IMG/VR virus record: IMGVR_UViG_3300029157_000009 | Span: 1-7,538 of that record | Origin: a virus | Taxonomy: Duplodnaviria; Heunggongvirae; Uroviricota; Caudoviricetes | Length of the DNA: 7,538 nucleotides | Direction: 5' to 3' (one strand) | In this document: piece by piece, positions 1-7,538 of the stretch | Layout: each line of letters begins with the position of its first letter | Numbering within the stretch: position 1 is the stretch's first letter | The notes under the pieces: generated by a model | Seen by the model: the letters and a program-made list of their open reading frames with translations, nothing else | Told to the model about the DNA's origin: nothing | The model's database searches: none | Made by a program: the position numbers and the translations under genes

Positions 1-1129
1 TCTATATAGCAATTATTATTCGCATCCTTTTTCTCATAATTCAACAAATGCATTCGGATTTGTTGTATTAGCAATATACATAATAACCCTCTCAAGCAAG
101 AAAATAATTCCTGCCGCTTCCATTTTTATACTATTAGTACTTTCTGGAGCTTCTGATCCTTGGATATTACCATCTTTTACACTACCTATATTGATATCTG
201 AGGTTTACAATTCATTCATCAATAGAAAAAGTTACAAATACTTTATTTTTCTATTGCTTGCATTTTTAACATCTTATTTGAATCTAGTTCAACACCTTTT
301 TGATCTACCGACTGGCGGGTTCAAAATAACAACATTTGAGCAGATGATATCTAATGCACAGTATGCAATAGTATTAACAGCAAAAATGATGCCATTGTGG
401 GTAAACCCATCAGCATCTATGTCATATTTTATTGTTTTCATATGGGTGGCCGTGTTCATAGCAGCTGCTTTAGTTTGTTTTAATAGAGGTAAAGAATTAC
501 GTATCTTTTCTATTTGCTGCGTCCTTTCAGTTCTTGGAATTTACTCTTCATCTATAATTGGAGATCAATTTCCGCATCAACGTTTTTATGTAAATGTTGC
601 TCCCGTTGTTTTCTTGTTAACCTCTGTAGCCATAAGATTTTATAAAGCTTTCTTAATACCAATTTTCATAACTATTTGTGTTTCTGTTTATGGGTATTGT
701 AACTCACCATTAAAATATGAAGAAAATAAAAACCCAGTTTATGAATATATGACTTTCCTTTCCAACAATAATCTAAGTTATGGTTATGGTAGTTTTTGGT
801 ATTCTATGAATATGACAGTGAATTGGTTATCAAAAGACCAAATACATATAACACCTGTTTTCTTTAACCCTGAAACTGGTGTTGTGTATTTTCAGCCTGC
901 AAGAATACAAACACTGTCTTCATGGCATACAAAGGAATTCATAAGCGGTAAACCAAACAGACAGTTTATTGCCATAACTCAGGGACAAACCGGTGGTGAT
1001 ACATGTCCAAACGTTCAAATATGTATTGATGGTGCTCAGAAGCAATTAGGAAAAGCCGATGAAATCCTATCATATAAGAACACAACATTCTTGGTGTACA
1101 ACAAACCAATTGAAACAGATATAAAGTAA
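1..1129 (+). CDS. 5'-truncated multi-pass integral membrane protein with a ~150-aa C-terminal hydrophilic domain; candidate O-antigen-modifying (GtrC-like) lysogenic-conversion protein
   Basis: The listed ORF begins at a TTG at 191, but the same frame (codons from position 2) has no stop back to the window edge and encodes further hydrophobic segments (e.g. FGFVVLAIYIITL, IIPAASIFILLVLSGA), so the gene starts upstream of the window. At least six hydrophobic helices are followed by a hydrophilic tail (CNSPLKYEENKNPVYEY...KPIETDIK). The region is visibly AT-rich compared with the rest of the window. It is convergent on the tailspike gene, as gtrC is in P22. The functional family is inferred from position and topology only. 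Confidence 0.75.
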   Translation, partial: LYSNYYSHPFSHNSTNAFGFVVLAIYIITLSSKKIIPAASIFILLVLSGASDPWILPSFTLPILISEVYNSFINRKSYKYFIFLLLAFLTSYLNLVQHLFDLPTGGFKITTFEQMISNAQYAIVLTAKMMPLWVNPSASMSYFIVFIWVAVFIAAALVCFNRGKELRIFSICCVLSVLGIYSSSIIGDQFPHQRFYVNVAPVVFLLTSVAIRFYKAFLIPIFITICVSVYGYCNSPLKYEENKNPVYEYMTFLSNNNLSYGYGSFWYSMNMTVNWLSKDQIHITPVFFNPETGVVYFQPARIQTLSSWHTKEFISGKPNRQFIAITQGQTGGDTCPNVQICIDGAQKQLGKADEILSYKNTTFLVYNKPIETDIK

Positions 1130-1138
1130 TTTAATGCA

Positions 1139-1166
1139 AGAGAGGGATATTTCCCTCTCTTTTTTA
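1139..1166 (+). terminator. Rho-independent terminator between the convergent membrane-protein and tailspike genes
   Basis: Perfect 9-bp stem AGAGAGGGA (1139-1147) / TCCCTCTCT (1152-1160) with a 4-nt loop TATT, followed directly by a T-run (1161-1165). It lies 10 nt after the plus-strand stop (TAA 1127-1129) and just 3' of the tailspike stop (1167-1169 on minus), so it may also act in the other direction, though the minus-strand T-tract is weaker. Confidence 0.65.
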
Positions 1167-3290
1167 TTAATAATTCCCCTCAGAAAGGAAGCTGTAAACC
1201 CCGGGACCACCTGCAATATTACATGTCCACGCCTTTGGTTGTCCTGAAGCAGGTGCGCTATTGATAACGCGTTCGCCTATATCCCAGAAACCGGATGTAG
1301 GTACTGACGAAAGATAAAATGTTGTTTTTTCAACTTGTAACGCATTTGATGGCATTCCATATACACAAAGAGACGGTGAGTTTATGAGTACATTTCCTGA
1401 ACCATAATTTCTTATGCCAACATTTATAGCTGTAGCCGTTGCGTCTATATACACACCACAACTAACATAGCGCCATTTCCCATTACCAGCTAAAGGTGCT
1501 GTAGAGTCTGTTTGTCCTGCACCATTAACTATAAACATAAGTTTTGACGCTGCTCCCTGGTCATTTACCCACGCACCAAACCATACAAATTTCCCTTTTA
1601 GTTCTGGTGATTTGTTGAGGTCTATCGTTCGTCCCCAAACTCTATCTCCTGTCGTAACTAAGAATGAATAATTACCAGCATAGATGTTTTGAGTTTTTAT
1701 CAATGTTCCTGTGGTTCCAGATGTCGCGGTCCAGAGCAACATATTTCGATCAAGATAGTTAGCAGTTAACTCTCTGTTCGCAATATCTATTAAATGCGCA
1801 GTGTCAGGGTTTTGTGTCGCCGGGTCATAACTACCAACGTATCCTATGGAGTTCACTGTGTTGTTGGCAAGATATAGCCTGTCAGTAACTTTGGACGAAA
1901 GATTATTGTGGTACATTGCTAATAAATTATTCACTTTCGATACGTCTAATAACTGATTATTTTCAATCGTCAGGTTTTTCGCATAGTTCGTGAAAATAAA
2001 TCCGTCTTGGTTAGGTAGCGCGCTGGCGTAGCCAATCGCGGTCTGCTGATTCCCGCGAATAGATACGGTATCATTAATTTTTGAAAGGTCAGGAATTAAT
2101 GTAAAATTGTTCGCGATAAGGTGGATATCCGCACGTACTGTAATAGACTCAGGTACACTATACGGGTAACCAATCTCACCGTTGCGTTCCCAATAGTTAT
2201 CATCAAGGTTAAGGCCTTTAACCCCGTAAGCCAAAAGTCCGTAGAACTTATTTTGCTCTATATTGTTGCCATTAACTCTGACGCTCATACCGCCCTCAGC
2301 GTAAGCTGGCGTAAGTAAAACTCCACCGGCTCCGTTACCATAGATACGGCTGTTGATTATATTAATATTATTGCAGAAACCACCAACATTAATACCGTTA
2401 CCGGCGTTTTGAAACAACCGGCACCCAATGATGTCAATGGAGTAACCGTTAACTAATATTGCGTTGTTATTAGTATTAACCACGTCAATATTTTCTATTT
2501 TAATGTGGTTGGCTTCAGTAAGACTGATGCCGTTAGCTGCGTAGCCATTTCCGTCAAGACCAAAGTCCCTGAACTCGCAGAACGCAATTACCCCATCTTG
2601 TTGCGTGATTATCGGTGCCGCTGTACCCGTAGAGAAAATTCTGGACTGATATGCGCCAGCACCTCGTATCATGGTGACAGTATTCTTAATCGTAATACCA
2701 GGGTCAACAATGAACGCCCCCTCTGGTATAACAATCTCAGTTGGCAACGTAGCATCATCAATAGCCTTCTGAAATGCAGCTTTGTTCTGAGCACCGGTGT
2801 TTCCCTCAGCAAACCCGTAGTCTGTAAGCGTCCTCAGGTCGATAGTTAGCTTTTTTGAGAGAATGGTCGATGTGCTATCGACAAACTGTGGGTTATGCAT
2901 GACTAGAGAGTCGCCAAGTGAGTGATCTTCGCTCAGGAGATTGCCCTTAAACTGATCTGGATCATACTTTAGCACATTCGGAAAATAGAACTGCTGCGCA
3001 CCGTATGCATCATAAACAGCCATAGAATGGCCTTGCACAGTTACGAACTTGGCAATCTGTCCGTTATATACAGGGTAACCAGCAGCGTTAATGATGATTG
3101 GTTGCGAAACAGGAACGTGAGAGCCGTCTTCGTTTTCCACATAAACCTGAATCTGGTTTTCAGGATTTACCGGGTCCGTGTCAATTTTACCGATATAAAT
3201 TTTGCCATTAGTTACGGCTTTAAAAGAACGCGCCATAGTGAAGAGTTGCGAAGGCATGCTTACCACAACATTTGCGGTGATATCTGACAT
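1167..3290 (-). CDS. Tailspike protein: P22 gp9-type N-terminal head-binding domain fused to a divergent right-handed beta-helix receptor-binding domain (probable polysaccharide depolymerase)
   Basis: From the internal Met the protein begins [59 protein letters not shown]...[15 protein letters not shown]...NVLKYDPDQ, which closely matches the P22 tailspike N-terminus as I recall it ([59 protein letters not shown]...). I place the start at the ATG at 3290-3288 rather than the ORF-track start at 3338, because of this homology and a GGAG Shine-Dalgarno 7 nt upstream on the minus strand. The remaining ~590 residues are rich in N/G/I/V repeats typical of a parallel beta-helix (e.g. [71 protein letters not shown]) and do not resemble the P22 endorhamnosidase domain. 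Confidence 0.92.
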
Positions 3291-3411
3291 TTCATTGCTC
3301 CAGACGAATGATATGATGCAACCATGATGTGATTGCATACCGAAATGGTACTATTGAGTATTTATCCAGTAGGTTACGATGCCATTCCACCCAACTGGTG
3401 AGGCATCAAGG
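3291..3411. promoter_or_regulatory. Divergent intergenic control region between the tailspike and the mnt-like gene; candidate promoters and operator
   Basis: A 121-bp spacer separates two divergent start codons. It contains ATGAT direct repeats (3308-3317 and 3324-3328), an inverted repeat ATGCAA (3316-3321) / TTGCAT (3333-3338), and a short inverted repeat CACC-AACT-GGTG (3389-3400) just before the mnt-like Shine-Dalgarno. I could not assign -35/-10 hexamers with confidence. Confidence 0.35.
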
Positions 3412-3672
3412 ATGTACAGCAAATACGACGAGGCGCAGTTTCACTTGAGACTTCCGCATGAACTCCACGCGAAAATTAAGCAGCGTGCGAAGATGAATAA
3501 CAGGTCGCTGAACTCAGAGATAATTGCAGCGATTGAGGAATCATTGGATAAACAAAGCTCTGCATCAGTTTACATTGACGATGCAGAGCGTATGGCAGAA
3601 CAACAATCTGATATGGTTAAGAAAATTGTCTTTGATACGCTCAAGAAGCTATATAAAAAAGACAGCAGATAA
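3412..3672 (+). CDS. mnt: Mnt-like ribbon-helix-helix (Arc/MetJ family) transcriptional repressor
   Basis: The C-terminal half, DAERMAEQQSDMVKKIVFDTLKKLYKK, closely matches P22 Mnt (DAERLADEQSELVKKMVFDTLKDLYKK), and the N-terminal region, FHLRLPHELHAKIKQRAKMNNRSLNSEII, aligns with the Mnt RHH region (FNFRMPMEVREKLKFRAEANGRSMNSELL), both from memory. I start the gene at the ATG at 3412, which gives an Mnt-sized 86-aa product with a GGTGAGG Shine-Dalgarno (3397-3403), rather than at the ORF-track ATG at 3379. Confidence 0.85.
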   Translation: MYSKYDEAQFHLRLPHELHAKIKQRAKMNNRSLNSEIIAAIEESLDKQSSASVYIDDAERMAEQQSDMVKKIVFDTLKKLYKKDSR

Positions 3673-3692
3673 CCATCCGTTACGGAGGATTT

Positions 3693-3770
3693 ATGCACAG
3701 AGATATGCTGAATATTGCGTTCTACATATTTGGTTTTTGCACGTTCCTGGTGTTTGCAAAGCTATTCTGA
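3693..3770 (+). CDS. Hypothetical 25-aa hydrophobic peptide (MHRDMLNIAFYIFGFCTFLVFAKLF), single predicted transmembrane helix
   Basis: An ATG at 3693 is preceded by GGAGGA (3684-3689) and lies 20 nt after the mnt-like stop on the same strand. The product is a short charged head followed by about 20 hydrophobic residues. Its 3' end overlaps the last codons of the convergent 797-aa gene. It is too short to be supported by homology and the Shine-Dalgarno spacing is short. Confidence 0.25.
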   Translation: MHRDMLNIAFYIFGFCTFLVFAKLF

Positions 3771-6155
3771 CAACGCATCAGACTTAGCCCCCTGCGTCAG
3801 GGCGTTAATGGCCTTTTGCGCCTGCTGCATGGCTTTCTCAAACGCTGTTGATCCGCGTGGGGTGTTTGCCATTCGGAGCATTGCATTTCTGAATGGCTCG
3901 CTCTCATAGGCGCGAGTAAGAAGTCCGTAGCTTACCGCTGCGCCAGTTGTCGCCGGGTTCATTGCCGTCCCATACCCGATAATGAACGGGATAGTTTGCT
4001 GCCCCGTTGGTGTTGTTACTGCCGCTTTTGCTGCCTGCTGAGTGGATTGAAGGTAGTTTTTCAATCCTTTCAGATAAGCGGCTTCCTGACCTTTAAATGT
4101 GATGCCAGTCTGGTTTTGCAGGATGTTAAGCTGTCGAAGGAACTGGTCAGGGGATCCGCCAGATTTCTCCATCGCCTTTCCAATGATGCCATTGCGCATT
4201 TGCGCCCTGCCAACACGACCAACTGAGTTATACAGAGTCTTAATTTCCGATTTGTTCTTGCTGAATAGCATGTTGTTGACAACTTCCGGCGTCAGGTCGC
4301 CTTTCATGATAACATTCTTCAGCCTGGTATTCTTTAGTTTCGCCGCTTCGTCAGCGTAGACGGCATTGGCCTGCTGATATTTACGGAGAGTATCGTTGCC
4401 AAGATTCTGACCAATGGCACCATTGATATCGTCAGTCATTGCCTTGTAAACGCGCTGAATGGCAGCATCGGAACGGTTTGGTAACACTGGTCGCTCACCC
4501 TTCACGTCCATTCTGAACTGGCTGCGCAGGTCGCTTAATTGCTTCAAATCCAGATTTACCGGACCATCAGGACCAGCATTGCGAACAAGCTCATCACGAT
4601 AGGACTGAAGTTTTGAAATAGTCTCGTTATCGGCGACCTTACCAAGCTTCTGCAGATTAGATATTTCTGTATCAATCTGCTGAATTGCTCGCGCAGGCTG
4701 AATGTTTACTCCAGCCATAGCATTCTGAACCTGCTCCAGTCGATTACCGGCGGCACGACGAATTCCTGATGTTTTCGCTTTAAGGCTGTCAATAACAACC
4801 GCTGGATCATACTCACCGAATTTATCGGCAAATCTCTGCACCAACTGGCTTCTCGCTTCCTGTTGCGTTGCTCTCATTCCGCTTGTGCCAGCCAGAGGGA
4901 TATTTTCTGCTGTAGTCTGCGCCATTTTTCCGACGCGGGAAGTTGGTTGTAACAGGTCTGTGGTGTGAAGAGGAACTCCTTCACGCTCTGCAAATCTGAT
5001 AGCCTGCTGCGCTTCTGGCGAGATAGCGCCACGAACGCCACGATAAGCAGCACCTAATCCACGTCCGGCAGCGTTAATAGCACCGCCAGCAAGTACACCA
5101 ACGCCTAAATCGGTGGCGAGTGCTTCCGCATCATCTTTCGCACTATTTGCAGCAAGTGATCCAACTGCGTTTTCTGCTAGAAGGCGAGTTGCCCCCTGAG
5201 CAATTCGACCAGCAAGTGTTGGTGCCTGTGTTGCCGCTCTCTCAACGCCAGCAGGAGTGAGGTAAGGCAATGCTTCAGCAAATACCCTTCCCTCTGTCGT
5301 TTGTGGAGTCAGCGCGCCTTGCTGAAGGCCAAAGTCCTGCTCTAATCCCTGCGTTGTTACTCGTGGTGCTGGTTGATATGTACCATCGCCAATGCCGAGT
5401 TTACCGCCAGCCCAAGCCGCCGCGCTTGTTACAGCATCAGTGAGTTCAGCAGGTATGTTCGCTACGTTGATTCCTGCCTGTAGTAAGCCGCGCCCGGTTT
5501 CAGCAAGTCCATTACCAAGGTCAGACATTATTCCGCCTTGCTGCTGAACAGGTTTCGGTGCGACAGAACTTACGGGTTGAGGTGGCTGCTGACTGGCTGC
5601 CTGCTGCTCAATCTGAGCAAATGGATTATTTGGGTCTGACTGCACGCCTGATGCCGATACTTGTTCGGATGACTGTGCTTCCAGTTGTGCAAACGGGTTG
5701 TTAGGGTCTTGCTGAGGATGTACCTTTGCAGAGGTGGCGCGCTGTTCGACTGTTGAGTCTGTCACCGGGTCACCCGCCCATTGAGCAAAGCGATCATCAA
5801 CGTAACCGCGGCCTTCAGGTCCTGGCGTATATTCACCACGCTTTGCCTTCATAACGTTGCCGGGACCGTCGTGATAAGCCTGAAGAGCGTCACGCCAGTT
5901 ACCAAACTGCTGGTACATCTTTGCCAGATAGCGCGCGCCAGCGTCAGCCTGATATTCGGGGTTTTGCATTTGCTCATCGGTATAACCCATATCACGCCAT
6001 GTCCCAGGCATGACCTGAGTCAATCCTACAGCCCCGGCGGAGCTTACTGCGGCAGGGTTGTAAGAAGACTCCTTGGCACCCAGTGCAGTCATCAACCCTT
6101 CTGGCACACCGTAACGTGCGCCAGCCTGCTCTAACAAATCACGGTAATTAGCCAT
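3762..6155 (-). CDS. Virion ejection (DNA-transfer) protein in the P22 gene-16 position, with an N-terminal family-1 lytic transglycosylase (SLT) domain
   Basis: This is a 797-aa ORF. Its N-terminus carries the canonical SLT signature AKESSYNPAAVSSAGAVGLTQVMPGTW, with the catalytic Glu in the ES motif, followed by AYHDGPGN. The remainder is an Ala/Gly/Gln-rich extended region. The start ATG directly abuts the stop of the preceding gene (TAAATG at 6158-6153), suggesting translational coupling. Its position, just downstream of the gene-20-like protein and upstream of the tailspike, matches the ejection-protein block of P22-like phages. Confidence 0.9.
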   Translation of the reverse strand: MANYRDLLEQAGARYGVPEGLMTALGAKESSYNPAAVSSAGAVGLTQVMPGTWRDMGYTDEQMQNPEYQADAGARYLAKMYQQFGNWRDALQAYHDGPGNVMKAKRGEYTPGPEGRGYVDDRFAQWAGDPVTDSTVEQRATSAKVHPQQDPNNPFAQLEAQSSEQVSASGVQSDPNNPFAQIEQQAASQQPPQPVSSVAPKPVQQQGGIMSDLGNGLAETGRGLLQAGINVANIPAELTDAVTSAAAWAGGKLGIGDGTYQPAPRVTTQGLEQDFGLQQGALTPQTTEGRVFAEALPYLTPAGVERAATQAPTLAGRIAQGATRLLAENAVGSLAANSAKDDAEALATDLGVGVLAGGAINAAGRGLGAAYRGVRGAISPEAQQAIRFAEREGVPLHTTDLLQPTSRVGKMAQTTAENIPLAGTSGMRATQQEARSQLVQRFADKFGEYDPAVVIDSLKAKTSGIRRAAGNRLEQVQNAMAGVNIQPARAIQQIDTEISNLQKLGKVADNETISKLQSYRDELVRNAGPDGPVNLDLKQLSDLRSQFRMDVKGERPVLPNRSDAAIQRVYKAMTDDINGAIGQNLGNDTLRKYQQANAVYADEAAKLKNTRLKNVIMKGDLTPEVVNNMLFSKNKSEIKTLYNSVGRVGRAQMRNGIIGKAMEKSGGSPDQFLRQLNILQNQTGITFKGQEAAYLKGLKNYLQSTQQAAKAAVTTPTGQQTIPFIIGYGTAMNPATTGAAVSYGLLTRAYESEPFRNAMLRMANTPRGSTAFEKAMQQAQKAINALTQGAKSDALSE
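5589..5714 (-). repeat. In-frame tandem duplication of about 18 codons inside the SLT-domain ejection protein
   Basis: Protein residues ~148-165 (QQDPNNPFAQLEAQSSEQ) and ~172-189 (QSDPNNPFAQIEQQAASQ) are near-identical, and the matching DNA units are visible on the plus strand around 5620-5710 (caaatggattatttgggtctgactg / caaacgggttgttagggtcttgctg). The repeat lies just C-terminal to the SLT domain. Confidence 0.6.
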
Positions 6156-7442
6156 TTACTGCCCCAAAGATGGAAGATATCCGTAGCGATTAATGAAGTC
6201 GATTGACAGCTCGGGGTGCTGCTTCAGGTAATCTATAGAAGCCTGAGGCGCTTCCACTCGCTTGATACCGTTTTGCTGAACGTACTTACCAACCGCCTCA
6301 TTACGCTTCTGGTTGAGCGTGTTCAGGATGACGCCAGCGTTGCGACGAAAGGACTCCTCGCTCTGCGAGTTCTGCAGCGAACCAACAGCCTGGTCGAGCT
6401 TTTTGCCCTCGGCATCAGAAAGTGCGCCCATGCCTCGCATGGCCTGAACCGCTGTCAGGTATGCTTGTGATTTAAAGGTATCAAGTCGTGCCTGAGTGTC
6501 TGCAGCCTGTGAGCCTGGAACGTTGGGGATTACTCCACGTAAGCCTGTAATGCTCTTAAGTGAAGGAGAGCTAACGATATCGTTCAGAGTGAACATGCTG
6601 GTTGTGAGGGTGTTGATGCCGTCTTTGTAGCCATCATTTAGCGCTTGCTGCTTCTGCTGCAACTGCTGGTTGTTGGCTGCTATGCGGCTCTGTATTTCCT
6701 GGCGCTTCAGGTCGTTAGTTTCTGCTGATAGCATCCGGTCAAGGCGCTTATTTTCGTTGTTAATGCGGTTTGTTTCTGCGTCCAGATTAATGCGCTGCTG
6801 ACCTAAATTCGCCTGGATATCTTGTCCGCGCATTGTGATTGCCTGATTCCGAGCGGCGGTTTGCGAATCCAGATCCTGACCGCGCATGGTAACCTGGCGA
6901 CCCTGCATTTTATCCTGTAGGTCAAAGTATTTTTCGGGCCCGAGACTGTTCATCCCCAGGTGATCGACAAATTCGCCGAACTGCCGCGGATTCTGTTGGT
7001 ACATCTGAGCGACGTCATGAGGATTAACGCCAACACGAGCTAACTCACCGGCGTTGTTTTGCAGCCATGATTGCATTGCTTCTGGAGACGATGACGCAAG
7101 GCGTGCGCCAGCAGCTAAGGTGCCGATAGAATTACGCTGCTCTTCATCAATGAATCCCATGCCTTTACGAACGGATTCAATCTGGTCTGGATATTGAGTA
7201 GCCAACTGACGCAAAGCACCGCGATCACCAGACGCATAAGCATTAGCGTACGCCTGCTGAAATTCTTTCTGCCGCTGAGCCTGCTTTTCCTGCTGAAACA
7301 CCCCCGCAATACCAGAAAGACCTTGCAAAGCTGTCAGCCCAACATTGTTAGCGCCTGAACGCTCAATATCATTGTTCTGCCTGATAAGCTGAAGCGTGTT
7401 GCCGATGTCATTTACGGTGTGCCCGGAGTTCAGGGCGGGCAT
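6156..7442 (-). CDS. Virion ejection (DNA-transfer) protein in the P22 gene-20 position
   Basis: This is a 428-aa ORF, Gln-rich, with a weak internal duplication of the motif TMRGQD (residues ~185-190 and ~203-208; DNA ~6786-6893). Codon usage matches the neighbouring ejection gene. It is tightly packed and co-directional with the SLT-domain protein (stop/start TAAATG). The assignment rests on position and size; I cannot recall the P22 gp20 sequence well enough to claim direct homology. Confidence 0.8.
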
Positions 7443-7538
7443 GGATGCTTAAATGAACCGCGAGTCTGTCTGGAATATTGAACCGGTAACTCACGATGAG
7501 AAACCCAACAATCCCACCGGGTGTGACGGTGGAGAACC
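7443..7538 (-). CDS. Probable 3' end of an upstream co-directional gene (gene-7-like ejection protein?) truncated by the window edge; reading frame unresolved
   Basis: On the minus strand, two of the three frames are open from the window edge through the start of the gene-20-like CDS and would end at 7430 or 7408, overlapping that gene. The third frame ends at a TGA at 7493-7491. P22-like late operons are tightly packed, so a gene ending here is expected, but 96 nt is too little to choose the frame. Confidence 0.25.

What the first reader, a model, noticed from the sequence alone, without database searches (positions are those of the whole stretch)
1..1129. AT-rich membrane-protein cargo gene convergent on the tailspike: candidate O-antigen modification (serotype conversion) determinant
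The base composition changes sharply at the terminator (1139-1166): the plus-strand gene to the left is far more AT-rich than the phage structural genes, which marks it as horizontally acquired cargo. It encodes a multi-pass membrane protein with a sizeable C-terminal soluble domain and is the last gene before a strong terminator. It occupies the slot where P22 carries gtrC, the serotype-specific glucosyltransferase at the end of gtrABC. GtrC-type proteins are highly diverse, so this could be an uncharacterised O-antigen-modifying specificity, possibly matched to the divergent tailspike receptor-binding domain. The gene is truncated by the window, so any gtrA/gtrB partners would lie upstream.
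Basis: partly seen in the sequence, partly recalled or inferred. Interest (0 to 1): 0.6.

Follow-up and report, generated by a model that had tools for sequence, protein, structure and literature searches.

The report
Prophage O-antigen glucosyltransferase gene, GtrI family
The AT-rich gene at the left end of the window is the last gene of a phage gtrABC serotype-conversion operon, an uncharacterised Escherichia relative of Shigella GtrI; this is an ordinary, well-understood kind of prophage cargo, and only its sugar-acceptor specificity is unknown.

Summary
Positions 2-1129 (+) are the last 375 codons of a gene cut off by the window edge. GC is 0.326, against 0.427 for the convergent tailspike and 0.52 for the injection genes. 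A strong hairpin terminator follows at 1138-1161.

A contig 99.7% identical to window 1-2892 shows the full 506-aa gene directly behind gtrA (PF04138) and gtrB (PF00535). An Escherichia genome shows argW tRNA-int-gtrA-gtrB-this gene-tailspike.

The protein is 39% identical over 490 residues (E 2e-106) to GtrI of Shigella phage SfI, which adds alpha-1,4-glucose to O-antigen GlcNAc. It has no detectable sequence similarity to P22 GtrC, which shares only the genomic slot.

The gene and the tailspike receptor-binding domain travel together, including into a long-tailed prophage.

Every database copy I saw for its 90%-identity cluster is named 'hypothetical protein', and no Pfam or NCBIfam model covers it. 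The acceptor sugar and linkage are unknown.

Verdict: a new member of a known kind, of modest interest.

The parts
1..1129 (+). The 3' 1,128 nt (codons 132-506 plus the TAA stop) of the serotype-specific glucosyltransferase gene gtr(type), of the GtrI family. The 5' 131 codons and gtrA/gtrB lie beyond the window edge.
   Evidence: The frame is open from nt 2. The 375 aa are identical to the C-terminus of the 506-aa E. coli protein P0039. Identity to SfI GtrI is 39%. The fold is GT-C. GC is 0.326.
2..703 (+). Membrane-embedded part present in the window (residues 132 to about 365, roughly nine helices).
   Evidence: Hydropathy peaks and the helices of the AlphaFold model.
23..49 (+). Invariant family motif HPFSHNSTN (residues 139-147).
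   Evidence: Invariant in 35 aligned homologues. It was also used as the search pattern that recovered the family.
152..163 (+). Conserved SDPW motif (residues 182-185). D183, P184 and W185 are invariant. D183 is a candidate second acidic active-site residue.
   Evidence: Alignment A1. The catalytic role is inferred, not tested.
704..1126 (+). C-terminal alpha/beta soluble domain (residues about 366-506). It is predicted to be periplasmic and is a candidate acceptor-recognition domain.
   Evidence: Model secondary structure. [quoted passage not shown]
1138..1167 (+). Intrinsic terminator closing the gtr operon: a 10-bp stem, a 4-nt loop and a T run. It lies between the two convergent genes.
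   Evidence: P22 has an annotated gtrC terminator in the same position.
1167..2900 (-). Tailspike receptor-binding (beta-helix) part, co-inherited with the gtr(type) gene as one cassette.
   Evidence: RBD identities of 99%, 88%, 88% and 80% are found exactly in the loci whose Gtr(type) is at least 88% identical, including a non-P22-like prophage. No solved structure shows sequence similarity to the RBD.
2901..3290 (-). P22-type head-binding domain of the tailspike. The likely true start is MSDITANVV at 3290, not the upstream ATG at 3338.
   Evidence: Pfam PF09008 matches residues 17-129 of the long ORF. PDB hits are to Sf6 gp14 and P22 gp9 N-terminal domains.

Best explanation
The gene is the third, specificity-determining gene of a prophage gtrABC O-antigen glucosylation operon carried by a P22-like (Lederbergvirus) prophage of Escherichia.

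The proposed mechanism is inferred from the Shigella/Salmonella paradigm and was not assayed here. GtrB makes undecaprenyl-phosphate-glucose on the cytoplasmic face of the inner membrane, and GtrA flips it to the periplasm. This 506-aa GT-C-fold membrane enzyme then transfers the glucose to one defined position of the O-antigen repeat unit in the periplasm. The expected result is a change in the lysogen's serotype and an altered receptor for the phage's own O-antigen-specific tailspike.

Invariant acidic residues in the first periplasmic loop (D38, D65; outside the window) and D183 (inside the window) are the likely donor/catalytic site. The C-terminal soluble domain is the likely acceptor-recognition module. 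The acceptor sugar and the linkage are unknown.
For: Shown directly:
- The full-length gene lies immediately after gtrA (PF04138) and gtrB (PF00535) in a contig 99.7% identical to the window. The same holds in L016 and L038 (98-99% protein identity) and in most other family loci examined.
- Identity to SfI GtrI is 39% over 490 residues, E 2e-106, with the same length of 506 aa.
- The associated GtrB is 90% identical to SfI GtrB, which argues for glucose as the donor sugar.
- dN/dS is 0.05-0.08 against three diverged copies.
- The GC gradient gtrA 0.46 > gtrB 0.40 > gtr(type) 0.32 matches SfI (0.43/0.42/0.33) and P22 (0.46/0.42/0.32).
- The position is prophage-end, next to int and argW.

From the literature: GtrI adds alpha-1,4-glucose to GlcNAc of the S. 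flexneri O unit (PMC3636060). The three-component model with a GT-C enzyme is described in PMC11127046 and PMC7685785.
Against: No enzymatic or serological data exist for this protein. Every named member I read in its 90%-identity cluster is called 'hypothetical protein'. The N-terminal 131 codons, the putative catalytic loop, gtrA, gtrB and the promoter are not in the window, so intactness of the operon in this particular genome is inferred from near-identical loci. At 39% identity to GtrI, the acceptor and linkage cannot be transferred. In Salmonella, some GtrC families gave no visible LPS modification (PMC3688519), so gtr context alone does not guarantee O-antigen glucosylation. Nine distant family members have no gtrA/gtrB within 8 kb.
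Confidence: 0.85

Rival explanations
1. The gene belongs to the GtrI family but is inactive in this genome. It could be a decaying remnant, for example with a disrupted 5' part or deleted gtrA/gtrB beyond the window edge.
For: Decay of exactly this operon is documented. Phage N7 and the E. coli FDN-24/FDN-9 prophages carry an identical 2,072-bp deletion fusing gtrA codon ~20 to codon ~285 of this gene. The window itself cannot show the 5' end.
Against: The window extends 460 nt upstream of that deletion junction without interruption. All 375 codons are open and identical to the intact 506-aa P0039, which is seen on 110 contigs. dN/dS is 0.05-0.08. The 99.7%-identical contig L003 has the complete operon.
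Confidence: 0.06
2. The enzyme is a functional GT-C transferase with a different job from O-antigen glucosylation. It might use another lipid-linked sugar, or another acceptor such as enterobacterial common antigen, capsule or LPS core.
For: GT-C enzymes use many donors and acceptors (one search hits; galactose and pentofuranose three-component systems, PMC11127046). Some Salmonella GtrC families gave no visible O-antigen shift. Nine family members in Pantoea, Erwinia, Rahnella and related genera lack linked gtrAB.
Against: The linked GtrB is 88-96% identical to GtrB proteins of Shigella/Escherichia gtr operons, including SfI at 90%. The closest characterised homologue, GtrI, glucosylates O-antigen. 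The gene is co-inherited with an O-antigen-type tailspike domain.
Confidence: 0.07
3. The gene encodes an unrelated membrane protein, such as a transporter, an O-antigen acetyltransferase (as in the same slot of phage Sf6), or an O-antigen polymerase or ligase.
For: There is no Pfam or NCBIfam hit. The PHROGs hits are weak and are to families of unknown function. The same genomic slot holds other O-antigen modifiers in other phages; this last point is from general knowledge.
Confidence: 0.02

Closest known systems
GtrI of Shigella flexneri phage SfI (type I antigen glucosyltransferase; NC_027339 gp25)
   Same: The two proteins are homologous along the whole length: 39% identity, 57% positives, E 2e-106. 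Both are 506 aa. Both are the third gene after gtrA-gtrB, near int/attP and convergent with tail genes. Both genes have low GC: 0.334 for gtrI and 0.322-0.326 for this gene.
   Different: Sequence identity is only 39%, so the acceptor and linkage may differ. SfI is a contractile-tailed phage integrated elsewhere (its att-site primers target proA and yaiC). This gene is in a P22-like podovirus, and the 99%-identical copy in L016 sits next to the argW tRNA. GtrI has been shown to confer serotype 1, whereas this protein is uncharacterised.
GtrC of Salmonella phage P22 (Pfam PF14264, Glucos_trans_II)
   Same: The genomic slot and operon logic are identical: tailspike - terminator - gtrC-gtrB-gtrA - attP - int. 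The GC gradient is the same. The presumed role as the serotype-specific transferase is the same.
   Different: There is no detectable sequence relationship (BLASTP E 0.4, hhalign probability 2%). P22 GtrC matches PF14264 and this protein does not. The two are positional and functional analogues, not family members.
GT-C fold glycosyltransferases with solved structures (ArnT 5f15, PglB 5ogl, STT3B, Pmt1/2, ALG12, AftB)
   Different: Sequence identity is 8-12%, and a profile search of PDB sequences finds nothing. The acceptors differ (lipid A, proteins, arabinan). No solved structure exists for any Gtr(type) enzyme among the hits.
Escherichia phage N7 ORF21 and the E. coli FDN-24/FDN-9 prophage remnant
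   Same: DNA is 99% identical from window position 461 through the terminator into the tailspike 3' end.
   Different: These are deleted, non-functional copies: gtrA codon ~20 is fused to codon ~285. Their tailspike receptor-binding domain is only 59% identical.

Membership tests
gtrABC three-component O-antigen glucosylation operon | The specificity gene lies immediately downstream of gtrA (GtrA/DPMS TM, PF04138) and gtrB (GT2 polyprenyl-phosphate glucosyltransferase, PF00535). | tested here: met
   This is not visible in the window, which starts at codon 132. It is shown in L003, which is 99.7% identical to window 1-2892, and in L016 and L038 (98-99% protein identity). It also holds in 51 of 62 testable family loci.
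gtrABC three-component O-antigen glucosylation operon | The specificity protein is a polytopic inner-membrane GT-C fold enzyme with extracytoplasmic domains. | tested here: met
gtrABC three-component O-antigen glucosylation operon | The operon is carried at a prophage end next to integrase/att, with markedly lower GC in the specificity gene than in gtrA/gtrB. | tested here: met
   L016 shows tRNA-Arg(CCT) - int - gtrA - gtrB - gene - tailspike. GC values are 0.46/0.40/0.32, as in SfI and P22.
gtrABC three-component O-antigen glucosylation operon | Expression adds a glucosyl side branch to the O unit and changes the serotype. | not testable with these tools
   This requires LPS gels, NMR or serology of lysogen versus cured strain.
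GtrI family (homologues of S. flexneri type I glucosyltransferase) | Significant full-length sequence homology to GtrI. | tested here: met
   BLASTP gives 39% identity over 490 aa, E 2e-106, and tblastn gives 8e-89. The GtrI cluster P0025 is the top hit of the family profile search, at 1.2e-211.
GtrI family (homologues of S. flexneri type I glucosyltransferase) | Shared conserved motifs: D38, PTxDNWY, HPFSHNSTN, SDPW. | tested here: met
   These are invariant across the 35 aligned homologues and are visibly conserved in the pairwise alignment with SfI GtrI. HPFSHNSTN and SDPW lie in the window at nt 23-49 and 152-163.
GtrI family (homologues of S. flexneri type I glucosyltransferase) | Same acceptor and linkage as GtrI (alpha-1,4-Glc on GlcNAc). 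| not testable with these tools
   39% identity does not allow specificity to be transferred. The host O-type is unknown.
P22 GtrC / Pfam PF14264 Glucos_trans_II | Sequence match to the family profile or to P22 GtrC. | tested here: not met
   There is no Pfam hit for the protein, whereas P22 GtrC hits PF14264 at 1.3e-33. BLASTP gives E 0.4 and hhalign gives probability 2%.
GT-C glycosyltransferase superfamily | A conserved acidic residue in the first extracytoplasmic loop directly after TM1. | tested here: inconclusive
   Invariant D38 lies three residues after model helix 4-35, and invariant D65 lies in the same loop. No residue-level superposition on the catalytic Asp of ArnT or PglB could be made, and both residues lie outside the window.

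The most novel reading that the evidence does not exclude
This GtrI-family enzyme specifies a so far unassigned glucose side branch on an Escherichia O antigen. It forms a mobile two-part cassette with the convergent tailspike receptor-binding domain, so that 'modify the receptor' and 'recognise the receptor' functions for one O antigen are exchanged together between unrelated phage types (a P22-like podovirus and a long-tailed prophage).
Probability: 0.4. Interest if true: 0.4.

Novelty: new member of a known kind. Interest (0 to 1): 0.27.

Why it matters
Phage gtr operons create O-serotype diversity. They affect immune recognition and phage susceptibility in Shigella, Salmonella and E. coli. 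A review of E. coli O antigens (PMC7685785) notes that about half of the O units with a glucose side branch have no matching transferase in the O-antigen cluster and are attributed to gtr genes elsewhere. Assigning uncharacterised Gtr(type) families such as this one to particular side branches would therefore improve in-silico serotyping. The family has no Pfam or NCBIfam model, and every copy I saw in this protein's own cluster is annotated as hypothetical, so it is currently invisible to annotation pipelines. The linkage with the tailspike domain is a small but useful example of modular exchange of receptor-related functions. None of this changes the established mechanism.

Tried and rejected
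- Pfam and NCBIfam scans of the protein gave no family. PHROGs gave only two weak hits to families of unknown function.
- A profile search of PDB sequences gave nothing meaningful; only the fold comparison was informative.
- I looked for homology to P22 GtrC and rejected it.
- The Foldseek search of viral structures returned only the phage N7 remnant and weak hits. The afdb50 library was unavailable.
- A literature search by accession numbers and phage N7 names found nothing.
- None of the 5,426 complete E. coli RefSeq genomes carries window 1-460 at megablast sensitivity; only two carry the deleted version.
- The tailspike receptor-binding domain has no sequence relative with a solved structure. 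Among deposited phages its only full-length relative is N7, at 58%. The target O antigen could therefore not be inferred.
- The transporter, acetyltransferase and Wzy/ligase readings were rejected on fold and homology.
- I looked for a P22-type Dam/OxyR phase-variation signature upstream of gtrA in L016 and did not find one.

Full report
**Observation**

The + strand is open from nt 2 to a TAA stop at 1127-1129. That gives 375 codons with the start lying beyond the window edge. GC is 0.326 (GC3 0.25). The convergent tailspike has 0.427, the mnt-like gene 0.425, and the two injection-protein genes 0.52 and 0.516. The differences are highly significant: p = 2e-8 against the tailspike and p = 1e-29 against the injection genes.

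There are really two composition steps, one at the terminator and one near 3700. The tailspike is intermediate between the gene and the rest of the phage.

A 10-bp hairpin at 1138-1161 followed by a T run folds at -18.4 kcal/mol, with z = -5.6 and none of 200 shuffles folding as well. Hydropathy analysis and the structure model show a multi-pass membrane region followed by a C-terminal alpha/beta domain of about 140 residues.

**Context of the window**

The rest of the window is the late-operon end of a P22-like (Lederbergvirus) prophage.
- The tailspike has a P22 head-binding domain (PF09008) and a beta-helix.
- An Mnt-type repressor gene follows.
- Next comes a gp16-position injection protein with an SLT lytic transglycosylase domain, and then a gp20-type injectosome protein, PF16928.

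The nearest deposited phages for this part are IME10, Sf101 and Sf6. The P22 record shows the same order: gene 9 - terminator - gtrC - gtrB - gtrA - promoter - attP - int. The gene therefore sits exactly in the P22 gtrC slot.

**What lies upstream**

Window 1-2892 is 99.7% identical to a 4.8-kb contig, L003 (GCA_902828135.1). In that contig the gene is complete at 506 aa (P0001). It directly follows gtrA (120 aa, PF04138) and gtrB (306 aa, PF00535), with overlapping or abutting stop and start codons.

The window's 375 residues are identical to the C-terminus of P0039, a 506-aa E. coli protein seen on 110 contigs.

In Escherichia sp. E1V33 (L016, protein 99% identical) the order is mlaA - formate/nitrite-transporter-family gene - tRNA-Arg(CCT) - integrase - gtrA - gtrB - this gene - tailspike. 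This places the operon at the prophage end, next to the integrase and the argW tRNA.

Across 62 family loci with enough upstream sequence, 51 have gtrB immediately upstream and 2 more have it within 1.8 kb. In most of these, gtrA lies just before gtrB. The remaining 9 have neither gene within 8 kb. They are chromosomal loci in Pantoea, Erwinia, Rahnella, Acerihabitans and Kalamiella plus one Acidobacteriota MAG, at 32-35% identity. Many of the positive loci are near-duplicates, so these counts are not independent.

**Homology**

Among 50,697 phage records, the only full-length relative is gtrI of Shigella phage SfI. Identity is 39% and positives 57% over 490 residues, E 2e-106, and both proteins are 506 aa. 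The 90%-identity cluster containing P0025 includes entries named gtrI from S. flexneri. That cluster is also the best hit of the family profile in a library of 1.84 billion representatives. The family there comprises 664 clusters at E <= 1e-3 and 165 at E <= 1e-30.

According to PMC3636060, the type I modification is an alpha-1,4 glucosyl group on the GlcNAc of the O unit, mediated by gtrI, gtrA and gtrB.

P22 GtrC, by contrast, shows no similarity: BLASTP E 0.4 and hhalign probability 2%. It belongs to Pfam PF14264, which this protein does not match. No Pfam or NCBIfam model covers the GtrI family. Every named member I read in the window protein's own cluster is called 'hypothetical protein'.

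**Fold and conserved sites**

- ALG9, AglB, Pmt4 and others

All of these use polyprenyl-phosphate or polyprenyl-diphosphate-linked sugars on the extracytoplasmic side.

Invariant residues in the family include D38, N41-S42 and P62-T63-x-D65-x-W67-Y68 in the loop after TM1. Further invariant stretches are H139-PFSHNSTN-147, D183-P-W185, R325-F326 and several positions in the C-terminal domain. The first-loop acidic residues are where GT-C enzymes place their catalytic Asp/Glu; this is general knowledge and no residue-level superposition was made. Those residues lie outside the window. HPFSHNSTN (nt 23-49) and SDPW (nt 152-163) lie inside it.

**Is it functional?**

dN/dS for the window portion is 0.08 against L005 (88% aa identity), 0.054 against L016 and 0.077 against L038. 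This indicates strong purifying selection.

A decayed version also exists. Phage N7 and the E. coli FDN-24/FDN-9 prophages share an identical 2,072-bp deletion joining gtrA codon ~20 to codon ~285 of this gene. The window extends 460 nt beyond that junction without interruption, so it is not that allele.

**Mechanism**

Shown here: the operon structure in near-identical loci, homology to GtrI, and the GT-C fold.

Inferred from the established model (PMC7685785, PMC11127046):
- GtrB forms Und-P-Glc.
- GtrA flips it to the periplasm.
- This enzyme transfers glucose to a specific O-unit position in the periplasm.

Glucose is the likely sugar because the linked GtrB is 88-96% identical to Shigella/Escherichia GtrB proteins, including 90% to SfI GtrB. 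The acceptor and linkage are unknown.

**Link to the tailspike**

The receptor-binding part of the tailspike (residues 131-723) is 99%, 88%, 88% and 80% identical in exactly those loci whose Gtr(type) is at least 88% identical: L003, L016, L038 and L004/L005. It is not found next to more distant family members.

L004/L005 carry P0002, which one source names as a Citrobacter sedlakii protein. Those loci belong to a long-tailed prophage with a tape-measure protein, an NlpC/P60 protein and a different tailspike N-terminus (PF18668). The gtr operon plus the receptor-binding domain therefore moved as one block of about 2.85 kb at 78.6% nt identity.

In N7 and FDN-24, where gtr is deleted, the receptor-binding domain is only 59% identical. 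This is genetic linkage consistent with both functions addressing the same O antigen. It does not prove functional matching.

**Comparison with the known, and novelty**

The gene works like, and belongs to, the Gtr three-component system. Within that system it belongs to the GtrI family, not the P22 GtrC/GtrII family. The same compositional gradient is found in SfI and P22, so the AT-richness is a family trait and not a special feature of this locus.

The gene is a new, uncharacterised member of a well-known kind. A specialist would not be surprised by it. The open points are its acceptor specificity and which Escherichia O type it modifies.

**Limits**

- The window lacks the 5' third of the gene and the rest of the operon.
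- No experiment is available.

Noticed in passing
L001 5943-6669; L002 about 5990-6669 (equivalent to window 461 onward): Phage N7 and the E. coli FDN-24/FDN-9 prophages carry an identical 2,072-bp deletion (L003 coordinates 113-2184). It fuses gtrA codon ~20 to codon ~285 of the gtr(type) gene, leaving a dead remnant annotated as 'GtrA family protein (partial)' plus a hypothetical protein.
   Followed up: yes
window 3339-3761: The immunity-I region is minimal. Only an Mnt-like ribbon-helix-helix gene (3379-3672, +; Pfam Arc plus Repressor_Mnt) lies between the tailspike and the gp16-position gene. There is no arc, ant or sieA, unlike P22 and phage N7.
   Followed up: partly
window 3762-6155 (-): The injection protein at the P22 gp16 position is 797 aa and begins with an SLT lytic transglycosylase domain (PF01464, E 2.8e-25). 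The downstream 428-aa protein (6156-7442) is a P22 gp20-type injectosome translocase (PF16928).
   Followed up: partly
window 3290-3338 (-): The mechanical ORF for the tailspike starts at the ATG at 3338. The Pfam head-binding domain and the P22/Sf6 homologues begin at residue 17 (MSDITANVV), so the real start is probably 3290.
   Followed up: partly
L004 7081-11733; L005 1879-6890: The gtrABC operon plus the tailspike receptor-binding domain is shared at 78.6% nt identity with a long-tailed prophage (tape measure, NlpC/P60, Tail_spike_N PF18668). That prophage carries P0002, which one source names as Citrobacter sedlakii. This suggests cassette exchange between phage morphotypes.
   Followed up: partly
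L017, L021, L025, L028, L029, L031-L034: Nine distant family members (32-35% identity) have no gtrA or gtrB within 8 kb. They come from Pantoea, Erwinia, Rahnella, Acerihabitans and Kalamiella plus an Acidobacteriota MAG. They may rely on unlinked genes or on another lipid-linked donor.
   Followed up: no
P0034 (Logan contig, 1,352 nt): This 349-aa predicted protein joins the first 236 residues of this Gtr(type) protein in frame to the C-terminal ~50 residues of the gp16-position injection protein. That protein is on the opposite strand in the window. The fusion is either a rearranged prophage or an assembly chimera.
   Followed up: partly
L016 6570-6721: The region upstream of gtrA in the near-identical Escherichia sp. 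E1V33 prophage has only one GATC between int and gtrA. It lacks the four-GATC/OxyR arrangement seen upstream of P22 gtrA, so Dam/OxyR phase variation may not apply here.
   Followed up: partly
L016 9562-11340 versus 8001-9518: Between the window and L016, the Gtr(type) protein is 99% identical (dS 0.064) while the adjacent tailspike receptor-binding domain is only 88% identical. The tailspike therefore diverges much faster than the modification enzyme, or it has recombined.
   Followed up: no

Follow-up and report, generated by a model that had tools for sequence, protein, structure and literature searches.

The 7,538-nucleotide stretch of viral DNA considered here (the window) carries a tailspike gene whose first part resembles that of phage P22 and whose remainder does not. 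It raises the questions of what the larger part recognizes, how it acts on its receptor, and how the parts came to be joined. The results indicate, with a probability of roughly 85%, that the gene belongs to a P22-like (Lederbergvirus) prophage of E. coli and encodes a tailspike with a body that binds, and probably cleaves, the O26 O-antigen. The architecture, the breakpoints, the near-identity to known proteins, and the association with O26 genomes were computed in this work; O26-specific host recognition itself comes from published papers. The mosaic reading offered in a preliminary description of this DNA is right, but the gene is nearly identical to an O26 module that has been published and put to experimental use, and as such is already known.

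A P22-type anchor on a beta-helix body

The tailspike gene is an intact minus-strand ORF with its stop end at 1167. The ATG at 3290 was chosen over the ATG at 3338 as the likely start because a Shine-Dalgarno sequence, GGAG (3301-3298), is spaced 7 nt 5' of it and because the N-terminus that begins there has the same opening as P22 gp9 and Sf6 gp14 and is collinear with both. The 723-aa ORF that starts at 3338 was set aside, since this Shine-Dalgarno sequence and all homologues favor the shorter frame. The resulting bounds (3290..1167, 707 aa) are the same as those delimited earlier.

Table 1. Coordinates of the tailspike gene, its domains, and the adjoining 3' features in the window
Feature	Position	Strand	Basis or remark
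Tailspike gene	1167..3290	-	707 aa plus stop; ORF list, GGAG, collinear N-terminus, 97.6% aa identity to WP_001280420.1
Head-binding (virion-anchor) domain, residues 1-113	2950..3290	-	Pfam PF09008; identity to Sf6 and P22; end of DNA identity at 2946-2952
Neck/linker, residues ~114-180	2751..2949	-	Holds two further breakpoints; protein alignment, DNA identity profiles
Right-handed parallel beta-helix, residues ~181-520	1731..2750	-	Receptor-binding, presumed catalytic body
Candidate catalytic carboxylates and Y366	2127..2258	-	Codons of E345 (2256-2258), E368 (2187-2189), D388 (2127-2129)
C-terminal beta-sandwich domain, residues ~521-645	1356..1730	-	AlphaFold2 model strands 411-533, pLDDT 74-91
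Conserved C-terminal tail, residues ~646-707	1167..1355	-	Contains the 3' breakpoint; pLDDT of the monomer model is low here
Perfect hairpin, likely shared terminator	1138..1161	.	Between two convergent genes; 10-bp stem, then T-run
GtrC-type gene, 3' 376 codons	2..1132	+	Convergent with the tailspike gene; cut by the window edge

As expected for a P22-like tailspike, the protein begins with a PF09008 domain. Residues 1-113 match positions 1-113 of the 113 in Pfam Head_binding (E 4.2e-67), and in alignments to solved structures this segment is 91% identical to Sf6 gp14 and 74% identical to P22 gp9, which bears out the earlier statement that the first ~115 residues are near P22 gp9. It would serve to dock the spike, which we infer to be a trimer, on the phage tail.

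The remaining ~590 residues are of another kind. The P22 chains 8tvr_A, 2xc1_A, and 5gai_Y align to query residues 1-115 only, in agreement with the earlier view that the body is unrelated to the P22 endorhamnosidase domain. A PDB sequence search gave no match between the rest of the protein and the P22 gp9 receptor-binding domain; homology to P22 gp9 residues ~125-666 is absent, and a family profile search likewise returned no P22 body. Sf6 shows weak extra sequence similarity up to residue ~256. Neither a single-protein search nor a 20-sequence profile search of the PDB found a solved relative of the body; just anchors and necks were matched, with the neck (residues ~114-180) aligning in the profile search to that of CBA120 TSP3 (5w6f). 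NCBIfam holds no family for the spike, and in PHROGs it is matched end to end by phrog_8846, which is annotated 'unknown function'. When a phage protein database was searched with the body, just phage N7 (59%) and one 56-residue C-terminal match were found.

The fold of the body is nevertheless recognizable. Asn makes up 13.2% of residues 181-520, and Pfam Beta_helix (PF13229) matches the body with an E-value of 1.5e-8. An AlphaFold2 monomer model of residues 111-707, built from a 20-sequence alignment (mean pLDDT 82.5, pTM 0.78), contains a regular beta-helix at residues ~150-510, with pLDDT mostly >90, followed by a beta-sandwich at residues ~520-645; the neck and the last ~60 residues have low pLDDT in this monomer. 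The C-terminal right-handed parallel beta-helix body typical of P22-like tailspikes is thus present, as is the N-rich helix that had been proposed. The preliminary description had named two observations that would speak against it, an end-to-end P22 alignment and a prediction with no beta-helix, and neither was found. The protein combines a head-binding domain of the P22 type with a beta-helix body that is not of that type. Its architecture follows the plan of Sf6 gp14 and P22 gp9 (7sg7, 2vbk, 8tvr, 2xc1), namely anchor, neck, beta-helix, and C-terminal domain, although the receptor-binding domains of these proteins are unrelated in sequence to the present body. CBA120 TSP3 (5w6f) and other Kuttervirus spikes differ in their anchor domains and have bodies of ~13% identity.

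Nested breakpoints within the gene

The exchange of tailspike modules among P22-like phages is textbook knowledge, and the proposal that this gene arose by such a domain swap, with a breakpoint at VLKYDPDQ, is upheld. DNA identity to IME10, Sf6, Sf101, HK620-like phages, and others ends at 2946-2952, which corresponds to residue ~113 and the motif VLKYDPDQF. The junction predicted near this motif is therefore a breakpoint, but it is not the sole one. A single recombination point was rejected, since protein alignment and DNA identity profiles show nested breakpoints, with others at residues ~153, ~180, and ~660. The step to a more AT-rich body that had been described at the junction was not seen either, as the head-binding part has 43.1% GC and the receptor-binding part 42.7%. 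The actual steps in GC content fall on either side of the gene: one at ~3750 (52% to 43%), where the injection genes (52%) meet the mnt/tailspike region, and one at ~1150 (43% to 32%), where the tailspike gene gives way to a gene of 32.8% GC.

The further breakpoints come to light in comparisons with several relatives. The breakpoint at residue ~153 emerges from the Uetakevirus receptor-binding protein of O26 strains (873 aa, WP_064551513.1), which belongs to a different phage genus and is anchored by Tail_spike_N (PF18668), not by a P22 head-binding domain. From residue ~153 to the stop, and on through the terminator, the two are alike (92-93% at the protein level), and the shared DNA block (1119-2832, 97.3% identity) runs from residue ~153 past the stop codon and takes in the hairpin (1138-1161). 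In the Uetakevirus O26 locus gtrB is truncated and gtrC is missing. The breakpoint at residue ~180 emerges from phage N7, whose DNA is 100% identical to the window from ~3220 to ~2800; identity is ~55% beyond this stretch and is back at 95-100% between ~1260 and 461. The N7 tail protein (AYR02211.1, MH717096) is thus alike in anchor, neck, and the 3' end through the gtrC remnant, while its body, of the same fold family but ~55-59% identical, probably has a different specificity. A third relative, the Lederbergvirus spike of the O26 strains RM10386 and 11368 (WP_001280420.1), has the same 707 aa and the same architecture, with 97.9% DNA identity over 1201-3646; its locus is near-identical from 3646 to ~1240 and divergent beyond.

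The far C-terminus has a distribution of its own. Residues ~646-707 carry the motif PTxGxWxxGxRxxNxxPxxGQPKxWxCxxAGxPG...SEGN, and this ~50-aa segment recurs, at 50-60% identity, at the end of many tail proteins with otherwise unrelated bodies. It may be a trimerization element, a 3' recombination anchor, or both. Taken together, the comparisons indicate that the gene is a patchwork assembled by homologous recombination in conserved flanks. Its anchor, up to residue ~113, is held in common with Sf6/IME10-type phages; the O26 body, which runs from residue ~153 as far as the terminator, recurs in an unrelated prophage of O26 strains, a Uetakevirus; and the 3' end and the downstream gtrC are found again in phage N7.

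O26 recognition and candidate chemistry

The preliminary description regarded the body as being of 'unknown specificity'. This is superseded, given that the O26 subtype was already published, that a near-identical copy exists, and that the body is associated with O26 genomes. The protein is 97.6% identical to WP_001280420.1, which is I3U_RS19900 of E. coli O26 RM10386 and is also present in O26:H11 strain 11368; the 17 substitutions that separate them fall mostly in residues 571-707. Receptor-binding proteins of Lederbergvirus and Uetakevirus prophages in O26 strains have been catalogued as a predicted O26 subtype, for which at least 30% identity over at least 60% of the receptor-binding domain is asked (Virol J 2023, PMC10408124). 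The present protein exceeds this identity with both copies (97.6% with the Lederbergvirus copy and 92-93% over the body with the Uetakevirus copy). Fusion of the I3U_RS19900 body to CBA120 TSP3 yielded an O26-specific luciferase infection signal (Viruses 2025, PMC12737597), although the CBA120 chimera formed no plaques on O26 despite this signal (PMC12737597). The Uetakevirus O26 body (93% identical), when placed on an R2 tailocin, showed weak activity on O26 strains and no significant kill (PMC11762384).

The association with O26 hosts was measured across a set of 5426 complete genomes of E. coli. The body was represented by window positions 1320-2740 at a DNA identity of at least 95%, the O26 wzx gene by an exact match to a 33-nt probe, and the union by a concatenated query. 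The probe sequence is presumably that of O26 wzx; of the matches listed, 12 of 12 are annotated 'O26 family O-antigen flippase'. The body is present in 105 of the 5426 genomes, at 138 places and up to three times per genome, and the wzx marker in 108, with 109 genomes having one or the other. Both occur together in 104 genomes, against 2.1 expected (hypergeometric p ~1e-213, in a set where the O26 genomes are mostly clonal); in other words, 104 of the 105 complete genomes that carry the body have the O26 marker. Because most O26 genomes are clonally related, fewer independent events lie behind the association than its counts suggest. However, the body is found on prophages of two different types, and both markers are found in chicken strain FDN-9, which, judged by its genome size and host, probably lies outside the STEC lineage. 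Many O26 strains have the body on prophages of both kinds, Lederbergvirus and Uetakevirus. In strain 07_3986, the body is present without an exact match to the wzx probe.

Another reading is that this variant recognizes something other than plain O26, such as a glucosylated O26 or an O-antigen with a similar backbone, and that its host is not O26. It could draw on the surroundings of the gene. The window copy adjoins gtrABC rather than the acyltransferase of O26:H11 strains, none of the 5426 complete genomes has its exact flanks, phage N7, with its 59%-identical body, has the same flanks, and the differences from the O26 copy are concentrated in residues 571-707. The beta-helix part, however, is 97-100% identical to the O26 copies, and the genomes in which the domain is found at 95% DNA identity or above are, with a single exception, O26 by wzx, FDN-9 included. 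This reading is consequently held to be improbable, and recognition of O26 is preferred.

P22, Sf6, and HK620 have beta-helix tailspikes that act as endoglycosidases, with catalytic carboxylates stacked on the rungs of the helix; Sf6 gp14 and P22 gp9 are endorhamnosidases for Shigella and Salmonella O-antigens, respectively. In the present body, E345, E368, and D388, together with Y366, show a conservation of 95-100% in a set of 37 relatives that reaches down to ~25% identity; the three carboxylates are the only acidic residues conserved at 95% or more in those relatives. In the model, each of the three sits in a strand of its own rung, and the rungs follow directly on one another (strands 233-235, 256-258, and 277-281). 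This conservation is compatible with an endoglycosidase but is not proof of one. The fold class would also match a lyase. The O26 repeat, however, consists of GlcNAc, FucNAc, and Rha (PMC12093740) and contains no uronic acid, so that hydrolysis is far likelier than beta-elimination, and, with O26 as the substrate, lyase chemistry was set aside as unlikely. Enzymatic assays of this spike or of close relatives were not found.

It has also to be considered that the body merely binds the O-antigen, or strips a substituent such as acetyl from it, and leaves the glycan backbone uncut. The chances of this appear slim. Binding alone would not demand that three rung carboxylates be kept down to ~25% identity. 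In addition, the phage spikes known as deacetylases, G7C gp63.1 among them, have an SGNH fold and not a beta-helix, in contrast to the endoglycosidases of P22, Sf6, and HK620; the deacetylase that had been suggested as one option for the body is unlikely on the same ground. The preferred reading is that of an O-antigen glycosidase with E345, E368, and D388 as candidate catalytic residues, as suggested by conservation and by the modeled fold. Beyond the neck, the beta-helix and beta-sandwich would bind the O26 O-antigen, the three carboxylates stacked on consecutive rungs would form the catalytic groove, and hydrolytic cleavage of the O-antigen would most probably bring the virion to the outer membrane.

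The surrounding locus and the state of the prophage

Upstream of the tailspike gene lie genes for an Inj_translocase protein, an SLT/gp16-like protein, and Mnt, and in full contigs the order is gp26, gp14, gp7, gp20, gp16, mnt, tailspike. The tailspike gene has the place expected in a P22-like phage, at the end of the late region and behind the injection genes and the immI (mnt/arc) region, and gtrABC on its downstream side is likewise typical of such phages. Window positions 2950-7416 are 97.6% identical to phage IME10. The gp16-like injection protein (3762-6155, minus strand, 797 aa) has an SLT lytic transglycosylase domain at its N-terminus (Pfam E 2.8e-25), like its counterparts in IME10 and Sf101; the corresponding protein of O26:H11 strain 11368 has just 614 aa. 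The repressor gene (3379-3672, plus strand) is of the Mnt/Arc ribbon-helix-helix type and diverges from the tailspike gene. Its true start is probably an internal Met that gives 86 aa, as called in the matching locus of GCA_047730665.1, and, unlike in phage N7, there is no arc/ant pair near it.

On the other side of the hairpin, which itself lies inside the 97.3% block shared with the Uetakevirus O26 locus, the plus-strand frame from base 2 to 1132 (32.8% GC) represents the final 376 codons of the gene for a GtrC-type membrane protein of 506 aa; it is 99% identical to the 506-aa protein P0234 and matches no Pfam or NCBIfam family. In full contigs that carry the identical tailspike, gtrC follows gtrA (PF04138) and gtrB (PF00535) and abuts ybhB-bioABFCD. 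The gene is presumed to encode an O-antigen glucosyltransferase of lysogenic conversion. O26:H11 strains have an acyltransferase in place of gtrC; their Lederbergvirus locus pairs it with intS at tRNA-Arg, whereas the window type has gtrC/gtrB/gtrA beside ybhB-bioA.

A further and more speculative reading, judged less likely than not, is that body, hairpin, and gtrC travel as one cassette that recognizes an O-antigen and then masks it, with the neck and the C-terminal motif as recombination anchors. The idea is favored by a Citrobacter-type prophage in which the gtrC-plus-body block (window 2-2854) recurs in collinear order, at 78% DNA identity, and in which the spike has a PF18668 anchor, and by the occurrence of the C-terminal motif on unrelated tail proteins. 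Its generality is called into question by phage N7, where this gtrC remnant adjoins a body of 59% identity. A general linkage of gtrC and body was also rejected: spikes beside more distant GtrC homologues (Obesumbacterium, E. fergusonii) show no similarity to the body. The linkage holds for close relatives only.

At its other end, the window leaves the phage. All phage homology ends at 7416, and positions ~7396-7538 belong to an IS3-family element that 2788 of the 5426 E. coli genomes carry. The gp20-like ORF (6156-7442) is consequently a 5'-truncated gene, since its ATG at 7442 lies in IS-derived sequence. Window positions 1-7416 are identical to sequence within L006 1-22124 (GCA_047730665.1), which abuts ybhB-bioABFCD-uvrB and where the prophage is probably a defective remnant.

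These findings raise the possibility that the spike gene, while intact in sequence, is an unused relic in a defective prophage of the present genome. Contigs with the identical protein run from ninE straight to the tail-needle gene without lysis, terminase, portal, or coat genes, and have no integrase adjoining gtrA; in the window itself, the 5' end of the gp20-like gene has given way to the IS3-family element from ~7417 on. On the other hand, the tailspike ORF is intact and 100% conserved in many assemblies; the identical protein occurs in 186 blocks of the collection index, and its cluster has 503 members. The balance between a relic and a gene still in use is accordingly judged about even. 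The question bears on present use only and leaves the identity of the protein unchanged.

The O26-recognizing tailspike described here is one more natural variant of a known module; its exact protein sequence is already in public assemblies, GCA_047730665.1 and GCA_958429685.1 among them, and its family is already in PHROGs (phrog_8846). The O26 subtype has been put to use in the retargeting of a reporter phage (PMC12737597) and, as the Uetakevirus copy, in a tailocin (PMC11762384), and the variant is relevant to the detection and biocontrol of STEC O26. The conserved triad of E345, E368, and D388 provides a directly testable hypothesis for the active site.

What the first reader, a model, noticed from the sequence alone, without database searches (positions are those of the whole stretch)
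3291..3672. Orphan Mnt-like repressor placed divergently against the tailspike gene, with arc and ant absent
In P22 the immI region runs mnt <- Omnt/Pant -> arc -> ant -> gene 9, and Pant transcripts continue into the tailspike gene. Here the Mnt homolog is present but its divergent partner is the tailspike itself: the 121 bp between them replace what would be arc-ant. The Mnt-like protein would then either be a leftover of a deleted immI module or have been recruited to control tailspike transcription from a Pant-derived promoter. Its N-terminal beta-strand region (YSKYDEAQFHLRLP) differs from P22 Mnt (ARDDPHFNFRMP) at positions known to contact the operator in Mnt, so a different operator sequence is expected, and I did not find the P22 Omnt palindrome.
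Basis: partly seen in the sequence, partly recalled or inferred. Interest (0 to 1): 0.7.

Follow-up and report, generated by a model that had tools for sequence, protein, structure and literature searches.

The report
Lone Mnt repressor beside phage tailspike
A P22-like prophage keeps an intact Mnt-type repressor and its own binding site next to the tailspike gene without the antirepressor genes Mnt normally controls; this gene layout is common and already described, so the finding is largely ordinary, though what the lone repressor does is still untested.

Summary
An 86-aa Mnt homologue (3412-3672, +) lies 121 bp from, and divergent to, a P22-type tailspike gene (1167-3290, -). No arc, ant or sar is present.

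The arrangement is not new. "mnt-only" regions between gene 16 and the tailspike gene are described for phages L, ST64T and ST104. This exact module is in phages Sf101 and IME10 and in about 250 of 5426 complete E. coli genomes.

It is not a decaying leftover:
- All 85 close copies are intact.
- pN/pS is 0.15 overall and 0.04 in the DNA-binding domain.
- A palindrome, ATACC-N-AAA-N-GGTAC (3337-3351), sits where P22 has Omnt, 10 nt upstream of the Pmnt -35.
- That palindrome is the least variable part of the spacer and changes in step with the Mnt beta-strand residues across three classes.

There is no Pant-like promoter facing the tailspike. The best hit on that strand equals background.

Most likely this is a self-regulating, prophage-expressed mnt cassette, here apparently co-transcribed with a conserved 25-aa membrane peptide. 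The tailspike gene would then be read through from the late operon. Binding and regulation are inferred, not shown.

The parts
3412..3672 (+). mnt-like gene: 86-aa ribbon-helix-helix repressor with an Mnt-type C-terminal tetramerisation helix (class A N-terminus MYSKYDEAQFHLRLP)
   Evidence: Pfam Arc 7.5e-15 and Repressor_Mnt 8.9e-15. PDB 1mnt 7.6e-19 and 1qey 4.4e-8. 85/85 close homologues are intact at 261 nt. pN/pS is 0.15 overall and 0.044 in codons 1-45.
3337..3351 (.). Candidate Mnt operator ATACCGAAATGGTAC (arms TACC 3338-3341 and GGTA 3347-3350, centre 3344)
   Evidence: It aligns with P22 Omnt and has the same 10-nt distance from its centre to the Pmnt -35. The arms and central AAA are invariant in 43 of 45 unique class A upstream sequences. 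Its diversity is the lowest in the spacer: pi 0.0098, against mnt pS 0.097. It is the only copy in the whole Sf101 and VSe13 genomes. Binding was not tested.
3354..3380 (+). Candidate Pmnt: -35 TTGAGT (3354-3359), 15-nt spacer, -10 TACGAT (3375-3380)
   Evidence: It is positionally homologous to the annotated P22 Pmnt, TTGAGA-17-TATCAT. It is the top + strand PWM hit here (8.0); its positional homologue is the top hit in 5 of the 6 mnt-only loci scanned and second in L008 (8.0-10.5). Both hexamers are invariant in the 40 unique sequences from 66 loci. No transcription start was mapped.
3291..3411 (.). 121-bp divergent spacer between the tailspike and mnt start codons. It holds the tailspike Shine-Dalgarno (GGAG, 3299-3302 on the - strand), the palindrome, the operator, Pmnt and the mnt Shine-Dalgarno (GAGG).
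   Evidence: Read directly from the sequence. The spacer is 121 bp in 66 of 85 close relatives. No - strand promoter-like site was found.
3316..3338 (.). 23-bp near-perfect palindrome ATGCAACCA-TGATG-TGATTGCAT abutting the operator. It would form a hairpin in the late (- strand) transcript about 25 nt upstream of the tailspike start.
   Evidence: the repeat finder pair I2. It is perfect in IME10. L008 keeps a stem through a compensatory G:C->T:A change. The RNA fold gives -9 kcal/mol, z -3.2. It is the most variable part of the spacer (pi 0.050). Role unknown.
3693..3770 (+). Unannotated 25-aa hydrophobic ORF (MHRDMLNIAFYIFGFCTFLVFAKLF), 20 nt downstream of mnt, with a GGAGGA Shine-Dalgarno. 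Probable second gene of the mnt transcript.
   Evidence: The frame is intact in 74 of 85 relatives, including the divergent L008. It has no family match in NCBIfam or PHROGs. It is not annotated in RefSeq.
1167..3290 (-). Tailspike gene (707 aa): P22-type head-binding domain plus a beta-helix receptor-binding domain
   Evidence: Pfam Head_binding 4.2e-67 and Beta_helix 1.5e-8. The receptor-binding part is 96-98% identical to the tailspikes of phage N7 and of E. coli 2013C-3277. In both, the tailspike follows a full mnt-arc-ant region.
3762..6155 (-). Gene-16-type ejection protein with an N-terminal SLT lytic transglycosylase. It is the last late-operon gene upstream of mnt and the tailspike.
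   Evidence: Pfam SLT 2.8e-25. It is syntenic with P22 gene 16.

Best explanation
This is a working 'mnt-only' version of the variable region ('ant moron') that P22-like phages carry between gene 16 and the tailspike gene.

The 86-aa protein is a true Mnt-type ribbon-helix-helix tetramer with a new DNA specificity. I infer that it binds the single palindrome ATACC-N-AAA-N-GGTAC, centred at 3344. That site lies immediately upstream of the -35 of its own weak promoter (TTGAGT-15-TACGAT), in the same geometry as Omnt and Pmnt in P22. The strong divergent promoter Pant, and its cargo arc-ant-sar, are not there.

The direct target of the repressor is therefore its own transcription unit. In this window that unit appears to be mnt plus a conserved 25-aa membrane peptide, expressed from the prophage. 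The tailspike gene has its own ribosome-binding site and is transcribed by read-through of the late operon, across mnt in antisense.

Shown here: homology, intactness, purifying selection, operator conservation, operator/beta-strand covariation, and absence of arc, ant and Pant.

Inferred: binding, the sign of autoregulation, co-transcription of the small ORF, and late read-through.
For: Family: Pfam Arc and Repressor_Mnt; PDB 1mnt and 1qey.

Known layout:
- Phages Sf101, IME10, VSe13, JEP4, Gally, ST64T and ST160 all have mnt divergent from the tailspike with no arc or ant.
- The literature describes mnt-only regions in ST64T, ST104, Para1 and L.
- 250 of 5426 complete E. coli genomes carry at least 80% of 3230-3690.

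Selection:
- 85/85 CDS are 261 nt and start with ATG.
- pN/pS is 0.15 overall, and 0.044 in the RHH domain.
- Operator pi is 0.0098 against synonymous 0.097.
- Only 2 of 124 class A copies are broken. One of them (L010) also has a mutated operator arm.

Covariation: each N-terminal class has its own palindrome, all 10 nt from the Pmnt -35.
- YDEAQFHLRL pairs with ATACC-NAAAN-GGTAC.
- DDPQFNLRL pairs with GACCAC-N-GTGGTC.
- DDPHFNFRM pairs with GGTCCAC-C-GTGGACC.
- VSe13 and JEP4 share the class A N-terminus and operator but have a different C-terminal domain.

Single target: the operator occurs once in the whole Sf101 and VSe13 genomes.

No Pant: tailspike-directed PWM hits score 4-6, equal to the background median of 5.0, while P22 Pant scores 15.5. 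The consensus scan finds no - strand promoter.

Relatives with HNH genes of 654-728 bp inserted between the operator and the tailspike start still keep an open tailspike frame.
Against: - No binding, transcript or reporter data exist for this class.
- The candidate Pmnt is weak: score 8.0, about the 90-95th percentile of background, with a 15-nt spacer.
- The four-base arms would not be significant on their own. The case rests on position, conservation and covariation.
- If the only job were self-regulation, it is unclear why the cassette is kept at all. VSe13- and JEP4-type copies lack the 25-aa ORF, so that ORF cannot be the general reason.
- Classes A and B have diverged in specificity without any ant gene. 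This hints that operator occupancy matters for something beyond autoregulation.
- Class A cassettes are always immediately next to the tailspike gene, even when a full ant module lies upstream. That fits a role connected with the tailspike.
Confidence: 0.65

Rival explanations
1. Mnt controls tailspike expression. In this reading, the tetramer bound 54 nt upstream of the tailspike start either represses a weak cryptic leftward promoter or acts as a roadblock (helped by convergent Pmnt transcription). It would limit transcription entering the tailspike gene from upstream in the lysogen or during late growth.
For: - The operator lies directly in the path of any transcript running from gene 16 into the tailspike gene.
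- Class A and class B cassettes are next to the tailspike in essentially every locus: 66/85 at exactly 121 bp, and 70/79 class B within 300 nt.
- This holds even where a full ant module lies upstream (L154).
- Villafane et al. state that the P22 region is thought to modulate how often late transcription reaches the tailspike gene, and that Mnt and Arc may take part.
- No intrinsic terminator is predicted between gene 16 and the tailspike.
Against: - No promoter-like site faces the tailspike in any mnt-only class. The position homologous to the Pant -10 has lost the -7 T in all of them.
- HNH-gene insertions of 654-728 bp separate the operator from the tailspike start in several relatives. This does not exclude a roadblock.
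- Late RNA polymerase modified by a Q-type antiterminator is expected to be hard to block (general knowledge, not tested here).
Confidence: 0.18
2. Trans-acting immunity. The lone Mnt made by the prophage would act on incoming or co-resident P22-like phages that carry the same operator class. For example, it could silence their antirepressor promoter, or interfere with their late transcription into the tailspike gene.
For: - In P22, prophage Mnt keeps ant off (annotation; literature).
- The mnt-only lineages have split into at least two specificity classes with matching operators. This is the pattern expected of immunity determinants.
- The DNA-binding domain is under very strong constraint (pN/pS 0.044).
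Against: - All 38 occurrences of the class A operator in a P22-like context in viral contigs sit upstream of a class A mnt or abut a tailspike start at a contig end. None sits next to arc or ant.
- ant-bearing E. coli phages with the same tailspike (N7) use a different operator and a different Mnt N-terminus.
- The ant promoter region of L154 lacks a full class A site.
Confidence: 0.1
3. Non-functional remnant. In this reading mnt is simply what is left after arc-ant was deleted, and it is drifting toward loss.
For: - Phage L authors raised this possibility for the L mnt-like gene.
- Occasional decay is seen: a stop codon plus an operator mutation in L010, and truncated copies in L194, L297 and L298.
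- Some P22-like phages (Sf6, APSE) do without the region altogether.
Against: - 85/85 close copies are intact. pN/pS is 0.15 overall and 0.044 in the RHH domain.
- The operator is about ten times less diverse than synonymous sites.
- Operator and recognition residues co-vary across classes.
- The module is present in about 250 complete E. coli genomes with many different tailspikes.
Confidence: 0.05

Closest known systems
Phage P22 Mnt repressor and the immI region (mnt - Omnt/Pmnt/Pant - arc - sar - ant)
   Same: - Same two-domain protein: an RHH domain plus a C-terminal tetramerisation helix, 49% identical to P22 Mnt. The C-terminal helix is nearly identical.
- Same place in the genome, between gene 16 and the tailspike gene, and same orientation.
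- A palindromic site at the same distance (10 nt from centre to -35) upstream of a homologous Pmnt.
   Different: - No Pant, arc, sar or ant.
- A different operator sequence: TACC-N5-GGTA instead of GGTCCAC-C-GTGGACC.
- Three of the four beta-strand positions that I recall as base-contacting in P22 Mnt differ (Arg2->Tyr, His6->Gln, Asn8->His; Arg10 kept).
- Pmnt is weaker (PWM 8.0 against 13.1) and has a 15-nt spacer.
- The divergent neighbour is the tailspike gene itself.
'mnt-only' ant moron of Salmonella phages L, ST64T, ST104 and ST160/SE1 (Villafane et al. 2008; Zaworski et al. 2020)
   Same: Same architecture: gene 16, then mnt pointing back, then a short spacer (135 bp there, 121 bp here), then the tailspike gene. 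No arc or ant, and a conserved operator next to Pmnt. The same open question is stated in print: new function or remnant.
   Different: - A different Mnt specificity class: DDPQFNLRL with GACCAC-N-GTGGTC there, YDEAQFHLRL with ATACC-NAAAN-GGTAC here.
- A different spacer sequence next to the tailspike start.
- A different downstream gene: orf62 there, a 25-aa hydrophobic ORF here.
- E. coli/Shigella hosts rather than Salmonella.
Shigella phage Sf101 gp14 and the unannotated homologue in Enterobacteria phage IME10
   Same: Essentially the same module. DNA identity is 96.9-97.8% across mnt, the spacer and the tailspike start, and protein identity is 96-100%.
   Different: - Sf101 gp14 is annotated from the upstream ATG (97 aa) and is mislabelled 'partition protein ATPase' or 'chromosome segregation ATPase'.
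- The Sf101 paper does not discuss it.
- Sf101 has a different gene 16 and lacks the 25-aa ORF.
Autoregulated ribbon-helix-helix repressors in general (Arc, CopG, type II antitoxins such as FitA and HicB partners)
   Same: An RHH fold that reads a short palindrome in its own promoter region. There are weak Pfam hits to HicB and FitA-like RHH.
   Different: - No toxin-sized partner gene is present.
- The Mnt-specific C-terminal helix is present.
- The phage late-region context is that of immI, not of a toxin-antitoxin locus.

Membership tests
Mnt repressor family (P22 Mnt; Arc/Mnt ribbon-helix-helix) | N-terminal ribbon-helix-helix DNA-binding domain | tested here: met
   Pfam PF03869 Arc, E 7.5e-15, residues 7-49. 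Aligns to 1mnt over residues 6-78, E 7.6e-19.
Mnt repressor family (P22 Mnt; Arc/Mnt ribbon-helix-helix) | Mnt-specific C-terminal tetramerisation helix | tested here: met
   Pfam PF11423 Repressor_Mnt, E 8.9e-15, residues 57-82. Matches 1qey, E 4.4e-8. The oligomeric state itself was not measured.
Mnt repressor family (P22 Mnt; Arc/Mnt ribbon-helix-helix) | Cognate palindromic operator just upstream of its own promoter | tested here: inconclusive
   A conserved palindrome sits at the position homologous to Omnt and co-varies with the beta-strand residues. Physical binding was not tested.
P22-type immI module (mnt-arc-ant with sar) | Divergent strong promoter (Pant) overlapped by the Mnt operator | tested here: not met
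   The best tailspike-directed PWM score is 5.7 in the window and 4-6 across the six mnt-only loci scanned. P22 Pant scores 15.5 and the background median is 5.0. The consensus scan gave no - strand hit.
P22-type immI module (mnt-arc-ant with sar) | arc and ant genes, and sar RNA, downstream of Pant | tested here: not met
   tblastn with P22 Arc and Ant finds nothing in the window or within 6 kb on either side in 85 close relatives. None is annotated in the complete Sf101 genome. There is no Rfam hit.
P22-type immI module (mnt-arc-ant with sar) | Function: maintenance of lysogeny by keeping the antirepressor off | not testable with these tools
   No antirepressor under this operator was found. 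Genetics would be needed.
'mnt-only' ant moron of P22-like phages (L/ST64T type) | Lies between the gene 16 and tailspike (gene 9) homologues, inside the late operon but in the opposite orientation | tested here: met
   Gene order in the window is 20, 16, mnt (opposite strand), tailspike. The same order is seen in ST64T and ST160.
'mnt-only' ant moron of P22-like phages (L/ST64T type) | Contains an mnt homologue, no arc or ant, and at most one small gene of unknown function | tested here: met
.
Type II toxin-antitoxin RHH antitoxin (HicB / FitA-like) | Adjacent toxin gene in the same operon | tested here: not met
   Only a 25-aa hydrophobic ORF follows mnt, and it has no family match. The Pfam HicB and FitA hits are weaker and cover only the RHH domain.

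The most novel reading that the evidence does not exclude
The lone-Mnt cassettes (classes A and B) could be a second, antirepressor-independent kind of immunity determinant placed at the entrance to the tailspike gene. Mnt from a resident prophage would bind the matching operator on an incoming or co-induced P22-like genome. It would throttle late transcription into that genome's tailspike gene, so the rival yields tail-less, non-infectious particles. Selection would then drive the observed split into distinct operator/beta-strand specificities. In the window type, the same transcript would also deliver a 25-aa membrane peptide.
Probability: 0.08. Interest if true: 0.7.

Novelty: new member of a known kind. 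Interest (0 to 1): 0.3.

Why it matters
The practical gains are modest.
- It corrects a propagated misannotation. Mnt homologues are labelled 'partition protein ATPase' through PHROG 795 and RefSeq phage records.
- It fixes the start codon of Sf101 gp14.
- It defines a new Mnt specificity class with its predicted operator. That could serve as an orthogonal repressor/operator pair alongside the well-studied P22 Mnt.

Biologically, it sharpens a question already raised for phage L. The lone mnt is clearly maintained by selection together with its operator, and it never accompanies arc-ant in classes A and B. It must therefore do something other than control an antirepressor. The region also flags an unannotated, conserved 25-aa membrane peptide in about 5% of complete E. 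coli genomes.

Tried and rejected
- **P22 operators.** I looked for the P22 Omnt and Oarc sequences and found neither. Only the diverged palindrome is at the homologous place.
- **Leftward promoter.** I used the consensus scan and a PWM with P22 as positive control. Nothing exceeded background.
- **Second operator.** I searched whole phage genomes (Sf101, VSe13) and a 44-kb prophage stretch (L007) that stops short of the immunity region, and found none.
- **Class A operator in viral contigs.** The pattern CATACCNAAANGGTAC gave 119 stretches. Of the 117 newly fetched, 79 had no P22-like gene (probably chance matches in unrelated viruses) and 38 were in P22-like phages. Four of the unrelated contigs carry two sites 515 bp apart; I did not follow these up.
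- **97-aa ORF from 3379.** Rejected because it is out of frame in Gally.
- **Toxin-antitoxin reading.** Rejected because there is no toxin partner.
- **Known RNA families.** No Rfam match in 3100-3900.
- **Late-strand spacer RNA.** Its fold is only marginally more stable than shuffles (z -1.7).
- **Mnt contact residues.** A literature search found nothing usable. That point rests on my own recollection of Knight and Sauer's work.
- **Window source.** No complete E. coli genome or phage record covers at least 80% of the window or of 1-2940, so the rest of this particular prophage could not be inspected.

Full report
**1. What is in the window**

The window is the distal end of the late region of a P22-like (Lederbergvirus-type) prophage. 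The minus strand carries three late genes:
- a gene-20-type ejection protein (6156-7442; Pfam Inj_translocase);
- a gene-16-type ejection protein with an SLT lytic transglycosylase domain (3762-6155);
- a tailspike with the P22 head-binding domain and a beta-helix.

The mechanical tailspike ORF runs 1167-3338. The conserved N-terminus [10 protein letters not shown] begins at 3290, behind a GGAG Shine-Dalgarno.

An 86-aa ORF lies between genes 16 and the tailspike, on the plus strand (3412-3672). It matches Pfam Arc (7.5e-15) and Repressor_Mnt (8.9e-15). It also matches the solved Mnt N- and C-terminal structures, 1mnt at 7.6e-19 and 1qey at 4.4e-8. The spacer between the two start codons is 3291-3411, or 121 bp.

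tblastn with P22 Arc and Ant finds nothing in the window. No Rfam family matches the region.

**2. The arrangement is common and already described**

- The same DNA (mnt, spacer, tailspike start) is 97.8% identical in phage IME10, where it is unannotated. It is 96.9% identical in Shigella phage Sf101, where it is gp14, called from an upstream ATG and labelled 'partition protein ATPase'.
- Salmonella phage VSe13, coliphages JEP4 and Gally, and Salmonella phages ST64T and ST160 also have mnt directly divergent from the tailspike, with no arc or ant between them.
- 250 of 5426 complete E. coli genomes carry at least 80% of 3230-3690. PGAP names the protein 'Arc family DNA-binding protein'.
- Villafane et al. 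2008 (PMC2629481) named the gene 16 to gene 9 interval the 'ant moron'. They recorded that ST64T, ST104 and Para1 contain only mnt plus one unknown gene. They also noted that the P22 region is thought to modulate how often late transcription reaches the tailspike gene.
- The Sf101 paper does not mention the gene.

**3. It is not a decaying remnant**

I collected 85 close homologues (at least 85% protein identity), mostly from viral contigs.
- All 85 have a 261-nt CDS with an ATG start and no frameshift or premature stop. They comprise 57 distinct CDS and 32 distinct proteins.
- Mean pairwise pN/pS is 0.15. It is 0.044 in the ribbon-helix-helix domain (codons 1-45), 0.21 in the C-terminal helix and 0.75 in the linker.
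- Across 124 class A copies only two are broken. One of these (Citrobacter L010, with a stop at codon 5) is also one of the two sequences that carry a mutated operator arm.

**4. A cognate operator sits at the P22 position**

I aligned the spacers of related phages with the annotated P22 immI control region. This places ATACCGAAATGGTAC (3337-3351) where P22 has Omnt (AGGTCCACCGTGGACCT).

In both phages the palindrome centre is 10 nt from the first base of the Pmnt -35. That hexamer is TTGAGA in P22 and TTGAGT (3354-3359) here. The homologous -10 is TACGAT (3375-3380), with a 15-nt spacer.

Four-base arms would be unremarkable alone, but three lines of evidence support the site.
- **(a) Conservation.** In 45 unique class A upstream sequences from 124 loci, ATACC, the central AAA and GGTAC are invariant in 43. 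The flanks and positions -2 and +2 vary.
- **(b) Low diversity.** Operator diversity is 0.0098. The -35 to -10 stretch has 0.016, the adjacent palindrome 0.050 and mnt synonymous sites 0.097.
- **(c) Covariation with the recognition strand.**
  - Class A (MYSKYDEAQFHLRL) pairs with ATACC-NAAAN-GGTAC.
  - Class B (MGRDDPQFNLRLP; L, ST64T, Gally) pairs with GACCAC-N-GTGGTC. Its central base is free to vary.
  - Class C (MARDDPHFNFRMP; P22, epsilon34) pairs with GGTCCAC-C-GTGGACC.
  - A Phlomobacter variant (class C') has ATATCAC-C-GTGATAT.
  - VSe13 and JEP4 share the class A N-terminus and operator but have an unrelated C-terminal half. The operator therefore tracks the DNA-binding strand, not the rest of the protein.

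The site is unique in the whole Sf101 and VSe13 genomes. The claim that the aligned residues (P22 Arg2, His6, Asn8, Arg10) contact bases is from my memory of the P22 literature and was not verified here.

**5. There is no Pant-derived promoter**

I scored both strands with a simple sigma-70 PWM.
- P22 and epsilon34 served as positive controls. Pant scores 15.5 and Pmnt 13.1.
- In five of the six mnt-only loci scored (classes A and B), the positional homologue of Pmnt is the top plus-strand hit; in L008 it is second. Scores are 8.0-10.5.
- The best tailspike-directed hit in those loci scores 4-6, at non-homologous positions. The background median for 160-nt stretches of phage DNA is 5.0.
- The hexamer aligned with the Pant -10 (TATATT) reads TAAATA, CAAATC, TATATC or TGCATC in the mnt-only classes. 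All lack the -7 T.
- The consensus scan also found no minus-strand promoter.
- In several relatives, HNH endonuclease genes of 654-728 bp have been inserted between the operator and the tailspike start, and the tailspike frame stays open.

The tailspike is therefore best explained as transcribed by read-through of the late operon across mnt in antisense. No intrinsic terminator is predicted in between. This is an inference.

**6. Context argues for a separate cassette, not an in-situ deletion**

- The association between class and context is clean:
  - 77 of 80 class C loci have divergent arc plus ant.
  - 0 of 79 class B loci do.
  - No class A locus has arc-ant between mnt and the tailspike.
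- A CUS-3-like contig (L154) has a complete module of two mnt-like genes, arc, ant and a further ORF. A class A mnt plus operator follows immediately before the tailspike.
- The window's receptor-binding domain recurs at 96-98% identity behind a full mnt-arc-ant module in phage N7 and in E. coli 2013C-3277. Their Mnt N-terminus and operator are different. The junction at the tailspike 5' end is thus a mosaic boundary.

**7. Most likely mechanism, and what remains open**

I commit to a self-regulating, prophage-expressed mnt cassette (confidence about 0.65). Mnt would bind its single operator next to its own weak promoter.

In the window type, the transcript probably also carries a 25-aa hydrophobic ORF (3693-3770). 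That ORF has a strong GGAGGA Shine-Dalgarno. Its frame is intact in 74 of 85 relatives, including a divergent Escherichia species.

The sign of autoregulation is unknown. An operator spanning roughly -53 to -37 of Pmnt could either help or hinder RNA polymerase.

The main rival is that bound Mnt affects transcription into the tailspike gene as a roadblock. The cassette's constant position beside the tailspike, and the divergence of specificity without any ant gene, are points in its favour. A trans-immunity role found no support, because class A operators never accompany ant.

**8. Verdict**

This is a correct observation of a known and common arrangement. What is new is modest:
- a distinct Mnt specificity class with a predicted operator;
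- evidence that lone mnt cassettes are maintained by selection;
- absence of any Pant remnant;
- an unannotated small ORF.

I rate interest at about 0.3 and classify the finding as a new member of a known kind.

Noticed in passing
window 3693-3770 (+): An unannotated 25-aa hydrophobic ORF (MHRDMLNIAFYIFGFCTFLVFAKLF) lies 20 nt after the mnt stop, behind a strong GGAGGA Shine-Dalgarno. Its 3' end overlaps the stop codon of the gene-16 homologue on the other strand. The frame is kept in 74 of 85 relatives and in the divergent Escherichia sp. locus L008. It has no family hit.
   Followed up: partly
L016, L020, L025, L039, L078, L079 (654 bp); L033 (660 bp); L040, L049 (728 bp), between tailspike start and mnt operator: Three different HNH endonuclease ORFs (166, 164 and 179 aa) are inserted within the first ~6 codons of the tailspike gene in relatives. 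They point toward mnt. The old tailspike start is left as a stub and the gene gains a new start. RefSeq annotates such inserts as HNH endonuclease or as a hypothetical protein.
   Followed up: partly
window 3316-3338: A 23-bp palindrome ATGCAACCA-TGATG-TGATTGCAT abuts the operator. It is perfect in IME10. L008 keeps a stem through a compensatory G:C->T:A change, which suggests a hairpin rather than a protein site. It is absent from the 135-bp spacer type.
   Followed up: partly
window 3378-3407: The inverted repeat GATGCC-N18-GGCATC spans the Pmnt -10 and the mnt Shine-Dalgarno and has an inner stem CACC/GGTG. The outer arms are conserved in classes A and B. The inner stem differs by a compensatory change in class B (CACTT/AAGTG). 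It folds at -14.9 kcal/mol on the late strand, z -2.2. Its role is unknown.
   Followed up: no
L001 (Sf101 gp14), L004 (P22 mnt) and other RefSeq phage records: Mnt homologues are widely labelled 'partition protein ATPase' in RefSeq phage records, including P22 mnt itself. The same label is attached to PHROG 795, so this looks like a propagated misannotation. Sf101 gp14 is also called from an upstream ATG (97 aa) that is out of frame in Gally.
   Followed up: yes
L154 7300-10700: A CUS-3-like viral contig carries two tandem mnt-like genes, an arc-like gene, ant and a 270-aa ORF. A separate class A mnt with its operator then sits immediately before a K1-type endosialidase tailspike. L131 and L208 also show a second mnt-like/arc-like pair upstream of the class A mnt.
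   Followed up: partly
window 1167-2945 versus L217 (phage N7) and L218 (E. coli 2013C-3277): The receptor-binding part of the tailspike is 96-98% identical to tailspikes that follow a complete mnt-arc-ant region in other E. coli phages. This makes the tailspike 5' end a mosaic junction.
   Followed up: yes
window 191-1129 (+): A 312-aa multi-pass membrane ORF sits where P22-like phages carry O-antigen-modifying genes (gtr genes or acyltransferases). It has no Pfam or NCBIfam hit and only weak PHROG hits of unknown function. It is absent from all complete E. coli genomes searched, and about half of it is present in phage N7.
   Followed up: partly
L010 (Citrobacter sp.) 5900-6020: This locus has both a stop codon at mnt codon 5 and a mutated operator arm (GGTA->AGTA). 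It is a natural example of what decay of this cassette looks like.
   Followed up: partly
L107, L114, L150, L166 (viral contigs without P22-like genes): Each contig carries two exact matches to CATACCNAAANGGTAC, 515 bp apart on the same strand. None has a Mnt, Arc, Ant or tailspike homologue. This may be a repeated element in an unrelated virus.
   Followed up: no

What the first reader, a model, noticed from the sequence alone, without database searches (positions are those of the whole stretch)
3673..3770. Possible 25-codon hydrophobic mini-ORF downstream of mnt, overlapping the 3' end of the convergent ejection-protein gene
A GGAGGA ribosome-binding site followed by an ATG encodes MHRDMLNIAFYIFGFCTFLVFAKLF, which has the size and composition of single-helix small membrane proteins such as type I toxins or small phage membrane modulators. 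It lies in the slot between gene 16 and the tailspike that in P22 holds superinfection-exclusion and immunity genes (sieA, hkcC, mnt, arc, ant), a region known for cargo turnover. The ORF is co-directional with mnt and close enough to be co-transcribed. The convergent overlap with the 797-aa gene's stop could also allow antisense interference. It may equally be a chance ORF.
Basis: inference. Interest (0 to 1): 0.45.

Follow-up and report, generated by a model that had tools for sequence, protein, structure and literature searches.

The report
Unannotated 25-codon prophage membrane peptide gene
The 25-codon reading frame is a real, conserved and never-annotated gene for a tiny membrane peptide of P22-like prophages, and its Salmonella counterpart lies inside a published "antisense RNA" that blocks reinfection, so the peptide rather than the RNA may be the blocking agent.

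Summary
GGAGGA lies at 3684-3689. An ATG ORF at 3693-3770 encodes MHRDMLNIAFYIFGFCTFLVFAKLF. It starts 20 nt after mnt, and its last 9 nt overlap the stop of the convergent gp16-like gene.

It is not a chance ORF. It is intact in every gp16-anchored related locus that could be read. Substitutions are codon-periodic in its own frame only. In the 23-aa sister type there are 149 synonymous against 53 non-synonymous changes, with position 3 > 1 > 2. Mosaic breakpoints fall exactly at its ATG and its last sense codon. Homologues occur in Sf6, IME10, L, ST64T, BTP1, a Klebsiella phage, and Citrobacter and Kluyvera genomes. About 6% of complete E. coli genomes carry it. No record annotates it.

In BTP1 the ORF and its ribosome-binding site lie inside STnc6030. 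That 786-nt "antisense RNA" confers superinfection exclusion. Its authors screened only for ORFs above 60 aa. All their escape mutations change gp16 amino acids, in the segment aligned with P22 SieA-escape site P546. Prophage induction was unaffected.

Best reading (about 0.55): a prophage-expressed single-helix peptide that blocks DNA delivery through gp16. Translation and function remain untested.

The parts
3684..3689 (+). Shine-Dalgarno sequence GGAGGA, 3 nt before the ATG
   Evidence: Read directly. The motif GAGGNTTT-ATG is shared with the 23-aa homologues in BTP1, phage L, phiKp_30, Citrobacter and Kluyvera.
3693..3770 (+). Mini-ORF, 25 codons plus TGA, encoding MHRDMLNIAFYIFGFCTFLVFAKLF. 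Predicted single-helix membrane peptide.
   Evidence: conservation and excess of synonymous change; hydropathy; mosaic breakpoints at the ATG and at the last sense codon.
3762..3770 (.). 9-nt convergent overlap of the mini-ORF end (L-F-stop) with the gp16 end (S-E-stop)
   Evidence: The same geometry, with a 12-nt overlap, holds in the 23-aa type.
3412..3672 (+). mnt-like ribbon-helix-helix repressor gene. The ORF opens at 3379; the likely start is 3412. It is the probable source of the transcript that carries the mini-ORF.
   Evidence: Pfam Repressor_Mnt and Arc. RefSeq annotates 86-88 aa Arc-family proteins in near-identical prophages. No terminator-like site lies between it and the ORF.
3762..6155 (-). 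gp16-like DNA ejection protein with an N-terminal SLT domain, 797 aa. Proposed target of the peptide.
   Evidence: Alignment with BTP1 and P22 gp16.
3945..3983 (-). gp16 residues I725-T737 (IIGYGTAMNPATT). This segment is homologous to the BTP1 gp16 segment where STnc6030-escape mutations cluster and to the P22 gp16 segment that contains SieA-escape site P546.
   Evidence: A natural peak of amino-acid diversity falls here in the BTP1-type set.
3294..3411 (.). Divergent intergenic region between the tailspike start (likely 3293) and mnt. Presumed location of the mnt promoter and operator.
   Evidence: One promoter-like site on the + strand at 3284-3312. Function is inferred by analogy with P22 Pmnt and was not tested.

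Best explanation
The ORF at 3693-3770 is a genuine protein-coding gene. I put that step at more than 0.9. It encodes a 25-residue peptide with a short polar N-terminus (M-H/Q-R-D) followed by one transmembrane helix. In this prophage it is most likely transcribed in the lysogen as the second cistron of the mnt transcript and translated from its own GGAGGA site. In relatives that lack mnt at this position, it follows a conserved TATAAT element. [quoted passage not shown] It would block DNA delivery by incoming phages that carry the cognate gp16 ejection protein, functionally like P22 SieA but about seven times smaller and unrelated in sequence. On this view the BTP1 'antisense RNA' STnc6030, which contains the homologous 23-codon ORF, is its mRNA. 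What is shown: the ORF exists, is conserved, is under purifying selection, has a conserved ribosome-binding site, is hydrophobic, and lies inside the cloned STnc6030 fragment. What comes from the literature: that fragment excludes BTP1, its escape mutants change gp16 residues, and induction is unaffected. What is inferred: translation, membrane insertion, that the peptide rather than the RNA is the effector, and that the E. coli 25-aa type does the same job.
For: (1) Conservation. All 82 gp16-anchored IMG/VR loci with readable sequence keep ATG, frame and stop, across 51 nucleotide haplotypes. In the BTP1-type anchored set, 78 of 80 loci keep a 23-codon ORF with identical geometry. (2) Coding signature. 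The 25-aa type shows 31 synonymous and 50 non-synonymous changes with no stops; the permutation mean for synonymous changes is 20.9 (P=0.003). Its dN/dS is 0.36, against 0.55-1.33 in the other five frames. The 23-aa type shows 149 synonymous and 53 non-synonymous changes against 67 synonymous expected (0 of 2000 permutations reach the observed value). Changes by codon position are 149 at position 3, 44 at position 1 and 13 at position 2, which rules out the open antisense frame. Between the window and BTP1, 9 of the first 14 residues are identical, 7 of them through different codons, and the length difference is an in-frame 9-nt gap. (3) Module behaviour. Homology to Sf6 and VSe13 starts at the ATG although the upstream DNA is unrelated. 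Sf101 has mnt but no ORF. E. coli MB64 has the gp16 end but no ORF, with the break at the last sense codon. (4) Signals. GAGGNTTT-ATG is conserved across genera, and TATAAT lies 23 nt upstream in tailspike-adjacent contexts. (5) No RNA alternative. There is no Rfam hit, and the folding z-score is about -0.4 on both strands. (6) Function. The primers of Owen et al. map the cloned STnc6030 fragment to L295:1095-1880, which contains the whole ORF (1501-1572) and its GGAGGG site. The authors excluded only ORFs above 60 aa. All four escape SNPs are non-synonymous in gp16. Over-expression does not affect induced phage yield. The escape window I583-V595 aligns with P22 gp16 R540-L552, which holds SieA-escape site P546 and lies next to G532. 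That window is also a natural amino-acid diversity peak while synonymous diversity stays flat. The slot is where P22 keeps sieA.
Against: There is no direct evidence of translation in any phage. The peptides are absent from a collection of 15 billion proteins and unannotated everywhere. The published work attributes the exclusion to RNA, and nothing here disproves that. The escape SNPs lie about 170 nt downstream of the ORF. Only the 787-bp STnc6030 amplicon was sequenced, so their location in the last ~106 gp16 codons is partly forced; a 13-codon window would include the P546-equivalent about 12% of the time by chance. The reported STnc6030 transcription start is 406 nt upstream of the ORF. 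The Northern bands of about 500 nt match neither that start nor the TATAAT element. The TATAAT element has no well-spaced -35 hexamer. The window's 25-aa type shares only about 55% nucleotide identity with the BTP1 ORF and has a different C-terminal half, including no GxxxG motif, and has never been tested. The gp16 segment in question is not hydrophobic enough to be called a membrane helix, so a helix-helix contact is speculative. Some prophages with the same gp16 end lack the ORF. The selection signal in the 25-aa type alone is modest.
Confidence: 0.55

Rival explanations
1. The functional product of this locus is the antisense transcript, as published for STnc6030. RNA read from the mnt/tailspike side into the 3' end of gene 16 pairs with late mRNA of a superinfecting phage. 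The peptide is real but has another role, or a minor one, such as a lysogenic-conversion membrane modulator.
For: Owen et al. 2020 found that the 786-nt RNA is abundant in lysogens and that a plasmid expressing it excludes BTP1 but not P22, whose sequence differs. Their escape SNPs cluster in 36 bp near the RNA's 3' end. The convergent overlap is conserved.
Against: This model leaves unexplained why induction of the resident prophage is unaffected; the authors call this an open problem. It also does not explain why single SNPs would defeat more than 300 nt of perfect complementarity, or why all escape SNPs change amino acids at a site homologous to SieA-escape sites. It does not predict strong purifying selection on the embedded ORF.
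Confidence: 0.25
2. The peptide is a type I toxin-like or abortive-infection peptide. It would depolarise the membrane when released from antisense control by the convergent late transcript.
For: Its size and hydrophobicity resemble Ibs, ShoB and TisB class peptides (my own knowledge; hydropathy). It is convergent with, and overlapped by, a strongly transcribed operon.
Against: Owen et al. report no toxicity from constitutive PLlacO-1 expression of the BTP1 homologue with its ribosome-binding site, and phage yield did not change. There is no long structured leader; the ORF starts 20 nt after mnt. No sRNA-like element or Rfam hit was found. The late transcript is made only during lytic growth, which is the wrong logic for an antitoxin.
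Confidence: 0.07
3. The ORF acts in cis rather than through its product. Its translation would stabilise or terminate the mnt transcript, or modulate convergent transcription or translation at the end of gene 16.
For: The ORF is tightly packed between two stop codons, and the overlap with the gp16 stop is conserved.
Against: A purely cis role would not constrain the amino-acid sequence, yet dN/dS is far below 1 and the N-terminal motif is kept across genera through different codons. The ORF also occurs without mnt upstream, as in Sf6, BTP1 and phage L.
Confidence: 0.05
4. It is a chance ORF in an intergenic spacer, conserved only because the related sequences are recent copies of each other.
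For: The ORF is short. Many members of the 25-aa type are more than 90% identical. The central 37 nt vary little even at third codon positions.
Against: There are 51 and 40 distinct haplotypes, and none has an internal stop or frameshift. Substitution is codon-periodic. The ORF is conserved in Citrobacter, Kluyvera and Klebsiella-phage versions at about 55% nucleotide identity with an in-frame indel. Only this frame is open in all haplotypes of both types.
Confidence: 0.03

Closest known systems
STnc6030 of Salmonella prophage BTP1 (Owen et al. 2020, Microb Genom, PMC7067206)
   Same: Same place and orientation: read from the tailspike side into the 3' end of the gp16-type gene. The BTP1 RNA contains the 23-codon homologue of this ORF (L295:1501-1572) with the same GGAGG-NTTT-ATG start region and the same overlap with the gp16 stop. 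It has a demonstrated superinfection-exclusion phenotype.
   Different: It was published as a non-coding antisense RNA, and the ORF was not noticed because only ORFs above 60 aa were screened. In the window the 5' part of the transcript would be mnt rather than antisense tailspike. The ORF is 25 rather than 23 codons, with about 55% nucleotide identity and a different C-terminal half. No experiment exists for the E. coli type.
P22 SieA (Leavitt et al. 2024, mBio, PMC10883804)
   Same: A prophage-expressed inner-membrane exclusion protein encoded in the same slot between gene 16 and the tailspike, convergent with gene 16. It blocks DNA injection. Its escape mutations lie in the gp16 C-terminal region (G532W, P546S) and in gp20. 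The BTP1 STnc6030 escape window aligns with that gp16 region.
   Different: SieA has 164 aa and several transmembrane segments, against 23-25 aa and one helix here. There is no sequence similarity. SieA excludes P22-like phages with very different ejection proteins, whereas STnc6030 excluded BTP1 but not P22.
Type I toxins and other small hydrophobic enterobacterial peptides (Ibs, ShoB, TisB, Hok)
   Same: Similar size of 19-50 aa, a single hydrophobic helix, and overlap with an antisense transcript.
   Different: No dedicated antitoxin sRNA, no structured leader, and no reported toxicity of the homologue when over-expressed. It is linked to a phage ejection-protein gene rather than to a toxin-antitoxin cassette.
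Other phage membrane or lipoprotein exclusion factors (T4 Imm and Sp, HK97 gp15, T5 Llp, TP-J34 Ltp; my own knowledge and the discussion in PMC10883804)
   Same: Envelope-located prophage or phage products that stop DNA entry. Escape maps to the injected conduit or tape-measure proteins.
   Different: All are several-fold larger. I know of none as small as 23-25 residues.

Membership tests
Protein-coding gene (generic test) | Reading frame kept open across diverged relatives, with no frameshifts | tested here: met
   All 82 anchored loci with readable sequence are intact for the 25-aa type, and 78 of 80 for the 23-aa type. The only indel between the types is 9 nt and in frame. One variant has lost its stop codon and reads on.
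Protein-coding gene (generic test) | Excess of synonymous change and a position 3 > 1 > 2 pattern in this frame only | tested here: met
   149 synonymous against 53 non-synonymous changes, with 67 synonymous expected. Changes by position are 149, 44 and 13 for positions 3, 1 and 2. For the 25-aa type the counts are 31 against 50, P=0.003.
Protein-coding gene (generic test) | Start codon with a ribosome-binding site | tested here: met
   ATG is invariant. GGAGG/GAGG followed by NTTT is conserved in most contexts. Spacing is short at 3-4 nt.
Protein-coding gene (generic test) | Direct evidence of translation | not testable with these tools
   No ribosome-profiling or proteomic data were available. 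The peptides are absent from the protein collection.
Single-pass small membrane protein | A hydrophobic stretch of about 17-21 residues able to span the membrane | tested here: met
   The best 17-residue Kyte-Doolittle window is 2.06 for the window peptide and 1.6-2.4 across homologues. Membrane location itself was not tested.
Type I toxin of a toxin-antitoxin pair | Cognate antisense sRNA antitoxin and a structured leader that controls translation | tested here: not met
   The leader after mnt is 20 nt. There is no Rfam hit and no significant structure.
Type I toxin of a toxin-antitoxin pair | Toxicity on over-expression | not tested
   Indirect only. Owen et al. report no toxicity from constitutive expression of the BTP1 fragment that contains the ORF and its ribosome-binding site.
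SieA family | Sequence homology to SieA types A, B or C, including the FxRYPxEAxxFNK motif | tested here: not met
   A 25-aa peptide cannot hold the motif and has no similarity to P22 SieA (sequence shown). It is not a member; it may work like one.
SieA family | Blocks DNA injection, with escape in gp16 or gp20 | tested here: inconclusive
   The literature on the BTP1 homologue's transcript gives exclusion with gp16 amino-acid escape at the homologous site. The effector has not been resolved and the injection step has not been assayed.
STnc6030-type locus | Transcript antisense to the 3' end of the gp16-type gene that contains the conserved small ORF | tested here: met
   The ORF is homologous and its position is identical. 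The window aligns with BTP1 through the ORF and the gp16 3' end at 59% identity. Existence of the transcript in this prophage is not testable here.
STnc6030-type locus | Confers superinfection exclusion on the cognate phage | not testable with these tools
   This needs a plating assay with an IME10- or Sf6-type phage.

The most novel reading that the evidence does not exclude
The published BTP1 'antisense RNA' STnc6030 is really the mRNA of a 23-residue inner-membrane peptide, and the window's 25-residue ORF is its E. coli counterpart. This never-annotated peptide family would be the smallest known superinfection-exclusion protein. It would stop DNA delivery by acting on a short variable segment of the injected gp16 protein. 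That would explain why exclusion does not affect induction of the resident prophage and why that gp16 segment is a hotspot of amino-acid variation in P22-like phages.
Probability: 0.5. Interest if true: 0.82.

Novelty: new variant of a known kind. Interest (0 to 1): 0.72.

Why it matters
Prophage-encoded exclusion systems decide which phages can infect Salmonella, Shigella and E. coli. That matters for phage therapy, for typing, and for the spread of prophage cargo. This gene is missing from every annotation I examined, including the model phages Sf6, L, ST64T and BTP1, yet about 6% of complete E. coli genomes carry it. If the peptide is the effector, a textbook-bound example of a phage antisense RNA (still listed as such in a 2025 review) would have to be reinterpreted. 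The puzzle left open by its discoverers, why the resident prophage is immune to its own factor, would be solved. A 23-25-residue peptide that disables a phage DNA-translocation conduit would become a very tractable probe of how gp16 works. The key test is a single start-codon mutation in an existing plasmid. More generally, it shows that ORF length cut-offs (above 60 aa in that study, about 30 aa in gene callers) hide functional phage genes.

Tried and rejected
An exact look-up of six family members found none in 15 billion proteins.
- Pfam and PHROGs gave no hit for the peptide.
- Rfam at a permissive threshold gave nothing for 3200-4200.
- Folding either strand of 3660-3800 was no better than shuffled sequence, with z about -0.4. 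I dropped the structured-RNA reading.
- The terminator scan found nothing between mnt and the ORF or downstream of it, in the window or in BTP1. [quoted passage not shown]
- The promoter scan did not call the conserved TATAAT element because no -35 hexamer lies at 16-18 nt. I treat it as a promoter-like lead only.
- A degenerate DNA pattern for the peptide core found no family members in IMG/VR outside P22-like gp16 contexts; the other matches were random.
- I tested whether the 161-aa neighbour seen in other prophages is a SieA. It shows no similarity to P22 SieA and is instead a predicted lipoprotein.
- I tested whether the gp16 escape segment is a membrane helix that could pack against the peptide. 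Its hydropathy is too low, so I do not claim this.
- An antisense frame is open in all 23-aa haplotypes. I rejected it as the coding frame because of the codon-position pattern and because it contains stops in the 25-aa type.
- A search with the 121-aa tail-anchored relative from L377 found only two proteins, neither named.
- A 2026 preprint on the P22 translocation channel could not be opened.
- The enterobacterial microproteome preprint does not mention these phages.

Full report
**The observation**

- GGAGGA lies at 3684-3689 and ATG at 3693.
- The ORF 3693..3770 encodes MHRDMLNIAFYIFGFCTFLVFAKLF.
- It begins 20 nt after the stop of a gene that matches Pfam Repressor_Mnt and Arc.
- Its last 9 nt overlap the end of a convergent 797-aa gene with an SLT domain. 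RefSeq names that gene a P22-gp16 family DNA ejection protein in near-identical E. coli prophages.
- The window is a P22-like (Lederbergvirus) prophage segment. It is 97.7% identical to phage IME10 over 601 nt and 100% identical to E. coli EC26 over 251 nt.
- On the - strand, the gene order is gp20-like, gp16-like, then mnt and the mini-ORF (both on the + strand), then the tailspike.

**Is it more than a chance ORF?**

I anchored on the gp16 C-terminus so that disrupted copies would also be found, and fetched 80 IMG/VR loci. Every locus with readable sequence kept ATG, frame and stop. Pooled with a second set, there were 101 distinct contexts and 51 nucleotide haplotypes. The only anomaly was one variant whose TGA had become AGA, so that the frame reads on.

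Counting changes along a minimum spanning tree gave 31 synonymous and 50 non-synonymous changes and no stops in the ORF's frame. dN/dS was 0.36, against 0.55-1.33 in the other five frames. Relocating the same mutations at random gave a mean of 20.9 synonymous changes (P=0.003). Taken alone this is a modest signal.

- Citrobacter: MERDLLNFALLLCGVVVGKLLFA.
- Kluyvera: MNRDLLNFAFLIFGICVGFALFA.
- A second Escherichia species: a 25-aa variant.

A tblastn search with the 23-aa form found it in the same place in 29 more phage records. These include ST104, ST64T, phage L, SPN9CC, g341c, BTP1, MG40, HF4s and Klebsiella phage phiKp_30.

A gp16-anchored set of this type is much more diverse. It holds 80 loci with 82-100% gp16 identity, and 78 of them carry an intact 23-codon ORF with identical geometry. 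Its 40 haplotypes show 149 synonymous against 53 non-synonymous changes, with 67 synonymous expected; none of 2000 permutations reached the observed value. Changes by codon position are 149, 44 and 13 for positions 3, 1 and 2.

That position pattern matters because one antisense frame is also open in all 23-aa haplotypes. If that frame were coding, its second position (the sense first position) would be the quietest, and it is not. The same antisense frame carries stops in several 25-aa haplotypes.

Between the window and BTP1, 9 of the first 14 residues are identical, and 7 of those are encoded by different codons (AGA versus CGT for Arg, for example). The length difference is one in-frame 9-nt gap. 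I conclude that this is a protein-coding gene.

**Module behaviour**

Three different upstream contexts join the ORF at or just before its ATG:
- mnt, as in this window;
- a 161-aa gene (VSe13 and many E. coli prophages);
- the divergent tailspike start (Sf6, BTP1).

Sf101 has the same mnt but no ORF. E. coli MB64 has the same gp16 end but no ORF, and homology resumes at the TGA. So the unit that comes and goes is the coding sequence itself, as expected for a phage gene module.

The start region GAGGNTTT-ATG is shared across genera. In tailspike-adjacent contexts a TATAAT lies 23 nt before the ATG within a well-conserved leader. It has no properly spaced -35 hexamer, and the scanner did not call it. 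In the window no terminator-like site separates mnt from the ORF, so co-transcription with mnt is the simplest reading.

**Alternatives to coding**

There is no Rfam match. Folding energy is no better than shuffled sequence on either strand. The peptide's best 17-residue hydropathy window is 2.06, and homologues range from 1.6 to 2.4, which fits one membrane helix after a short polar head (M-x-R-D).

**Annotation status**

No phage or RefSeq record that I opened annotates the ORF. Six family members are absent from a collection of 15 billion proteins. The 25-aa type is present in 316 of 5426 complete E. coli genomes.

**What it may do**

In BTP1 the ORF occupies 14082..14011 of NC_042346. Using the gene coordinates in the supplement of Owen et al. 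2020, this is 404321..404250 on the D23580 chromosome. STnc6030 is listed at 403942..404727, so the ORF lies wholly inside it.

Mapping the authors' cloning primers shows that the plasmid insert is L295:1095-1880. That insert includes the ORF (1501-1572) and its GGAGGG site.

The paper makes these relevant statements:
- The RNA was classed as non-coding because no ORF above 60 aa was found.
- The plasmid gives complete exclusion of BTP1 but not of P22.
- Over-expression does not change the yield of spontaneously induced BTP1. The authors flag this as unexplained.
- All four distinct escape SNPs, at 404041-404078, are non-synonymous in the gp16 homologue.

Those positions are gp16 residues I583-V595. 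In an alignment anchored by the conserved TGQ and YGL/YES motifs, they correspond to P22 gp16 R540-L552. Leavitt et al. [quoted passage not shown] It is escaped by gp16 P546S and G532W together with gp20 changes. P546 falls inside the BTP1 escape window, and G532 aligns 7 residues before it.

In the natural BTP1-type population, amino-acid diversity peaks in residues 582-600 (0.16-0.20, against 0.02-0.10 nearby), while synonymous diversity stays flat. The 25-aa and 23-aa peptide types are each tied to their own version of this gp16 segment, although physical linkage alone would produce that association.

**Interpretation**

An entry block by a membrane peptide explains three things:
- It explains the amino-acid nature of the escapes.
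- It explains why they coincide with SieA escape sites.
- It explains why the induced resident prophage is unaffected.

The antisense model explains the first two only by coincidence and the third not at all.

The peptide model is still an inference, for these reasons:
- Translation has not been shown.
- Only the STnc6030 amplicon was sequenced in the escape phages, so a gp16 C-terminal location was partly forced.
- The reported transcription start is 406 nt upstream of the ORF.
- The gp16 segment is not hydrophobic enough to be called a membrane helix.
- The window's 25-aa type differs in its C-terminal half from the tested BTP1 type.

I put the exclusion-peptide reading at about 0.55. The published RNA reading, with the peptide doing something else, gets 0.25. 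A toxin-like role gets 0.07, a purely cis role 0.05, and chance 0.03.

**Comparison with known systems**

The locus is the positional and sequence homologue of the ORF-containing core of STnc6030. The peptide is not a SieA family member: there is no similarity, it is one-seventh the size, and it cannot hold the family motif. It may nonetheless work like SieA. It does not meet the defining features of a type I toxin. A later review still lists STnc6030 as an antisense RNA, and a full-text search found no paper that reinterprets it.

**Verdict**

It is a conserved, unannotated micro-gene in well-studied model phages, with a concrete and cheaply testable link to a published exclusion phenotype.

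Noticed in passing
window 191-1129 (+): A 312-aa ORF with a TTG start, convergent with the tailspike end, in the position where P22 carries gtrC. It has no Pfam hit, only weak PHROG hits of unknown function, and at least four strongly hydrophobic segments followed by a soluble C-terminal part. It is a candidate O-antigen-modifying or other lysogenic-conversion membrane protein.
   Followed up: partly
window 3293-3412: The mechanically listed starts are probably too far upstream. The tailspike most likely starts at 3293 ([10 protein letters not shown], as in P22 gp9) and mnt at 3412 (86 aa, preceded by GGTGAGG), as RefSeq annotates in near-identical prophages. This prophage has mnt but no arc or ant, so what Mnt represses here is unclear.
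   Followed up: partly
L286:970-1455 (also VSe13 L003:1026-1511 and L284:1350-1835): Many E. coli prophages and phage VSe13 have a 161-aa gene (phrog_6067, unknown function) inserted between mnt and the mini-ORF. Its N-terminus MKKSLLIIPLLLVGC looks like a lipoprotein signal with a lipobox. It has no similarity to P22 SieA.
   Followed up: partly
L294:1129-1422 (-), phage L orf62: In phage L, ST104 and ST64T-type phages, a 97-aa gene divergent from the mini-ORF also begins with a lipoprotein-like signal (MKKGVMVGCFCVFLAGC). The slot seems to collect envelope-targeted proteins.
   Followed up: no
L377:2092-2457 (-): One IMG/VR contig has, in place of the mini-ORF, a 121-aa protein with a charged, helix-like N-terminal part and a C-terminal hydrophobic tail (MNIAFVFLGLAFALLIKKLFS) that resembles the mini-ORF. 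It ends in the same overlap with the gp16 stop. Only two relatives were found in the protein database.
   Followed up: partly
L295:1440-1500 and equivalents: The leader before the 23-aa ORF is strongly conserved: TTGCGCAGCGTTGCGTTAAGGTCGGTTATAATTGGTTAAAAGAGTGGAGGATTT. It contains two TTGCG copies 10 bp apart and a perfect TATAAT, but no -35 hexamer at normal spacing. It could be a regulated promoter, or it could be conserved as the tailspike 5' leader on the other strand.
   Followed up: no
BTP1-type gp16 residues 630-654 (L298-L377 set): A second peak of amino-acid diversity (0.17-0.24) lies at the extreme C-terminus of gp16, right next to the overlap with the mini-ORF. Synonymous diversity is lower there.
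   Followed up: no
L153:225-299 (IMGVR_UViG_2713896831_000006) and L156: This is the only natural variant found with an altered end. TGA has become AGA, which is synonymous for gp16, so the peptide frame reads on for at least 25 more codons.
   Followed up: partly
L287:1304-1500 (E. coli MB64): This prophage has the same gp16 C-terminus (ending LSW instead of LSE) but an unrelated AT-rich 190-nt spacer in place of the mini-ORF. It shares only the TTGCATTAATGTAAG motif with the Sf6-type leader.
   Followed up: partly
L285:1680-2433 (E. coli 2017.04.03CC): An IS1A insertion begins about 9 nt after the mini-ORF stop. Together with an adjacent deletion it has removed the rest of the prophage, leaving tailspike, mnt and mini-ORF next to chromosomal dsdA.
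   Followed up: no
L002:1407-1470 (Sf6, between the tailspike start and the mini-ORF): A perfect 6-bp inverted repeat CCGGAC...GTCCGG with a 12-nt loop, plus a third GTCCGG/CCGGAC copy nearby, lies in the Sf6 intergenic region. Its function is unknown.
   Followed up: no

What the first reader, a model, noticed from the sequence alone, without database searches (positions are those of the whole stretch)
3762..6155. Ejection protein with an N-terminal lytic transglycosylase domain and an internal tandem duplication
The gene-16-position protein opens with a textbook SLT catalytic motif (ES...AGAVGLTQVMPGTW...AYHDGPG). A cell-wall-digesting ejection protein is reminiscent of T7 gp16 and implies the injected protein itself opens the peptidoglycan during DNA delivery. 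Just after this domain an ~18-residue unit (DPNNPFAQ(L/I)E.Q...) is duplicated in tandem (DNA ~5589-5714), a possible site of length variation. Ejection proteins of P22-like phages are highly mosaic, so this domain architecture may be an under-described variant.
Basis: partly seen in the sequence, partly recalled or inferred. Interest (0 to 1): 0.45.

Follow-up and report, generated by a model that had tools for sequence, protein, structure and literature searches.

The report
Phage DNA-injection protein with wall-cutting domain
This is the gene-16-type DNA-injection protein of a P22-like prophage carrying a genuine cell-wall-cutting (lytic transglycosylase) head; the same protein is already in public phage and E. 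coli genomes, and the "tandem duplication" is really an old, conserved pair of short sequence motifs, not a variable repeat.

Summary
The 797-aa ORF (6155-3762, minus strand) lies between a gp20-type gene and mnt/tailspike in a P22-like prophage. Residues 1-130 are a bona fide SLT domain: Pfam E=2.8e-25, Glu29 aligned with the catalytic Glu478 of Slt70, pLDDT >84, Foldseek hits to Slt70, MltE and T7 gp16. Residues 208-797 are 97% identical to Sf6 gp13.

The architecture is not new. Phage IME10 has the same protein at 99.1% identity. Sf101, APC_JM3.2, Huey, Dewey and phiKp_30 carry the identical N-terminal module. 70 of 5,426 complete E. coli genomes have it, and PGAP names it a lytic transglycosylase domain protein.

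The "duplication" is real only at protein level: DPNNPFAQ at aa 150 and 174, period 24 aa rather than 18. DNA identity is 40/72, TRF finds nothing, and 9 of 13 shared residues use different codons. No copy-number variation was seen in 67 E. coli genomes or in relatives of 72-74% identity.

New here: related SLT-gp16 proteins nearly always carry two copies of a short aromatic motif (N-x-F-[AD]-Q-Φ, or GPWxKY). Their positions around the SLT vary, and they sit in predicted disorder. Their function is unknown; I infer a bivalent docking signal. Low novelty, modest interest.

The parts
3762..6155 (-). Gene-16-type ejection / DNA transfer protein, 797 aa (stop codon 3762-3764). The ATG at 6155 immediately follows the TAA of the gp20-type gene, with GGGG 5-8 nt upstream.
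5766..6155 (-). SLT lytic transglycosylase domain, aa 1-130. It includes a conserved C-terminal extension YVDDRFAQW (aa 118-126).
   Evidence: Pfam PF01464 E=2.8e-25; pLDDT 89-98; Foldseek hits to Slt70, Slt, MltE and T7 gp16; alignment
6069..6071 (-). Codon GAG for Glu29, the predicted catalytic acid (K-E-S motif).
   Evidence: Aligns with Slt70 residue 478; invariant in 14 homologues; sequence read
5673..5708 (-). Motif copy 1, aa 150-161, DPNNPFAQLEAQ. Its position (catalytic Glu +124) matches the single post-SLT copy found in related proteins.
5601..5636 (-). Motif copy 2, aa 174-185, DPNNPFAQIEQQ (catalytic Glu +148). This is the extra copy specific to the IME10-type module, which lacks the N-terminal copy seen in relatives.
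5535..5765 (-). Predicted disordered Q/P/S-rich tether, aa 131-207, containing both motif copies and ending in ...PVQQQGG.
   Evidence: pLDDT 39-53 in the N-terminal model and 29-39 in the full-length model
5538..5543 (.). Mosaic (recombination) junction. To the right (5538-7416) the DNA is 98.5% identical to Sf101; to the left (3692-5543) it is 94.9% identical to Sf6.
   Evidence: protein-level break at aa 206/207
3765..5534 (-). gp16 body, aa 208-797. It is all-alpha with low-confidence folding, has no classical transmembrane helix (best Kyte-Doolittle 19-mer 1.36), and starts with the conserved GRGLLQAGINVANIP.
   Evidence: 97% identity to Sf6 gp13; precomputed PF26808 in database relatives
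6156..7442 (-). gp20-type ejection protein gene immediately upstream. Its C-terminal two-thirds (6156-6950) travels with the SLT module as one block.
   Evidence: Pfam Inj_translocase E=1e-60; in 66 of the 71 E. coli genomes that match, one stretch spans both this part of gp20 and the SLT module

Best explanation
The ORF encodes the third ejection protein (gene 16 / Sf6 gp13 type) of a P22-like temperate podovirus. It is packaged in the capsid and expelled through the tail ahead of the DNA.

It is a three-part mosaic:
1. A compact, catalytically competent SLT lytic transglycosylase (aa 1-130).
2. A disordered Q/P-rich tether of about 75 aa carrying two copies of a short aromatic motif, DPNNPFAQ[L/I]E.
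3. An all-alpha Sf6-type gp16 body.

Most likely mechanism, by analogy with T7 gp16: once ejected into the periplasm, the SLT head cleaves MurNAc-GlcNAc bonds locally. This widens the peptidoglycan mesh so that the gp7/gp20/gp16 trans-envelope conduit can assemble. The body goes on to the inner membrane for DNA transfer.

The N-terminal 206 aa form an exchangeable cassette. It is 100% identical on the unrelated body of Sf101 gp13, and it is replaced by a 77-aa SLT-less module in Sf6 on the same body.

The two motif copies are not a slippage-prone repeat. They are a conserved pair of short linear motifs. I infer that they act as a bivalent docking or positioning signal for the SLT module, with the co-inherited C-terminal part of gp20 as the leading candidate partner, comparable to the 'molecular tape' that follows the SLT domain in T7 gp16.

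Shown here: domain identity, catalytic residues, fold, mosaic boundaries, motif conservation and valency, predicted disorder. Inferred: enzymatic activity, timing and site of action, and the motif's partner.
For: Domain and catalytic residue:
- Pfam SLT E=2.8e-25.
- Glu29 aligns with Slt70 E478.
- E29, Y94, G97, G99 and N100 are invariant in 14 homologues.
- pLDDT is 89-98 over aa 1-130. Foldseek hits Slt70, Slt, MltE and T7 gp16.

Ejection-protein identity:
- phrog_770 E=1e-239.
- 97% identity to Sf6 gp13 and 75% to P22-type gp16 from aa 207.
- Synteny gp4-gp10-gp26-gp14-gp7-gp20-[this]-mnt-tailspike in the near-identical E. coli S56 and IME10 loci.

Cassette behaviour:
- Sf101 gp13 is 100% identical over aa 1-206 and then unrelated.
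- The Sf6 N-terminus is different and has no SLT by Pfam or NCBIfam.
- The DNA junction lies at 5538-5543.

Motifs under selection:
- Exact 8-mer repeated, with no such repeat in 2,000 shuffles.
- DNA identity 40/72, and 9 of 13 shared residues use different codons.
- Relatives of 72-74% identity keep two copies 24 aa apart.
- Lytic podoviruses with the same ejection-gene cassette have one copy at residue 3 and one at catalytic Glu +122 to +129. The two copies co-vary: NPFAQF/NPFAQF, NFFDQF/NFFDQF, NMFAEF/NMFAEF, NVFDQF/NVFDQF.
- A third group has two GPWxKY copies, both before the SLT.
- The motif occurs nowhere else in six-frame translations of 8-12 kb around the gene.
- The region is predicted disordered both alone and in the full-length protein.

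Linkage to gp20: in 66 of the 71 E. coli genomes that match, one stretch spans both this gp20 C-terminal type and the SLT module. The gp16 body type is found in 336 genomes.

T7 precedent: the gp16 N-terminal transglycosylase is needed when peptidoglycan is highly cross-linked, and it is followed by a 'molecular tape' that binds gp15 (PMC8954989).
Against: - No enzymatic or virion-location data exist for this protein. Everything functional is by homology.
- P22 itself infects without an SLT on gp16, and its virion lysin activity has been assigned to gp4 (PMC5380687). Sf6-type phages use the same body without an SLT. The domain is therefore probably auxiliary rather than essential.
- The motif-partner idea is untested. 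The gp20/SLT-module linkage could simply reflect adjacency between two recombination hot spots.
- AlphaFold gave no sign that the motifs dock on the gp16 body (pLDDT 29-39). The paired gp20+gp16N prediction could not be run.
- Some SLT-gp16 proteins with a P22-type N-terminal tag (P0256, P0299, L055) have no recognisable motif pair.
Confidence: 0.75

Rival explanations
1. The motif pair is not a gp20-docking 'tape'. It serves another purpose. One option is a signal that recruits the protein, or a free-standing SLT module, into procapsids through scaffold, portal or coat. Another is a pair of aromatic interfacial anchors that hold the SLT head at a membrane surface in the periplasm.
For: - The motifs are short, aromatic and lie in predicted disorder. 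Their position is free (before, around or after the SLT), which fits any kind of short linear motif.
- In Kosakonia phage Kc166B the SLT module with both motifs is annotated as a separate 310-aa protein from the 734-aa body. A free module like this would need its own incorporation signal.
- The copy at the extreme N-terminus (MANxFxQF) in many relatives resembles a terminal tag.
Against: - No direct evidence favours any partner.
- SLT-less gp16 types (Sf6, P22) are packaged without this motif.
- The Kc166B split could be a sequencing frameshift.
Confidence: 0.3
2. The SLT domain is a catalytically inert structural or spacer module. It might only bind peptidoglycan, or be a relic of recombination.
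For: The closely related Sf6-type body works without it. P22-like virions already have a lysin activity attributed to gp4 (PMC5380687).
Against: - The catalytic Glu and the GLxQ and AYxxGxGN motifs are invariant across 14 homologues of 40-50% identity.
- The fold is predicted with very high confidence.
- The module is kept intact at >=99% identity in 67 E. coli prophages.
Confidence: 0.05
3. One reading: a recent in-frame tandem DNA duplication that is a hot spot for length variation.
For: Two adjacent units share an exact 8-residue core. One distant relative (P0251) has three copies in total.
Against: - TRF finds no repeat.
- DNA identity is 56%, with saturated synonymous differences.
- There are no copy-number variants among 67 E. 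coli genomes, several phages and 80 IMG/VR loci. Copies stay 24 aa apart at 72-74% protein identity.
Confidence: 0.03
4. The protein is a lysis enzyme or a 'lytic tail fiber protein', as the PHROG label suggests, rather than an internal ejection protein.
For: phrog_21143 'lytic tail fiber protein' matches aa 1-207 with E=2e-144. Other SLT PHROGs are labelled endolysin or tail.
Against: - Gene order and 97% identity of the body to Sf6 gp13 / P22 gp16 place it in the ejection-protein set.
- The tailspike is a separate downstream gene.
- The PHROG label is an automatic name for the Sf101-type version of the same protein.
Confidence: 0.03

Closest known systems
Enterobacteria phage IME10 (NC_019501) unannotated ORF at 31064-33457, and the matching E. 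coli prophage proteins that PGAP names 'lytic transglycosylase domain-containing protein'
   Same: Same protein: 99.1% identity over all 797 aa, same two motif copies, same gene neighbourhood. The database cluster holds about 1,295 member sequences.
   Different: Nothing of substance. The IME10 record simply leaves the gene unannotated.
Shigella phage Sf6 gp13 / Salmonella phage P22 gp16 (DNA transfer / ejection protein; phrog_770; PF26808 precomputed for database relatives)
   Same: Body aa 208-797 is 97% (Sf6) and about 75% (P22-type) identical, in the same position after gene 20.
   Different: Sf6 has a 77-aa N-terminal module and P22 one of about 55 aa. Neither has an SLT domain or the NPFAQ motif.
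Shigella phage Sf101 gp13 (911 aa, deposited as 'transglycosylase'); also APC_JM3.2, Huey, Dewey, phiKp_30
   Same: The N-terminal cassette aa 1-206 is 100% identical, including both motifs, and gp20 is near-identical.
   Different: In Sf101 the cassette is fused to a different, essentially unrelated gp16 body.
Bacteriophage T7 gp16 (internal core / ejectosome protein with an N-terminal lytic transglycosylase)
   Same: An N-terminal SLT domain on the largest ejection protein, followed by an extended segment. Matched by sequence (E=6.5e-4, aa 3-112) and by fold. The function in T7 is local peptidoglycan cleavage during genome entry (PMC8954989).
   Different: There is no detectable homology beyond the SLT domain. 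T7 gp16 is 1,318 aa and forms a core stack. P22-like ejection proteins do not form one (PMC8954989).
SLT-gp16 'DNA transfer proteins' of lytic podoviruses with a P22-type ejection cassette (Murrayvirus IME_EC2, Sortsnevirus IME279/Sortsne, Skarpretter, Lumpael, Kosakonia Kc259/Kc166B)
   Same: Same gene order gp7-gp20-[SLT-gp16]. SLT is 50-63% identical, with the same YVDxRFxQW extension, a post-SLT motif at the same offset, and the same GRGL..NIP body start.
   Different: They are about 1,000 aa long and have a roughly 33-aa N-terminal extension carrying the first motif copy (MANxF[AD]QF), with only one copy after the SLT.
P22 gp4 (tail adaptor reported as the virion-associated lysin of P22)
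   Same: It is proposed to provide peptidoglycan hydrolysis during P22 infection (PMC5380687).
   Different: It is an unrelated 18-kDa neck protein, not ejected and without an SLT domain. A gp4 homologue is also present in these prophages, so the SLT would be a second muralytic function.

Membership tests
SLT / family-1 lytic transglycosylases (Pfam PF01464) | Profile match above the curated threshold | tested here: met
   88.6 bits against a gathering score of 21.3, E=2.8e-25, residues 7-110 covering profile positions 2-110 of 117
SLT / family-1 lytic transglycosylases (Pfam PF01464) | Catalytic Glu in the E-S motif, plus the GLxQ and AYxxGxGN motifs | tested here: met
   E29-S30, G44-L45-T46-Q47 and A93-Y-H-D-G-P-G-N100 are present. 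E29 aligns with Slt70 residue 478. E29, Q47, Y94, G97, G99 and N100 are invariant in 14 homologues.
SLT / family-1 lytic transglycosylases (Pfam PF01464) | Lysozyme-like all-alpha SLT fold | tested here: met
   AlphaFold pLDDT 89-98 for aa 1-130. Top Foldseek PDB hits are 5ohu, 5o1j, 1qte, 4hjy and 7k5c_B, probability 1.00.
SLT / family-1 lytic transglycosylases (Pfam PF01464) | Muralytic activity producing 1,6-anhydro-MurNAc | not testable with these tools
   Needs a zymogram or HPLC of muropeptides with wild-type and E29Q domain.
P22 gp16 / Sf6 gp13 ejection (DNA transfer) proteins | Sequence homology of the body | tested here: met
   phrog_770 E=1e-239 over aa 108-797. tblastn gives 97% identity to Sf6 gp13 and 75% to ST64T/P22-type gp16. 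PF26808 is precomputed in database relatives.
P22 gp16 / Sf6 gp13 ejection (DNA transfer) proteins | Position as last gene of the 7-20-16 ejection cluster, upstream of the tailspike region | tested here: met
   gp20-type gene at 7442-6156 and tailspike at 3290-1167. The full order is seen in IME10, Sf101 and E. coli S56.
P22 gp16 / Sf6 gp13 ejection (DNA transfer) proteins | Packaged in the virion and ejected before the DNA; needed for DNA transfer | not testable with these tools
   Needs virion proteomics, an ejection assay and genetics.
T7 gp16 family (internal core protein D) | N-terminal lytic transglycosylase domain | tested here: met
   phmmer E=6.5e-4 to 7eyb_I/6yt5_G over aa 3-112. Foldseek hits 7k5c_B, 7eyb_I and 9jyy_I.
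T7 gp16 family (internal core protein D) | Homology of the remaining ~1,150 residues (tape, membrane and cytoplasmic hub regions) | tested here: not met
   Matches to T7 gp16 stop at about aa 112-140. phrog_342 matches only aa 3-189. So it works like T7 gp16-N but is not a member of that family.
DNA-level tandem repeat / slippage-prone duplication | Head-to-tail DNA copies of high identity, with copy-number polymorphism among close relatives | tested here: not met
   TRF finds nothing at score >=30. DNA identity is 40/72 nt. No variants were found in 67 E. coli genomes or in the IMG/VR loci.

The most novel reading that the evidence does not exclude
SLT-bearing gp16-type ejection proteins share a previously undescribed, position-independent but valency-conserved pair of aromatic short linear motifs: N-x-F-[AD]-Q-Φ, or GPWxKY in another lineage. 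In this reading the pair is a bivalent docking code that fixes the muralytic head onto the periplasmic part of the ejectosome, most plausibly the co-inherited C-terminal domain of gp20. That would be a P22-lineage counterpart of the T7 gp16 'molecular tape'. It would also explain why the window's lineage, having lost the N-terminal copy, carries two copies after the SLT.
Probability: 0.3. Interest if true: 0.5.

Novelty: already known. Interest (0 to 1): 0.27.

Why it matters
For annotation, the gene should be called an ejection/DNA-transfer protein (gp16 type) with an N-terminal lytic transglycosylase. It is not a tail fibre or an endolysin.

For phage biology, it corrects a statement in a recent review that P22-like phages lack the transglycosylase on gp16. 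About one in five E. coli prophages with this gp16 body carry it (70 genomes against 336), and so do whole genera of lytic podoviruses. The natural set of SLT-plus and SLT-minus versions on a 97%-identical body is a ready-made system for asking when a podovirus needs its own peptidoglycan cutter.

The conserved motif pair gives a concrete, cheap mutational handle on how ejection proteins are positioned. None of this is surprising in kind, because virion-borne SLT domains on ejection proteins have been known since T7.

Tried and rejected
1. Tandem Repeats Finder over the whole window at minimum score 30 found only a 9-nt array in gp20 and nothing at 5571-5714.

2. A possible third, degenerate repeat copy 'DDRFAQW' (aa 120-126) was flagged by the repeat finder D1. 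I rejected it. The element YV[DT][DE/P]RFxQW is conserved at that position in all SLT-gp16 homologues, including those with other motif types, so it belongs to the SLT module.

3. Truncated E. coli matches H69 and H70 looked like candidate repeat variants. They are deletion or IS-disrupted prophage remnants.

4. The search for homologous proteins with aa 1-208 returned mostly short generic SLT proteins and was of little use for the motif. The exhaustive representative search and the IMG/VR scan did the job.

5. Database proteins with other N-termini on the same body are probably deletion fusions or assembly chimeras, not alternative modules. These are gp7::gp16 (P0157), gp20::gp16 (P0162) and NinG-like or fibre-like heads (P0163, P0165, P0134).

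7. The full-length gp16 model has low confidence (pTM 0.28). It shows no ordering of the motif region, so there is no support for intramolecular docking.

8. Casjens & Thuman-Commike 2011 (Virology 411:393) is the paper most likely to have described gp16 N-terminal types. It could not be retrieved. A literature search for the motif string found nothing relevant.

9. The promoter/terminator scan of the 16-mnt intergenic region found nothing above background.
Full report
**Context.** The window is the right end of the virion-gene operon of a P22-like (Lederbergvirus-type) prophage. On the minus strand lie a gp20-type ejection protein (7442-6156; Pfam Inj_translocase E=1e-60) and the 797-aa ORF of the finding (6155-3762). 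Further along is a P22-type tailspike with Head_binding and beta-helix domains. An Mnt/Arc-type repressor (3379-3672) sits on the plus strand. At the left edge is the 3' part of a low-GC, serotype-converting Gtr-type glucosyltransferase. DNA from 2950 to 7416 is 97.6% identical to coliphage IME10 and to a prophage in E. coli S56. In those loci the full order is portal-scaffold-coat-gp4-gp10-gp26-gp14-gp7-gp20-[this gene]-mnt-tailspike-gtrCBA-int.

**The SLT domain is real.**
- Pfam SLT (PF01464) matches residues 7-110 with E=2.8e-25, 88.6 bits against a 21.3-bit threshold.
- phmmer against PDB sequences gives E. coli Slt70 as the best hit (E=5.8e-11). Query Glu29 (in AKESSYNP) lies on Slt70 position 478 (in RQESAWNP). 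From established knowledge, that is the catalytic acid of Slt70.
- In an alignment of 14 homologues sharing 40-50% identity, E29, Q47, Y94, G97, G99 and N100 are invariant.
- AlphaFold2 models residues 1-130 at pLDDT 89-98. Foldseek against the PDB returns Slt, Slt70, LtgA, MltE, MltF, MltD and, notably, T7 gp16 from ejectosome and core structures (7k5c_B, 7eyb_I, 9jyy_I), all at probability 1.00.
- Enzymatic activity itself cannot be tested here.

**The rest is a gp16 / Sf6 gp13 body.** phrog_770 'DNA transfer protein' matches residues 108-797 (E=1e-239). tblastn shows 97% identity to Sf6 gp13 and about 75% to P22-type gp16 (ST64T, L, ST104), always starting at residue 207-208. The body is predicted all-alpha with low confidence (pTM 0.28). 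It has no classical transmembrane helix; the best 19-mer hydropathy is 1.36. This fits ejection proteins that must be soluble in the capsid and refold on ejection.

**The architecture is a mosaic with a sharp junction.**
- Sf6 gp13 (665 aa) has a different 77-aa N-terminus with no SLT by Pfam or NCBIfam.
- Sf101 gp13 (911 aa) is 100% identical over residues 1-206 and then essentially unrelated.
- At DNA level, window 3692-5543 is 94.9% identical to Sf6 and 5538-7416 is 98.5% identical to Sf101. The junction falls at the end of the Q/P-rich linker (…PVQQQ|GG).
- All N-module types join the body just before a conserved (A/T)G(R/K)GLxQAGVNVANIP.
- The block that moves together is [C-terminal two-thirds of gp20 + gp16 N-module]. 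A query spanning this gp20 part and the SLT module matches 71 of 5,426 complete E. coli genomes, 66 of them over at least 80% of its length. The Sf6-type body is in 336 genomes.

**It is already in the databases.**
- The same protein (99.1% identity) is encoded, though unannotated, by phage IME10. phiKp_30 has it at 94%.
- The identical N-module occurs in Sf101 (deposited as 'transglycosylase'), APC_JM3.2, Huey and Dewey.
- The N-module DNA is present in 70 complete E. coli genomes, and PGAP calls the product 'lytic transglycosylase domain-containing protein'. The 90%-identity protein cluster has about 1,295 members.
- Homologous SLT-gp16 proteins of about 1,000 aa occupy the same slot in lytic podoviruses: Murrayvirus IME_EC2, Sortsnevirus, Skarpretter, Lumpael and Kosakonia phages.
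- The searchable literature hardly discusses this. One genome paper lists 'transglycosylase' in passing (PMC10345575). The Sf101 paper only notes that the injection proteins are divergent (PMC4159516). [quoted passage not shown]
- I could not retrieve Casjens & Thuman-Commike 2011, which may have classified it.

**The 'tandem duplication'.**
- There is an exact 8-residue repeat, DPNNPFAQ, at aa 150 and 174. It extends to 10/12 identities (DPNNPFAQLEAQ against DPNNPFAQIEQQ), with a 24-aa (72-nt) period.
- No shuffle of the protein (0 of 2,000) or of the Q/P-rich segment (0 of 5,000) gives an 8-mer repeat.
- At DNA level the units are only 40/72 identical (24/36 in the core). 9 of the 13 shared residues use different codons, and TRF sees nothing. 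The duplication is therefore old and maintained at protein level.
- I found no copy-number variant. All 67 near-full E. coli matches cover the region at >=99% identity, and every listed row is a single ungapped piece. Two truncated matches are decayed prophages. IMG/VR relatives with only 72-74% identity (L031-L033) keep two copies exactly 24 aa apart.

**What the repeat appears to be.** I compared SLT-gp16 proteins from the phage collection, from an exhaustive HMMER search of 1.84 billion representatives (13 hits at E<=1e-30) and from 80 IMG/VR loci. A consistent pattern emerged.
- Type B (lytic podoviruses and relatives) has one copy at the extreme N-terminus and one after the SLT at catalytic Glu +122 to +129. 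The two copies co-vary within each protein: MANPFAQF/NNPFAQF, MANFFDQF/GNFFDQF, MANMFAEF/GNMFAEF, MANVFDQF/GNVFDQF, MANIFDQF/GNVFDQF, MANMFAQY/GNLFAEY.
- Type A (this window, IME10, Sf101 and so on) starts directly with the SLT (MAN|YRDLLEQ aligns to …|YADLVES after a gap of about 30-60 alignment columns). It has two copies after the SLT, at Glu +124 and +148.
- P0251 has one N-terminal copy plus two after the SLT.
- Type C carries a different aromatic motif, GPW[x][KN]Y, twice, both N-terminal to the SLT.
- A few proteins with a P22-type N-terminal tag have no such pair.
- The motif occurs nowhere else in six-frame translations of the surrounding 8-12 kb.
- The segment is predicted disordered both in isolation (pLDDT 39-53) and in the full-length protein (29-39).
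- Taken together, these features are conserved valency (about two), variable position, co-variation of the copies, and a disordered context. They are the signature of short linear interaction motifs, not of a structural repeat or a slippage product.

**Mechanism.** The shown steps are domain identity, catalytic residues, fold, gene position, cassette boundaries and motif conservation. The remaining steps are inferred from the T7 paradigm and from P22 biology as summarised in PMC8954989, PMC4755594 and PMC5380687.
- The protein is packaged and then ejected through the tail.
- Its SLT head cuts glycan strands locally, so that the gp7/gp20/gp16 conduit can span the periplasm.
- The body proceeds to the inner membrane.
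- P22 and Sf6 do without the domain, and P22 virion lysin activity is attributed to gp4. The SLT is therefore probably an auxiliary function that helps under demanding wall conditions, as in T7.
- For the motif pair I propose bivalent docking of the SLT module, with the co-inherited C-terminal region of gp20 as the leading candidate, analogous to the T7 gp16 'molecular tape'. I give this about 30% probability.
- Alternatives are a procapsid-incorporation signal or interfacial membrane anchors. In Kc166B the SLT module with both motifs is annotated as a separate 310-aa protein. If real, that shows the module can function uncoupled from the body and would need its own targeting.

**Verdict.** Novelty is 'already known' at database level. 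The only new element is the conserved motif pair. Interest is modest.

Noticed in passing
database relatives of window 3765-5534 (for example P0158, P0160, P0203; Sf6-type 665-aa gp16): NCBI/PGAP names SLT-less Sf6-type and P22-type gp16 proteins (639-669 aa) 'lytic transglycosylase domain-containing protein'. Neither Pfam nor NCBIfam finds any SLT domain in them. The name seems to have spread from SLT-fused relatives through the shared body.
   Followed up: partly
L001 (IME10, NC_019501) 5001-7394: The RefSeq record of phage IME10 has only 27 annotated features. This 797-aa gene, and everything between gene 20 and the integrase, is left unannotated.
   Followed up: partly
window 1-1129 (+): A low-GC (32%) open frame runs off the left edge of the window. 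Its product is 37% identical to the C-terminal ~310 aa of the serotype-specific O-antigen glucosyltransferase GtrI of Shigella phage SfI, and 98% identical to a 'hypothetical protein' of Escherichia phage N7. It has no Pfam or NCBIfam hit. It is convergent with the tailspike and is likely the serotype-converting gtrC-type gene of this prophage. This DNA was not found next to the same tailspike in complete E. coli genomes.
   Followed up: partly
window 1167-3338 (-): The tailspike ORF as listed starts 16 codons too early. The Head_binding domain and the P22-like [10 protein letters not shown] start are at the ATG at 3290. The receptor-binding part is 98% identical to prophage tailspikes of E. 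coli O26:H11 strains.
   Followed up: partly
window 3379-3672 (+): An Mnt-like repressor (Arc plus Repressor_Mnt domains) stands alone between gene 16 and the tailspike, with no arc or ant genes. This is a reduced immI region. Its best PHROG family (phrog_795) carries the misleading label 'partition protein ATPase', which has been copied into the Sf101 RefSeq annotation.
   Followed up: no
window 6819-6890 (-), gp20 aa 185-208: gp20 contains its own short protein-level repeat, TMRGQD[L/I], twice and 18 aa apart ([27 protein letters not shown]). TRF also reports a 9-nt, 2.6-copy array at 6646-6668 in the Q-rich part of gp20.
   Followed up: no
window 7416-7538: Identity to IME10, Sf101 and S56 stops at 7416. 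The window's gp20 starts MPALNSGH and is 428 aa, whereas relatives start MATWQ… and are 443-445 aa. This is another mosaic junction inside the 5' end of gene 20, or a different gp7-gp20 boundary.
   Followed up: no
L007 (Kosakonia phage Kc166B) 4908-8058: Here the SLT module with both motifs (310 aa) and the gp16 body (734 aa) are annotated as two separate ORFs in different frames, 13 nt apart. This is either a natural split of the fusion or a sequencing frameshift.
   Followed up: no
P0157, P0162, P0163, P0165, P0134, P0193 (database proteins sharing the body): Proteins with gp7, gp20, NinG-like or fibre-like N-termini are fused in frame to the gp16 body. They are probably deletions in decaying prophages or assembly chimeras. 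They show that the start of the body is a frequent breakpoint.
   Followed up: partly
L041-L053, L088; P0255, P0262, P0296: A separate lineage of SLT-gp16 proteins (825-965 aa) carries a different doubled aromatic motif, MAGPWEKYQ…GPW[x][KN]Y, both copies upstream of the SLT. P0256, P0299 and L055 place a P22-gp16-like N-terminal tag (MDVLLPNGKT…) in front of an SLT domain.
   Followed up: partly
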